Made by a program: the position numbers and the translations under genes. Source: Paramecium tetraurelia (taxonomy: Eukaryota). From it: 64,000 nt of DNA. Position 1 is the stretch's first letter; the number at the start of each line of letters is the position of its first letter. The notes under the pieces were generated by a model that searched no databases, was not told the origin of the DNA, and saw only the letters and a program-made list of their open reading frames with translations. Below, one piece after another: positions 1 to 64,000 of the stretch. The stretch spans positions 62,001 through 126,000 of the forward strand of contig CT868241.1 of the NCBI GenBank assembly GCA_000165425.1. Direction: 5' to 3'.

Positions 1-864
1 TGAAGCATAGAGCATTTCCAACTTCAATTTCTAATCAATTTATAAAGAAACCAACTTTCATTTCTGAATGTTGTAAATTATAAATTTTTTAAGTATTAAT
101 ATCAAATTGATATTTTATCAATATTTATGCTCAAAACCCAATATCTTCAATTAATTAAAAGGGAATCATGGCAATATATGTTTTCTAAGATCATTTCACC
201 ATACAATAAAAGCATATATATTTTCCTACACTAATATTTATGTATATCACTCAAGTAATTTAAGAATAATCTGGAAATAATTATGAAATCTTCTTAAATA
301 ATTGATAATTTAGATCTTAATAAATGTGTAGAATTTCAAATAGTGAGTAAAACAGTATTTCATTATTTCTAATATTTTTGGATATCATTTAATACTACAA
401 TAATAGTTTATAATTAATAAATAGTTTTAAGTTATTGAAGATTTTGGTGAAGAAATTTTAAAGTATCCCTAATATAAATATTGTCACCTTGAAGGCTTTC
501 GATTATTAAAGCAATTTAAAATTAGCTGGGATTGCTTGAAAATATTTTAGCTGGATTTTATCTTTCTTCATTAAAGCCTGATATTTAAATTATCATGCAT
601 AGATGATTAAAGAATCTAGAATAATTAGTTCAAGGGCAAATATTACAGTTGTATAAATGAGTTTGTCATAACATAATTAAAGCGATCTTTATGAATATCC
701 TTGAATTTATAATCTATGGTATTTCATGCTCAGGATTGAATGAAAGGATATTCGAAGATAAAATAATTATCTTTTATTTTGTGTTGTTAGGAGTGTAATC
801 TTTTAGTCTTATATTCAAGATAGTTTTCTCAATTTCATAAATAAAATACTAACAGTTATAAACA

Positions 865-1597
865 ATGGAATACGATTCTGTCTCAAAAATATAAGAAGAA
901 CTTGGATATTATAAGAAGTATTGCTAATAGTTAGAGAATTAAAATGCTGCTTTAAATCAATAGCTGTTTAATAACATTCAAGGGAAGGTTTTGACTGCGC
1001 ATGATGGCAATCAAAGTAATAAAAAATAGAATGAGAATAACTCTAACTCTCATAAAGAATGTGAATAAAGGTCAAAATTGATGGAGAAATAATTAAAGCA
1101 AAAGTTAATGGAAGAGTAATTATGGCTTAAAAGATATGAAACTTAATTAAATCAAATCGTTGAGTTAAAGGTACGAAATATTATTATTAAAGGCAACTCA
1201 TGCACAATACATTTAAGAGAGTGAGCTAGAGGATAATTAAAAAACAAAAGAAATTGAAATCATGAAAGAGGAAATAGAACACTATAAAAAGCAAATAGAA
1301 ATTTATAAATAAGAAACTAATTCATAAATCTATTTAGAAGAAATAAAAGAAATGAGGAGACAACTAGAAGCATCAGAAATTAAATTGGAATAAATGACGA
1401 AGGAATTGCAAATTAAGGATCAATAATTATGTAACATATTCACCTTTATATTTTAAGATTAAAAATAAGGAAATATTAAATAATCATTATTGTAATTCAA
1501 ATAAAAATTTGATATTGAATTAAAAAATGAAAATCTAAGCACTGAACCAGATATATCAAGCAATAGTTTTTCCAATATTATGCTCAGAGATATATGA
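865..1597 (+). CDS. Hypothetical coiled-coil protein
   Basis: Ciliate-code ORF MEYDSVSKIQEELGYYKKYCQQLENQN..., Q/E/K-rich heptads; short GT..AG introns near 1171 and 1431; TGA 1595-1597. Confidence 0.7.
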
Positions 1598-1638
1598 TTT
1601 ACTACTTATAAATATATATATATATATGTGTATTTAAA

Positions 1639-2633
1639 TCAAAAGCAGTCATAGTGTGAATCTCCTAATGCTTCATATAACATTTCTGTGAAGTCATTAT
1701 TAGGTGAGTTGAAATCTATTTAAAGTAGAGATTATTTTTTTATGGTAGAATTTCTAAAACTAGGAGATTGAGAATTATCAATCTCTATAGTTTAAGAGAG
1801 AGCAGAAGTACAATCTCTATTTCTATTATCAGTTTAACTGAGATTTAAGTTGGATTGACTGTTGTCTCTCTTGTGATAATCTCTAATTTTTTCTAATAGT
1901 CCTAAATTAACAGAAACCTGCAGGATATCTTTATTTTAACAGTTTTACACTTTCTTAAGTCGATCTAATATAATAATTCATATGTACTATTAATTTATGG
2001 TTTAAAGGAGGGAGTGGCATCATTTCTGAGTTTTTAAATTTTTTGTTATCTTCTATTCTCATTTGTACTCATTCTTTAAAAGAAGTCGTTTTACTTGATA
2101 ATTTTCTAGGAAGACTTATTTTAAGTTGGTTTAAACTAAGTCTCTTGATTCATTTTAATAGTGTTAGACTCTTTCAATTTATCTATATGATCAGTCTTAT
2201 CTACTTAGATAATCTTAAATACTTTTGATTGCATCTATTTAATGCCTTGTTTGTGGTTATCAGGTTTGATTTAGGAATTTAAATTTTAAGGTCTTAATAT
2301 TTTGGGATGAAATGTATTTTCTTAATTTTACTCTTCCGTTTGTAATGAGATTAGCCTCTCTTTAGATTGTTGCGGTCTTTGATTTTTCAATTTTAATTGA
2401 GATTGCTGCCTCTGATAATGGTTAACATGTTCAGATTAACTATGAGTTCGCAGTAGTTAAGGAGATGGTGAATATTATCTTTGCTTTTCCTATTTAGGAT
2501 ATTCTCCACCTTGGAATCTGATGAGTTACTCTTGGAGCCGAGTTTTTGGATGATTATCAGACAGAATAGATTTAAGCTATTTATCTAGGAGTTAAAGGAG
2601 TATTTTTCTAGTGTTTTTGTTTCTTAAATCCAT
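1639..2633 (-). CDS. Hypothetical protein
   Basis: MDLRNKNTRKILLQLLDKQLKSILSDNHPK... ending EMLYEALGDSHYDCF*; no recognisable domain. Confidence 0.6.
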
Positions 2634-2810
2634 AATGACTTTATAATTTTATTAATAATTTTTATTCTTTATTTATTATGGATAATAAACTTCATTTAGG
2701 TTGAATCTTAGTGTAACACATTTGAATGTATATTTCCTATTAAAATTATGATGTTGATAGATTGAAATATTTAAAGTTTCGATATAATAGTTAAATGTAA
2801 TATACAAAGA

Positions 2811-2978
2811 TCAAGCAGTTTCTGAAGAGGGGATTTACGGATTTGGTTCATCGGAGAAAAGAACTCTACAAACTGATCTTATCGACTATTCATTAATTCT
2901 GGTTGCATAGTATTATTTCTTAGGAGCATTGGGGCATTTTGGTTATTTAGACTTAGGCGTTAACAAACAATTATTCAT
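2811..2978 (-). CDS. 55-aa microprotein, SIAMESE/SMR-like CDK-inhibitor candidate
   Basis: Intronless MNNCLLTPKSKQPKCPNAPKKQYYATRINEQSIRSVCRVLFSDEPNPQIPSSETA*; TP, CPxAPKK and RxLF motifs; AT-rich flanks. Confidence 0.6.
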
Positions 2979-3059
2979 TTATTTAATTAATAGAAAGAAT
3001 TATAGAAATACAAAATTATAAATTAGAGGCGCATGTATTTACCACCTACTCACTCAATA

Positions 3060-6000
3060 TCATAATTTACGCAAACTCTTTATTTTGTCCTAATATCTTA
3101 GATCATAAAGATTGTTTATTTATTTAAAGAAAGTGGAGTTATAGTTTTGAATGACACTCCCCATATCCTGCAGGAATTGGATTAGCATTGTAATATTTTA
3201 ATATTTGATTCTTTATTCCTATGCTGTGGTTCTAGCGATGACGAATAATAGAGTTTGATTGACATTCTTTTACTCATCTAGATTGCTAGTTTCTATTTTT
3301 GGAGATTGATTTAGTTTAAGAAAACCATTGAATTGATTTTATGAATCCAAAAATACATACTATTGATTATTAGGGGATTGGTCATCTGAAGTAAAATTGG
3401 CTATTTAATATAAATGTGAAGAAATACATTTTTTTATTTTAAATGATTGAATATCATTAGGAATGTTTTTTTCATTCTTAATTTGATAGAGTATACAGGA
3501 ACTATTGATATCAACAGAGGGAAGACTTATTTCAAAGTTCTTAGCTATCGACTTCACACTGCTGCTAAATTATTCAACCGATCGTAGACATTCTTGATTA
3601 CCAGATTCTAAGAGAGTCGACAAATTTTCACATATCCTTATATTACCTTCCGAGAACAGTTCATCTGTGTAATCCCACGGACCATTACCAACTTTGAAAA
3701 AATAGATTTATCCTTCCTCTATGCTAATAGTATACCATTTATTATTGATTTGATGAATAAGTTTAAAAAAAGAATAATCAGAGAGTAATTGATAGGTGAA
3801 GTAATTTTCTATTAAATTAAGTATTTAAAAGTAGTACTTCAGATTTGGGTTTGGGAATTTGAGTATTCCCATTAGAGAGAATATAATTTTACTTTCAACT
3901 TTAAATTTACTTTAAAATTTGAGTTCTTAAATCCTCTCAAACTTTTAACCAAAGGATGTCTTAAAGAATTTATCCTCTTATTATTTGATATAGACTTCAG
4001 ATGCATCCCTTAGTACTGCATTTTGAATTAATAGATGGTGATTGGAAATATTAAAATTCTTCTTTTGGAACATCTCATCCTTTTTGATTTCACTTCTCAG
4101 ATGAATCATATAATCAATTGCCACTTTATTTATATCCAATCCTTCTACTTACTTTTTCTATAGCCACACTTCGGCTGAGATAAAATTCGTTAAGAAATGT
4201 TCACAAACATCAGTTTTTTAAATATTAAATTTGGTAGATTAGAATGGCACAACTCTTTTGCCTGAACCACCATAATATAAGAAGTAGTTTCTTGAACCAG
4301 GTTAAGATATGGTTAATTCAGGTCTCTCCTCATTTACCACGTCGTCATCATAGCCTGGTTGAATATTGTTTAACTTCGTATGTGTTTTACTAATTTTATC
4401 GTTTCTGAATTTACGATGAAACCTGAGTTCATCTGGATTATCGTCATTTAAGATGAGCTTCTTTTTCTTGTCATGCTTTGCTGCATGATTATTATTGTTT
4501 TCTTATTCCTAGTTTAAATCATTTTCGAGTTGGGACAGTTTATCTTCTTCTTATTTCAATGATTAAGATACAACTGTAAAGACTTCCCAAACTAGCCCTC
4601 CAATTAAGGCTAACAGAAAGATTGAGAAGAATTCAAAAGAACCAACAAATAACATGGCTGATAGCATATCATCAGTATCATACGTTAATTCAAAAACAAT
4701 CTAGTTCCATTCAGCTGCTATGAACATTTAGAGCATCATCAAATATGATCCTGCAAAAGTCGAAAAGTCAGCATATTTACAATTCCCCCATTAATACTCA
4801 AAGCTATTTATATCACATTAAGAATTGGCATATGGATTATCTTCATTGCTTTGTATTCTACCATATAAATACATACCCACACAAGAATAAATAAAGAATA
4901 TCATTTGTACTGGCAACATTAATCTTAAAATCAAAGGGACACAAATAAGGATTTTGTATAATAGAGTTCTCACCACATCTAAGAATTGCAAGCCTTCAAA
5001 TAACATATTTAGTATTTTGAGAGATCTGAATGCTCTAAACAATCTGAATACTTTCTATATTTTAGCCAATCTCAACAATCTATTAGCTTTGATTGACTAA
5101 GAGATATTCCCAGAGACTATATTAAATAAAATGTAGTCAAATATGATCTGTAGGATTACCAAAGTTATATCGAAGATATTCCTATTGAATAAGAAATGTG
5201 TTATACCATCCCTCTTAGAAATAGGCTTTTATTCCTATAGCCAAAATTTTGATTGAACATTCCAAAGAATAGAAGACCAAGAATATGGTGTCTAACAAAT
5301 TGAAAATGTCAAGGATAGCTTAATCTTCAATAAAAAAGGCAACTACTATTAACACACAGTTAGTTATTGTTATTATCAACATAGATATTCCGAACATCTA
5401 AAATTGGAATAGTATTGAAATAGTACATGTCCTTCTACAAATGTTAACAAACCTTTAGATAGTAAATAATTTCTGAGGGATTCCCAACAATGTAATGGTT
5501 TAGTTTCTGGCAGAGAGATCACTGAGGCATCCTAGAGTAGATGGAGAAACTTGTGAAATTCATCGAATTGAACCTTATCACTATATTGTAATAATTACAT
5601 TACTTAAAATCCTAATCAATTTAATTGAATAGCTAATTAATTTGTGATTCTGTAATGGTGTTCTTATAGAAATGAAGGATGAAAGTTCTAAATTGATCTC
5701 TTGTCAAAAAGCCTTAATCTTGAAAGTCCAACGATATGAAACTAGCCATCATGGCAGTCTTTTGTTTGATGATGTCGCTGATGGCTATCTCCATCCTATG
5801 CTTTCTGAATCCTTCATATACAACTGCCAATGGGATTGGTGCAAATAGGAAAATAAAAAGCAAGAGATATGTAATAAAGAAAAAACAATAGTAAATTCCT
5901 TAAAGCATAGGTGGAATTAGGATATCTGGATAGAAATCAAGGGTTGCTACCATGAATAACATGGAAAACAATTTAAAGAAGTCTCCATAATCCTATGTCC

Positions 6001-6730
6001 TGAGATCTACATTATCCATGCTTCCAATTAAATTGATTCCAATAAATGAAAATATTGAAATTATAATTAGATACAGAATGATCAGCAAAAATAAATCTTT
6101 GCCTGCTCTAATGATTCCTTTTAAATTTCGTCTTAAATCTTTCGAATACATGGGCATTAACAATGTTCTGCATATTTTGCTGACTCTAAATATAGTTGGT
6201 GCATATTAATGTATTATGAAATCAACCAAACAAAAGTAATATGCAATCAATTTAAACTATTTTTTTGGATTGAAGGTAAATCTGTCTTCCTTCTTTGTTA
6301 ATAGTAATACAATTGTAATACATGAATCTATTCCCATAAAAAGCAGGATTACAAGTTCTAAAACGAATAAATTTGAATGCTCCTCATTATCTTAATCAAA
6401 AAATGAAGGTTCAAAAAATGTTTATAGTTGATATATGATTGACAACAGAAACAAACCATTTAACCAGTGTTAATTGTTCTCAATTTACCACAACAGTTTC
6501 AAGTATGTCTTATTTGCTAAATCAATGTCGTTGCGTATAGCTCGTAAGTGATATGCATCATAAATGTGTCTTTCAGCTTTCTCTATTCTACTTTGAGGCG
6601 ATAGTTTCTTCACTATTTTTTATATATCTTAAGCCAACACATCGTTTTTCTCTAATAGCTTTTGCGAAAACTCAGACATCGCCATCGATTATCGATATAT
6701 CGTGGATTATCTCTTATGGGTCTTTTTCAT
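3060..6730 (-). CDS. Two-pore channel (TPC family, 2x6TM) with EF-hand linker and long C-terminal tail
   Basis: TPC-like N-terminal AERHIYDAYHLRAI and FFEPS; pore 1 MVATLDFYPDILIPPM; S6-I PLAVVYEGFRKHR; EF loop DQDFNDKVQFDE; S4-II RLLRLAKIQKVFRLFRAFRSLK; pore 2 MFIAAEWNQ. Confidence 0.85.
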
Positions 6731-6845
6731 TTAATTATAAATATTATTCAATTAATCAATACTTGCAACTCATTATTCTACCTTCACATCCAATTTGAAT
6801 CTTAAAGATCAGTTTTTTTCAATTATACTATATATAATTAAATTA

Positions 6846-7613
6846 ATGAACCCGTATCACCATTACATCCTGACAGGAATAATAGAAGATTAAGATGATT
6901 TATCCTCTGTTAAATAGGAAGAATGTTCATAATTCCAATATTATGAGGAACAACCATAATACATTACATATGAGAATTCTAATCTTTGCTAAATTATCTC
7001 ATCAATACTAAACATTAATGAAGAATATGTCGATTGGATTGCTCGCAATAAACCTACTGAATTTGAATCCATGATGGTTAAAGCAAAACGCAAATTCTAT
7101 AGAGACAAAGCTAAATTCCGCATGCAAATCTTATAGCCTCATCTCTACTCATCTCAACAACCCCAAGAACCTAAAAAAGCTAAAAGAGGCAGAAAACCTA
7201 TCAAATGCGCTGAGAAACAGTTTGTTGAAGACAATAGCGATCAGTATCACCTATACTTATTGTAGTGATAAAAAAACGATTCAGATGATAAGAAATAGGA
7301 TTTCTGCCCAGAATTCTAGGGATAGAAAAAAAGCCTACCTAAAAGAACTTGAATAGAGCAGCGCAATAACGAACAGAGGAAACCACTTAATTCTCAAACA
7401 GATTGAAGAACTACAAGCCTCGAATGAGGAAATCGAAATATAAAATAACAATATTCTCAAGGTAATATTGGCAATCTATTTTAGTGCATCAAAGTCTTCA
7501 AATAACAATGTTTGGAGTCGGATGAATAATTTGCCCAAGAAATACTTAAATAATTAGAGTAATTCGAGAGTGGCACTGAATCAAGTGCATCCAAAAAAGT
7601 TAAATTAAATTGA
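6846..7613 (+). CDS. bZIP transcription factor
   Basis: KRGRKP followed by basic region QMIRNRISAQNSRDRKKAYLKELE and a leucine zipper; two short introns. Confidence 0.85.
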
Positions 7614-7664
7614 GTTAATTGATTTTATATCATTATTATATATTCTGTTAAAATAAATACAAAT

Positions 7665-9504
7665 ATGTAGTTGTTTCAAACTCCCAATTCACCCAAGTCT
7701 ACATCTCGCAATTACAGAAAACCATTTTCAAATCTCAACAATTATTCTGAATTCTAATAATCATCTAATTATTTGAAAACCAAAATTTCAGCATTGGAAA
7801 TGAGAGTCAAAAACATCAATAGCAATCATGTAAGTGAAAATAGATCAACAAACACTTCCAAAACTACAGCTAATCTGTCCCCCAAAGAATTTAAAAGAAA
7901 TCTCTATTACGAATCCATCATCAGCAAACGTTAATAAAATTTTAGTAAATTGGATCATTCTCCATCAGAACAATCCACAACACATAATAAATATAGTTTA
8001 TTAACTCACCAAATTCCTGCCATCTCAAATTTAAACATTAAAGTATAAAATTTCACAAAAAAATTAAGAGAATTTTAAATACATAAAACATAAGAATCTG
8101 ACATTATCATGACTAAAATCAAATAATTTTGTGATTAACACTTCAATGAATGCTTTGATTTCTATAGGTCTACAGATTTAATGTCCTTAAAATATTTCAT
8201 TTACTTAATCATACAAGAAATAAACTCAAATGGACAAGAAACCGCTCGATCCATAGAAACTTAGAATTAACAAAATCAAATCCAACATTTAAAATCCTTG
8301 TTAGAAAACTAAAAATTAGACCAAACTACTAATCAAAGCTAATAAAAATTTAAAAAAGTGATAATTGATACACAGAATGTGATTCAATCGATAATTTTAT
8401 AGTTGTAATAGTAACATAATTAAAATATGTTAACTAATTAAGTTCAGATGCTCAAAAATTAAATTCAAACCTTAAATGATGTGAAATAATAATAATCATT
8501 TAGGTTATCATTTGGAATGAGAACCTCCAGTAATATAGATAGTGAAAACAACCCAACAATTGCAAATCAATCTACTTCAAGAGCAAATTAATCGACATAT
8601 AGAGAAAGATTTAAAACCTCAATAAATTCAAAATCCAAATCTCCCTTTAATGTAGAAACTCCTAAGAAAAATAAACTCTTAGAAGAATAATAAAGAATTA
8701 TCTAGCAATTGCTCTCTAAGATACCTGATCAACAATAATTGGATGGGCATAAGAAGACAATTGAAGAACTTGAGGAAGAATTGAATAAAAAGAACTAGTT
8801 AATAGTTGAGCTGGAAGATAGAATTTAGAATGAGGAAGCTTATTTAGTATTGAATCAACGAATTTTGGATATCAACAAAAATTTAGATAACGTTATATCA
8901 TAAAATTAGAGTCTTATTAAAGAGAATGATGCTTTGAAATATGAATTAGGACAATTGAGATTTTTAGAAGAGCAATATTATGCATTAGTAAAAGAAAATA
9001 AAATCCTACAGTAATCAATTATCAATAACGACTGTTAATACGATAAAATATTACAATAATTCGAATTGGAATGTAAGAATTATCGATAGCAAATCCTGAA
9101 ACTTCAAGAAACTTGCGAAACTTAGCAAGCCTAATTATAAGGGTAGGAGGAGCAGAGAGGACTTTAATACTAATTGTCATAATTCGATAAATTGAAAGTA
9201 TGCATTCAAGATATTTATTTAGAAATTCATTAGAGAAGAGGCTTAAGGTGTAGGATAGGTGATTACATAAATTAATCAATAATTATAAAAATAATTGTCA
9301 GATATTATGCCTAATTCAATAAAATAGTTATAAAAGGATCTTGCCAAGAAGAAATGTGTGATTGAGGAAAAGATATTGAGTTTTGAGTAACTATAGGATG
9401 AGGATTGTGAATTGGGAAAGGTTCTGAACAAATAAGAAAATGATGAACTGAAGTTGATTTTATTGATGCAATCTCTGACAATAGAGAAGATGATTGATTT
9501 GTGA
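7665..9504 (+). CDS. Hypothetical coiled-coil protein
   Basis: MQLFQTPNSPKSTSRNYRKPF..., long Q/E/K/L-rich stretches; ends IEKMIDL*; internal introns not fully resolved. Confidence 0.6.
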
Positions 9505-9575
9505 ATAAATAAGTGTATGCAAAATAATTAAATGATTGTTTTTTGATAAATAAGATTTAATATTTAAAATATATA

Positions 9576-11792
9576 ATGAAACAGAACTCTGAAATTCATT
9601 TGTGCAAATTACATTAGTTTGTCTAAGATAAATGGAATTGGGTGAATACAGGATATATTCATTTTAATTCAAAAGTTCTTAATTTGATTTAATAAATTAG
9701 AATGAAATGTTACTATTAGAGAAGGACACGAGTATGGAAGTATTCGCTGTTTCAGTGAAATAAGAATACGATTTCTTTTTTGATGGAGGTAAGAGATTTA
9801 CCAAATTGTAGAAGAAGGGATTTAATTTCAATTTAATGAGTACTACGGACTTAGTTTCCAGAGTAAAGAGGGAGCATAAGTGGTCTGGAGTAAAATCCAA
9901 AACATTTTAAATGAAGAAGATGATGATGAATCTATAGTTTTGACTCCTGTGAATGAGAGCACTCTGCCCCTCATTCTGGAAACAATGAGTAAACTAATCT
10001 AGGGTGGTACATAAACTAAATAAATGCTGTCGAGTTATTTACTTAATAAGAAGGTAAGAAATTCAATTGACAATAGGATTACTTCGAAATGCTGAATAAC
10101 TTATTCAATCAATTAGAAAAAGACCACAACCAAGAATTATTAGAAATAATGTGTTCAATTGTTAAGAATGTAAATAATGATTATATTGTAGATTGTGACT
10201 GTTTCTGAACATGAACTATTTCAAACCATACTGAGCGATTAAATTTACATGTTTATCTTTGGTGCATTAGAATGTATTAATTCTTATTGATTTGTTAGAT
10301 GATAAAGAAATGGCAAAGTCTTAGTTCGTTCCTCATCGATAATTTCTGGAGAAGAATGTGCAATTCTTACAAGTAGTCCAAATCAAGAGTAAAGAGCGAT
10401 TGAAAACCATTCACTTCATATATCGACTGTAGTACTTGCGCGATTGTGGTTTGGCCTACTACATCGACGAGTACCAGTAGATGTTTATTAAGATAGTTTT
10501 AACGTAATAAAAATCATGATAGATTATTAAGAGTTGTTATGTGGACCTCCTTAAATACATCGAGAATTCTAAGGAATTTCTAGTTGATCTAATTGACCAA
10601 TTGCGAAATTTTAACTTCTTAGCCCTGAGATTCCTAAATGAAATATGTTCAGTATTTAAGGAATACTAAGATGTAAGTCTATATCCACTATCTTAAGTTG
10701 AATAAGGCATTCATTTACTAAAGATTAAGTGAGCATGGATTATATGAGATTATCGAAGATTACATAGTTGATTCCCTCTAAAGTTTCCAAAAGCAAAAAG
10801 CTAAATTCAAGAAATTGAAGATCAAAATTTAAGTATTCACTAATTATTAAAATAGGATGATATTTTCGAAAAAACATCTACTCTGATATTAGAATTGGTT
10901 ATTTCATGTTTACAACACTACCCTTACAACTTTAGACAGTACATTGTAAGTGAACATCAATAAGTACTCAAGTATCCCCTATTTAATGTGATTGTGGATC
11001 ATGCATTTGACAATGATTCATATCTGGAAATATTGAAGTTACTCATTGATAACACTTAAGATGAACAAAATGAAATCTTGGATTGCTTTTTGTCTTTATT
11101 TTACCCTAAAATATCCCAATCGATATCCCATTAATCTAGGATTGAATAGAAAACATTATTTGTTGAATTATCCTTAGGATTATCCAGAAACTTAAAAGCT
11201 TCTGTTAAGGATGTATTGATTTAAAACTAAATTGCTTTGAAAATGGGATTTATATTGCAAGAGAAGAATAAGATCTTACAAATGAAGTGCTTGCAGTTTT
11301 TTAAAATTCTGATTTTATAAAGAGATGAAGAGATAAATAAGGAAGTCATAATGGCATTTCCAAATTTGATATCTCCACTTCTTCTATATAAAGGTCTAAG
11401 AGAAAATTTGATATTTTCATAATTTTTGGAGATAGTAAAGATCATTTATGAAGGGGGCAATCAAAACATAATTAAATCTTTAGTAATAAATCTTTACTAA
11501 TCATTATTAGGAATAGGAACTTAAATTCTGGGAATAGCATTCTAATTACTTGAAAATCCATGACATTTTCAAATCCATTAAGTCCAATTGCATGAAACAA
11601 CAATTCAGTACATTATCCGTTGATTCCAAACCACAACAATAATAAGCTAATTATAATGTTATTGATGATGAGATCGATTTATTCAAATCTGTATAAGGTC
11701 ACAGTACACCTCTGCATAAATAGACGTCAAAAAAATTAGTTGAATATGATGATGATGTTGAGGTGATTTCTAAGAAGACCAAATTAGATTGA
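9576..11792 (+). CDS. PPP4R3: Protein phosphatase 4 regulatory subunit 3 (SMEK/Psy2-like)
   Basis: EVH1-like N-terminus (CKLHQFVQDKWNWVNTGYI); SMK-1 domain IFGALEYD...HRQFLEKNVQFLQVVQIK...IHFIYRLQYLRD; several tiny introns. Confidence 0.85.
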
Positions 11793-11974
11793 GATAATAT
11801 TATATACAAAAATATATAATTTTAGAATAATTATATTACTGGCAGTTTCCTATGTTATGATCTTCATTATTGGGTGTACGAGATTGTTGGCGGATTAAAT
11901 CATGAATTTTATATTATATAGTGAATTAAAGAAAATAACAATTTAATTCATTTTTGCCAAAATATTAAAAAATA

Positions 11975-12821
11975 ATGAAAATGGATTAAGTAGTTAAAAA
12001 GAAGCAAGAATAATTGCTACAATGTCTTAAAAAGATATCGAGTAAACCTCAGACAGATGATGAAGATTAGAAATAGCAGCTACGCAAATTCCAATAGGAA
12101 GTGGAATAAAAGTATAGGATGGCTCGTCATAACAACGAGTATCGATTTCCATATGAATATTATGATCAAAGCAGTGATAGTTCATTAGAAGAACTATAAA
12201 AAGTAGGCACATATGATCTACGTTAATAATATTAAAAAAAATAAACTAACAGCAAACATTTACAATTATCTAAAGAATCTATCAAAGCTAAATCCTTGAT
12301 TAAGATAATGTCTGATAAATCTATGAGAGCAAACAGATAGTCCACTCGATACAAAACAGAATAGTATGATGAAAATCAGGTGAGTTACACAGATGCACTA
12401 AAAAAGAATAAATCAATAGAAAAGCAGACAAATGAATAAATAATTTCATTCATTCGTAAATCTGTGGCCAAACGATCACAATATTCATAACATAATAATA
12501 ATAATACATCAAGATAATATATGAATTTATCTTCAAATAATCAAAGCCATATCATGTCATAAAGTTTTAATGGATAAAAAAGCAGAACATAAAACTATTA
12601 CCTCAACAAATTCACAAAAATGAAATAAGACATGTTTAAGTAATAAAACCAAACAAGCACTTCTTAAATGAACTAAGATTCTAAAATGTATCTTATCTTA
12701 AAATAATAGATCATTAAAATATTTCTTCAGCAACAAGAGCCCAGAATAATCTAGTACCATCAACCTAAAGAATAAGCTTGCAGAAATGTGTAAAAGATAA
12801 CCACTAAAAGTAATCAAATGA
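11975..12821 (+). CDS. Hypothetical low-complexity protein
   Basis: MKMDQVVKKKQEQLLQCLKKISSKPQTDDED... to ...KLAEMCKRQPLKVIK*. Confidence 0.55.
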
Positions 12822-12866
12822 AATTTTATAATACTACTTTCTCTTTTATTAATAGATATATTAATT

Positions 12867-13942
12867 TCATTCTTACTTACTCTTTTAAACTTATAATTTA
12901 TCTTGTAACTATTTATTCTACTTAATTAATTGCTCATTCTATCATATGTCAAAATATTCTTACTTTTTTCCCAAGTTTAAGTATTTTTTCTTAAGCTAAC
13001 TTAAAGATTTCATAATTCCCTGGTTTTGCCTGTAAGAATAGTTCCTTCACATAAGTTTGCTTATGCATTTTTGACATTATTTCATTTAAACTATTAACTA
13101 ACTCTTAGTATTATTGATCAATAGACAATCCAGTAACATAATTTTATATTTCTTGAACAAAGGACTAGAATTCATTTTTTTCTTTTTCTAATTGTCGTCT
13201 ATCAATTAATAAAATAGTATATACATATCCTATTATAGATTAGTGAGATCTTGAGTCAACTTCTTCATATCCTCTTAATTTTTGTCAAGCAATTATTGTG
13301 AAGACATGAATTCTTGCTATTTATTATCGATATCCTTCTTCAACTGTTCGATTTATTGGTTCAATTGATTGATTTCACATTGTAATCCAGCTTGCACTAG
13401 ATTTAATTATTAGATTTATTTCCCTAGATCTACATTTTTAGCTTTTTCTTATTAATAATACAAAGTCAATTTCTAAAATTTTTATTTAGCTATTTTTTGT
13501 TCTTCTTCAGACTTATTTTCTACTATTTCTAATTGAGTTTTTAAAGTGAACACCTAGGCATGTAATTTTTCATTTTCCTAGACTTAGAGATCTAATGATT
13601 ATTCAGTTTAATTAAGTTTAATTGTCAATTGATCTAATTGGGAATTATTAAATACTTTGCCTAAAAAACTAGGTTTCTTAAATTTAATAATTTTGATACT
13701 TTAGTATCAGTTATGCTTTTCAATTTCTTTTCATATTCATCAACCTTGATGCCTAGAATTTCAACTTGCTCTTTTTCATTCGATAACTTTTTCTCTGTAT
13801 ATTCTAATTTTTCTTCCAGTGTTTACACTAATTTGTGTTCCTATTCAAGTTTTACTTCCAAGTCCTTATTTTTTTATTATAAATCTGTCAGAGCAGTCTT
13901 TAATTTGGTTATGTATTACTGCATAGCATTTACTTAATCCAT
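12867..13942 (-). CDS. Hypothetical coiled-coil protein
   Basis: MDQVNAMQQYITKLKTALTD..., heptad-rich; head-to-head with the next gene (48 nt apart). Confidence 0.65.
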
Positions 13943-13990
13943 TTATATTTTATTAATTACATTAAAAACGCAAATTATAATATTTAACGT

Positions 13991-14537
13991 ATGTCTTAAT
14001 CACATTTAAAATGCACTTGCTAATCCTTTAGACAAACTCAAACCTATAGAGAAGATCCTGGGTTGATCGAGAAATTGAAGGAGAGATAAATGGAATTAGA
14101 AGAGAAATTATTGGATTTCGAACATAAGAAGGGTAATTTGGAAAGAGAAAATTTGATGTTTGAAGAGAATATCAAATTAGAATTGCAAGGGTTAAAAGGT
14201 AGAATATCGTGTACTAATAATTAGAAAACTAAGTGATTCAACAATAATTAACTGAAGAACTGAGAGATAATAAAATATTAACTTATAAGAAACAAAATGA
14301 ATTGCATTTATTGGTGCAGAATGTCCATGAAAATGAAGCAGAAAAGAAAGTTTATAAATATGGTTATGTTAGCAATTAATGAATGAAATGGAATTCCTGA
14401 AATAGTCATTGCTTCACACTAATGAAAATCAACAACAATTAGCCAAGAAGGAGGAACATATAAAATTATTATTAAACCGCATTTCAGAACTCGAACAGGG
14501 TATAACTTAACTAAAAAGGGAAGTATAATATTAATGA
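13991..14537 (+). CDS. Hypothetical coiled-coil protein
   Basis: MSQSHLKCTCQSFRQTQTYREDPGLIEKLKERQMELEEKLL...; short introns; ends LKREVQYQ*. Confidence 0.65.
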
Positions 14538-14546
14538 TTATATTTA

Positions 14547-15407
14547 ATGTAATTTTATTAAAAATTATATGATGAAAACCCTTACTTTAACAGATTCTTC
14601 TAGAACCACTTTTTATATTAGGGATTCAACATTTAGTTAACCGATTTACCTCATTTCAAAACCTAGTTTAATTTGAGAAGTAAGGAGAGTCTAAATTTGA
14701 CTTGGAGGCACAAATAAGACAATAAGAAATTCGTGTTCATAGCTAATAATTAGAGTACAAATACAATTATAAAATCGTAGTCGAAGGATTAATAAGTATT
14801 TGCAATAGTCATATTTTAGTAAATCCAATACTAGTTTCATTTGATCAATCGATCTAACAGGTATAGCCTTTTATTCGCTTTGAAATACAATGATGAAAAG
14901 AATCTATTAACCAAACACACATTCACTCCCTAAATACAAATCAGTTAGAATTTAGAAACAAACTCAAATGTGGATTTCGGATTCAAATATCACTATATGA
15001 ACAAAAAAGAAAATGTTGATTTTCGATTTAACATAATTTCTTCTCTTTCAAATAGGTCAAAACCTGAATACTGTTTGGTAGGCAATTTTATGCATCCACA
15101 CAAATTATAGATTGGATTGTAAAACAACCAAATTTGGTTAGGCCTCATCTGTAAATATAAAGCAATGAACATGTATAGTCTTGCACTGTATAATGTCAAC
15201 AATAAGAAATATGATGTGAGTGCTTATTTTCAGATAAACGAAATCGAAAATAGGTTGAATAACAAAATGAAATTTTTGATGGGGGTTTCAACAGAAAGAG
15301 AGATATTAGGAACTATTGATTTTATGACAAAAGTGGGTAAATTGGGATATTGTTTAAAATGGTAACACGTACGCGGTGTGAGTATGGGATATAAGGTTGA
15401 AATATGA
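14547..15407 (+). CDS. Putative mitochondrial outer-membrane beta-barrel (VDAC/Tom40 superfamily-like), about 280 aa
   Basis: Open frame MQFYQKLYDENPYFNRFFQNHF...; alternating-polarity strands (YSLLFALKY, VDFGFKYHY, VDFRFNI); C-terminal SMGYKVEI* fits the beta-signal. Confidence 0.5.
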
Positions 15408-15443
15408 ATTAAATTAAAAAATATATATAAAAATTAATTAAAA

Positions 15444-15662
15444 ATGGATTAATTGCTAGGGAAAATATTTTAATTGATAGCAATAGCAGCATTTCTTTAC
15501 GGCACATTAACAACATTTGGACAGCCCTTATTAGGTGAACAATACTAGATGTTTTTCTTCCCAAGATGGTTTTTCAACTGGGCTCCTGGTCTAGTAATAG
15601 GAAGTGTTTTAGGGTTAATATTTGTGTATTTGAATAAGTAGAGTAACATAAAAAAGAAATGA
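15444..15662 (+). CDS. DPM2: Dolichol-phosphate mannose synthase regulatory subunit 2 (72 aa)
   Basis: MDQLLGKIFQLIAIAAFLYGTLTTFGQPLLGEQYQMFFFPRWFFNWAPGLVIGSVLGLIFVYLNKQSNIKKK*; two TM helices, DQxxG, FxYxT, FxPR and a basic tail as in DPM2. Confidence 0.75.
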
Positions 15663-15689
15663 ATTTAATAAATATATTTAATATCATAT

Positions 15690-16655
15690 TCAACCAAGAT
15701 CTTTTCCTTCAAAAGCCATACCAATCAAATAGCTTGAGCTAGCTGTACATGCTCCTACAAACAGGGTTTCTGCAGCACATCTCCACCACGTTGCATATGA
15801 GAAGAACGATTTACTGACTCCCAATATTATCAAGAATAGAGCAGTCATTGCAATAGATATGTAAAACAATGTGTCAGTTGTGCCATCTGTCAATCCTGCA
15901 ATAGCTGCTACAATAAATGGAATAACTATGAAAATAATTAGTTTGAGAATATACTTGGAACTAATCCGAATAAAATAAAGGCAATGAAAGTTACCAATGC
16001 ATTCATCAATGGGTTTTCTTCTGAACCACCCAATTCTAATTCTTCCAACATCATGATATCTATAAATGCATCCTTATGTCTGCTTATAATATTCATAATC
16101 TTCTCTGCATCCTCCTGGTCCATTCCTTTTTTCTATTGTTTAAATATTCAAAATACTTTATACAAGTCTATCATCTCCTTTTTCTCTCCTTCCAAATTGT
16201 TTTCCACTTCCCACTTTTCCCTCTCTCTCTCCTACTTAAAAAACTACTATTCTGATTTCGTTGACAAATAATCACCCAAAGCCATAGATAATCCATCTCC
16301 TATCATATTGGCTACACCCAAAGCCAACACTGCTTGAACTCCAAAATTTCCCTATTTTTTATAATAAGATTTACGCCAATAACTGCAGTAACAACGGAGA
16401 ATGTCGTCATCATGCCATCCATTCCACCAAAAACCGAACTTCGTAAATAATTACCACCTGTTGAATGCTTCTCTTAATGGGAATCTAAGGAATGTTCTTA
16501 AACCTCAAAGTACCTTATTTTTATAATGGGTCATTTTCATTTCCTCTATTGTCCGTATATATTTATTCTGACGGATTGTAGTTATGAGCTTACTTAGTCA
16601 TCTCGACATTCTTGCCCATATAAGCTTATCTAGCCAATTCCAAGTCCCTGTTCAT
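15690..16655 (-). CDS. VIT1: VIT1/CCC1 vacuolar iron/manganese transporter
   Basis: YLRSSVFGGMDGMMTTFSVV, LGVANMIGDGLSMALGDYLSTKSE, MMLEELEL...NPLMNALVTFIAFILFGLVP. Confidence 0.92.
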
Positions 16656-16691
16656 TAAATATAATTATTAATAAATTTACAGTAAAACAAA

Positions 16692-18334
16692 TCATCTCTA
16701 ATCATGACTGTATCTAATCATTCCTAAAAACTCCTATTATTCTAACCTTTAGTGCTTGTCTGCTAATTTAGATTCTATCAAACTTATCCTTTGAAGTTGT
16801 GTATTTTTAGGAAATTAGAACAATTGCAATAAATTACATTACGCATTCTTTTAATTTTTCTTTTTGAAATTCCAATAGTTTAATCTGTAAGCGGCCTCCT
16901 ATAATTCTTTGATAGTCGGACTAATGTAAGCATGGCTTCTATATCTAAACCTGGTCTTCAACAAATCCTCGTATTTCTCCTTCAAAGTTTTATTCTCTCT
17001 TATTTAAAAAAACCATATTATCTCCTCTATTGGTCTCATTATCAAGAATGATATTATCAAATATGCTACTAATAGTAAAACAAAGAAAGTCATCGACAAA
17101 AGTATCAATGTGAAGCGTAAGTATTCATTTATTTTTTACTACTAATTAATTTAGTACTCCATAAGATAGCTGATATACTAATTGTAATCAATAATGCTAA
17201 TCTAAATAAATGTATTTAATACAATAAAATAAACAATTGTTGTTTTTTCAAATAAAATTTAATGATACTTTGAGTCCCTTTTAAGCTATTTTAAAATCGA
17301 TATTGTTCCGAATCACTTTCCTTCAATTATTACCATTAAGTGATATCAAACCCAGTGATACTTTGATTATAAAAGTAAACCGGAAAGGCAATTTTATTGT
17401 CATCAAACTTTATAATCATACCATCTTTGCTCACTATCAGTATACTCACGCTTTTATATTTATGTGTCATTTTTTCTGTGATTTATATTATATATTCTGG
17501 GAAGATATCCGCGCACCATGCTCCCTAAAACTACAATTGTCGATCTATCAACGGCATTGTCAAAGTTATTCCAATTTCTTTTGCTTAATTAACTGATACA
17601 TAAATATCATTAGTTTACATAAATATGGATCTGATATTGAATACTCGTACTCAAAATTTTTAGTAACTTTCTCAGATGCATTCTGAGCCTCTTTAAACCA
17701 TGGCCTTGATTCTGGAATGTATTCTTCAAATGATTCACCATATGAATAACATGGATACGAATATAGTATCTTGGGATTTTTTATTATGTATCCATAAATC
17801 AATGGCCTATTTTCATCAAATTGGGAATGAATGATTTATCCTAGAGGTGCCAAAAAGTCTGCGAATGAGACCTCTTAAATAACTTCAGTATTTTATGCCA
17901 GAAATTCCTGCTTAAATGCATAACATAATATTGAATCAGAATATTTCTAATTTTTTTTATCTGCCAAAACTGATGGAAAAGGATTTGAACCACCAAAGTT
18001 ATTTACGTTTATTTCATATGTAGTTACAATTCCTATATAATGTAGGTACAATTTATTTAGAATAATTAATGGAGTAGAGTCTATACTTATGATTAGGAAA
18101 ATTACTTATTTCAAAATAAGAATTAAAATGCTTTAAATAATAGTTTGTAAGGCTGGATTTATTTGAATTTACTCTCTCATAGATAATGTCAGATTAAGCC
18201 AAAAAATCTTGAAGTATATACTAACCTCCAAAATACCCTGTTAGATATGTTAAGACTGAAACTATTATGATAACTATGGTGGAGTATGTAAGTAATTAAG
18301 TTTTCATGGGTTGGTTACTTAAGAATGTCATCAT
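16692..18334 (-). CDS. Cache-domain membrane protein (TM-Cache-TM)
   Basis: N-terminal TM (TIVIIIVSVLTYLTGYL), YIPESRPWFKEA...SISDPY Cache-like motif, second TM near 17150-17240, short cytosolic tail. Confidence 0.65.
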
Positions 18335-18738
18335 AATATTAATTAATTTGTATATTTAGCATTTATTATAAAAATTTTTGATGTATACTTCTAATTGCCG
18401 ATGGTTACTTTCAAGTATGCATTTAATATCTGATCTTGTTGTTCGAGGTCTTAAATGTCAGATCCTACAATTCTGGCTAGTCTATAGAATTGATTTCATT
18501 CATATTATCACAATTGTTTATTTCAACTTTTTTAAGACTTGTTTAACCCCATCAGATTAAATAAAAATCTTTAGTGAAAGTATTTTGGGATTAGTATCTA
18601 TTATAATCATTTGAAATGTAATTTTTATTTTATAAAAATAAAATCACAATTCTTTTGATATTGAAGACAAAAAAAGTTAAATTATTTGAAAGTGCATTAG
18701 ATAAATGTTAAATTTGGATGATTATTATTATGTATAAA

Positions 18739-19909
18739 TCATTCAGATAACTTTTGGTTGATGTATTCAATTAATCTATCTACGATGTCAATTTCAGTTT
18801 ATCTAAATAGGATAAGTGTGAATACCTGCTGACTTTTTGATTACTATATTCTTGATCTTCCAATTCGTTAATTCTAGTTGCATCTTGAATATTTAATTGA
18901 GTAACTTCAACGATGGCATTAGAAATATTAATTAGTCCATCTAATTCATTTAATCTTGATTAGATCTCCTTGAGTCTATTATTTGCAGTAGCCAATGAAA
19001 CTTGGAGAGTTTATTTTTCATTTCTCAAATCATCACCTAATCTAGTGAGATTTTCAACTTAAGTCTTGTGGTTAGCCTCTAATTAATCTTAACCTTCTTG
19101 TAATGCAGTGATTAATCTAGCAACTAAGCTCAAAACATTATTTAGAGTTTCTGGATTGACTTTGGTGGTCATTTCAGCTAATCCTTCAATGATTGGTTGG
19201 AACAATGTTAATGAGCTTTTCTTTGTGTGTGCTTCTAAGATTTCTTTGATCTTTTGGAAATTCTCTTTGGTTTAGATGAGATTGCTCTTTGTGTCTTATC
19301 TAAAAAGATATTATGAATGGTATACGTCAATTATATTAATGATGCTCCTTCTCCTCTCAAATTAAGAAGTAATCTTTAAGCTTCCTTGCATGCAAGAATA
19401 GCATCACTATAATCTTAAAATTTAGCAGCAAAATCTGTGTTTTCAGCATCCAATCTGCCTTGGGCATCACCACTTCCTCTAGAATTACGATCTAAGGCTG
19501 CCTAATCTAAATAATAGTCAAAATGTAATATACCTTCTTTGACTCTTGTTTGTAATGTACTTAATTCATTGGTCAAACTTGATTGTTCTTATCTTTAATT
19601 GTCAAGATCTTATTAAGCTTATTCAAGAGTGGCTTAGAGTTTAGCCAAATCAACTTGACTTCTTCTAGTAAAAGTGGCACTTTCTTAGTCTTACAATTAG
19701 GTTAAGGCTATCAATTCATCCTTAATTTATTATAAGAGCTATTTTAATTCATTTAATGATCCTCCTGTTTTCATGTTAACACTTACTAAATTTATCATGG
19801 ATGATCCAAAAGGATGATCACCATATCCTGATAGTCTTTCCTTGAGTTCAGAAACTGTAGTTGCCTAGAGACAGGCAATCAAAACAACAACCAACAAAGC
19901 TGATTTCAT
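18739..19909 (-). CDS. Trichocyst matrix protein (TMP) family precursor
   Basis: Signal peptide MKSALLVVVLIACLQA; DHPFGSSMINLVSVNMKTGGSLNELKQLL resembles the TMP pro-region and TGG processing site; acidic coiled coils. Confidence 0.8.
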
Positions 19910-19982
19910 TTATTATATTAATCAAAAGAAAGAAAAAAGAGAAAAACGAATATTATCTTAAACATAATTATTACTATACAAA

Positions 19983-20894
19983 TCACTTTTTGAATCCTCT
20001 TCTTTCTTTCATTCTTTTGATTGCTTCTTCCTTTGTTAATTCTTCATCGTCATCAGATTCATCATCATCCACATCATCTCCCTCATAATCTTCATCTTCC
20101 ACATGTACATCCAAATAGTATTCCAAAGAATATGGCAATATTTCATCATAAATCAATCTACAAATGTCATAACACATATCCATCTTTTACTATTATTCTT
20201 CCTTCTTTTCCTCTTCCAATTTCTCCCAATCCTTTACATCCAAATTCTTAAATAATTAAAATAATGTCTTTTATTCTACTTCCTTAACCTTCTTCTTCTA
20301 CTTGTTCTTCTTCTTAACAATCTTCACTGAAATGTTCTTCCCTTCTTTCCAATTTATTTTTGTGCTCTCAACCTTAAGTGGCTCTCCCTATTTATCATCC
20401 AATAAAAACTCCACTTTCAATTCTTCCTCTGGGAAATAATCATTTGCTTTGAATTAGAACACCAATCCTAACTTGTGTTACTCCTTGTTTTCAAATCCTT
20501 TGATATTTGTAATTGCCTTTAACAAAGGTTCGTCCTTATCTCCAATCACTTCAGTTTTTAATGTCTTTGAATTTAACAACACTTTAGACCAATAATTTTC
20601 GATTGGTTCCTTGTTATCCAAAATGGGTTACTCTTGAGCATTTAAGTATTCCTTCAAGTCTTCTACCTCCTCTTCCTTTACAACTCTTTACCCTGAGATT
20701 ATTTAATTTGAGGCTTCAATTAAAGGTTCAACTCTCTTCTTATAATCAGCCTCCATCTAGTCTAATTCTTAATCCTATTAATGATCCAAGTTCTTTCTGT
20801 CATACAAGCTCTATGCCAAAGCAATTAATTAGATCTTTGTTTATAGATCATAACCTTTGAGTTTCTCTTTGATTTGATCGTAATTAAATTCCAT
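19983..20894 (-). CDS. NAP1: Nucleosome assembly protein (NAP1/SET family)
   Basis: IENYWSKVLLN...DKDEPLLKAITNI, FKANDYF, TKINWKEGKN, IYDEILPYSLEYYL, acidic tail; intronless, 303 aa. Confidence 0.9.
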
Positions 20895-21401
20895 TTAAAA
20901 TTTATATTATTATAGAAAAAATCAAATATTTAAGTTTTTCTTGTTATTTTCTATAAGCAACTCCCAGAGTTCTAATCTAGAGAATATTTTGTTGCATATT
21001 TTCTGAAACTATGATTGATCCAATAATATATATCAACAAATTTTTCTTGAATTAAAACATCACCTAATTCAAATTTCATTGGTTTATCAAAGTAGAATAA
21101 GATGCTCCTCTGATTTTTCTCTATACATACTGCTCATAACTGAGCTTTATTAAATAACTGGTCCATTTTGTTATTAAAAATTCAGTAATTTATCTTTTGT
21201 TGATACTAATCTTTATGACTCTTTAAACTTCAAAAAGATGTGTCTCCAAAAGTGAAAAAAGCAATAAATGAGTAATCTTCTAGTACTTGTTAATTTAGTA
21301 TAATTATACGAAAATATTGATGAATTTAATTCACAATACAATACAATAAAAATATTTTAGAATATTATTGATTTGAATCAATAGCATTACATAATTAAAT
21401 A

Positions 21402-22377
21402 TCAATGTTTAACGTAAGTATCCCAAAAGATTCGGCCTTGCTCGTATCTATAAATGGTGTTAATTTAAGTACCCAACTAATTGCGCTGAACATGCTACCA
21501 TATAATAGATTGCACAACTATTGAATCCTTGCCAAAAACCTTTGAATCCTCCTACTTTATATATTTCTTTAATGCATTTCGAAATGCCACCATCAATACC
21601 TTAAAACTTTCGGTTTTATTTAGATTCAAGAATTTCATACTAGATTTTTGTTTTCACCATATCTTAGGGATAAGAAAAACATATGCAGACTAAACCTGCA
21701 GCTATTCCAGCTAGAAATTAATCAAATATGTTTAAATATCCTTTCTGACTTTGTAAATATTATTTAGTAGATTCAAATGCAATAAAGAAGGTTGAGTACT
21801 GAGGAATGTCTCTGAAAATTGTGGAATTCACTCCCTTGAAAACTGCAGCAATTCCCTCCTTTTGAACAAACTCAAGCATGCATCTCAAGACGGAATTACG
21901 CTTTCTCTCTGAAATTTGCATCTGGAAAACGATCTTAAATAGTTCTGATGGACTTGTAACAAAACTCTATATAAATCCAGCATACACTCCACCAACACCC
22001 CCTGCTTAATGAAGTTAAACATACAATGCATCAGTTAATAGGAATCTCTATCCACTTAAAAATATCTCATGTATTATTCATAGCATGCAAACAATGTTGC
22101 TGAAACTGGAAAACTAAATAACAGTGGTGATACCACTCCTTTATAGAAAGCAAAGGGCTAGTGTTTATAACAAAATGATTAGTACTCCTTCGTATTTAAA
22201 TATTTTATAGGCTGTTTTTAGAATAGAGGTATTTTCAGAGACCATCTACATTCTCACTTTAATTGTACTACTATCAAGTATTAATTATTACTCGAAGGGA
22301 TGTGCACTCAAAACAAATGTTACGCCTCCTAACGATCCTGCGAATGTATCCTGAAGAAATTCATTCCATTAATCCAT
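21402..22377 (-). CDS. Mitochondrial carrier (SLC25; carnitine/ornithine-carrier-like)
   Basis: FAGSLGGVTFVLSAHPFDTIKVRMQ, PSELFKIVFQ and YPQDMVKTKIQ are three Px[DE]xx[KR] repeats; IFRDIPQYS. Confidence 0.9.
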
Positions 22378-22842
22378 TTATAATATAAAAAAACTCTATA
22401 TAATATTCTTATTTATGGTTTTAATTAAAAGGTTATTAAAAGAAGTAACATTGTCAATTAACATCGACCAGAATCTTTATTATATATATACTTTTTGAAA
22501 AAAGTTAAAACAATATTATTTCTCAAATTGTAATTATATGTTAGTATAATTTATGCAGATAATGTAATAGATTGATTAAATGATCATAAATCCAATTTTG
22601 AATTAGACTCATTAAATTTGTTTAAATTTAATTTTTAATGATTGAATGATTTTCTTTTATTATGAATTCAAGAAAATTTAAAAGCATTTTGAAACATTTC
22701 TTAAACATATGAGTGCATTTGATTGAATAGCCAAAACAATAATATAGGATTAGATTGCTTAGAATAAGTTTTACTTATTATTATTAAAATCTGTATCAAA
22801 TATTTATAATTTGATTATGTATTATAATTAATAACTCAAATA

Positions 22843-23567
22843 TCATTTAAAGTCTGGTTATTAATCTGGTTATGCTTTATAAAATGATGGTAAGTCTTTC
22901 AAGTTATTATATACCTCTTGAATTGTTGGGAATAAGGTGATGTCTAACTTGAATCTTGCAATAGCTCCCATAACTTATGGAACTAAGAAACAATCTGCCA
23001 AAGTGATTTCATCTCCAAAAGAGTACTTACCATGATTCTATAATAATAATTTCTCAAGAGCTATAGTAATATTAATGTGGATACATACTTTAAAATTCAC
23101 TCTTTAACACATTTTGAACGAATTCAACTCTGTCAAATTTTTCTACATACTTTTCTATCCATTCAAACAAAATTAGATTCTGATATGGATGCATTCCTGA
23201 GTTAATGAGTTCACAAAAGCCTCTAAGTGTATTTGATGAATTATATTACCTAACCTTGGCCTTCAATACAGGATCTTATGGTAACAGCCTCTTTTCAGGG
23301 TACACATCATCTAAATACTCTGCAATTGCCATGCTCTCGATTAAAATTGTACCATCTGGAAGATGTAAAGCAGGAACAGCCTAAGAATATAGAGAATAAG
23401 CACACCTAATTTGGCAATTCTTGGCTATGATCTTCAGATTTATGTTCACTTGAGAGGAGATTAATGAATTTTGGCTCATAATCAATCTCCTTCAGGTTTA
23501 AAACAATTCTGATTCTGTGTGAGGTGGATGATCTAAAGTATGTGAATAATCTTAATTTTTATTACAT
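22843..23567 (-). CDS. GSTZ1: Glutathione S-transferase zeta / maleylacetoacetate isomerase
   Basis: LFTYFRSSTSHRIRIVLNLKEIDY, VPAL, ESMAIAEYLDD, INSGMHPYQNL, GDEITLADCFLVPQV, C-terminal PDQQPD. Confidence 0.9.
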
Positions 23568-23696
23568 ATTATAAATAATTGTATATAATGATCATTGAAT
23601 TAGATATGATATTATTTGACTATTGCGTTAACCAATGCCAAAAGTTGTACATAAATTTAAACATGCTTTTATAACAACTTATTTAGTAAATTAAAT

Positions 23697-26600
23697 ATGT
23701 ATTTAATCATATTCTATATCATCACTGCACATGCTGAAATTTTATAAATTATTCCTAATTTGATTAACTATTAGTATCCGACTATGGAGTAAGAATGTGA
23801 AAATGTTGAACTTTAACAAAATACATATTTCTACCCAGATATTAATAAAGAAATAAATGGAATTTTTAAACAGGCTAATAGTTTTTAAGGATTAGTCAAT
23901 GATCAATGGAATTTAACATTCATTAATAAGATTTTTTAAATTTAGTTAGTACCTGATTCCTATAGTATTTTATCATCAGAATATTTGAATATTAAGAATA
24001 AGAAATATATATGTACTTTACATTAAAATTAAGAAAATTATAATTACTAAGTTAGTTGTAAATAAGCAAAACCACAGAAATATATTGATAATCAACCTCA
24101 ATTTAGTGAGGTATTTGAGTATTCATTTTCAATACAACACGAGGAAGGACTTCATTGTAGCAACTTTAAATTTTAAGAAGATTAAATATACATTTTTTGC
24201 TTCATAAATGATCAAATGATAATAAATACTTTTGATTTAACGGGCTATAAATAATCATATAATTTTACTATCTCAACTAAATAATGTAGTAGCAAATTTA
24301 ATATTCTACAAGAGCCAATCATCATAGTAACCTTTTATTTGTGTGATGAATGGGAAATTTTAATTTTTGATAAACATTTAAACTATTTAAAAAGGATCAC
24401 CAATAAAGAAGTAAATAAAGAGGGAGAAATAGATTCTTATGGGCAGTTATAAAATTTCCATACTTGTTATAATACGTTGTATTTGATTTTTAGTCAAGTA
24501 TACTTCTTAATAGAGTGTTCAACTTTTTTAGTCCCTAGATTTTCATTTAAATCTTTAGCTCAATAAAACGCAATTACATAATTATAGTTACTTATGATTC
24601 TAAGTTGTTCCCAATATGATTTTTTTGTTCCTCGACAAAATATTATTGAATTAATCCCTAAAGTAAGAATCTAAGATATAAAAAAAGTGGCAGCCTTCGA
24701 CTCCTAAATTTTTTTTATTTAATATTCAGACCATCTCCTAGCTATTGCATCAAGAGAAATAAATTAAGTTATTAATATTAAGGTCAAATAAATATTTGCA
24801 GTCTACAGAGACGATAATATCTTTTGGATTGTAGATGATACAAATTAAGTCCATGGATTTGAAATAAATCTATTTTAGAAGTATATGCTATACTAATAAC
24901 AGGGATAATATTTAGGAATTTATAAGGTTGATAATTATAATGTTTAATTAATAAAATGCTTTATTATCTTTGAACATCATGATGAAAATGATTAATTAAA
25001 AGTAAAAATGTAGAATCTAAAGAAATAAAATCATTTGATTTAAATACAAAATAATTATAATGATGTTTAGATTGACAGGTTCAAATTCAATTTAATTAGA
25101 AATATAAATTTTTAACTATACTTTCCAAACTCATTTTCAGTATAGAAGGAATCTACTGAAAACTATATATCAAGCTAACTAAAAAAGTTAAAAGTTACTG
25201 GTTAATTCTTTTTATTTAAAATTAAATCACAAATTTATTTACTGTTTAATAAAAAAGACAATCTTGTAGTCACATATAATCTTAACTCTTCAGGCTTTAG
25301 TAGTTATAGTATTAAAATGGATTTAAATTTAATAAAAACTTATTATGAAGTAATGGACGCCAAGTTTGCTTTAGTGCACGAAACCTATGGGAAGATATAC
25401 CTGTTTAAATCATCATAATGGAGAGAAAATACGTTAAGTTGTGAAATTCATGAATTCAAAGAGTAGATAAGAATTTCATTTTAAAATCGAAATTTAATTT
25501 CCTTATAATTAGCAAATTCCTCAGAAACACTTTTTGAAGATTATAATCTAAATTAATTCGTAAGTTAACCAATTCATCGTTTTAATATTGATGAAACAAA
25601 CATTTTCAAGGAACATCTATAAGGTGCTACAAAAGTTCTGAATCTTTAAAATTTTTATATTTTCTAAAAGGAATCGCATTTATTAATAGAATTAGGAACT
25701 ACTGATACTTTAGGTATTATAATTTAGTTAAGTAATAGTAATCCAATAAAAATTGTTGTTATTAGGGGGACAGTTGAAAAGAAAAATTCCTCCAAAACTA
25801 ATTTTGCTAGTAATGAATAAAGAAATGACCGCCATCCATAAGTATTTGATTGCTAGCCAAAAATTTTAAAAACTTTCAACATTTAACTTTTTAGATTATA
25901 TACCAATTTAACCATTATACTATTAGATTTTGGGAAACATTTTTATAATAGTAACCCAAAAATAGGGTAAGGATTTATTTCATATTTTATTATTTAATCT
26001 TGATTAGCAGAGCAATCTTGAATACTATGATATAATATCAACACCTTATTAATATTTTTATGCTTTTTCTGGCATCCTTTATTATTACGATCATAATCAA
26101 GAAATAGCATATTATAACTTTTAGTATATCACCTTATTTTTTGATCTAAAATAAATCAATTCAATCACATACTAAGAATAATTATAATTAGATATATATG
26201 ACAAATCTGAAAAAGATAATAAAGTTTATAGTGATTAATTAAACATATAAGTACTCAATTTTCAATTCAATTTATAACTTATCAATTAAAGCAATCCCCA
26301 AATTATCATGGAAAATAATTAAGCTTTCCTAAATCCAAATAAATTTGTATAAGGATCATTTTTTAATTTCAAATTGAAAAATACAACCTATTTTACCTTA
26401 TAAAATCCTTTTAAACTTGCTGGTAAAAAATAATGTCTTTATTTCTTAAATAATTTATGTCTAAATGAAGGAAATCCATTTTTTATAGTTTAAGATTTAA
26501 CAAAAGATTATGAGAGCAATTTATCGTTACCATTTAGCATCTTGAAGCATGATATGAGAACAGTTAATGCTGTTGGTGAGGGAATATTAATAATAAATTA

Positions 26601-27594
26601 AACTGATAAAAACCACTTAGAAATAATTTATATAAATAACGGCAGTGAATAGGTTATTTTAATAGAAGGAGTATTCTTAGCATCCACATTATAAAACTAA
26701 ATATTACAGGTCTAATTTCTTAATTTTTCCAATTTTTATTTTATCAATGATTAAATTACTTTTATATCCTCTATTTAAAATATTGATGATGATTAAACAG
26801 TTTTTTTATATCGTTCAATCGATAGTGATAAATTTTGTTAAATTCTATTTGGAAAATATTAAGTAAAAATAGGTTGTTATTAAATAAATTCAGAAGGTTT
26901 AATTCATAATTACTAAAATTATACAATACCTACTATAGACATCTACAATAAAATTGAATTAAGTCATTATCTCCCAAAGTTTAATTAATCTATTTAATTT
27001 AGCATTTTAAATTTATCTTAGACTTTAGAAGAAGAACTAGATATAAAAATAGTTATTAATTACAAAACGGCTTTATTATTTTATTTGTAGATAATTCTAA
27101 AACAAAAAGAAACTAATATTAAATTAAATAATATTATTAGACCTTCTAATTTCAATATTCTTTGTTAATACTTTCTTATACAAAATAAATTTTTGCACAA
27201 TTGTATCCACTTTTAATTAATTTTATATGACCTCTAAAGTGGATTTTAACAATTAAATCCAATCGGCACTTTAATTTTAGAGAATGAAACATTTTCTTAG
27301 TTAAATAATACTCACATAGCTGTATACAATAAAATGGATAAATTTGTAACAATATATAGAATTGATCAATGGACATTAGTTAAAAATGATAACATTAATA
27401 TAGAAGGAGAAGAAAGTGTTACATTTCTAGTATCGAGCGAGGTAGCTGACTTAGAATTTAGAGTAAATGTTGTGAATAAAAAAGAAAGAGAGGATGAATA
27501 TCATTATAGACTTATTCCAATTGGAATTCTTGTTATCAACAATTTTTCTATTCTACTCTTCATAACTATATGTAAAAAACAAAAGAAAAGATGA
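23697..27594 (+). CDS. Large type I membrane protein (about 1290 aa), function unknown
   Basis: Signal peptide MYLIIFYIITAHA; long ectodomain; a 25-nt intron at 25714-25738 restores frame; C-terminal TM LIPIGILVINNFSILLFITIC then KKQKKR*. Confidence 0.7.
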
Positions 27595-27687
27595 ATTATT
27601 CATTAATTAAATAAATACCTTAAAATATAAATTATACTTAAAATTATATTATTTAATTTATATAAATAATTCATTTACATCTGAATA

Positions 27688-27846
27688 ATGAATGCCAAAG
27701 AGGTAATCCCAAGAAATGGTTAAGTGTTTTCAGAAAAGCCACAATTTTCAGAAGTGTTATGCAAACCAAAAATAATGCCAATAAAGTCATTCACACTTCT
27801 TAAATTAGAATAGCTGGAATAATAAGTAAATGAACAAAATAAATGA
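27688..27846 (+). CDS. BBIP1: BBSome-interacting protein 1 (BBS18), 52 aa
   Basis: MNAKEVIPRNGQVFSEKPQFSEVLCKPKIMPIKSFTLLKLEQLEQQVNEQNK*; matches the BBIP1 core EVLPKQG...VLCKPKLLPLKSLTLEKLE. Confidence 0.88.
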
Positions 27847-27962
27847 GTATGATTTTTTTCAGATATTAAGAAATCTAAATAATTAAGATTATTTAAAGAA
27901 CTATTATGGTTTTATATAATTATAGAATATGCAATTCTAAGTTATTTATTATATTAAATTTG

Positions 27963-28659
27963 ATGTTACCCAAAGGGAACCTTGAAAATAAAATTCAGTA
28001 GCTTAGTTAAGAAAATGTTGAATTGAAATAGACATTAGCTGATCTGAAGTATTGTAATAAAGAATATACTTTAGATTTGAATATGAGAAATAGGTTCTAT
28101 TGTGCAAGGTAGCATAAGATTAGAAAAACGAGTATGATAGACTCTTCCAATAAAATCAGTTATTGAATCAAGAGCAAAAACAATTGTAGGATGAGATATA
28201 GCATTTGAAGAATTAGATAAAGAAGCTCGAGTATGTAATTACACAACTTAATAGAGTTAATGCATAACAGTTATAGAATCATTATCAATTGATGGAGGCG
28301 AATTCAATAAACATTTAATAGCGTAACCAAGAGTTGGAGAGAGAATTAGAAACTTTTAAATAAAAAGCATTATTTATAATACAAGTAAATCGTTTATCAA
28401 TTAAAAGGCGAAAACTATAATTGATAATAATAAACAATACTGCTAGTTAACTTTGGAATGGGAAAAGGACATATAAAATCTGCAATTATCGTATAGATAA
28501 GAGAATGATAGTTTGATATTTGATGGTTATGGGGAAAGTGGGAATAAAAAAGTAATTTATCAATAGATCCATAATTTTGCGAAGAAAGGTCTCATACAAA
28601 ATTAGAAGCCATTGATATCCTTGAAACAATCGCAAATGAAAATGACTTTTGAAGTTTGA
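27963..28659 (+). CDS. Hypothetical coiled-coil protein
   Basis: MLPKGNLENKIQQLSQENVELKQTLADLK..., short introns, ends QMKMTFEV*. Confidence 0.6.
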
Positions 28660-28694
28660 AATTTTATAAATCAAATTAAATTATTTAATTCTGG

Positions 28695-31600
28695 ATGAAT
28701 AGAGTAATAACATTTGGGTTTGCCACATATGAATCATTGGTTTAAAAATTGAATAGTGTAGAGAATGCGAGTAGTCTCTTCCGATTGTATGAAGAAAACA
28801 AAGAATCATTTAAACACGAACATGTAGTGTTATCTTTGAGAGTGCTGGGCAGATTTAGCCGTTAGATTCAATCAGACAATAACATCTCTGAAATTACAAG
28901 CAAATTGAATGATATGGTTGGTCAATTGTCAGAATATGGTATTTAATCACTTAAATTCAGATGTTGTGGATGTATTATTTTGGCTAAGAAAATTCAGATC
29001 AAATAGAATACCAACGAACATCACCAATCAAACCCAAAACTAGTTATTTTAGCGAGTTTAATAGATGACTGACAATTAAATGTTTTCATTTAGAAACATG
29101 TGCAACATTTACTTTGATTTATCAACTCTAAACCATTATAATGAGACTCTTGTTAAATCTATATCAGAACAAATGTTAAAATCTAAATAACTGTCTCCAT
29201 TCCTCATAACCCAATTGCTGAGCACTGTAACCATCAAAATAAATCATTGCAATCTCTCTAAATACGATTAAGTAATCCTCACCAATTCCATCAAACTATT
29301 AGATGATCTATTAGACAGCTTTGATATTGAATAAGTATTCAAAATAATTAATATCATTTAGAAATCCCTGTTATTTAAGGTTTGTGCTGAAGTACAATTT
29401 TAAAACCTTCCTCCTAAATTCTATTTGCCAATCTAAGTCAAAAAGATCAAGGATTAATTATTAGAGAAAGCGGTATAGCTCCCAGAAGAGTCGGTTATCA
29501 ATATTTTCAGGGCCTATGACTATCTTCCAAGATAATTCGAAGTCGATCTCCTAAGGGAATTAAAAGATAAGATTTTGACTACTTTGGAATTGAACCCATC
29601 CAATTTATCTAATAGATTCTTGATTTAGATTGCAGAGAGAATGATTAAGATGACCAATCAGAGAATACCTTAAGATGCAATCAAAAAAGTACTAATTGAA
29701 GTGTGTAGCAGAATTTCGAATAAGACTATCGATGCTTCATCAATGAGTTCATTGATAATGGCTTTAATGGAATACAAGAAAGTAGATGAAGTACTCAAAA
29801 CCCTTTAAAACGTCGAAGATAAAAACATTAAAGTTTTGAATTACTTATTTATTAATGGGATTAACTTGAAGGAACATGTGGACAAATTTATGCAAAATTA
29901 TGAATCTAAAAAGATCCCTTTCAATTTGGCAGTCTATTATACTGTGTATGCTAATAGAGATGCAAAGGAACACTTGCTAACCCTCATTACAGTAATCAGA
30001 GAGTAAATCGAAAATTATCCACTGTAAGCCTTAAAGACACTGAAAGACAACGAACTCAATTTTGAAATCAAATATCAACTTCAAGAGGAAGCCTATATGA
30101 AATTGGTGGAATGTGTATAAACACAAAAATTTGATTTCCTTAGAGTTTGCAGTGAATTAATTAATTGTTGTTGCAATGCTAAGTGTAGAGAGGCTCTCAT
30201 TAATCTATATGATGAAATATTTTATCTGGTGAATATTAGATAGATCATGTAAAGACTAGTTTAAGAAGGGGATTCATTTGATTCTGAATCGCTTTCCGTC
30301 CTTATTTATATTTTTTAAAAGGATCCAAAAAGTATCCCAATTTAAAAATTTGTTGATTATCTGACACTTAACTCACACAAATTAAGAGAACTCATCAAAA
30401 GCGATCAAATCTAAAATGTCACAAAATTATTGGTTAGTGCCTATTATACATAACCGGAATAAAAACAATATTCAATTGTCAACTTTGCAAATAGATTTGA
30501 GATTGCAGGATATCATAGTAAATTTGTTACTGCTGCAATCAGGAAGATTTCAGAATAATTCAAAAGGAATAATCCTTATTCTCCATTTCCAGACCCTATG
30601 TTTGTTTATTTACTTATCGATCATAATATATTGAATCCTGAAGAGGCTGCTATTCAATTAAACAATGAAAATTTTCATCATTAAATGAAAGTTCAATTAT
30701 GTGGTATTGCATTGTCAGCCGAAAGGGCTCCTTAGAATGTGTAAGAGTTAGGAGATAAAATTAAAGAGGATTGCTTCAAGGCTTTGGAGAAGGAAGTCAA
30801 ATATTAAACAGTATTGGAATTGATCACCTTAGGTAATTTATCACCTTAGGAATTGCTTAGTATCTGTACTACTCTATAAACACTTTTGCCTTACTTGTCA
30901 ACTAAATAATATTTTGATCTAATCATGTTTGCCAAAGACCATTTCATTTTAAGGGAGTTGTCATTATACTTCGGGGAATTTTCTAGAAAACTAGGTATCA
31001 ATCGAATCATAAGAGTTGCCGATAAATTTGCAAGATTCTAAATCTATTCTAGATCAGCCTTCAATGTTCTCCTTGAAACTTATGGATATTCATTTTATTC
31101 GGTTTACAATGAATAAAGAATATAGATTTTAGAAATCTTCTCCTTAGCCAAAATCAAATAAGCTGATCTATTCAAAAGAACCCTAGAATTGATCAAATAG
31201 CGACCTTCAGCATATAAAAACTTTTATTTTGAAATTATTGATAGTGCCAACATTCTAGGATTTGTTGAGTCAGAATTCGTTGATCTCATTAATTCAATAA
31301 TAGATAAAACACAATTGTCAAGAGTTACTGCACTCAAATTGATGTAATATTATGTCCTAGCAGATCAACCTATTGAAGAGATCGAAAAGATTGCAGAAAA
31401 TATAGTTGAACCTAAATATAGAGACTCTTTTAAGAGTGCTATGGTCTATGAATTAATGCTCAGGAAATATCCAAACTCACCTGCTACCAGATTGAACGAG
31501 AACTTCCTCAGTGATGAGATATTCTCAAAGGCAAGGTTCTAAATTGCCTATGCCAATCAAATTCCTTCTTTTTAATTTTAATACTGTGTCCAATTTCTAA

Positions 31601-32077
31601 ATTTATTAGGTATTCAATTCGAAAGTAATAAGAGAATTGATGGTATTAATGTTCAATTGTACTTGCCTTCAATGTAATTATCCTATACTATAAATTAAGT
31701 GAATCATCTCTCTTTATAGCTAGTTAAAGTTCATTATGCTTCGATTATTAAGAATTGAATGGATTCGGACTCTTGTAAGTAAAATTGATGTAAACCCTCA
31801 CAAAATAGGTTATTGTCCTTAATTTTAAATAATTCATCTTATTTCAATCCGATGAAGAAAGAATAACTTATTTGAAGGATTTAGGTATTTCACTCCCATT
31901 CATTATTAAGGCTTGCCAATCACAGTTGATCTAGCCACAGTTGATTACAGTACTCTAGAATTACATTGTAATATTGAATAGGATAGACTTCCACACCAAT
32001 TATCCAAACAACATCAAAGAAGGTAGTTTGGAGTATAGAATTATCTTCAAGATTTTTAACAACTTGATAAGGAATGA
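28695..32077 (+). CDS. Mitochondrial helical-repeat protein with C-terminal RAP-like domain (FASTK-like)
   Basis: Presequence-like MNRVITFGFA; about 1000 aa Leu-rich helical region; C-terminal ELNGFGLLQVKLMQTLTKQVIVLNFKQF...EERITYLKDLG resembles a RAP domain. Confidence 0.6.
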
Positions 32078-32250
32078 AAGTATCACAGTTTAAAATTATA
32101 AAAATCATATTAATTTAGTCTCCCTTTATTTTCATTGTACAATCACAATCCTAATTATTGGTGTTATTGCCATGTCTACTGGCTTACCAGTTGGACATAT
32201 CATGAAAATTAGCATAATTCGCTTTAAATTATATATTTTGCATTTATAAA

Positions 32251-32679
32251 TCATGAAAATTTGATATCGTACTTTCTTTATAGCACTTATTATCCAATAT
32301 GATCATCCAATTGAGTCAACCGCTATTGTAGTTTGTATATTTCTTTTTCCAAATCTAAATTATCATTCCTGATATTTTCCAATTATACGATCTGATCCTC
32401 CATCTCATGATTATATTCCACAACCTGTCTTTAGAGCATCTATTTGAGTTCAAGAATTTGAGGTTCAATTTCATTTTGAATGTCCTGACTTTATGAATTA
32501 ATTAATTGATTCATATGGGAAAGATCATCCTACAGCAATTCACTTTCTTATTTATAGATTCCTGTCAACTCCTTCATTTTTAGAATGTATAGCGAATTTG
32601 AATGAGCAGAATCAAAACAGGTCAATGTATTGATTGGTCTAAGAGTTTCTCGTTTTGTAAAAACATCATTCTATTTCAT
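32251..32679 (-). CDS. Hypothetical coiled-coil protein (142 aa)
   Basis: Intronless MKQNDVFTKRETLRPINT...EKEIYKLQQRLTQLDDHIG...KFS*. Confidence 0.65.
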
Positions 32680-32751
32680 AGATATAAAATAAGTTATATA
32701 ATATAATTCATTAACAAACTAAATAGTTTATAAAAAATGAGTTAAATAAAA

Positions 32752-34367
32752 TCAACATTCAGAGGAAGCAAATTCACCATCTGCATCTGATATGATTTTT
32801 GTGAGAGGCTCTATGAAGGTTGAAGCCAGCTTTGATACTACGGATGTTAGAACACATTTATAAGTAATTGTCTAAGATTCTCATTCTCATTCTGCACTAC
32901 TCTAACCTTTTTTCTTAATTCTTCAAAAGCATCTTGCAACGGTCCTATTTTTTCAAGAGCCTCTCTCTTTTTCCTTTGAGCTTCATTGGCAGAATTTCTA
33001 TTCCTTCTGATGCATTGGCACTTCTTGCAATTGCAATTTTCCTCTCCATTGTATACACATTTATTTTTTAGCCTCTCAATCATCTTTAAATAATAATTGG
33101 AACTGTTTTTGACTGGTTCTGCTTCTTGTTTCCCATTTACTTAGACCATATCGATCATTTGATTCTCCAATTGCAATAGCTTAGGCAATATGTATAAGAT
33201 AGAACTATTCAATTAATTATGTATTTTTTTGGTTTTTATTATAAATTCTGACAAATCGATTGCTGAGTTGCTATCATCAAAAAATATAGAGGTCGCTTTT
33301 TTCAAGAAATCTTAGGTTGTTGCTTTGAAACTACCCATAATCATAAGATACTAAATTAAATAACAGTTCGTACTTCTTAAAAGATTGTGTCGTTATGTAA
33401 CTGGGCTGTTTCTTTTACAGTATTTTCAACTATGTTAAAGATTAGATTTGGTTTCTTAAAGAAACTATTCAGCAGGAGTGTGTAATGATTAAATTAAACA
33501 AAAAACTAATCTGTCGTTAACTGCTATTACTGTTAGCTCAATATTTTATATATGAATGTGCACCAAACATCTTCTGACTTTTTAACCACCAATTGATGCA
33601 ATTGATAGAAGCTCAGCTATTAACTCACTTATTTGTGTGATGAGATCTGATATTGATATAGAGAATTATAAAAAATATCGCAAAAGTCATCTCTGAATAA
33701 TAAGAATTGATAAAGATATTTCATATTGACACATCTTCTATCCTAGATTTAATCTTATGATAGCATTAAAATGTACCTTTATCAAATTAAACAAGGGATG
33801 ATCTCAACAGGAGAGAGAGAGTTTTGAACAATGAATTGCTCATAGTTATGTTCATTGGTTAATTTAAAAATTAGGATTTTAGAATTCCAATATAATTTCC
33901 TTCACATTTTATTGAATCCAACCCATGAATAATCAAATTGCCCAATACATTGAGGAAATAAGGTAGATGATGATCGATTTAATTCCTAATGATCACTGTT
34001 TCTCGTCTCAGCACTAATTGTTAGTAAAATTATGTTATTCTGTTTTGAATGTCAATCAAGGGCCAACTTTATCTAATTTAATTACTAAAACATCTTACTT
34101 ATCACCAGCGTATAAACCAGGCTGCGAAACAAATGAGAGTAATTACTGCTATTTGCTAATCTAAACATGGTTTTTAAATTAATTTACTTCTTGATTTTAT
34201 CTTTGTACCTATTCCTCCTATTTGATTTTCTCTAATTCTTATTGCTTGAGTATGGCTTGGAAATAGAGTTATTGTATAGAATTCATTGTGTTTAAATAAA
34301 TTTTGAATCCAGATTCAGAAGAAAACTCACTTTTATTAAGGGAATCATGCGTATTATTAATATACAT
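32752..34367 (-). CDS. Protein with C-terminal bZIP domain (apparent 1-nt frameshift near the 3' end)
   Basis: MYINNTHDSLNKSEFSSESGF...; CNCKKCQCIRRNRNSANEAQRKKREALEK plus zipper; intron near 33351-33373. Confidence 0.75.
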
Positions 34368-34701
34368 AGTTATTTACATTCAATTAAAAAATTGTCATTA
34401 ATTGAAACTCAATATCTCGTCATCTTTGATAATCGTGATATTCACATTCTAATAAATAATAAAATAATTGATGACTCAAGCAATGACGATATTATAATAT
34501 TAATTTTTTACAACTAAGGGTTATTATTAATATGAAAAATGAGTAGTTTAATTATCTAATATATACCCTTCGAATAACTACTTTATTTAGAATTTTTTAA
34601 GCTAAAGCAAAGGCCTTCTAAAATTATTCAATTCTAATCATCTGATCATATGAATACCACAATACAACAGAAGAAGGGCTAATTAATATTCTTTTGATAT
34701 C

Positions 34702-34735
34702 TTTGATTGTATGATATATTTGATTGTATGATATA
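34702..34735. repeat. Perfect 17-bp tandem duplication (TTTGATTGTATGATATA x2)
   Basis: Read directly in intergenic DNA. Confidence 0.85.
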
Positions 34736-35183
34736 ATAAAAAAAATGCTACCGCGCTAAAAAATTTAAATTTCTCATAATTTTATATTAATATAGAAATA
34801 TATTACAATTATACATGTAATTATTAGAAAACAAAAAAAACGCAATATTATAATGCTTTATGTCGTAAGCTCAAAGTCAATTTAAAAAATTGATAAATTT
34901 TAAATAGAAAGGAAAAACTCCAGAATAATTGGGAACATAAAGTAATAGAAACATATGTTGGTTATTTTGATATTTTGAGAAAAGAGGACTGAAGGATGCA
35001 ATAAGGATATCGATTACAAAAAGGAGACAATGTTAGGAATTAGAAAGTATATTAAAAATATTATTACACTTTTTTCTCATCTACTGGTAATTTATTTTGT
35101 ATTACATCAAATGTTTTGAATTAACATTTTCTCATAAAAATAACAAAGACAAAATTTTAATTCACAAACTATATTGTTTTGTT

Positions 35184-35582
35184 TCAATGTACTTTTCTAA
35201 TGATGATTTCCGGTGATAAAATATTCATCCTTAATTATTTGTATAATTGCTTTTCGTAAAGTGTTTCAGTATTTTGACCAACTTTATTTAATCTCTTTTT
35301 TGGACGGTGCTTTCTATTCTGTTAAAATTGCTCCGAACGAACAATTTCCCTTGAGTAGACAACAGAATTTTGGAAAATTTGGTTTTCAGGAATTCCCGTG
35401 TGTTCTTTGACTTCTAATTCACCTAAATTATCAGATTATTCAGTTAATTCATTCGAAAGACAACAATAGGGTTTCTTGGGAATAGGTTCATCACCAACTG
35501 TGCGAATAGCTCCTTCCTATTCTGGAGAGTCAAAATCATTTGATTCTTTTACATTTTTTATTGATTTGCAAGATGATCCCAT
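35184..35582 (-). CDS. Small hypothetical protein with N-myristoylation/palmitoylation-type N-terminus
   Basis: MGSSCKSIKNVKESNDFDSP...ILSPEIIIRKVH*, 132 aa, intronless. Confidence 0.6.
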
Positions 35583-36661
35583 ATTAATATTAGAATTAAT
35601 TTAATAATGTCGTATTATGTGAGTAATTCCCCTCAAAAAGAGATAAAGCGATTCAATTATTAACTTATTAAACCTTAACAATGAAAAGCTCGAGATCTAA
35701 GGGATTTAGATCTTTTAAATATTTAAAATAAAATAAGGTAAATTTACAAATTTTATTTAGATGACTAATATTTTATTTTATACTAATTTATTTGATTAAT
35801 TAAAAACTTTCGGTTCTTTTAGAATTTAAGTAATTCATACAGATGATATTAAAAAATATGACAATATATATTCCATAAAAGTAATCTTATTATGGTCTTA
35901 AAGTCATATCATTATTGCTACTAAAATTGCTAAATTTTCTTTTATCTTAAATCAATTAAAAGCCATTATTAATAAGACATACACATGTTACAGTTTATTC
36001 TCAAAAATCGCCTAAGAATAATAACTGGATCAATGAACTTCATCTATATAAACCGATAGCAATGCGGGTAAAAATAGTTTAATACCCCAATTTCCAAGCA
36101 ACCTTTTAAATTAAGACTATCTTATCGCAAGAAGATCCTTTGAATGAATTATTATAGATAAAGTATAAAATACTGAATTTCTATAAATAGAAATTAAATA
36201 AAGAAAGTTTAAACAGTAAGTTCCATAATCCAAATTTGTTATAACATATAATCAGAATATATTGTAATGAAAAAGATACATTTGGATCAATAAAATTGAA
36301 GTAATTTACCTTGTGATATTCAAGTCCTATTGCTAATAAATCTATTATACTTTTTTCCATAAGAATACAGATGTTATGAATTCAGTAAATATCCTATTGT
36401 CTAAATCACTACCTAGTGATACCAGTGCAAAAAAATAAGGAGAAAACCTAGATGAGAAATGAATGGTTTTTCTAGTTGCAAATGTAACAATTACCAAAAT
36501 AAAATTGAATAAAAAGACTTCAAAAAAATTATAAATAATAAATTAATATTATATTGAAATTCTTTAAATTTTTTATTAATTTATTTAATTAATGAAAGAT
36601 TTACATTCTAAATTAAAGGTTGTTTTATAAAATGCAGATATACAAATAGTAATCATGAATC

Positions 36662-37297
36662 TCAATTTAATAATTATGATAACCATTTAAAACCTTCAGC
36701 ATAGCCTACTTTATTTGCTACACTGCACATAAATACATCGACAGGTCTTCCATCAATTTCCTTAATGTTTTTTTTGTTAATTTGTTGTTTAGCGTTTATT
36801 CCTAAAGCCTATCTCAATTCCTCTTCTGGCATAGCTCCTGGCTTGTCAATTTTATTCCCGAAAATTACAATTGGGACCTAATTGAAATATTTAAATGTCA
36901 TAATACTTATGCTAATTCTGCTGTATTTAAAATTTATTCCAACTCATATCTGCTCTCCTTCAATCTATTTTAATCTGTAGAATCAACAAGGTAGATAATT
37001 CCATCAACTGTAGGGAAATAATTCTTCCAAGTCTTTCTAACTATAGGGTGGCCACCCAAGTCAAAAGCTTTGAATCTAACATTTCCTAGAACCAGTTCTT
37101 CTGCATGTGGATGTAATGTTGGTTCATGTTAGACCATTCTATCATCTTTCAATCTTCTCAAAAGAGTTGTCTTGCCTGCATTATCGAGACTATAAAAATA
37201 TTATAAATTTAAAATACCCTAAAAATAAAATCTTAGCATTCTTTTTCCAGATACCTAAGTTTCCCAAAAGACTTTTCACCATATTCACAATAAACAT
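36662..37297 (-). CDS. SAR1: SAR1 COPII small GTPase
   Basis: [43 protein letters not shown]...[11 protein letters not shown]; two introns. Confidence 0.96.
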
Positions 37298-37635
37298 CTG
37301 TATTGTACTATTTAAATTATTGAAACAAATGAAAAGAAATCAATTTGGATTTGAATCATTTTTTTATTGAATAATAATCGAACACATCATTCTTGTAATT
37401 TTGATTAAATGTTGAATTTATTTCACTGTTGATTTATTTTTATAAAAATTCCCTTAGAATGGATAAAAATTGATACATATCTTAATTAATACCTAAATAA
37501 TTAAGAATACTTAGAAATCAGAATTTTCGAAACATAAAATCAAAAATGTTTAATTAATGTGTAATAGTTGAAAATTTGTTAAATATATAAAAATCAAAGT
37601 AGTTCCATAAGTTGTATATTGCGAGTTAATTTTAC

Positions 37636-37899
37636 TCATCTGAGGTCGTCTTCATCAGTTTCTTCCTCGATAGATATTAAACTATCGTATTTGTTTTAGT
37701 TTTTCTTTTCGGATTGTCTAATCTTCCCAAGCTTTTATAGAATGAACTTGGAAATTTAGTCCAAATTCATCTCTACATCAGGATGTACATTCTAATTGAG
37801 GATGTACTCTTTCATATAGGTTTTCTCTTGATCACTGATGATTTGGAGATCACAAAAATTTTTGAGAGTTTAAAATGCCAATTTGTAATAGGTTTGCAT
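37636..37899 (-). CDS. Small hypothetical protein (87 aa)
   Basis: MQTYYKLAFQTLKNFCDLQIISDQEKTYMKEYIL...SIEEETDEDDLR*. Confidence 0.6.
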
Positions 37900-37956
37900 T
37901 TTTATAAAATGTATTTAATTTAATATATAAGTTAACCTCAAATAATCTTATTTAAA

Positions 37957-39693
37957 TCATAATGCATCAGATTGTTATATTACCTGAGCAGTAAATTAAA
38001 GATTCCCATATTAAATTTAAATTATGGTGTCTGATTTAATTTTGGAGCTTAATAAATCATGTTGACTAACCACGACATTGGGGAGTTAAAAGTGCACTTA
38101 AGTATGATGATACTATATATTACTTTAATTTTATTTACAATAATTCTTCAATTCATTGATACCAACAAATTGAGAACATCTAACACCGCTTTAATCTTTT
38201 TCGATGGAATAATATTTGACTTCCACAAAATATTCACAACTCAAAGCAATTAAGGTATTTAATATGATAAAATTACTTAGAAATATGTATGCAGGTATAA
38301 CAACATATGGTAATATAAATCCATGCTTTGAATACATTGGTTCAACTATATTTCCCCAATCTATTACTGTAATATCAAATAATACCATCCAAAGTCATGA
38401 TTTAAACAAGAGTGTAGAAGGAACCCCAAAAAGATGAAAAATACTCCTATTCTTTTAATCCAGTGTATGCATAATAATTCGATGTCAAAATGCTGGCAAT
38501 GAACATTATAATTCCAAAGAGTTCTGCAAATTATGGCATCAGCAAAGGTACCATGGCAATAGTTCCAACAAAAATACCTTTGACAGATGGTGTGGTGGCT
38601 ATCTTTAGTAAATTCAGTAAACAACCGATTTCAAGGAAAATAAATGAGCAAATTAGGGATAAAGGACTAAAGTGTAAGAACTATTTAGTTACCCAGCTAT
38701 GAAATGCAAAAACATCATTGTTTTGTTTTTCCTCTCTAAATCATAAATTGGTCCCTTCTTAAACATCAAAATTATAAAATGTATTGTATATATGCCATCA
38801 TCTATCAATTCTATTGCTAATTCAATTGTACTGTCGCCATGATCAAAGTGTTCAAGTATTGATATAAATATCCCACCAAAACTTATTATGAATACTATGT
38901 ATTGATAATAGTTGCCAATCATGCATTTATCAAATAAATTCTATTCCTTGACCAATTCAGATAATATTTATTGTTAATTGATTTCATAATTAAATGGATC
39001 ATCTAAATGATTACCTTTTTTCTCAAATTATAGTGTCTCTATCAATATACCCATCATTATATTTAAATAGAAATATGTCATAAGTAGAATATATATACAC
39101 AATATAAAATATCCAAATAAATCATCTGTTTCCCTTCCTATTTAACCCCAATCATCCAAACTCAGGGCCTAAACAAATGTAAGCACTGATCTCCCAAATG
39201 TGCCATAAAAGATTGCCACCTCATCATCATCAGAATCATCATAATAGGCAGTGGTGGAATAGGCACATACACATAAAACAAAAAACATAGTGATTGCCAA
39301 ATTTGTTATTTCAGACAAAACCAACTTAATTTCTCTTATCATTCTTTATGAAAAAGGGAATGTTAAAATATCAAGGCTCATAACTATTTAAGAAATCCCT
39401 AATAAATTGTACTCAACAAATATATTCGCAATGCTTAAGGTCAAAGCTAAAATTGTTAGCACTAACCCTAATAAATGCTTTCTGTTATTTATCAGCATCA
39501 ACATATAAATCCCAATAAAAAATATATTTTCCCCATAAAACGTGAAAAATGTACCAAGATAAAATACAATCATCAGTATTGCTTTGAATTTTTGACCAGC
39601 ATTCATTGGTTTCTATTTAATTTCCTCTTTAGGAGAATTTTGTGTTGAATCGTGTTAGACATCATATTCGGTCAACTCTGTTTCTAATTACAT
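37957..39693 (-). CDS. Two-repeat (2x6TM) cation channel with SLDDW/TLDDW filters
   Basis: Pore 1 FYGTFGRSVLTFVQALSLDDWGQI with S6 YLNIMMGILIE; pore 2 YFSSFWGSFYTLVQIMTLDDWGNIVEPM (after a 25-nt intron, 38361-38385) with S6 FIILNTLIALSCE; about 555-560 aa. Confidence 0.85.
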
Positions 39694-40382
39694 ATACTTT
39701 ATTTATTAAATCATTAATGCACTTTATATTATCTATATAATTAATTATTTAACAACAATAATATTATTAACAGAATCTTAACAAGACCACAGTGTATAAA
39801 TCCAGATATCCTTCCTTAATTTATAAGAAATATAAATTTTTCATAAAAAAAGGATAGAATTTTGAGGTATTAATTATTCAAATTTCTTATTCAAATTTCT
39901 TATTTATAAAAAAATCCCTTAATTGTTAGTAATAACAATAATGGATTCTAATGGCATTTTTTAATTCTAGATTGAAACACTTTATTATTTTCTTTATATA
40001 TTATATAATTATTTTTAGAAGTAATTCAACATTAACTGCATTGTACTACTCTTTAATTATGTTGAATTCTTAGGTCCATTATAAAAATACTTTATTGAAA
40101 ATGTCTTAATTTTTGGATTTTAATAATGCTTTATAAAAGGTATTCATTAAACTGATTTTATAGTAAAAGATTTTTATTTATCATTTCATTTCTATTTTTA
40201 GTATTTTTGATTATTTAGTTATTTTTATTTCGATATTTTTAATCCACCTTTTAATCATTCTAGTTTAAGTACATAGATATAATGTTAATGAATAGAGTGT
40301 AATATTTTAGTTTTTACTTATGTATTCAAATCTTTATTAAAAATTGATATCATTTAATTTATATATTTTTATATTAACAATT

Positions 40383-43300
40383 TCATTCTATCTTCTAAAT
40401 CTTTCCTTTATCCAAATATATTACTCTATCATACTTGTCTAAGTGATCCAATCTGTGAGTGATGACAATGAGGGTTTTATTCTCAGTAAATTTAAACAAA
40501 TATTCGTGAAGTAGCTAATCATCAATACAATAGTACTTTGTCAGTTTAAGGGTCAATATTTGAAGTTGCTTCGTCCAAACAGACAATAGACTTATTTTAT
40601 AAGACGATTCTCAAATAGTTGATTAATTATTTTTCCCCATTGGATAAATTGTTACCACCTTATTCAATATGCAAATCAGGTTTTAGCTAATTAAACTGAG
40701 TCAATAATTGATCTATTTATTGTTTGTCTATAGTTTATCCAGGATCCAGATTCTCATATAAAGATCCTTCAAAAAGAAATCCAAACTGAGGTACTATGGA
40801 TAATTAGGATCGTAGTTCTTATAATGATAAATATTATGCCTATATAAATAATAATAAATACTTCTTGTCCTTTAATTAACAAATTGCCTGTTTATTATTA
40901 ATAAAGTTAAAAAAGAACATTCATTATTGATGTTTTGCCAGATCCAGTTCTACCTACAATTGCTATTTTTTCATTCTTCTTAATTTTTAAGCTTAGCTAT
41001 TTAAGTTGATAATTAATCTAATCATACGAGAGACAGATTTCCTTAAACTCAATTTCAGTATCTAGATCTACAATTGGTTTAACTTTTAGATCGCATGAGT
41101 CATTGAAGTTTATTATCTTTATTAATGTGTTTTTCTTAAGTATATCTTCTTAAGGGATATCGTAGTATTATCTAATTCTCTCAACAGAGATAATCATTTA
41201 TTCAGTCTATAAGTAAAAATTGAATAATTCGTTGAAGTTATCAATAATTAAGATTGAATAAGTCAAAGCTAAAGATTTACTAGCATAATCATCAGGACTC
41301 AATAAAACAATAAAAGTAGAGAGTAACAATAATAAATTACAATTTAAGTTCAATCTCACAAAGTACCAAAACTTAGCTCTCAAACTGCTTTGCTCACATG
41401 CATTCCATGTATGTAATTTGTCTAAATAACAATCAAAGAAATAAGTCTATCTTTGTTAAGCTCTAATAGTTTTTAATCCCTTCTAAGTTTCATTGATCCA
41501 TCCAAGCAGTTCAGCATGATTAACTTATTTCAATCTCTTTAATTCCCTATTAGTTTTTATATATGTATTTGCAATATAATAATAAGCATAGAAAACTCCA
41601 ATTAATCCTATACTAATGTAAGGAAATAAGATAACTAGTCCAATAACAAATCCACATCCTCTTGCTAAAGCTTCTAAAAATATATCGAAACTCCAGGGCA
41701 ATAAACCATCAATAGTTTCCATATCACCTGATAATCTATTGATTATTCTACCAGCATTAGTTTTATCAAAGAATACCATTTTTGCTTTCATTATTGAATC
41801 ATTCAATTATTTGAAAATAGTCCACGATGATTTTAGTGATACTAAGACATAAAATGTTGCTCTAAATACTGTAACCCCTAATGCTAGTAGTAAGAGTTAA
41901 GTGAATGTTGAGGAAAATTTATCGTCAAAGTGTTGATTCTTCAACCAAAAATCAATATATGACAAAGCACCTTACAGTGAAAAATTGAAAATCAGATACA
42001 ATATTATTAAAGGCCATGCCATTGAAGAAAAATAATACAGCCAAACTTTAGTATCAACCTCTCCTATCTCCCTCTCTTCTAAATCCTAACCTTAATCATT
42101 ATTTTCATCCTTAACTGCTGCTTATTCCTCTTCATTATTTATATCCTCTGATTTTTTACTCATCTTTCTAATTATAGATGAGTCATTAATATTTTATTCA
42201 ATTATTGATCCTTGATCCATTAAAATTATATTGGCATTTTTTGGTATCTTATTTATAAAGTGCTGATTAGAGGTAATAAATAGAACTGTTTTATTGTTTA
42301 GATAATCTATAATTAGATTTTAGAATATTGCATTTGCAACCGGTATGTCAAGAGAAGAAAAAACATCATCAAATAAATAAATGTCTGTATTCTAATATAT
42401 AGCCCTCGCTAATGCTATCCTTTATTTTTAACCACCACTTAAGTTATTTCCATCTGGACCCACTAAATACTGATCAAAATTCTCAAATTTCTATATGTCT
42501 TCATTTAATTAGCATAATTCAACCACCTTTGTAAACAATTATTAATTATATTCTTAACCGAAACAGATATTTTATCTAATTGTTTAATTTTGAATCCAAT
42601 TGTTTTAGGAGCAAAATGAAATAGTTCCTCCTATTTATTTTGATTTCTCTTTCATGTCTTATAATTCATTTAATATTACATTAAAGAGAGTACTCTTACC
42701 TGATCCAATAGGTCCAACAATAAAATTAAGAGTTTGTTTCTTTATTTATAAGTTATTAATTCTTAAACTAAAGTCATCACTTAATTTATATATTCCATCT
42801 TCTATCTTCAAAATAATCTCGCTATTTCCAAATATTTAATTTCCCTTTATATCAAGTACATCCGCTTAATTAAAATAAGTATTCACTCTTTTTATTGACA
42901 CAATAGCACTGAATAGGAAATTTATACAAAATGGTAATATTCCTAAAGGATAACTACAAAATTATAATGATTTCTTACATCATGGTATTGAATATAGCAA
43001 TCAATGTAAAAACATTCAAATCTATTAAATTGACCTTGCTATTTTGGATATAAAAATAAAGCAATATGTAATTGATGTTATTCCAAAATAATACTAAAAG
43101 ACCATCAAATATTTTGACTATCACAAGCATTTCAAATTCCATTTTCCTCTTGAAAATTAATTTGTTACTAAATATTTACTCCCATGAAAGATATTTAATT
43201 TATTTTATACCATGTAATACATCTGTAGTCAAATTGATTCTCTAATCTTTCCTTTAAAACAAACGTTCTTATGCTTGCATCATTATAAAAGTTACAATAA

Positions 43301-44096
43301 AATTGAAAACTTAGGCACAAAAAATTACTATTAAAATTACATTGCCTGCATGCACATCTTTATAATATAGGAATGATATGCATCCTATAAGCATACAACA
43401 AGCTAAAGTTCCCTCTTTTAAAGAAAAATGAAGTTGTTTAATCTATTCAATATCATTTGTTATCAAAGTCTAAATACGTTATCAAGTCAATTACATTTAT
43501 ATTTGGGATTTTTTAATCTTTTTAATGTTAATGGGTTGCAAGCAATTTTTTGTATAATTCATAATTACATAATACATCTAGCTTTCCTAAGAATTGCGTT
43601 ACTTGATGAGTTTGAATTGAAGATAGATAGGTTCTAGAGTAGTTAACTATTACAAATACTTAGTAAACGAAAAAATGAGGAGTAAAATCAAATATAGAAC
43701 ATAATAAGAACTCTCCTCTTTTAAAGAATCAGTAAACAAATCCAACATCAAAATATTAGCTAATTGTAAAATAGACGCGACGATTTGTTGGAAGAAAATA
43801 AATACAGAGTTTGTCATCTAACGATAAAATAATTCTTTACTAAAATTTGTTTCATTTTTTTGTAAATACTTGTTGATTCATTACTACAGGTTAACTCCAT
43901 ATATTTACTTATTGTAATGCTTCAGGATGTAGTTGGAATCAGTTATTTTCACGCAGTATTCTTACAATGAATTATTTTAGAGTTATTCTCTTTTATTATT
44001 AATCAATCTAATCATTTTCGAAATTCTTGTGTATAGCCAGTCATCCTTATGGGTTTATATGTCTCGCTACTCTAATAAAGGATCACTGATTTTCAT
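40383..44096 (-). CDS. ABC transporter, C subfamily (MRP-like)
   Basis: Two TMD-NBD halves; GPIGSGKS, NLSGGQKQRIALARAIY, FDDVFSSLD; FFDKTNAGRIINRLSGD; VGRTGSGKT, LSNGEKQ, LDEATSN. Confidence 0.93.
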
Positions 44097-44251
44097 TTTA
44101 ATTAAATATTTATTTCAATATATGTGATTTTCCATATCGAAACCATAATTAATTTTATAATATAGTAGTAATCGAAAATATGAATATCAATAATCATGTC
44201 GTTTTTTTAAATTATTCTGCTTTTATTAAAAATGAACTTAATTGATTAATT

Positions 44252-45822
44252 TCATTCATATTTTTATACAGGCGAACTATCAAACCTAAATAATCTTAAT
44301 TAAAAATTACTGTCATCATTTAAAATTACATAATCATACGGACTTATTGACTTTAGAATTTTTCTGAAATGAGTACTCTTTTACAATACGATATATAATT
44401 CTGACATTATATCTACTTTTATGATGATATCGATAAATTCATTTTATTAAACATATGATTTGCAAAGATATATCTAAATGATCTCTGCTTTGGTTTTAAA
44501 TATATGAGTGAAGAAATGAATCATAAATTCATCCAAAGAATTCTCAATGGTGGAAATTTCTTTAATTTCTGGACAACATTCGATCTTGATTTTTTTTTAA
44601 TCGTAGGCTTAAGAATACAGTTTTGCATATTTTTTAAAACTCAATAAAAATGATTGATTGGTGATTTTACATGAAGTTTTATTCCTAAACTTTGAAAAAA
44701 TGTACATTAATTTAATTATGGCTTGATAGATTGAATTTTAATTATGATTTAATGATTTGTCCAAAATAAATATTTGCTATTTCAAAAAGTTTCTAAAATG
44801 GCTTAGGAATTTATTCAAACCTTATTCATAGTAAACTAATTTTTAATTCAAATTCTGAATCTCCTATCTTTTCTTATCAATAATCAAAATAAAAATTAAT
44901 TCTGTAATGTAACATTCTGAATAGCGAATACATAGTTTCTATTCTTGGATTGTGTGGTTGATTGACTTTACTTCTAAAATTTTATTCACTATTAAATCCT
45001 CTGACTTCTTTTGTCGAGTCAACAAAAACTTCTCCAAAGACTGCCCAAATATCACATAGTTACGGAGGATAAAATTAAGAGCATCATGAGTGGTCTAAAA
45101 TTATTTAAACTCCTGATGATTTTGGAGATTACTGAATTTTTATTTAAATTGCAAGTTATCTTTATCATAAGTACACAGCACAAAAGGACTATCAGTTAAT
45201 AAGGGTATCAATTATTCTAAAATTTAATTATTTAATAGCGAATACCTTATTAACTGTCTTTTACTTTGAATAAGAATGACAATCTATACTATTAATGTAC
45301 TTTAAATGATGAATAGAGGAACATCAATCCGACGACAATAGAATAAATTATGTTTACATAGGGCATTGATGGCTGATAATATTTGGACAGTACTATCTTT
45401 ATCGTCATGTTTCCAAAAATCTAAATGGAACCGAATTTAAATTCAGAAACCAGAATGATCATAATATTTAATAACATTTAATTCTATCCGAATACAAACG
45501 CTTCTTATTTCTCAAACTCATCCTCAACAAATTATTGTTGTAACATCAAAAAATGATTTAGCAATAACAAATAATAATCTACCCACTTTCTTTTGTTATT
45601 AAATATGAAAAATTGAGCCGATATGACGACAATTAGTAGGAAGAGATATATAAAAAATTCAACCATTTGATTCTGAATAATAAAAGTAACACTTTGAAAT
45701 AGGAGCAACAAAAAACAAATTGCATTCAAACATTTACATATAGGAAGAGTATATAGATACCGAAAATCCTGATACTTTTGTTCCAAATTTTCACATCTAA
45801 AAGTAAGAGTGTATTTATTCAT
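44252..45822 (-). CDS. Multi-TM protein resembling a degenerate ciliate sensor histidine kinase
   Basis: MNKYTLTFRCENLEQKYQ followed by about 5-6 TM helices, a PAS-like cytosolic region and a C-terminal RKILKSISP; no intact H-box, N-box or G-boxes seen. Confidence 0.55.
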
Positions 45823-46348
45823 TTATTAAAATATATTTATTTATATAAAATGATAATAGAAACAAAATGGAATATCTGTGATAAAGCTATATTTACAATG
45901 CTACATTGCCATGATGAAAAAAATTAGAAAAATTTATTGATAAGACCTTGAATAATTTAGTATCTTAAATTATTATGTTATATTTATAGTTTATTTTAAA
46001 AACAAATTATTATTTCTTATTTAATTATGTAAAATATTCATAAAACAATTTATAATTATCTACAAGTCAAATTTTAAAAATACATATTTATTTTTTTTAA
46101 TCCTCTTATTTGGAACCAATTGTTGATAAATAACAAAAAAGTTTGATTTAAACGAATTAGATTTAACAACATAAGTTTTAAAATTAATTAATCAAAAATT
46201 ATAACTATAAACAGTTTTCATTATTGCTATTTCGTAATCATATACAACTCTTCTATTTTGTTAAGAAATCGATTATGTCGTTGTTAAATATCTTTTATTT
46301 ATTTATTATATTTTTTTAAATTATCGAATGATTGATCATGTTAAGGTC

Positions 46349-46667
46349 TCAAAATATGTAAATAATTTACATTTTTTATGATTATACATGGGATTATGCT
46401 AATTTAGAATTTGTGTCTATTTTTTCTGGAGTTTTTGAATGTATTTTAGGTAATTTGAGACAATATAGATCCTTTTCAGAGGATTGGTTGTTTGTTTACT
46501 AGTTATTTCTTTCTGATAACTAAATTTTATTGCTTAATCGCTTAAATTTTAATTTAAAGAATGATTACTAGCCTCTCATTTGATTTCGTTATTAGTGGAA
46601 GCTAAATGAATGGTCTATGTTAATGAATTGTGATTTTCTATAAGTGTTTTTCAGAAAGACATATCAT
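46349..46667 (-). CDS. Possible small hypothetical protein
   Basis: MICLSEKHLQKITIHQHRPFIQLPLITK, a 28-nt GT..AG intron, then ...LKLPKIHSKTPEK... Confidence 0.35.
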
Positions 46668-47248
46668 TAAATTAATTATATTTAATTATGTTATGTTGAA
46701 TCAAATGAAATATTATATTTAATTGTTTCTATCATTGGTTGGTTTTAAATATTTCTGAAATTTTTTAAACATCCAATAATCAGAAGATGATATATAGAAA
46801 ATTTTAATAATAAAAAGTAATCAAAATCAATTTCGATTGAATTGAATTAAATAAGTAATTAGAATTTCTATCAAATTAGGTGATGATTAAACAACATGTT
46901 TCAAAACCTTTTTGATATAAGAATAAATATTCATTATTTAATTTAATGAAAAACAAGATTTTAAGAAATTTCAAATTTGATTAATTAATGATTTCGAATT
47001 ACTGCACTCTCTATCTGTAGAAAGACAGGTATGAGCAGCTCGAATTAATTGAAGGAAATATACAAATTTTATTATATAATCAAACGATTATTTTTATAGT
47101 CTCTAAATATTTTAGTAGATTATTGTTTTGATGATGTGAATCCTCTCAAAACAACATAAGTTATTAAAATTATAATGTATATCTTAACTAAGAAATATGC
47201 AAATTTAATTTATAAATTTTAAATTAGATAGAAATTTATTGTTAATTT

Positions 47249-48427
47249 TCAAGCACAAGAATTTGAAGATCCAGTCCATGTAAAACGTCCTAATCTGCAC
47301 CTTGAGTAATATCTGCTTGTGCTTACTTAAGAAGGAAATGAGCTTGCGCCTATCATATAAGCTTTTGTGGTGGATTGAGTTATAGTTCCAGTTTAGCAAT
47401 ATTTTGATCCTGTAACACAACCCGCTGTCATTACGCTAGAGAAACTGTTCATCTCAATCTTATCAAGTGAATATAAATTAGCACTGCTCTATGGTTATGT
47501 ACCATCGTAAGACCATAACCATCTTATAGTGAAAGAAAGCGATGCGTCACTGCCATCAAGTTTTGAGGGTCTAATTATTATGATATCAGACAATGAACCT
47601 AAAATTCCAAATTATTCGGCAGGAATGACTAGTAATTCCAAGTATCCATTATCGGCATAAGTAGTCCAAGTTATTTAAGTAGATTGTAATTATGATGTTA
47701 ATGTAATAGTGATACGATTGAAGTGTGCAAACCCAAAATTGATTAAATATTTATTAGATATGTAGAAAGGCTGATATGATCTTAATTTTAGAAAGTAGGC
47801 ATCTGTCATTCTCCATAACACAGTGTAATAATCTTGTTTTTTATTGGGTGTACTAGAAAAAGTCAATGTGACATCATCTCTAATTGCTTGCATGGATTCG
47901 TAGATAGCTTTCTCCAAATATTATGGGTGAATCTCTGGGTCAACCAGATCATATTGCATCTACACATAGGCATTCATAATATTCAACAATTCTGCTGAAG
48001 AGGCTGTCAAAATGTTCACTGTTAATATTTCATATTTATATTATGAGGTGTACTTAGCAGTCATTATGGTAGTCACCAAATAGCCACTTGTTGTTTTTGT
48101 TGAATATAATTAAGTAATATCTGTAGGGAATCTTGCATAAGCATACATCATAGTAGTCTAATCGTTTTCCATGCATTAATTCAGAAAATTTGGATCGACC
48201 GTAGTTATTTCTTTGCATTTACTTTAAGTCGCCAGATATCCACTTGTGGAAGATCTGCAAGCCCTTACATCAGTAACTTTATGGCATTCTGCCAATTAAC
48301 AAGCACTACCTGTCCAATAACAATAGCCTGAATTAGTTGCACATGTGGCCGAATTCATTCCTACACAATTTGCAGTTTAACTGAGCACCTAACTAAGTGA
48401 TGCAATGAATATAAGGAAATTTTTCAT
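47249..48427 (-). CDS. Secreted/surface Cys- and Thr-rich protein (surface-antigen/mini-antigen-like)
   Basis: Signal peptide MKNFLIFIASLSQVLS; CATNSGYCYWTGSAC at the N-terminus and CRLGRFTWTGSSNSCA* at the C-terminus resemble Paramecium surface-antigen repeats. Confidence 0.7.
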
Positions 48428-48557
48428 AAAATTTTGTATTATATATTAAAGTTAAAGCAAGTTTAAACTTAGAATTTATATACTAAGAATATACAAACAT
48501 ATATTACTATGGTTTATAAATGGTACTAATTTATTTCAAATGCATTATTTATATAAT

Positions 48558-49223
48558 ATGATTTATTCATTTGCCAGATAATCATTTTAAGCAATCTTTT
48601 AAACAGTAAAAGAGGTATTAGACTTCTCCAATACGACTCTGTATGACACATTCATTTCTCATCCGATTACTTCACTAACATATGAAAAGCTAAGTGAAAG
48701 AATTACTGGAAAATAGAAGAGAATTTTGGATGTTGGAGTTGGCACTGGTGTTCCTCTGCATAAAACAATCAATTAGTTTCCTCCAGACTGTGAGATTACG
48801 GCAATCGATATAGATCATACTTACTTAAGCAAGGCAGTCCAATTATTTAAAGACAAACCTTAAGTGAAAATACTTGAATTGGATTTCTATCAAATGAAAC
48901 CTGAAATCCATGGAAAATTCGATGCCATCGTCTTTTCTTCCTCCTTCCCCATACTTCATCAACAATAAGAAGCTCTTCAAATAGCGAAATCACTGCTTAA
49001 TCCAGAGGGAATCATATATTTTATGCTTACTTTGAGTGATTCTCATTTTGGTGAAAGTTTGAAATACATCACGAGCATCGACTTGCATTTAGAGTCTGAA
49101 AGGGCCTTTGAGGAATTACTTAAACAATCTTCGCTACATATCATTCATAAATAACGATTACAAAAGGTAGCAAACATACCAACTCTGTTATTAAAGGTGT
49201 ATATTTATGAAACTAAATTATGA
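48558..49223 (+). CDS. Class I SAM-dependent methyltransferase
   Basis: ILDVGVGTG, ITAIDID, FDAIVFSSSF, LLNPEGIIYF; intronless, 221 aa. Confidence 0.88.
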
Positions 49224-49301
49224 TATCAAATTAGATAAATAATTAAAGGAATATATATATATAAATAATGAACTAAAATTTTATATATAAAATTCAGAAC
49301 C

Positions 49302-49561
49302 TCACAGTGTTTTGTAAACTATTTAATTACTTAAAACAATTACTATTATAATTTAGCAATTTGTCTATTAGATCTACATGTGTTAGTATCATTCTCCTGC
49401 AGCAATATCTCTCTAAACCCAATCGATCCAAAGCCTCTCCAGTTGTTACACCATCCTAGAGCAATTGCACATAATCACTCCATAAATGACCCACTACCTA
49501 ATCGATTCCATCAACATCAAATTACCTTTCCACAAGTAAAACATCTAATAGGAATAATCAT
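49302..49561 (-). CDS. RPB10: RNA polymerase I/II/III subunit RPABC5 (RPB10)
   Basis: [62 protein letters not shown]; two tiny introns. Confidence 0.97.
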
Positions 49562-49620
49562 GAATTAATCTTAATTATTTAAATAAAATATTGTTTTCAA
49601 TCCATCATATTAAACTATCA

Positions 49621-50703
49621 TCATGCTTCCAAATATAATTAAATGTCCTAAATGCAATTCGCATCCTAAGTCTTCAAAGTCTTTCCATCTATCTTGAATT
49701 TCCCATTCCATCCCTTCCTACTCCTTATCGACTTAATCCTCTTCCAAGACTGAGAACCACTCGTACTCTCGCACAAATCAATTGAAACTCCATTGAAATT
49801 GCATTCGTAATATCCCAATGGACACAACATCCCATCATTTTATACCAATCCCAAAGTCATATCTATCTGACCTAACAAATACTAATGACCATTCTTACTT
49901 ATCCCCACACCCGGCTTTTCTTACTCGTATTCAAACTACCCCAATTGAATCATTAATGCTCCATAGAAATTTGAGATCTTGCTTACCCCATAAATCAGAT
50001 TCTCTGGAGTTCCTTCTAAATCCACGAATTCGTCAGTCTTTTGGTTGATATTTATTAACGATTTCGCTTTCACGATATTTTGTGGTCCCGCTATATAACT
50101 AACACATTAAAATTATTTTTTATACCAAATATATATGTCTTTTAAAACATGTTCAGACTAATTATTCAACGCAACATCGAAACTATTAACTTATTAATTG
50201 GTTATTGACAGTTAAAACTTTAGGTCTCCTTTCTGTGATTCTTTTTGAAATCCTGCCAAAAATATTTAAATAGTTGGGATTACCCAAAATTCTCTTTTTG
50301 CAAATTTATATCTCATAAATACCTTCCAAAATTTATTGTTGAGGTTTTTTAGATGGTTTCACAATTCAATTTCATTCTATCATCAATCACTGCTAGCCAT
50401 TGATATTCGAGATGATCAATTTTAGATTTATGATTCGTTATCTGCAATTAAAATCCTTTATACCACATATTTCATACCTTGTTGAGTGATTTATAATAGT
50501 TTAGGTTCAATCCCTATATTTCTAGGAACCTCATTATTAACGTGTATTGCTATAAGAGATATGCCTACTTGGGGAATTTATTCGAATTTGTTGTCGAATT
50601 ACACAAAAGCCAATCTTTTGTCATGAGGGAACAAAACATCAAATGTTACTTTTCCAATTTATAGAGTGAGAACTTGGTTCACTAAAAGTACTATAATTAA
50701 CAT
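49621..50703 (-). CDS. Secreted H-type lectin-domain protein
   Basis: Signal peptide MLIIVLLVNQVLT; VQFDNKFEQIPQVGISL...ITQQGFQLQI...LEYQWLA fits the H-lectin pattern. Confidence 0.65.
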
Positions 50704-51766
50704 TTTTATTAATGAATTATATATTAAATGCATTAATCATATATAGATATCATAAGTTCTAGATTAACAAGAAACAATATGTTATTTGTGATTCAGAGAA
50801 GAAAACTATATAAATTTATTTGTTATTTTTATAATAATCTCTGAACTAACAGAATTTTTCACATTGATTCATCCATTAATTCTATTAAGAATTTGAGTCT
50901 AATAAATACATTAAATAGATTTTAATTATATATAATGACAACATTTATATGAGTGATTTTCCATAGTATATAAGTTTTTATAAGATAAATATAATTCAAT
51001 AATTAAATTATTAATTATGATGTTAATAACTTCTTATCTACATTACTTGATAAGTATATGAAACTAAAAGACATCTGAATAATTATTCTGCATATTATAA
51101 TATGAAAATAATATATCGTGTTTTTCCAAAGTTGAAGTTCATATAAGCCTCATCCTCCTTCCATTTATGCTCCGCTTTATCTTTTAGTAAAATTAAGCTC
51201 AATATCGACATCATTCGCATAAATAGAATGCTCATAAGATATCGTATTCTAAAGACAACTCAATTAAGAGTAGAAATAGTAAATTTCCTGTACCTCCTTG
51301 AATTCATGTTTTAATTATTAAATTGTGGATCTGCAATTTAAACTCTAACTGTGGAAGAATAGATAATTTAAATTCTAAAATACTATGTTTCACTCTATTA
51401 ATGTCCCTATTAAGAGAGTTAAAATAATTTGTTATTATTTTTTTGTGACAGAATTATAAAAGTAATCAAAAAATGAATTTAATTAGTCTAGGTGATCAAT
51501 ACAGAGAGAAGTATAGTAAATGAGTTATTTCTTATCAAGAAATATTATTAAATATTAATAAATTATTGATGAGAAAAAGAATAAACTTTTTAAGAGATGA
51601 AAACTTCAATTGGATATCGTTATAAACCGAAATCAATTCTTCAACTTTAATATTCTTTTAATCACTTAGAAAATTATTCAATCTATTTTATTCTTCTCTT
51701 CTAGACACTGAATTCTTTTATTATAATTTCAGAGATCAAAATAATTAAATTATATTTTATTATAAA

Positions 51767-53018
51767 ATGAAAACAGAATCAGATAATGAAATAGAGACTT
51801 TATAAACGATGTGGAAAAACATAAAGTATTATGAAATCTAATCAATAGACAACGTATGGAATCCAAACATGATGATTCAGATATTTTTTAACAGCCTCCA
51901 TAATAGATTACAATCAATAGCCCATATGCTGCTAAAAATTATTAAGTGCAAATTTAAGCTTTGCAGGATGAGTTGTTCCAAAAAAACACTAAATTGATAG
52001 CTGCCCAATAATAATTGAATTAGATTAGCGATGAAAATTCATAATTATAAGATGAATTAGAGTAAGTGAAAGTTGAAAATTCGTTAATGAAATAGAAGTT
52101 AGAATTAATAGAATCACAAATAGATTCGATTTAGGCAGACAAAGACAGTCTGAAATTAATAAGGTTAGAGAATGAATAGTTGAGAATTGATGTAAAAAAA
52201 TTACTTGAATTATTAAGAAAAACAAAGGAATATAATAATATTGGTTTTGATGAAAACTAATCATATGTTAAAGGGAGTGTTAAGTTTGACACCAGGAAAT
52301 CTAAGATAGATGAAACGTATATGATTATTTAAATGTATTTATAGAAATTGGGTTCCCACTAAATGTATTGAATTGATGTAAGATTATGATAATAAGGAAG
52401 AAGTCTTGTTGCAATTGAGTAACTAATTTCATAATTGTTATGTTGAAAAGATAAATAAATTAAAATAGAATTCTCAATAAGAAGTTGAGTAATTAAAAAG
52501 GCAATTGGATAGCAGAACTACAGTTGATGGAATGCAACAATAGAAGTAAATAGAAAGATTGAAGAAATAAAAAAATGGAAGTGGCAAGGATAAAGTGGGC
52601 ATTTCTTAATTGCAAGATTGTTTTAATTTGATCAAATAAAAGGAATTAATAATCATAGAACTTTAGTAAAGGATCCAAGAGATGAATTAGTAAATGAATG
52701 CAGATGAAAATTATGGCAGTATGAAAAAGCAAGTATTCATTGAAGGGGCTTAATGGATGCGTATTAAATAATCTAATAATAATAGTGGCTAAGATATTGG
52801 ATGAAGTAATTGCTTATGAAATTAGTTTAAATGAATTGAATTACGATGTAGCAATTAAAATAGAGAGTCTAATGAGTTCTGAAGATATAGTTCAATAATA
52901 AATCATAAACAAAGTCTATTATTGGATAACTGATACTTCAAGAGAATTAATTGACACTTTTAAAGATAAGCTATAATCAATTATGAATACTACAAATAGT
53001 AGAATTTAATAGTTATGA
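51767..53018 (+). CDS. Hypothetical coiled-coil protein
   Basis: MKTESDNEIETLQTMWKNIK..., heptad-rich, short introns. Confidence 0.6.
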
Positions 53019-53043
53019 ATATAAAATATATATAAAAACAAAC

Positions 53044-54063
53044 TCAATTCGACTTAATTTTGTATTTGTAAAACTCATTCAAAATAGTAGTAATAATAGT
53101 AAAGAAGAGTGCGTATATGATTTCTTTGATGATGTAAAAAATGAAATCGGCAAGAGTTTGTTCTAAGATAAAGTAGGATATAAAAATGAGGATGACCAAG
53201 GTCAGTGATCCAACTATGGTTCTGTGAAAGGTGATCTTCTCATATTTATCATTTAATTTCTTCAATTAAACCACCATCAATCCAGACAGCAATATGATTG
53301 AGTTATTGAGTATGAATCTAAAATAGTTAGTAATAATAATTTACAAGTATGTTATTGAAAATACGTATCCACAAATTAATAGTAAGTAGACGTCGAGACC
53401 TGTAGAAATCAATAAGGCGTAAAGAAGTTAGTATTTGATGATTAGTGTAAATATATTATTATATATACAAATACTCCAATCATGGCCTTTGCAATTTTAT
53501 TTGCAATCCCAACAAAATTCAAATTTACAAACTTAACATGTCATGTGTGAACAACCACCATTTTTAGTAATTTTAACTTCACATCTAGGACATTAATAAG
53601 TAGTGGTAAATTCAGTAATTTCATTCAAAAGTGTTTTATATGAAATCTGGTCATAAGTTTATAAGCGAGTTTAGCAGATTTCACAAATATCAACACAATA
53701 GGATTTACAAGGTTTTAAATAATAGAATTCGCAATTTGAGTTTGGACATTATTAGACATCAATAGATTTTTTACAATAGCTTTTAAATAATTGGTCATGA
53801 ATATCTTAAATGAAAGAGTTTCTGATGGCTAATTATTCGATAGAATCAAAGTAAAGGGTTTATTAACAACCTCCTGGACAATCGATATTTAAATGTGTAC
53901 CATCAGATGTCCAAAACTCTTCTATTTTTATCTAGGTTTATAATTTAAATCCAATTACCTTGGTGTAGTGTTTAATACAGTTTAGACACACTTTGCAATT
54001 GCATTCCAACAAGGACAATCCAGTGTGTTCATAACAAATTTCACAGAAATTTTGAACTTGCAT
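53044..54063 (-). CDS. RBR-family E3 ubiquitin ligase with C-terminal membrane helices
   Basis: RING1-like CEICYE...CNCKVCLNC; IBR-like CPNSNC...CEIC; RING2 [30 protein letters not shown]; hydrophobic C-terminus. Confidence 0.8.
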
Positions 54064-54285
54064 AGTGATTATTATTAAATGTATAATTTATGCTAAAATT
54101 ATTAGCAAAATATTGAGAAAGAATTATCAAACAAGGTATTTATTGGAATATAAAACATTTAAATGAATTTGATATTCTATTGTAAAAATATTAACAGTTA
54201 TACTAAGTAATGAATAAAACTCAATTCAATCTTAATTACATAGTTTATTAAAAATAAATTATATATATATATATCATACATTGAT

Positions 54286-54760
54286 ATGGAGTAGGAGAAG
54301 ACCAAAAAAACATAGAAGGATTATGATATTGAGGCAGCAGAAGAGTTGAAATAGCTAGCACTTCCTGGAGACTTGGTTGGCAATGTTTCTGCCACTTTGT
54401 TAAAATCAGTTTAGAAAGTGTAGAATGAAGATATTAAGCTTCTTGCTCTATCAAAATTTCATTAGACTCTATGCAAATTCACAGTTCAAAATGTTTCAGG
54501 GGTAAATATGAAGAAGATTTCATTAGGAATTGCTCCAAAAGTTACCAAATGATAAATTGCTAATCTTCTTCGATTATGTGAATTATTCATTCGAGTGTTT
54601 GAGCAAGGGCGTGAAGTTACCTGAAACTAGCAACTCATATAATGCAACTTTCTTGTTGAATGTCTATAATAAATTGGTAGAATTACGAGGATTGCCAATT
54701 ATTATAGAGTCAATAAGTTAGAAGAAAACATTACCAACCCAAATTATTACAATTAAGTGA
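54286..54760 (+). CDS. ARPC5: Arp2/3 complex subunit 5 (p16-Arc), divergent
   Basis: IKLLALSKFHQTLCKF...LLQKLPNDKLLIFFDYVNYSFE...ATFLLNVYNKLVELRGLPIIIESISQKKTL aligns by eye with the ARPC5 C-terminal half; about 149 aa. Confidence 0.65.
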
Positions 54761-54804
54761 CATATATATATAATAAACCGGGCAAAAATTTAAATTAAAA
54801 TATT

Positions 54805-57800
54805 ATGTGGATCAAAGAAATCATTATCGAGGGTTTCAAGTCTTATGCATAAAGGACAGTAATAACGAATCTAGATCCGGAATTCAATGCCATTACTGGA
54901 TTGAATGGTTCAGGCAAATCCAATATTCTGGATGCAATTCTCTTCTGTTTGGGATTGAGCAAAGAATACGACACAGTATGAATATCCTATATGTTTATTA
55001 GCTTCGTATTAAGAAATTGCAAGAGTTGATTTATAAGAACGGTGCAGCAGGAATTACAAAAGCTGAAGTGACTATTGTCTTTGACAATCGCAGCAAAGAG
55101 TAGAGTCCATTGGGATATTAGGATTGTGACAAGATCACAGTAACCAGATAGATTACAGCTGATAAATCCAAATATTTCATTAATGGCAAATCCGAAACCT
55201 AGAAGAACTTCAAAAATATGTTCAGATCAGTCCAATTGAACATAGATAATCCTCATTTCTTGGTGGCATAAGGCAGAATAACTAAGATTATCAATCTTAA
55301 ACCGTAAGAACTAATAAGTATGTTGGAGGAGACAGCAGGAACTTCGTTGTATAATGAGAAAAAAAGAGAGGCTTAGAAATTAATATAGAAGAAAGAGGAG
55401 AAGCTAAAATAAGTAAATGAAATCATTGAAACTGAAATCTAACCTCAAATGTAGAAATTGACTGATGAGAAGAATATCTTCTAATTATGGAGAGCTTAAG
55501 AAGCATAAATCTTGGTTTTGAAGAAGGATCTATTTAGTTATGATTACTATTAGAAGGCTAAGACTTTGAGAATGAAGAAAAACGATTTGCAAATTGTGAA
55601 CGAATAAATTAGTAATCAAGAAGAGAAGATGAGATACGAAAATGCTGAAATATCCACTATCTAAGAGAAAATACAGAGTTTGTAAGAGTAGAATAGGAAC
55701 AATAAATACGACCAAATTACAGAAAAATACAAGGAAAAATAAAAGTTAGTGAATACCTTAGAGAAATAAGTGTAAAATACCAGGAGACAAAAAGAAACTA
55801 TAGAGAGTGAGAAGATAAAATTAGAACATGCATTAAGAACATATCAAACTGATAAAGAGAGAACAGATTAGAAAGTAGAAATAGCTGATCGACAATTAAA
55901 GTAAGTGTCAGATGAATTGAAAGAGAAGAAGGAGCTCTTGGATGAATAAACAGGATAACAAAACTCATCTGAAGATGGTAATATTGCTTAAAATGGTAAA
56001 TAGATGATTTAAAGGTAAATTAATGACACCATTTCTCATATAGATTCTAATAGAAAAGATTTAGAACAAGTAAATGAACGTTTATAAAGAATTGATAATC
56101 ATATGTTGAGTTCAAAGACTATTTATGAATAAATGTAGAAAGAAGCTACTAATCTAGACACTAAAATTGAGTTATTAAAGAAAAGAATAGAATAAAGTGA
56201 ATCTGAGATTCAAAAGTCATCCAGTTTAGAATAACAATTATTGGATTTGAAATCAAATAGAGGAGATTTAGATTAATAACTATTAGAAATTAAGAAACAA
56301 ATTTCATAATCATAACCATTTATATTTCAGTTGAATTTGTCAAGAATGAAGGATTGGGATTAGAATAGAGTATATGGTAAATTGTTCAGTTTGTTCGAAG
56401 TGAAGGATGAATAATATATGAAAGCATTGGAATTCGGTGCTGGAGCAAAGTTATAAAATATAGTTGTTGATGATTCTACTACATCCACATACTTGTTGAA
56501 GAATAATATATTGCAAACTCATTCCTACATAATCCCTAATAAAGAAATTCAATCTAGTGAAGCCAAGAAGGAGTTTGTTTAGGCTGCGGCTCAAATTGCA
56601 AAGGAGAATGATGGATTCGCTAAACCTGCTATCGATTTAATTTCCTTTTCAGATAAAGTGATCAACTCTATGAAATTTGTGTTTGGTAATTTCATCATTG
56701 CTTCATCTATGGATATTGCAAGAAAGATTGCCTATCATCCTTCAAATGTCTAAAAATGTAAAGTTGTTACTAGGGATGGGGATATTGTTGATCCATCTGG
56801 TACTTTGACTGGTGGTTATACTAATGAAAAGGCACAATTACTACCTAAATTTAAATCATTCAATAAATGGAATCTAGAATATAAAGATATTCAAGGATAA
56901 ATTGATAAAATTGAATCTTAAATTGAGAAGATTAAATAAGACATTGAATTCAAGGAATAATTAAATAGGGAAATAACTTAAGATAAATATCAATTAGAAC
57001 AATTGATGATCAAACAAAGAAAGAGCAATCAATTCAATTTCTAGAATGAATAGAATAAGTATCTTAATGAAATTCAAGATCTATAAGTTGAATAAGAGAG
57101 ACTCAAAAAACAAATCAAAGAAGGTGAAGATAAATTAATAGAATTGAAAAAAGAGTTATAATTAATTCAGCAGGGTAAGAACACCAAAGAATTGATTCAA
57201 GCTTAAATAGATAGGACGAAAAAGGAAATTAATAAATTAAAGCAATAGATAGATCAATAAAAGAAGGAATTGATTTAAAATCAAGTGGAAAGTCAAAATT
57301 TTGAATAAGAAATCGCTAAATGTACTAAGAAAATCAAAGAAGAAACAAATAATTTAGACAAAACTTCCGCTACATTGGATTCAATAATCCATGAATTGAA
57401 TACAAACAAAGATTAATTTTTGAAAATAACTGAGGAAAAGAATTTATATGAAAGTAAAAATGCTATTCATAACAATTAAATGACTAGGTTATTAGAGTAA
57501 TTGTAAGAAAGATAGAAATTCTTGAATTCTACAGTCGAACAACTAAATGGACACTAAAATGAACTAAAGAAATTAGAAAGAGAACAGCATGATCTGAAAT
57601 AACAATTGAAGTCATTAGAAGACTAGTATGATTTTATTAGATAAGATAAAAATGAATTATCTTAAGACAGACTATCAGAGAAATTCAGAGTGCTAGAGAC
57701 AATGGAATATGAAAAAACTAAATAATAGTTCTAGAGATTGGAACATGATCAAGGGAAATTAGGAAAACAAGTTAATTTTAAGGTCGAAGCTATGACTGAA

Positions 57801-58370
57801 TAAGTTGAAAAGGAATTTTAGTCTTTGAAGGACAAAAAATTAATTTTAGAAAATGATAAGTCCATGCTTATTTAAAATATGGGAGAATTGGATGACAAGA
57901 AAATTAAGACTATTGAAAAATGTTTCTTGGAAGTCAATAAGGATTTCTCATCTATTTTCAGCTCATTGTTACATAATGCCTAAGCCAAATTAGGTAGATT
58001 GGATGGACTGTCAATTGAGGATGGAATAGAAATGAATGTGTCGTTTAGTCATCAACAGAAAAATCTATCAGAATTGAGTGGAGGATAACGATCTTTATTG
58101 GCCTTATCATTTATACTTGCTCTATTGAAATACAAGCCTGCTCCTTTTTACATTTTAGATGAAGTTGATAGTGCTTTAGATTTATCACATACAGAAAACA
58201 TTGGTTAGATGTTGTCTTAGAATTTCAAGTAATCTCAATTCTTACTGATTTCGTTGAAGGAGGGCATGTATTAGAATGCAAATGTTTTGTACAAAGTTCA
58301 ATTTGTAGATGGAGTAAGTAAAATTGATAGACATGAACTAAAAAAGAAGAAATAATAATAATTAAAATGA
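54805..58370 (+). CDS. SMC2: Condensin subunit SMC2
   Basis: [47 protein letters not shown], hinge [44 protein letters not shown]. Confidence 0.96.
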
Positions 58371-58413
58371 TTGATATATATTAAATATATATATAAAAAT
58401 TATATAAATTAAG

Positions 58414-58845
58414 ATGAAAAATAAAGGGAGTTTTATAATAAATAAGAAATCTTCAATTAAGAGTAGTAAATTGTTTTTGTTTGAGAATCTTTTATTTGAG
58501 GATGTCCCTCTGGCTGCGAAATAGGCTTACTTGGAATGTCTAGAAAAACAAATTAATGATTTAGATGTTATGAGAAAATAATTAAATGAGAATATATAGA
58601 AATAGGAAATGATTAAAAAGCAATAGTTACAATTCAGAAAAGAAATTGAAAACATTTAGAATGATTAATAATTGGATCACAACATCATAAATTAATCTAT
58701 GCTATTGAGTCAATTCATCAGTGAATAATAAAAGATAGATACTGGTTTAATTGAATAAAGCTATTTAAAAGATTTAGAATACTTGCAAAATTAACAACTC
58801 AAAACATCAAATCAATTCGTCCCTTTTGAAAATGAATTTTTATGA
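58414..58845 (+). CDS. Hypothetical coiled-coil protein (143 aa)
   Basis: Intronless MKNKGSFIINKKSSIK...PFENEFL*. Confidence 0.55.
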
Positions 58846-59172
58846 TTAATAAATTATATTTTTAACTCTGTTTTTGTAATCAAGGCTTACTTTTTGAGAG
58901 CCTATCTATGAATAGTTTGAGAATAATTTAACCTGTAATAGATTATGGCGAGTAAATGATATTTTATCAAATATAAAATATTTCAAGGGACTTTCAAATA
59001 GAGATTGAGCAATTAGCTGAATTAAATAAGCTATTTGGTTGAAATCTACAAAAAGACAAAGTTATATAATCTAATGGAATCTTCTAATACTAAATCAAAG
59101 ATCTATAATAATATTGTGTTATTCATAGAATACTTATTATATTTTATTAATAATAAAATTAAATCATTGATA

Positions 59173-60194
59173 ATGGAATCTAGAAGCACTGGTACAAAGA
59201 GACTTATCTCAGTTGGATCTCTGTCAAACTTTGAAAGAGCTGAATTTATCTCTTCTAAAACTGACACTAAATAAAGATTAGGAGAGCTCTTCATTTATGA
59301 ACCTACTAAACTAGAGAGTAAATATGCGTGTTCATTATAAATTAAGTGTTTGGATTGAGATAATAGATTGTTAGTACTCGAATTCCTAAGTTTGATCATC
59401 CTAAACCTATGTTTGAATTGGATTATCAACCAGAAAAAACCTTAACACATGTTGCATCTCAAACTGAGTGTTAAAAATGCAATCATAGTTAAAGTAGGAT
59501 GGTGTAACCTAAATTAAACATGGAACAATTGCATTTATCTGCTCCTTCATTGTAACCCTATGAAAAATAAGAACCTAAAGTTATAGTTCCTAAATAATTG
59601 CAAAGCCATGTATTGAGACAAAAAAAGAAGGATCTTCCCCCTATTTTACAGTATTCCTTTGTTTAGCCTCCACCTGTCTTTACATAATCTGCCAAGGCTG
59701 TTAGAGAACAGAAATCTTTCGGCAAATTATCATAAGGCAGAATATCCAAGAAATTTGACAGCGAATTGGTTAAAGTCATTCAATAGGAACTCAGCAAATA
59801 ATTACATAAGATGGAGGATGAAATCTCAGAAAAAGGATATAGTGTCCCTCTTAAATATGTATAGATAGATTTATACATTTCTTTTAGTAAAATCTCAAAA
59901 GAACTAAATAAATGACCCTGAGTAAGAAAATCAAATAAGAAAAGTACTCTTAAATCTTAAATGAAAAGAAAACTGAATCTTAGTTCTTTATGTAAAAGGA
60001 AAAAGAAAAAGAAATCCAATCCATCATATTTTTCAAATAACCTGAAAAAAGTCAATCTCAAATTCGCCTCTAAAAAGAAGAAACTAACAACATAATCTTT
60101 GGCTATTCAAATAGATTAGAGGAATAAGCATGATTCAAATGTACTCGAAGTTAATCATATTTACATTATAAATAATTACATCTACTCAAATTGA
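59173..60194 (+). CDS. Hypothetical protein
   Basis: MESRSTGTKRLISVGSLSNFERAEF..., intron near 59318; 3' end approximate. Confidence 0.5.
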
Positions 60195-60472
60195 ATGCTT
60201 AATGTTACAATTGTCGTATAATTCCAACCTTGAACTCTAAGATTCTGATTCTGCAATGAGATTATTTCTATTGCAAATTGCATTCTATCCCCAAATTAAT
60301 TCATTTTTAATTCACACAATTAGGTTAATAAATATGTATATGACAATCAACTAAAACCTCTAGAATCTTTATATTTAGAGTACTCTTAGAGTAAAGTAGA
60401 TTAATAAAATATATATATGATTAATTATTATTATTATAATAAATATATTAAAAAATCACTCGAAATTGTTCT

Positions 60473-61522
60473 ATGTCTGATACAATTAATCAAGAAGTTC
60501 AAGAAAATAAATAAATTGATACTTTTGAGGATTCGTAAGAATTTAGTTAACAATTACCTGATATTTCTATAGCCATGATCTAATTTCAATAGTAGAATGA
60601 TATTTAAATTAATGATAAAGAGAATAAATAAATAATAAATTCTTATCCCAATTAAGATTTATAGGAGTGGAATAATTAATTATAACAACACAATACAAAA
60701 TTATAAGAGCAAAATACAGAATTACTTGAGCAAAATAAAAAATTTTAGGACCGGAATAAAAAATTAGAAGAGCATAATACAGAATTAGATTAGCACAATA
60801 CAGAATTACAAGGGCACAATACAAAATTACATGAACACAATACAAAATTACATGAGAATAATACAAAATTACATGAGAAAATCAAAAATTTACAAGAATA
60901 AAATACAAAACTATAAGAACGCAATACGAAATTAGAAGAACACAATACAGAATTGGAAGAGCAAAATGCAAAATTCTAAGAGCAATAAACTAAATTACAG
61001 GAGCACAATACAGAATTACAAGAGCAGAATACAAAATTACAAGATCATAATACAAAAATACAAGAGCGTAATTAAATGTTGCACTAATAATTAAGTTAAA
61101 CTGAAAATCAATTCAACTTGATGAATCAACGTGTAGACGAATTAAATCAGTAAAAAAATCAAAATCAAACAACGGTTAATGACCTTAAAAAGTTAGTTGA
61201 TTAATAGAGAGATTTTATTAATTAAATTAATAATGATTAGGCCTACTTGGATTTGACTGAATCATTAGAAATCACATTGCAGAGATTAAAAGAAATGGAA
61301 AAGAAGAATGAAAAGTTAATGGAAGTGAATCTTTATTATAAGACAAAATATGAAGAAAGCCTAACTTATATAAGAAGCAGCAAAGAAGAAACTTTGAATC
61401 AATAAGATAGGATAGATCAATTGAGTCAAAATTATTAATAATCATCTGAAGACTCATAATCAAAAATTAAAGACTTGGAAAATGAAATTAGATTTTTGTA
61501 ACATTAAATTACAAATAAATGA
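60473..61522 (+). CDS. Coiled-coil protein with 20 tandem LQEHNTK-type heptads
   Basis: Open 349-aa ciliate-code frame MSDTINQEVQENK...QITNK*. Confidence 0.75.
60659..61078 (+). repeat. 21-bp coding minisatellite, about 20 imperfect copies (consensus TTACAAGAGCACAATACAAAA)
   Basis: Read directly; encodes L-x-E-[HQR]-N-T-[KE]. Confidence 0.9.
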
Positions 61523-62413
61523 TTCATATTTTTAAACCTAACAATTTTCAAGGCTTAGAAGCAGAATATTATTTTAGATAATATATGAATTTTTAACCCT
61601 TTTGAGATTGAAAATAAAGCAAAATATAAATATATATATTACAATTTTTTGGTTTTGAAATTCCATAGTTTCTTTTGAGTAGTCTATAGTAGGACTTGTA
61701 AGAAGAGCTTAACAGAGATAGGCTATTATTCATGCTTACCATCCTGCATATAGTCCTGATGTGCCCGAATTTTACATATCTGATAATTTATTTGCTTTAG
61801 ATCAAAAAAGTCAAGCATGACAACAAACTAATAAAGAATTTGATAGATATATAGACTAAAAAGAGTTTAATTAATTAAATCTGACTTTTCCGAATACACA
61901 AATTTCAACTTTTTTTATATTTCTCAATCCATTGAATTTCCTTCTATAAAACTGTGCCTAAAGAACTGTTCACTTTTAATTATCTGAAATAATTGATTGG
62001 TGTATTCATTAATTTGGTTTCTTATAAATAACTTGATATATTTAAGAAATGAGCAGCTCATCTTCAATTTTGTCGATATAATATAAGCTTATTTTTTGCC
62101 TTCCAGAAACAGAAATAGATATTAGGACATTATTTTTAGTGACCCTAATAGCCATTTTAAATCTATCTTAAAATGTTTATAACCTTCTTTTAGCTGATTT
62201 CATTAATTTTACATTATACTTATTTAGTAATTAAATAAATATAATTTAAAACTAAGTAAGTAATATTCTAAGAACAAAATGATCAAACGAATAAAATCAA
62301 AAGTTAACTTGAAAATGGAATATCAGTTTAAAATCTATATATTATTACTCAAAATATAGAAGAATATTGCAGGTAAAATTTAGCAATAATTTCATTGATA
62401 AATATCTTTAATT

Positions 62414-64000
62414 TCAAGAAAATAATTTATTACTAGCAACTTTCACTTTCTCCTGCTTAAACATCTATCTGAAAACATATTGAACTTTAGGATAGAGTTG
62501 CTTTGCAAAAACTATTCCAAGGCACGTTATCAAAAAATACATCTAAATAAATCCTAAAGTAACTTTGTTTTCATAGGAAATAGCCATCTGAGTAAAATCA
62601 AAATATAAGAATAAGCTTAAACTAAATATTGTCAAGACTCCTTCAATTATTAATAATATAATCCTATCAGATTTGGAGCATAATTTATATTAGTAGGTTA
62701 TATAGAATGAGCTTACATTGCTAAAAGAAATTAACAGCAATTACAAAATTTATTCCCTTTAGAACTCTATTAATACAATATGGAAAAACATCGTTCTGGA
62801 AATGTCTAAGCCTATGAATTTTATTTATTGAATTGCTTTTATATTTTTCTTATGGTAATCTCCACATACACTAAATAATTTTAATAACAAGCTAATACAC
62901 ATCAAAAGTATTGAAATTGCAAAAAATGTAGTTAAAATGCTTCTCAAATTATTTACTCTATTATAATAAATTTGTAAAATCACTTTAAATATCAAATCCC
63001 ATGAATTAATGTAAATAGGTTGTAGCATTTTATTATAATTTTAAAGATACCGTATTTTCATTATTTAGGTGATGCTATTTTTAAAATTAAGTAATAAATT
63101 AGTGATTATTAAAAAAATCTTTGATTAAATAGTTGTTTGATATTCGAGACTTTTCATATATTAACTTAATCTTAAGAATAAAAGAAAAAGGTTTCTGGCA
63201 AAATAAAATAATGGTATCAATGCTAATGCTTAAAGAAGTTGTGGTAAAATATTTGTAAAAAGATCAACTTCTACATGATATTATTAGAATTTTCCACTTA
63301 ATTCAAATTATTTTTCATTTCTTGTTATTAAATTTAAATAATCATCAGCTTCAAAAAGGTTCAAATAAGATGTAAGAGATAGCAACTCCTATGCTTAAAA
63401 ATAAATTTAAAGGTTTTCAGGATAGTCCACATTAATAAATCGTAAGAATGATTAATATTACAAAAGATTCAGTGTTTCAATAACGAAGGAACTTTAACCA
63501 GAAACTAAAGAAACTGCACATATAGTTATTGCTCCAATCATAAATGCTTTGTTGGATGATTAAGCATAATTGGATAACTATTTTTATTCTCCAGATATTA
63601 TTTTTGGGAGTTATAGAATAATTTATTCACTGGGATTAAAAATGGTTTAATTATTTGAGTTAACAACTACTTGGTTCAATTAAACTTAAAGAACAGATTT
63701 TGTAGAAAGCTGTTAGAAAATGTCAATTACAACCTAATACTTTGCATTCGAAAGGTCGAATGAAAGATCTTAAATTGCATTAATAGTAATATTATAATAT
63801 TGGGAATCTAAATCTGTGATGCTAATATTAAATAGTGTTTGGTCTTTTAATATATTGTCCTAAATTTTTACTTCTTAGTCAAATGTAATATCAACATATT
63901 AGAGAGCATATAATTATTTGTTGTAGGTCAGTTACATGATTGCTTTTTTTGAATATACGCATTCATTATCTCGACATACCTTATTATCTTTCCATGAACT
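62414..64000 (-). CDS. 3' part of a large ciliate membrane protein with a multi-TM C-terminal module (starts beyond the window)
   Basis: ETLNLLQYQSFLRFINVDYPENLQIYF, GKFQQYHVEVDLFTNI and several TM helices; ends ASNKLFS*. Confidence 0.75.

Follow-up and report, generated by a model that had tools for sequence, protein, structure and literature searches.

A 55-residue Paramecium tetraurelia protein with SMR-like motifs as a candidate minimal cyclin-CDK inhibitor

The DNA considered here, a stretch of 64,000 nucleotides from Paramecium tetraurelia (the window), carries at 2811–2978 on the minus strand an intronless ORF which, translated with NCBI table 6, yields a protein of 55 residues followed by TGA; a preliminary description of this DNA had quoted the protein without giving a strand. 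Judged by its sequence, the product is probably a disordered microprotein that would bind, and most likely inhibit, a Paramecium cyclin-CDK, with an RxLF motif for docking, an A-P-K-K stretch as pseudo-substrate, and tuning through phosphorylated Thr 7 and Cks. It may be a pared-down cell-division brake, akin to a family so far regarded as restricted to land plants.

Gene copies, conservation and transcripts

Four TAA/TAG codons within the ORF are decoded as Gln in code 6. The P. tetraurelia genome (72,094,543 bases, 697 contigs) contains four syntenic duplicates, of which this ORF is one; the other three copies are 87, 65 and 64% identical to the window copy, each of the four has the start of a related neighbour gene downstream, and their flanks can be aligned, presumably the pattern to be expected from two rounds of whole-genome duplication. 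In the window the neighbours, both on the minus strand, are the first exon frame of a gene without Pfam match downstream (1584–2633) and, upstream at 3060–6730, a two-pore-channel-like gene with two Ion_trans domains and an EF-hand, which is outside the present finding. Across the 168 bases no indel separates the four copies, the variable columns fall as 20/11/36 on codon positions 1, 2 and 3, and dN/dS amounts to 0.07–0.13 for residues 1–41 in all six pairs of copies; the corresponding range for residues 42–55 is 0.28–1.11, such that the C-terminal tail of 14 residues after the RxLF motif is relaxed or weakly constrained. The 55-residue gene is real, and residues 1–41 are under purifying selection.

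Orthologues occur in P. octaurelia and P. primaurelia, and a 53-residue form of the protein was found as a further homologue. In the alignment of seven homologues 24 of the 55 columns are invariant, among them T7-P8-K9, C15-P16, A18-P19, K21, C37-R38 and L40-F41, and all three motifs discussed below are included; TP, CPxAP[KR]K and CRxLF are found in seven of seven. Motif conservation and dN/dS, two checks which the preliminary description had proposed, both speak for a real gene with conserved motifs. Its statement that annotation had missed the gene does not hold, because NCBI, UniRef and nr already contain the protein as uncharacterized and the paralogues are annotated likewise (GSPATT00015418001, GSPATT00016745001, GSPATT00013461001). 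The grouping of P0009, a protein of 663 residues that by eye is UvrA-like, with the 53-residue homologue P0002 is a clustering artefact.

Upstream of the ORF, a GC-rich word TGCGCC[AT]CT[AT]ATT (3021–3033, minus strand) is a candidate promoter element, retained in three of the four copies (the window copy, L003 and L004) and lost in the twin L002; GCGCC occurs only twice within the 64-kb window. We assume that its core is E2F-like; as GCGCC/GGCGG-type words are uncommon among 41 cyclin, CDK and Cks loci, what speaks for the E2F idea is only the conservation of the word. Possibly, the element is repressive or stage-specific.

Reads from three poly(A) runs are, over the gene, mostly oriented as those over both minus-strand neighbours. 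Position 2931 is the one diagnostic site that separates the window copy from the twin L002, of which T is the allele; reads without T numbered 8 of 30, 1 of 15 and 2 of 11 in the three runs, and the depth over 2803–2864, a stretch with ten differences from the twin, was only ≈ 0.2–3.5. By these two measures the window copy is transcribed weakly in these samples and the twin more strongly. The preliminary description had called for evidence of a transcript, and the window copy does provide one, though most reads at 2931 carry the allele of the twin. This preponderance of the twin, together with a contig of the upstream channel gene that extends to 2971, could suggest that the ORF is fortuitous, part of the 3' end of the transcript of the channel gene, and not a protein gene; such an origin is extremely improbable in view of dN/dS values far under 1, the lack of indels among the four copies, the orthologues in the two other Paramecium species, the copy-specific reads, and a depth of zero from 2989 to 3143 in run X20. 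A search by gene id for expression tables brought to light no cell-cycle or autogamy data in the files read.

Several side observations belong here. L002, the copy supplying most reads, is the one without the GC-rich upstream word. In one run, whose status as RNA is a guess, a contig with the twin's allele reaches a depth of 580, compared with 20 and 9 for the neighbours; the high-depth contig 2 of run X3 continues from 2866 for ≈ 255–268 letters unlike all four loci (the best match of the loose end has 11 mismatches in 30), and the extension may be a chimera or unplaced sequence. Reads in the opposite direction appear over this gene only (window 2803–2957, depth up to ≈ 4, runs X20 and X22), and either antisense RNA or a library artefact could account for them.

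Three motifs and a possible two-point clamp

In the window protein T7-P8-K-S-K is followed by C15-P-N-A-P-K-K21 and then by V36-C-R-V-L-F41, so that TP with basic residues, CPNAPKK and RVLF occur in the translation in the order originally described. The first element, L5-L6-T7-P8-K9-x-K11 (2946–2966, minus strand), is a CDK site and a candidate Cks phospho-docking site or degron; T7, P8, K9 and K11 are invariant in the seven homologues, with Ser replacing L6 in P0010. The second, C15-P-x-A-P-[KR]-K21 (2916–2936, minus strand), resembles SMR motif B and is a candidate pseudo-substrate. The third, [VI]36-C-R-x-L-F41 with an acidic tail (2847–2873, minus strand), is a putative cyclin-docking RxLF according to the homologue alignment and published flank preferences; R, L and F are fixed in the seven homologues, and x is Val, Ile or Met. 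From Thr 7 to the Cys there are 8 residues, from Thr 7 to Ala 18 there are 11, and from Ala 18 to the Arg of RxLF there are 20. AlphaFold2 predicts no fold (mean pLDDT 56), with one low-confidence helix at residues 30–40.

Chance controls support the combination of motifs to differing degrees. Searched at the DNA level, CPxAP[KR]K has four matches in the 72-Mb genome, namely the four copies of the gene, and none in the reversed control, while a loosened version adds one unrelated genome match, with one in the control. When the protein was shuffled 2,000,000 times, the trio of motifs arose once; among 841 short ATG ORFs in 189 kb of the organism's own DNA a single one has it, the ORF itself. 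The word [VI]CRxLF, taken by itself, is at chance level in the genome (36 matches, and 36 in the control), and RxLF therefore carries weight only through conservation and context. A Pfam search of the protein gave no match above cut-off (CBM26 at E 0.14 only), a PDB sequence search a single match at E 0.7, the Atlas no match for the Paramecium protein, and the library of 50% representatives the protein itself only. Sequence searches found relatives among Paramecium-like proteins and none beyond, as would be expected if the protein were small, basic, peculiar to Paramecium and engaged in some unrelated function, its likeness to SMRs and viral ORFs being coincidental. This we regard as unlikely: most of the invariant columns belong to three motifs related to CDKs, which stand in the right order.

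The inhibitor reading can be formulated most simply as a two-point clamp on the cyclin patch and the active site. The stretch [VI]-C-R-x-L-F-x-[DE] would bind to the hydrophobic patch on a cyclin of the A/B type, probably a mitotic B type, and C-P-x-A-P-[KR]-K, 20 residues upstream, would lie in the substrate groove of the kinase with Ala where Ser/Thr would be, such that the complex would bind a substrate that cannot be turned over. The bound CDK could then phosphorylate T7-P, and pT7 would either grip Cks, resulting in tighter, phospho-primed inhibition, or mark the protein for degradation. Natural spacings in CDC6 and p107 are similar to the 20 residues found here, and the T7-to-Ala18 distance of 11 residues is at or just below the Cks minimum. 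In engineered model substrates, as described in the accessible text of PMC7809796, the docking motif was placed 20 residues after the SP site. The sequence A-P-K-K corresponds to the CDK consensus [ST]Px[KR] (bioRxiv 2024.12.03.625240) with Ala at the acceptor position. In the human cyclin screen of the same preprint, going by the portions of it at hand, RxLF ranks among the strongest cores, cyclin B1 favours Val/Ile at P-4, Cys is favoured at P-3, and acidic residues follow (section 11). The Paramecium flanks fit these preferences, with V/I at P-4, Cys at P-3 and acidic residues after the motif, within predicted disorder; P-1 is V/I/M, outside the preferred R/K/Q. According to the preprint, too, binding to human cyclins is seen for < 15% of the strict RxL matches (bioRxiv 2024.12.03.625240).

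The putative partners exist in P. tetraurelia. Seven PSTAIRE CDK loci and Cks genes are present, and Paramecium cyclins keep the docking patch residues: the 30 top-ranked cyclin loci include 20 in which a patch helix of the MR[AST]ILxDW type stands in one open frame. The Kip/KRP domain PF02234 has no match in the genome or in the 55-residue protein. A complex prediction for cyclin B2 residues 70–324 with the microprotein, run without alignments and without a CDK chain, scored 0.00 both times, which counts neither for nor against binding. Genome-wide, Cyclin_N gave 103 matches and Cks 20 exon matches, very large families compared with four copies of the inhibitor candidate.

RVLF may also be viewed as a docking motif for the phosphatase PP1, the consensus of which is RVxF, with the TP as a regulatory site. 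RVLF and RILF do fit [RK][VI]xF in five of the seven homologues; however, the other two have RMLF, the Leu that is free in RVxF is invariant here and the Val varies, and look-alikes outside the ciliates have RRLF or RMLF, which makes a PP1 regulator very unlikely. A minor possibility is that the protein serves cyclin-CDK as a substrate or adaptor and not as a brake, RxLF being docked, T7 phosphorylated, and CPxAP[KR]K bound to some other partner, be it an import receptor, a ligase or a localisation partner. RxL motifs are common to substrates and inhibitors (PMC6170502, in part), T7-P-K-x-K is invariant, and mutation of motif B in Arabidopsis SIM barely affected binding to CDKA;1, motif C mattering little as well, the cyclin-binding motif D being dispensable and motif A essential, as summarised in the available part of the review PMC10904545. 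On the other hand, the protein, with its low mean pLDDT, offers no other domain to regulate, and the Ala/Val-to-Arg spacing stays at 19–22 in four TP-bearing non-ciliate ORFs (two of them pre-selected within a gap of 12–20 codons), whereas the Thr-to-Arg distance varies more. The SIM data also bear on the inhibitor reading: the parts best shared with Paramecium seem to be those that SIM needs least, which counts against it. Along the same lines, CRKRLF of monocot SMRs follows Ala by only 8–15 residues (counted by eye, PMC7389639 file 6), a distance probably too short for a clamp at two points.

Relation to plant SMRs and other inhibitors

The SMR motifs A, B, C (EIERFF) and D are defined in the review PMC10904545, in the part available, and the family corresponds to PF27568 of Pfam according to the Atlas. 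Comparison was made by eye with the 107-row table in supplement file 6 of PMC7389639, the labels of which look unreliable, displaced or incorrect: the rows for AtSMR1 and GmSMR11 are identical, and some rows, among them rice rows, are KRPs. The TP, the most conserved pair of motif A (PMC7389639), is invariant in Paramecium as T7-P8. The rest of motif A is lacking, as there is no IP, and the 8 residues between TP and Cys compare with 11–17 from Thr to Cys in typical SMR rows, which often have IP (≈ 6 residues, then IP/LP) and a motif-C region (PMC7389639 file 6). Motif B, CPxAP[RK]K, is present in the Paramecium protein; in the table CPPAP is found 74 times. EIERFF is absent in seven of seven homologues, and in the table motif C is also absent from an Arabidopsis row ending in RKLF and from several moss rows. 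Motif D, [RK]xL, is represented by the invariant CRxLF, with 20 residues from Ala to Arg vs 8–17 in SMRs. Because two defining features fail, the IP of motif A and motif C, the protein is not filed as an SMR; it appears to share the SMR core, and membership of either SMR or Cip/Kip is not assigned. For the SMR-like label of the preliminary description this means that the likeness stands at the level of motifs (TP, CPxAP[KR]K, RxLF) and fails for motif C, the IP and the spacing, which is shorter; the order TP, CPxAPxK, [RK]xLF, which it had quoted for SMRs, does occur in a subset of them (PMC7389639 file 6). Nothing in the analysis connected the protein with endoreplication of the macronucleus, in which the preliminary description had seen its significance.

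Plant SMRs and the Paramecium protein alike are small and consist of motifs only, with TP, CPxAP[KRM]K and [RK]xLF in this order and a Cys shortly before TP, and several moss rows have TPKSK in motif A, as in Paramecium; unlike the 55-residue protein, SMRs have a longer N-terminus and measure 8–19 kDa. An Arabidopsis row labelled AtSMR12, with TP, 15 residues, CPGAPMK, 13 residues and RKLF, contains neither IP nor motif C. On the assumption of a label shift we take this row to be SMR11, which it probably is. SMR11 co-purified with the B-type cyclin CYCB2;4, according to the consulted part of PMC2950081.

Among the other inhibitors compared were Cip/Kip proteins, KRPs and the yeast proteins Cdc6 and Sic1. 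The flank x-C-R-x-L-F resembles that of Cip/Kip inhibitors. Cip/Kip proteins (p21, p27, p57) and KRPs share cyclin docking through RxLF, R30-N-L-F33 in p27, but in Cip/Kip RxLF stands first, ahead of the CDK-binding domain, which occupies the ATP site (PMC6170502, in part), whereas the Paramecium RxLF is near the C-terminus. Yeast Cdc6, in which pThr-Pro bound by Cks1 together with cyclin docking gives tight inhibition, provides a precedent for phospho-primed inhibition (PMC6620034), and Sic1 works likewise (PMC5412858); both are large multi-site proteins without sequence likeness to the microprotein, and CPxAP[KR]K is not described in the accessible portions of these papers. Tetrahymena Cip1, the one ciliate negative regulator of a cyclin-CDK met in the literature searched, was ruled out as a homologue, as it is a WD40 protein with C-terminal repeats (PMC10990102, available text).

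Look-alikes outside the ciliates and wider meaning

A metagenome scan with the family alignment gave 65 candidates, of which none was confirmed. Motif scans, each restricted to one Cys or Thr codon, revealed among the matches listed at least four short non-ciliate ORFs with the same motif order and a spacing of 19–22, three of them in giant-virus-like DNA. The first, L270/L314, is on an IMG/VR contig of 29% GC, on which a RING gene and DUF6445 lie in the vicinity, and encodes 58 residues, with TP at residue 3, CPGAPRR, KRRLF and a spacing of 20; it fits between two genes, is a called gene on three contigs, and was found by a scan that required neither TP nor a start. In the Atlas, the three clusters closest to it are SMRs (score 0.80, 177 shared language-model features), a score of 0.8 being reached by a third of shuffles, so that this likeness is a lead only; the 58-mer has no match in the P. 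tetraurelia genome. The second, L334:531-842 (minus strand, 27% GC), directly upstream of Hsp70, encodes a tandem of two modules within 103 residues; the first of them, TP..CPDVPKK..RRLFYEEE, has a spacing of 20 and was not selected by the search pattern. L358, which is 61 residues long and flanked by an AAA ATPase and a methyltransferase, has a spacing of 22 and an acidic tail, and is overlapped by a 261-codon frame on the opposite strand. L360/L379, 61 residues from the second Met, ends in IARMLF like the paralogue L004, with a spacing of 19, and the three between-sample differences all lie upstream of the second Met. Gene context suggests a giant-virus origin for L270/L314, L334 and L358, a basis that does not extend to L360/L379.

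The number of in-frame metagenome matches (10 of 66, 5 without stop) equals the chance expectation, and the case for the look-alikes consequently draws on features that had not been selected. Of nine short Met-started ORFs with two motifs, the four with an upstream TP have spacings of 19–22 and the five without TP spacings of 6–23, L358 and L360/L379 having been pre-selected for TP and a gap of 12–20 codons. For coincidence and an unrelated job of the Paramecium protein speak, besides the narrow reach of sequence searches, these chance-level counts and a BLASTP alignment of just 10 residues with the viral 58-mer; against it, a Met 2–8 residues before TP and acidic or Ser-rich residues after RxLF recur without having been selected, the look-alikes fit cleanly between neighbouring genes, and L334 carries a tandem duplicate of the module. 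Since only 10 residues align, homology and convergence are indistinguishable, and the look-alikes may be related to the Paramecium protein by either. Scans with viral patterns yielded mostly chance matches, one convincing ORF plus L043 among 260 loci and 1 of 11 in another; L441 and two phage-database matches were rejected as chance, and L367, L430, L328 and L400 as shadow frames or frames without a start.

If the cyclin-CDK inhibitor reading is followed further, TP-CPx[AV]P[KR][KR]-RxLF might tentatively be seen as an old, portable minimal CDK-inhibitor module of pseudo-substrate and docking motif, occurring as a 55-residue protein in ciliates and, singly or in tandem, in giant viruses stalling host cycles, with SMRs as elaborated descendants, although we hold this to be no better than possible. 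SMRs would then not be plant-specific, and the 'missing' CDK inhibitors of many protists would be short unannotated proteins of this kind. In this context one may note that no CDK inhibitor was found by similarity in diatoms (PMC2872877, in part), and that the available part of PMC10904545 reports SMRs from land plants only, none in Chlamydomonas or Ostreococcus, and SMR and KRP homologues as absent from two green algae. No small CDK inhibitor from a ciliate was met in the literature searched, a search for ciliate or viral SMR-like inhibitors found none within a coverage that takes in few subscription papers, and a text search for the motif gave nothing relevant among the matches listed. Four copies open to RNAi in a tractable ciliate make CDK braking in a protist directly testable, and the 20-residue spacing turns the still unexplained SMR motif B into a mutable hypothesis, with Ala as pseudo-phosphoacceptor. 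The motif pattern can be used for mining other genomes, and the look-alikes from what are probably giant viruses point to a compact way of controlling the cell cycle of the host.

Two observations on viral loci may be added. In the long acidic protein encoded by L043, TP, CPGAPKK and RQLF lie near one another; the protein looks to us like the N-terminus of a Lon-like protein of giant viruses. At the viral loci L092:1495-2457 and L094:1501-2190 there are genes for a CDK-like kinase, which has an altered PSTAIRE helix and at 44% identity is too distant to stand in for Paramecium Cdk1, and for a cyclin (38%).

What the first reader, a model, noticed from the sequence alone, without database searches (positions are those of the whole stretch)
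37957..39693. Compact two-repeat channel with CatSper/CavAb-type SLDDW and TLDDW calcium filters
Seen: one ORF of about 560 aa with two 6TM repeats. Filter I is QALSLDDWG (39148-39162), preceded by an acidic turret DDSDDDE. Filter II is QIMTLDDWG and appears only after splicing a 25-nt intron that splits the second Asp codon. Known: TLDDW is the Ca2+-selective filter of single-repeat CatSper1 and engineered CavAb, whereas typical two-repeat channels (TPCs) have neutral filters. Inference: a homodimer would present two rings of four Asp, making it a candidate non-TPC class of two-repeat Ca2+ channel and a possible intermediate between one-repeat and four-repeat channels.
Basis: partly seen in the sequence, partly recalled or inferred. 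Interest (0 to 1): 0.82.

Follow-up and report, generated by a model that had tools for sequence, protein, structure and literature searches.

The report
Ciliate two-repeat channel, all-aspartate filters
A real, transcribed Paramecium gene encodes a small ion channel made of two linked repeats whose pores carry the aspartate motif that makes related channels calcium-selective; it belongs to an undescribed ciliate-only family, although two-repeat channels with acidic filters are already known from other protists.

Summary
On the minus strand (39693 to 37957, ciliate code) lies one gene with two 6TM Ion_trans repeats. Filter I is SLDDW at 39162-39148. Filter II is TLDDW, formed only after the 25-nt intron 38385-38361 is removed. 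A 1,712-nt transcript contig lacks both frame-shifting introns, and all five sister-species proteins read across both junctions.

The protein belongs to a very divergent family found so far only in ciliates: Paramecium, Pseudocohnilembus and Pseudomicrothorax. By sequence, both repeats are closest to bacterial-type one-repeat Nav/Cav channels, and no TPC chain was retrieved. By predicted fold, the protomer is closest to TPCs. Both S4 segments keep only one or two basic residues.

Per-repeat trees put both ciliate repeats together and outside the four-domain channels. That argues against the 'intermediate' reading, but AU tests do not reject it and a pore-only tree is unresolved. No TPC sequence could be brought in.

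Two-repeat protist channels with acidic filters are not unique: TPCR and TPCL are published, and many turned up in my searches. Calcium permeation and dimerisation remain inferred.

The parts
38693..39693 (-). Exon 1: start ATG 39693-39691, N-terminus, repeat I (S1-S6), linker, S1-S3 of repeat II
   Evidence: Open frame under code 6. Transcript contigs end at 39692 (X4) and 39680 (X10), and raw-read depth is 0 from 39706 upward. 95% identical to P0002 over 333 aa.
38667..38692 (-). Intron 1, 26 nt, GTAAC...TTTAG, frame-shifting
   Evidence: Left out in X4 and X10 contigs. Motif scan. 5 of 5 relatives read across the junction.
38386..38666 (-). Exon 2: repeat II S3-S5, pore helix, T-L-D and first base of the second Asp codon
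38361..38385 (-). Intron 2, 25 nt, GTATT...AATAG; splits the second Asp codon of filter II
   Evidence: Left out in the X4 contig only (1 contig). 5 of 5 relatives read TLDDWGN. Retention gives a stop at 38377-38375.
38124..38360 (-). Exon 3 (552-aa form): rest of filter II (AT + TGG), P2 helix, S6 of repeat II, start of the C-terminal tail
38097..38138 (-). Two overlapping alternative third introns: 38138-38113 (26 nt, shifts the frame, 519 aa) and 38123-38097 (27 nt, in frame, 552 aa)
   Evidence: The 26-nt form is left out in the X4 contig. The 27-nt form is inferred from the ends of X10 contigs at 38096 and 38124, and from the gap-free match of the 552-aa product to P0002.
37957..38096 (-). 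Exon 4 (552-aa form): conserved C-terminal tail and TGA stop at 37959-37957; transcript runs on to about 37904
   Evidence: The tail motif is shared with P0004, P0005, P0008 and P0016 in alignment A2.
39148..39162 (-). Selectivity filter I, S-L-D-D-W
   Evidence: Invariant in 5 of 5 Paramecium proteins. Other ciliates have T-L-D-G-W here.
38356..38395 (-). Selectivity filter II, T-L-D-D-W, interrupted by intron 2
   Evidence: T[LQ]DDW in P0008, P0016, P0009, P0020 and P0026.
39220..39240 (-). Acidic turret DDSDDDE before pore helix I
   Evidence: Not conserved in P0004-P0006.
38923..39606 (-). Repeat I as a unit (residues 30-257); its S1-S4 part evolves fast
   Evidence: One-repeat profile hit at 9.2e-13. 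PDB hits are BacNav-type only, apart from three chance KCNE rows. 25% identity to repeat II over 158 aa, E 8e-7. S1-S4 is 38% invariant against 79-94% for the pore.

Best explanation
This is an expressed gene of a Paramecium aurelia-complex species. [quoted passage not shown] The family has been seen so far only in ciliates.

Shown: the gene structure, transcription as one mRNA, two Ion_trans repeats each with P1 and P2 pore helices, strictly conserved acidic filters, and conservation concentrated in both pore modules and in the second S1-S4 domain.

Inferred:
- Two subunits (a homodimer, or a heterodimer with the paralogue) build a pseudo-tetrameric pore like a TPC dimer. Four Asp would sit at the high-field-strength position and, in Paramecium, four more at the next position. 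Other ciliates would have two Asp and two Gly there.
- By analogy with CavAb, NaChBac mutants and CatSper1, this pore should prefer Ca2+.
- Each S4 keeps only one or two basic residues ([R/N/Q]xxK). In repeat II, His occupies the S2 and S3 positions that carry Glu and Asp in bacterial-type relatives. Gating is therefore probably not classical steep voltage gating. A ligand, pH or metal is a plausible trigger. The membrane the channel sits in is unknown.
- The two repeats most likely arose by a tandem duplication within this lineage from a BacNav/EukCat-like one-repeat stock. On that view the family is a parallel of TPCs and four-domain channels, not their ancestor.
For: Gene model and transcript.

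Relatives and range:
- The word-index search found 5 proteins at E<=0.001 among 1,522 candidates, all Paramecium.
- The exhaustive profile search of 1.84 billion representatives found 290 at E<=0.001, 26 at <=1e-10 and 2 at <=1e-30.
- The nearest non-Paramecium full or near-full proteins are from Pseudocohnilembus persalinus and Pseudomicrothorax dubius.
- A family HMM scores the 8 proteins it was built from at 371-888 bits, against 68-154 on a general one-repeat HMM. A high family score is therefore by construction for them. Among the other long proteins listed (492 aa and over), the order is reversed: 79-125 bits against 238-455.

Two repeats: Pfam Ion_trans on P0002 scores 64.3 bits (cut-off 25) in 2 stretches. 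One-repeat profile hits: RI 9.2e-13, RII 1.5e-24. RI against RII: 39 of 158 identical, E 8e-7.

Closest by sequence:
- The A1 profile against PDB gave 48 sequences at E<=1: 43 bacterial-type or single-domain channels and 5 chance ClpS rows, with no TPC, Cav, Nav or CatSper.
- RI alone gave 28 at E<=10: 25 such channels and 3 KCNE.
- For P0016, the best 60 of 125 were BacNav-type plus Cav3.
- The ESM Atlas's nearest clusters are bacterial Ion_trans proteins of 248-254 aa, score 0.90-0.91.

Fold: the AF2 model has pLDDT 68.9 overall and about 80-89 in the pores, with 12 TM helices and two pore helices per repeat.

Conservation, as invariant columns among 5 Paramecium proteins: RI pore parts 79-94%, RII S1-S4 81%, RII pore parts 78-93%, RI S1-S4 38%.

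S4 and His pattern.

Trees:
- Careful IQ-TREE, 71 repeat rows: the split of 7 ciliate rows from 64 others has support 99/95. The controls D1, D2, D3 and D4 are each recovered. The quick tree groups D1+D3 at 97 and D2+D4 at 95.
- The ciliate repeats also group together in a 90-row tree (95), and again when only P0016 and P0017 represent the family (96).

Filter chemistry: passages of PMC10120453, PMC4436565 and PMC6509283.
Against: - There are no functional data of any kind. Ca2+ selectivity, conduction, dimerisation, gating and location are all inferred.
- The predicted protomer is structurally closest to TPCs. Ranks 1-17 of the 50 entries listed are TPC1/2/3 chains at Z 22.3-25.6, and four-domain channels follow at Z<=18.3. 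Foldseek's top hit is human TPC2. Size matching and AF2's training on TPC structures may contribute to this.
- No TPC, TPCR, TPCL or CatSper sequence was in the trees, so descent from the TPC duplication is not excluded.
- AU tests do not reject RI+DI+DIII (lnL difference 24.3, p 0.105) or RII+DII+DIV (27.9, p 0.066).
- With pore columns only (122), no well-supported set joins RI and RII, and RII is not even one group.
- All ciliate branches are long, so their joining may be long-branch attraction, as the tool warned.
- The model is of middling confidence (pTM 0.45).
- Filter I differs between Paramecium (D-D) and other ciliates (D-G). The turret is not conserved.
- Expression in the two raw RNA runs is low, at about 1-10x.
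- The range may be understated. Ciliate genes called under the standard code break into fragments, and many hits are 57-160-aa pieces.
Confidence: 0.55

Rival explanations
1. It is a highly divergent member of the TPC/TPCR lineage. Its two repeats would descend from the same ancient duplication that gave TPC DI/DII (and DI/DIII against DII/DIV of four-domain channels). Fast ciliate evolution would have erased the sequence signal, and the filter would have become acidic secondarily, or stayed acidic as in TPCR.
For: - Same architecture: 2 x 6TM in one chain.
- Best structural matches are TPC protomers: ranks 1-17 of 50 entries listed, Z 22.3-25.6, against <=18.3 for four-domain halves. Foldseek's top hit is human TPC2.
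- As in TPCs, the two S1-S4 domains are unequal, and the second is the conserved one: 81% against 38% invariant. That VSD-II is the active sensor in TPC1 is my recollection.
- AU tests do not reject RI with DI/DIII (p 0.105) or RII with DII/DIV (p 0.066).
- TPCR channels with Cav-like filters are in print (PMC4278181, PMC12839299, passages).
Against: - No TPC chain appears in any of the three sequence searches of PDB, while bacterial-type channels reach 1.9e-8 (A1), 6.8e-6 (RI alone) and 1.6e-14 (P0016).
- The ML trees place both repeats together and outside the four-domain clade, with 99/95 support.
- RI and RII still recognise each other by BLASTP (E 8e-7). In other ciliates they share the S3 'GP' motif and the reduced S4.
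- The structural ranking may reflect chain length and AF2's training set.
Confidence: 0.25
2. It is a real channel-like protein, but not a Ca2+-selective channel. It could be a non-selective or monovalent cation (or proton) pathway, or a silent or modulatory subunit that works only together with its paralogue or another protein.
For: - Selectivity cannot be read from a motif alone. Passages of PMC6509283 report diatom EukCatA channels with TLDAWAD or TLE-WAD filters whose currents were unaffected by removing either Na+ or Ca2+.
- Filter I is D-G in other ciliates and D-D in Paramecium, so the second ring is not a fixed family feature.
- The voltage sensors are depleted of charge, and repeat I's sensor evolves fast.
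- Conserved His in S2 and S3 of repeat II could line a proton or metal site.
- Whole-genome-duplication paralogues exist (P0005, P0006).
Against: - Both pore modules are the most conserved parts: 78-94% invariant columns.
- The D-D motif is invariant in 5 of 5 Paramecium proteins.
- PMC10120453 (passages) states that an Asp after the high-field-strength site has so far always gone with Ca2+ selectivity in one-domain channels.
Confidence: 0.17
3. It is a decaying pseudogene or an annotation artefact.
For: Pfam on the unspliced exon pieces is weak: no Ion_trans on exon 1, and 16-17 bits on exons 2 and 3. Expression is low. One splice form truncates the tail.
Against: The spliced transcript contig has 0 other letters over 1,712 nt. 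The frame is intact at 552 codons with a single terminal TGA. Identity to relatives is 77-97%, with invariant pores. Homologues exist in two other ciliate classes.
Confidence: 0.03

Closest known systems
Two-pore channels (TPC1/2/3; e.g. PDB 8ouo, 5dqq, 6v1q, 6c96)
   Same: Two 6TM Ion_trans repeats in one chain of similar length. They are the best structural matches to the predicted protomer (Z 22.3-25.6). The two S1-S4 domains are unequal.
   Different: - No sequence match was retrieved at the thresholds used.
- The filters are acidic D-D, not the non-canonical TPC type (PMC4278181 passage; the residues are recalled).
- No EF-hands were found (Pfam).
- S4 of repeat II has one Lys, not several Arg.
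- The chain is much shorter: 552 aa.
TPCR (TPC-related channels of choanoflagellates, Capsaspora, Thecamonas; Rahman et al. 2014)
   Same: Protist two-domain channels whose filters resemble Cav filters, proposed as relics of the two-domain stage.
   Different: TPCR is reported from relatives of animals and fungi, not from ciliates (species list in the PMC8490419 legend). I could not read the original paper or obtain its sequences, so the relationship is untested.
Diatom TPCL (PMC11085791)
   Same: A divergent two-domain channel without EF-hands and with a conserved Asp in the filter.
   Different: It is a diatom lineage, vacuolar, and grouped by its authors with TPCs. No sequence comparison was made here.
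Bacterial one-repeat Nav/Cav channels (NavAb/CavAb, NavMs, NavAe; PDB 4ms2, 5hvx, 4lto and others; the pairing of codes with names is partly recalled)
   Same: They are the best sequence matches for both repeats. They share the FxxxTL[DE]xW filter with P1 and P2 helices. TLDDW is the core of the engineered Ca2+-selective CavAb filter TLDDWSD (PMC4436565, PMC10120453).
   Different: They have one repeat and form homotetramers. Their S4 carries four Arg, with acidic partners in S2 and S3. The ciliate protein has two fused, unequal repeats and charge-poor sensors.
EukCat one-repeat channels and other protist two-repeat channels found here (e.g. P0045, P0048, P0050, P0034 from a dinoflagellate)
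   Same: Eukaryotic descendants of the same stock with acidic filters. P0045 and P0048 have D-D in both repeats. In several of them RI is sister to RII, which points to repeated tandem duplications.
   Different: They score 316-455 bits on the general one-repeat profile, against 104-116 for the Paramecium proteins. They keep RxxR S4 segments. None is from a ciliate.
CatSper1-4
   Same: An Asp-based [T/S]xDxW-type filter. CatSper1 has Asp at both positions according to PMC10120453. CatSper is only weakly voltage dependent (PMC6509283 passage).
   Different: CatSper subunits have one repeat and form a heterotetramer with many auxiliary subunits. No CatSper chain was retrieved, and none was in the trees.

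Membership tests
Pfam Ion_trans (PF00520), voltage-gated ion channel superfamily | Score above the curated cut-off; 6TM unit with a pore loop | tested here: met
   P0002 (97% identical to the window's 552-aa product): 64.3 bits against a cut-off of 25, in 2 stretches. The window's unspliced exon pieces alone score below the cut-off. AF2 shows 12 TM helices plus P1 and P2 helices in each repeat.
Two-pore channels (TPC) | Two 6TM repeats in one polypeptide | tested here: met
Two-pore channels (TPC) | Protomer fold like solved TPCs | tested here: met
   VIA-align: ranks 1-17 of 50 listed entries are TPCs, Z 22.3-25.6. Model confidence is middling (pLDDT 68.9, pTM 0.45).
Two-pore channels (TPC) | Sequence closer to TPCs than to other channel families | tested here: not met
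   No TPC among 48 sequences (A1 profile, E<=1), 28 sequences (RI, E<=10) or the best 60 of 125 (P0016). Bacterial-type channels lead all three lists.
Two-pore channels (TPC) | Repeats cluster with TPC DI and DII in a per-repeat tree | not tested
   No TPC, TPCR or TPCL sequence could be obtained. None was named among the hits.
Two-pore channels (TPC) | Non-canonical, largely uncharged filter | tested here: not met
   The filters here are SLDDW and TLDDW. The TPC filter type comes from the PMC4278181 passage and from recollection.
Two-pore channels (TPC) | Assembles as a dimer | not tested
   The dimer job could never be queued (see Tried and rejected).
Two-domain intermediate of four-domain Cav/Nav channels | RI groups with DI/DIII and RII with DII/DIV | tested here: inconclusive
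   The ML trees say no: the 7 ciliate rows are split from all others at 99/95, and the four-domain controls are recovered. The AU tests do not reject the pairing (p 0.105 and 0.066), and the pore-only tree is unresolved.
BacNav/EukCat one-repeat channels | Single 6TM repeat per chain | tested here: not met
   Two repeats on one transcript
BacNav/EukCat one-repeat channels | FxxxT[LF][DE]xW filter between P1 and P2 helices | tested here: met
BacNav/EukCat one-repeat channels | S4 with a run of Arg at every third position | tested here: not met
   Only [R/N/Q]xxK remains in both repeats across the family.
CatSper | One-repeat subunits; sequence kinship to CatSper1-4 | tested here: not met
   There are two repeats, and no CatSper chain appears. 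No tree with CatSper was built.
Four-domain Cav/Nav/NALCN | Four repeats in one chain | tested here: not met
   There are two repeats, and the CDS ends at 37957 with the transcript ending near 37904.

The most novel reading that the evidence does not exclude
Ciliates independently fused two BacNav/EukCat-like repeats into a compact channel. On this reading it is a natural counterpart of the engineered CavAb pore: TLDDW, with eight Asp per dimer in Paramecium. Its voltage sensors would have been repurposed, with charge-poor S4 segments and conserved His in place of the S2 and S3 acidic partners in repeat II. The result would be a Ca2+ channel gated by pH, metal or ligand. It would also be a further, separate origin of pseudo-tetrameric architecture beside TPCs and four-domain channels.
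Probability: 0.3. Interest if true: 0.7.

Novelty: new variant of a known kind. Interest (0 to 1): 0.5.

Why it matters
Paramecium is the classic excitable cell. Its ciliary four-domain Cav channels and its IP3R/RyR-type release channels have been studied, yet several of its Ca2+ pathways have no molecular identity. For example, store-operated entry was reported as unassigned in PMC3194816.

A compact, uncharacterised channel with a filter predicted to select Ca2+ is a concrete candidate that RNAi and GFP tagging can test. For channel biophysics it offers a natural two-fold-symmetric version of the CavAb filter, with a built-in comparison between D-D/D-D in Paramecium and D-G/D-D in other ciliates.

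For evolution, this family and the many other two-repeat protist channels seen here suggest that tandem duplication of one-repeat channels happened repeatedly. That would temper the use of any single two-repeat family as 'the' intermediate on the way to four-domain channels.

Tried and rejected
- Pfam on the three unspliced exon pieces gave only sub-threshold Ion_trans on exons 2 and 3, and none on exon 1. The full-length relative passes.
- The look-up of sequencing runs listed no holder on record as RNA. I laid X21, X22, X4 and X10. The raw reads (58 nt) gave depth and strand but no listed joints, so splicing rests on contigs.
- The window's own genome is not held. I therefore made no census of paralogues, Cav or TPC genes. 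tblastn of P0002, P0016 and P0039 on the window found only this locus.
- A second word-index search with the ciliate alignment A2 added only short fragments.
- The third search, with other two-repeat channels (A4), brought four-domain Cav/Nav references but nothing named TPC. P0218 (EF-hand plus Ion_trans) proved to be a one-repeat protein.
- The dimer prediction (two copies of residues 28-500 with alignment A3) was never accepted. The queue was full, or the machine gave no answer, at every attempt. There is no result of any kind.
- The search of earlier findings by place, sequence and words returned nothing.
- Literature: searches turned up no description of a ciliate two-repeat channel with D-D filters, either in the listings or in the passages I read. 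Rahman et al. 2014 is not held, nor are Plattner's reviews. Whether ciliate sequences were considered there is unknown. I opened no supplementary files.
- The Foldseek E-value ranking mixes TPC, Nav, Cav and NALCN at TM 0.38-0.48 and does not discriminate.
- The pore-only tree (122 columns) lost resolution.
- I considered the in-frame 21- or 30-nt GTA...TAG stretches at 38831-38811 and 38831-38802, and the 29-nt one at 39412-39384, as possible introns. I rejected them because the X4 and X10 contigs keep them and the relatives' proteins include them.
Full report
1. WHAT IS IN THE SEQUENCE

The window is AT-rich (22-32% G+C in 2-kb windows). The region reads as a gene only on the minus strand and only under the ciliate code. 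The modelled 552-codon CDS has 18 TAA and 4 TAG in-frame codons and a single terminal TGA.

It also found a third candidate at 38138-38113.

Filter I (S-L-D-D-W) lies at 39162-39148 and the acidic turret DDSDDDE at 39240-39220. Filter II is T-L-D at 38395-38387. The second Asp codon is split by the 25-nt intron, and Trp follows at 38358-38356. If the intron is retained, the frame ends at 38377-38375.

2. IS IT SPLICED AND TRANSCRIBED AS ONE GENE?

I laid four runs on 37600-40000.

- One X4 contig (1,712 nt, 37904-39692, no mismatches) lacks exactly 26, 25 and 26 nt at 38667, 38361 and 38113.
- One X10 contig lacks the 26 nt at 38667. X10 has no contig across intron 2.
- The tool labels these runs 'RNA?' as a guess. 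The exact removal of three introns is what makes me read them as cDNA-derived.
- Two oligo-dT RNA runs of raw 58-nt reads cover the gene at about 1-10x, with the first mate almost all on + (that is, RNA of the minus strand). Depth is zero above 39705, so the ATG at 39693 is the likely start. These reads listed no joints.

Independently, all five annotated Paramecium relatives (P. octaurelia, P. primaurelia x2, P. sonneborni, P. octaurelia paralogue) read straight across both junctions.

So both repeats sit on one message, and intron 2 is removed in the one transcript contig that spans it.

3. CORRECTION: THE C-TERMINAL TAIL

X4 removes 38138-38113. That shifts the frame and gives 519 aa, the length of P0003.

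Three X10 contigs behave differently. One ends at 38096. One starts at 38124 with seven unplaced letters. One starts at 38139. This pattern is what competing splice forms would produce. It fits an overlapping 27-nt in-frame intron at 38123-38097.

That form gives 552 aa, which is 533 of 552 identical to P0002 with no gap. It keeps a tail motif shared with P0004, P0005, P0008 and P0016. The 27-nt form is an inference.

4. THE FAMILY

- The word-index search found only 5 proteins, all Paramecium.
- The exhaustive profile search of 1.84 billion representatives found 290 at E<=0.001, but only 2 at E<=1e-30.
- The nearest others are a Pseudocohnilembus persalinus hypothetical protein, a Pseudomicrothorax dubius transcript ORF, and short unnamed fragments. 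The fragments may be ciliate genes broken by calling under the standard code.
- A family HMM separates its 8 seed members (371-888 bits, by construction) from the other long proteins listed (79-125 bits). A general one-repeat HMM gives the reverse order.
- Other ciliates have T-L-D-G-W in filter I and T-[LQ]-D-D-W in filter II. The second Asp of filter I is therefore a Paramecium feature.
- Among the 5 Paramecium proteins, both pore modules and the second S1-S4 domain are 78-94% invariant. The first S1-S4 domain is 38% invariant, the turret 29% and the tail 14%.

5. WHAT IT RESEMBLES

By sequence:
- Pfam sees two Ion_trans stretches. A one-repeat profile hits RI at 9.2e-13 and RII at 1.5e-24. 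RI and RII align at 25% identity over 158 residues, E 8e-7.
- Among solved structures, the family profile, repeat I alone and P0016 all hit bacterial-type one-repeat Nav/Cav channels first. P0016 also hits Cav3. No TPC chain is listed.
- The ESM Atlas's nearest clusters are bacterial Ion_trans proteins of about 250 aa.

By predicted fold the picture differs:
- The AF2 model (pLDDT 68.9, pTM 0.45) has 12 TM helices and two pore helices per repeat.
- VIA-align ranks 17 TPC entries first (Z 22.3-25.6), ahead of four-domain channels (Z<=18.3).
- Foldseek's E-values mix these classes.

So it looks like a TPC protomer but reads like a BacNav-type channel.

6. VOLTAGE SENSORS

In the profile alignment, the S4 segments of the family keep only [R/N/Q]xxK where bacterial-type and other protist relatives have RxxRxxRxxR.

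In repeat II, the S2 Glu and S3 Asp positions of those relatives are His. The S2 motif TxH is present in 4 of 5 sequences covering it, and the S3 motif LHxx[SA]GP in 6 of 6.

That these positions are the gating-charge partners is my recollection, not a result.

7. PER-REPEAT TREES

From 141 repeats extracted, I first used 90: all 14 ciliate repeats, all 42 from other two-repeat proteins, and 34 of 52 small one-repeat proteins. The ciliate RI and RII grouped together (SH-aLRT 95). They also grouped when only P0016 and P0017 represented the family (96).

After supplied four-domain references, I built a 71-row set:
- 7 ciliate repeats, from P0002, P0005, P0016 and P0017. P0003, P0004, P0006 and P0008 were left out.
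- 24 repeats of 12 other two-repeat proteins.
- 20 one-repeat proteins.
- 20 repeats of five four-domain channels.

The careful tree recovers D1, D2, D3 and D4, and splits the 7 ciliate rows from the other 64 at 99/95. The quick tree also groups D1+D3 and D2+D4.

Results against a firm conclusion:
- AU tests do not reject RI+D1+D3 (p 0.105) or RII+D2+D4 (p 0.066).
- A pore-only tree is unresolved.
- All ciliate branches are long.
- No TPC, TPCR, TPCL or CatSper sequences were available.

In the same trees, several other two-repeat lineages have RI sister to RII (P0048, P0050, P0108, P0045). That suggests repeated tandem duplications.

8. MECHANISM

Most likely (about 0.55), two subunits form a pseudo-tetrameric pore with Asp rings at the high-field-strength position and the next one.

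The passages I read say that Asp at the second position confers Ca2+ selectivity in NavAb and NaChBac mutants and in CatSper1, and that Gly there with an acidic first position also does (PMC10120453, PMC4436565, PMC6509283). Ca2+ preference is therefore a reasoned inference, not a result.

Gating is probably not steeply voltage dependent. The conserved, His-bearing second sensor suggests pH, metal or ligand control. The channel's location is unknown.

9. COMPARISON AND NOVELTY

I saw that work only through PMC4278181, PMC8490419 and PMC12839299. Diatom TPCL has an acidic filter residue (PMC11085791).

My searches also show 21 non-ciliate two-repeat proteins with acidic filters.

What appears new:
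- This particular ciliate-only family, which eight literature searches did not find described.
- Its natural TLDDW filter.
- Its charge-poor, His-bearing sensors.

I rate it a new variant of a known kind, with interest 0.5.

Noticed in passing
window 38097-38138 (minus strand): Two overlapping alternative introns in the C-terminal tail. The 26-nt one shifts the frame and gives a 519-aa product with a 3' UTR of about 150 nt. The 27-nt one ends in AAG, not TAG, and is in frame, giving 552 aa with the conserved tail. Sister-species annotations disagree in the same way: 519/524 aa against 546-553 aa.
   Followed up: partly
window 37600-37899 (minus strand): A small gene directly downstream (ATG at 37899-37897) is covered 20-69x in the two raw RNA runs, against 1-10x for the channel. 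The channel's transcript contig ends at 37904, only a few bases before that ATG.
   Followed up: no
window 37853: C>T in RNA reads: 3 of 5 reads in X21 and 4 of 16 in X22. This could be an allele, a strain difference or editing. No DNA run of the same strain was laid.
   Followed up: no
proteins P0022-P0058, P0070, P0108, P0129, P0152: There is a large, mostly unnamed set of two-repeat protist channels with BacNav-like acidic filters and full RxxR S4 segments. P0034 is from a dinoflagellate; the rest are from marine metatranscriptomes. P0045 and P0048 have D-D in both repeats, and P0048 also has EF-hands. In several, RI is sister to RII, which suggests repeated independent duplications.
   Followed up: partly
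repeat II S2 and S3; window about 38780-38790 and 38700-38712 (minus strand), and P0002 residues 305 and 330: Conserved His residues occupy the positions where bacterial-type relatives carry the S2 Glu and S3 Asp. They are followed by an [SA]GP motif in S3. In non-Paramecium ciliates, repeat I also has the S3 GP motif.
   Followed up: partly
window 39714-39712: An in-frame ATG lies seven codons upstream of the start. Some sister-species models begin there (MF.QIKY...). No read or contig reaches it in this window's runs.
   Followed up: partly
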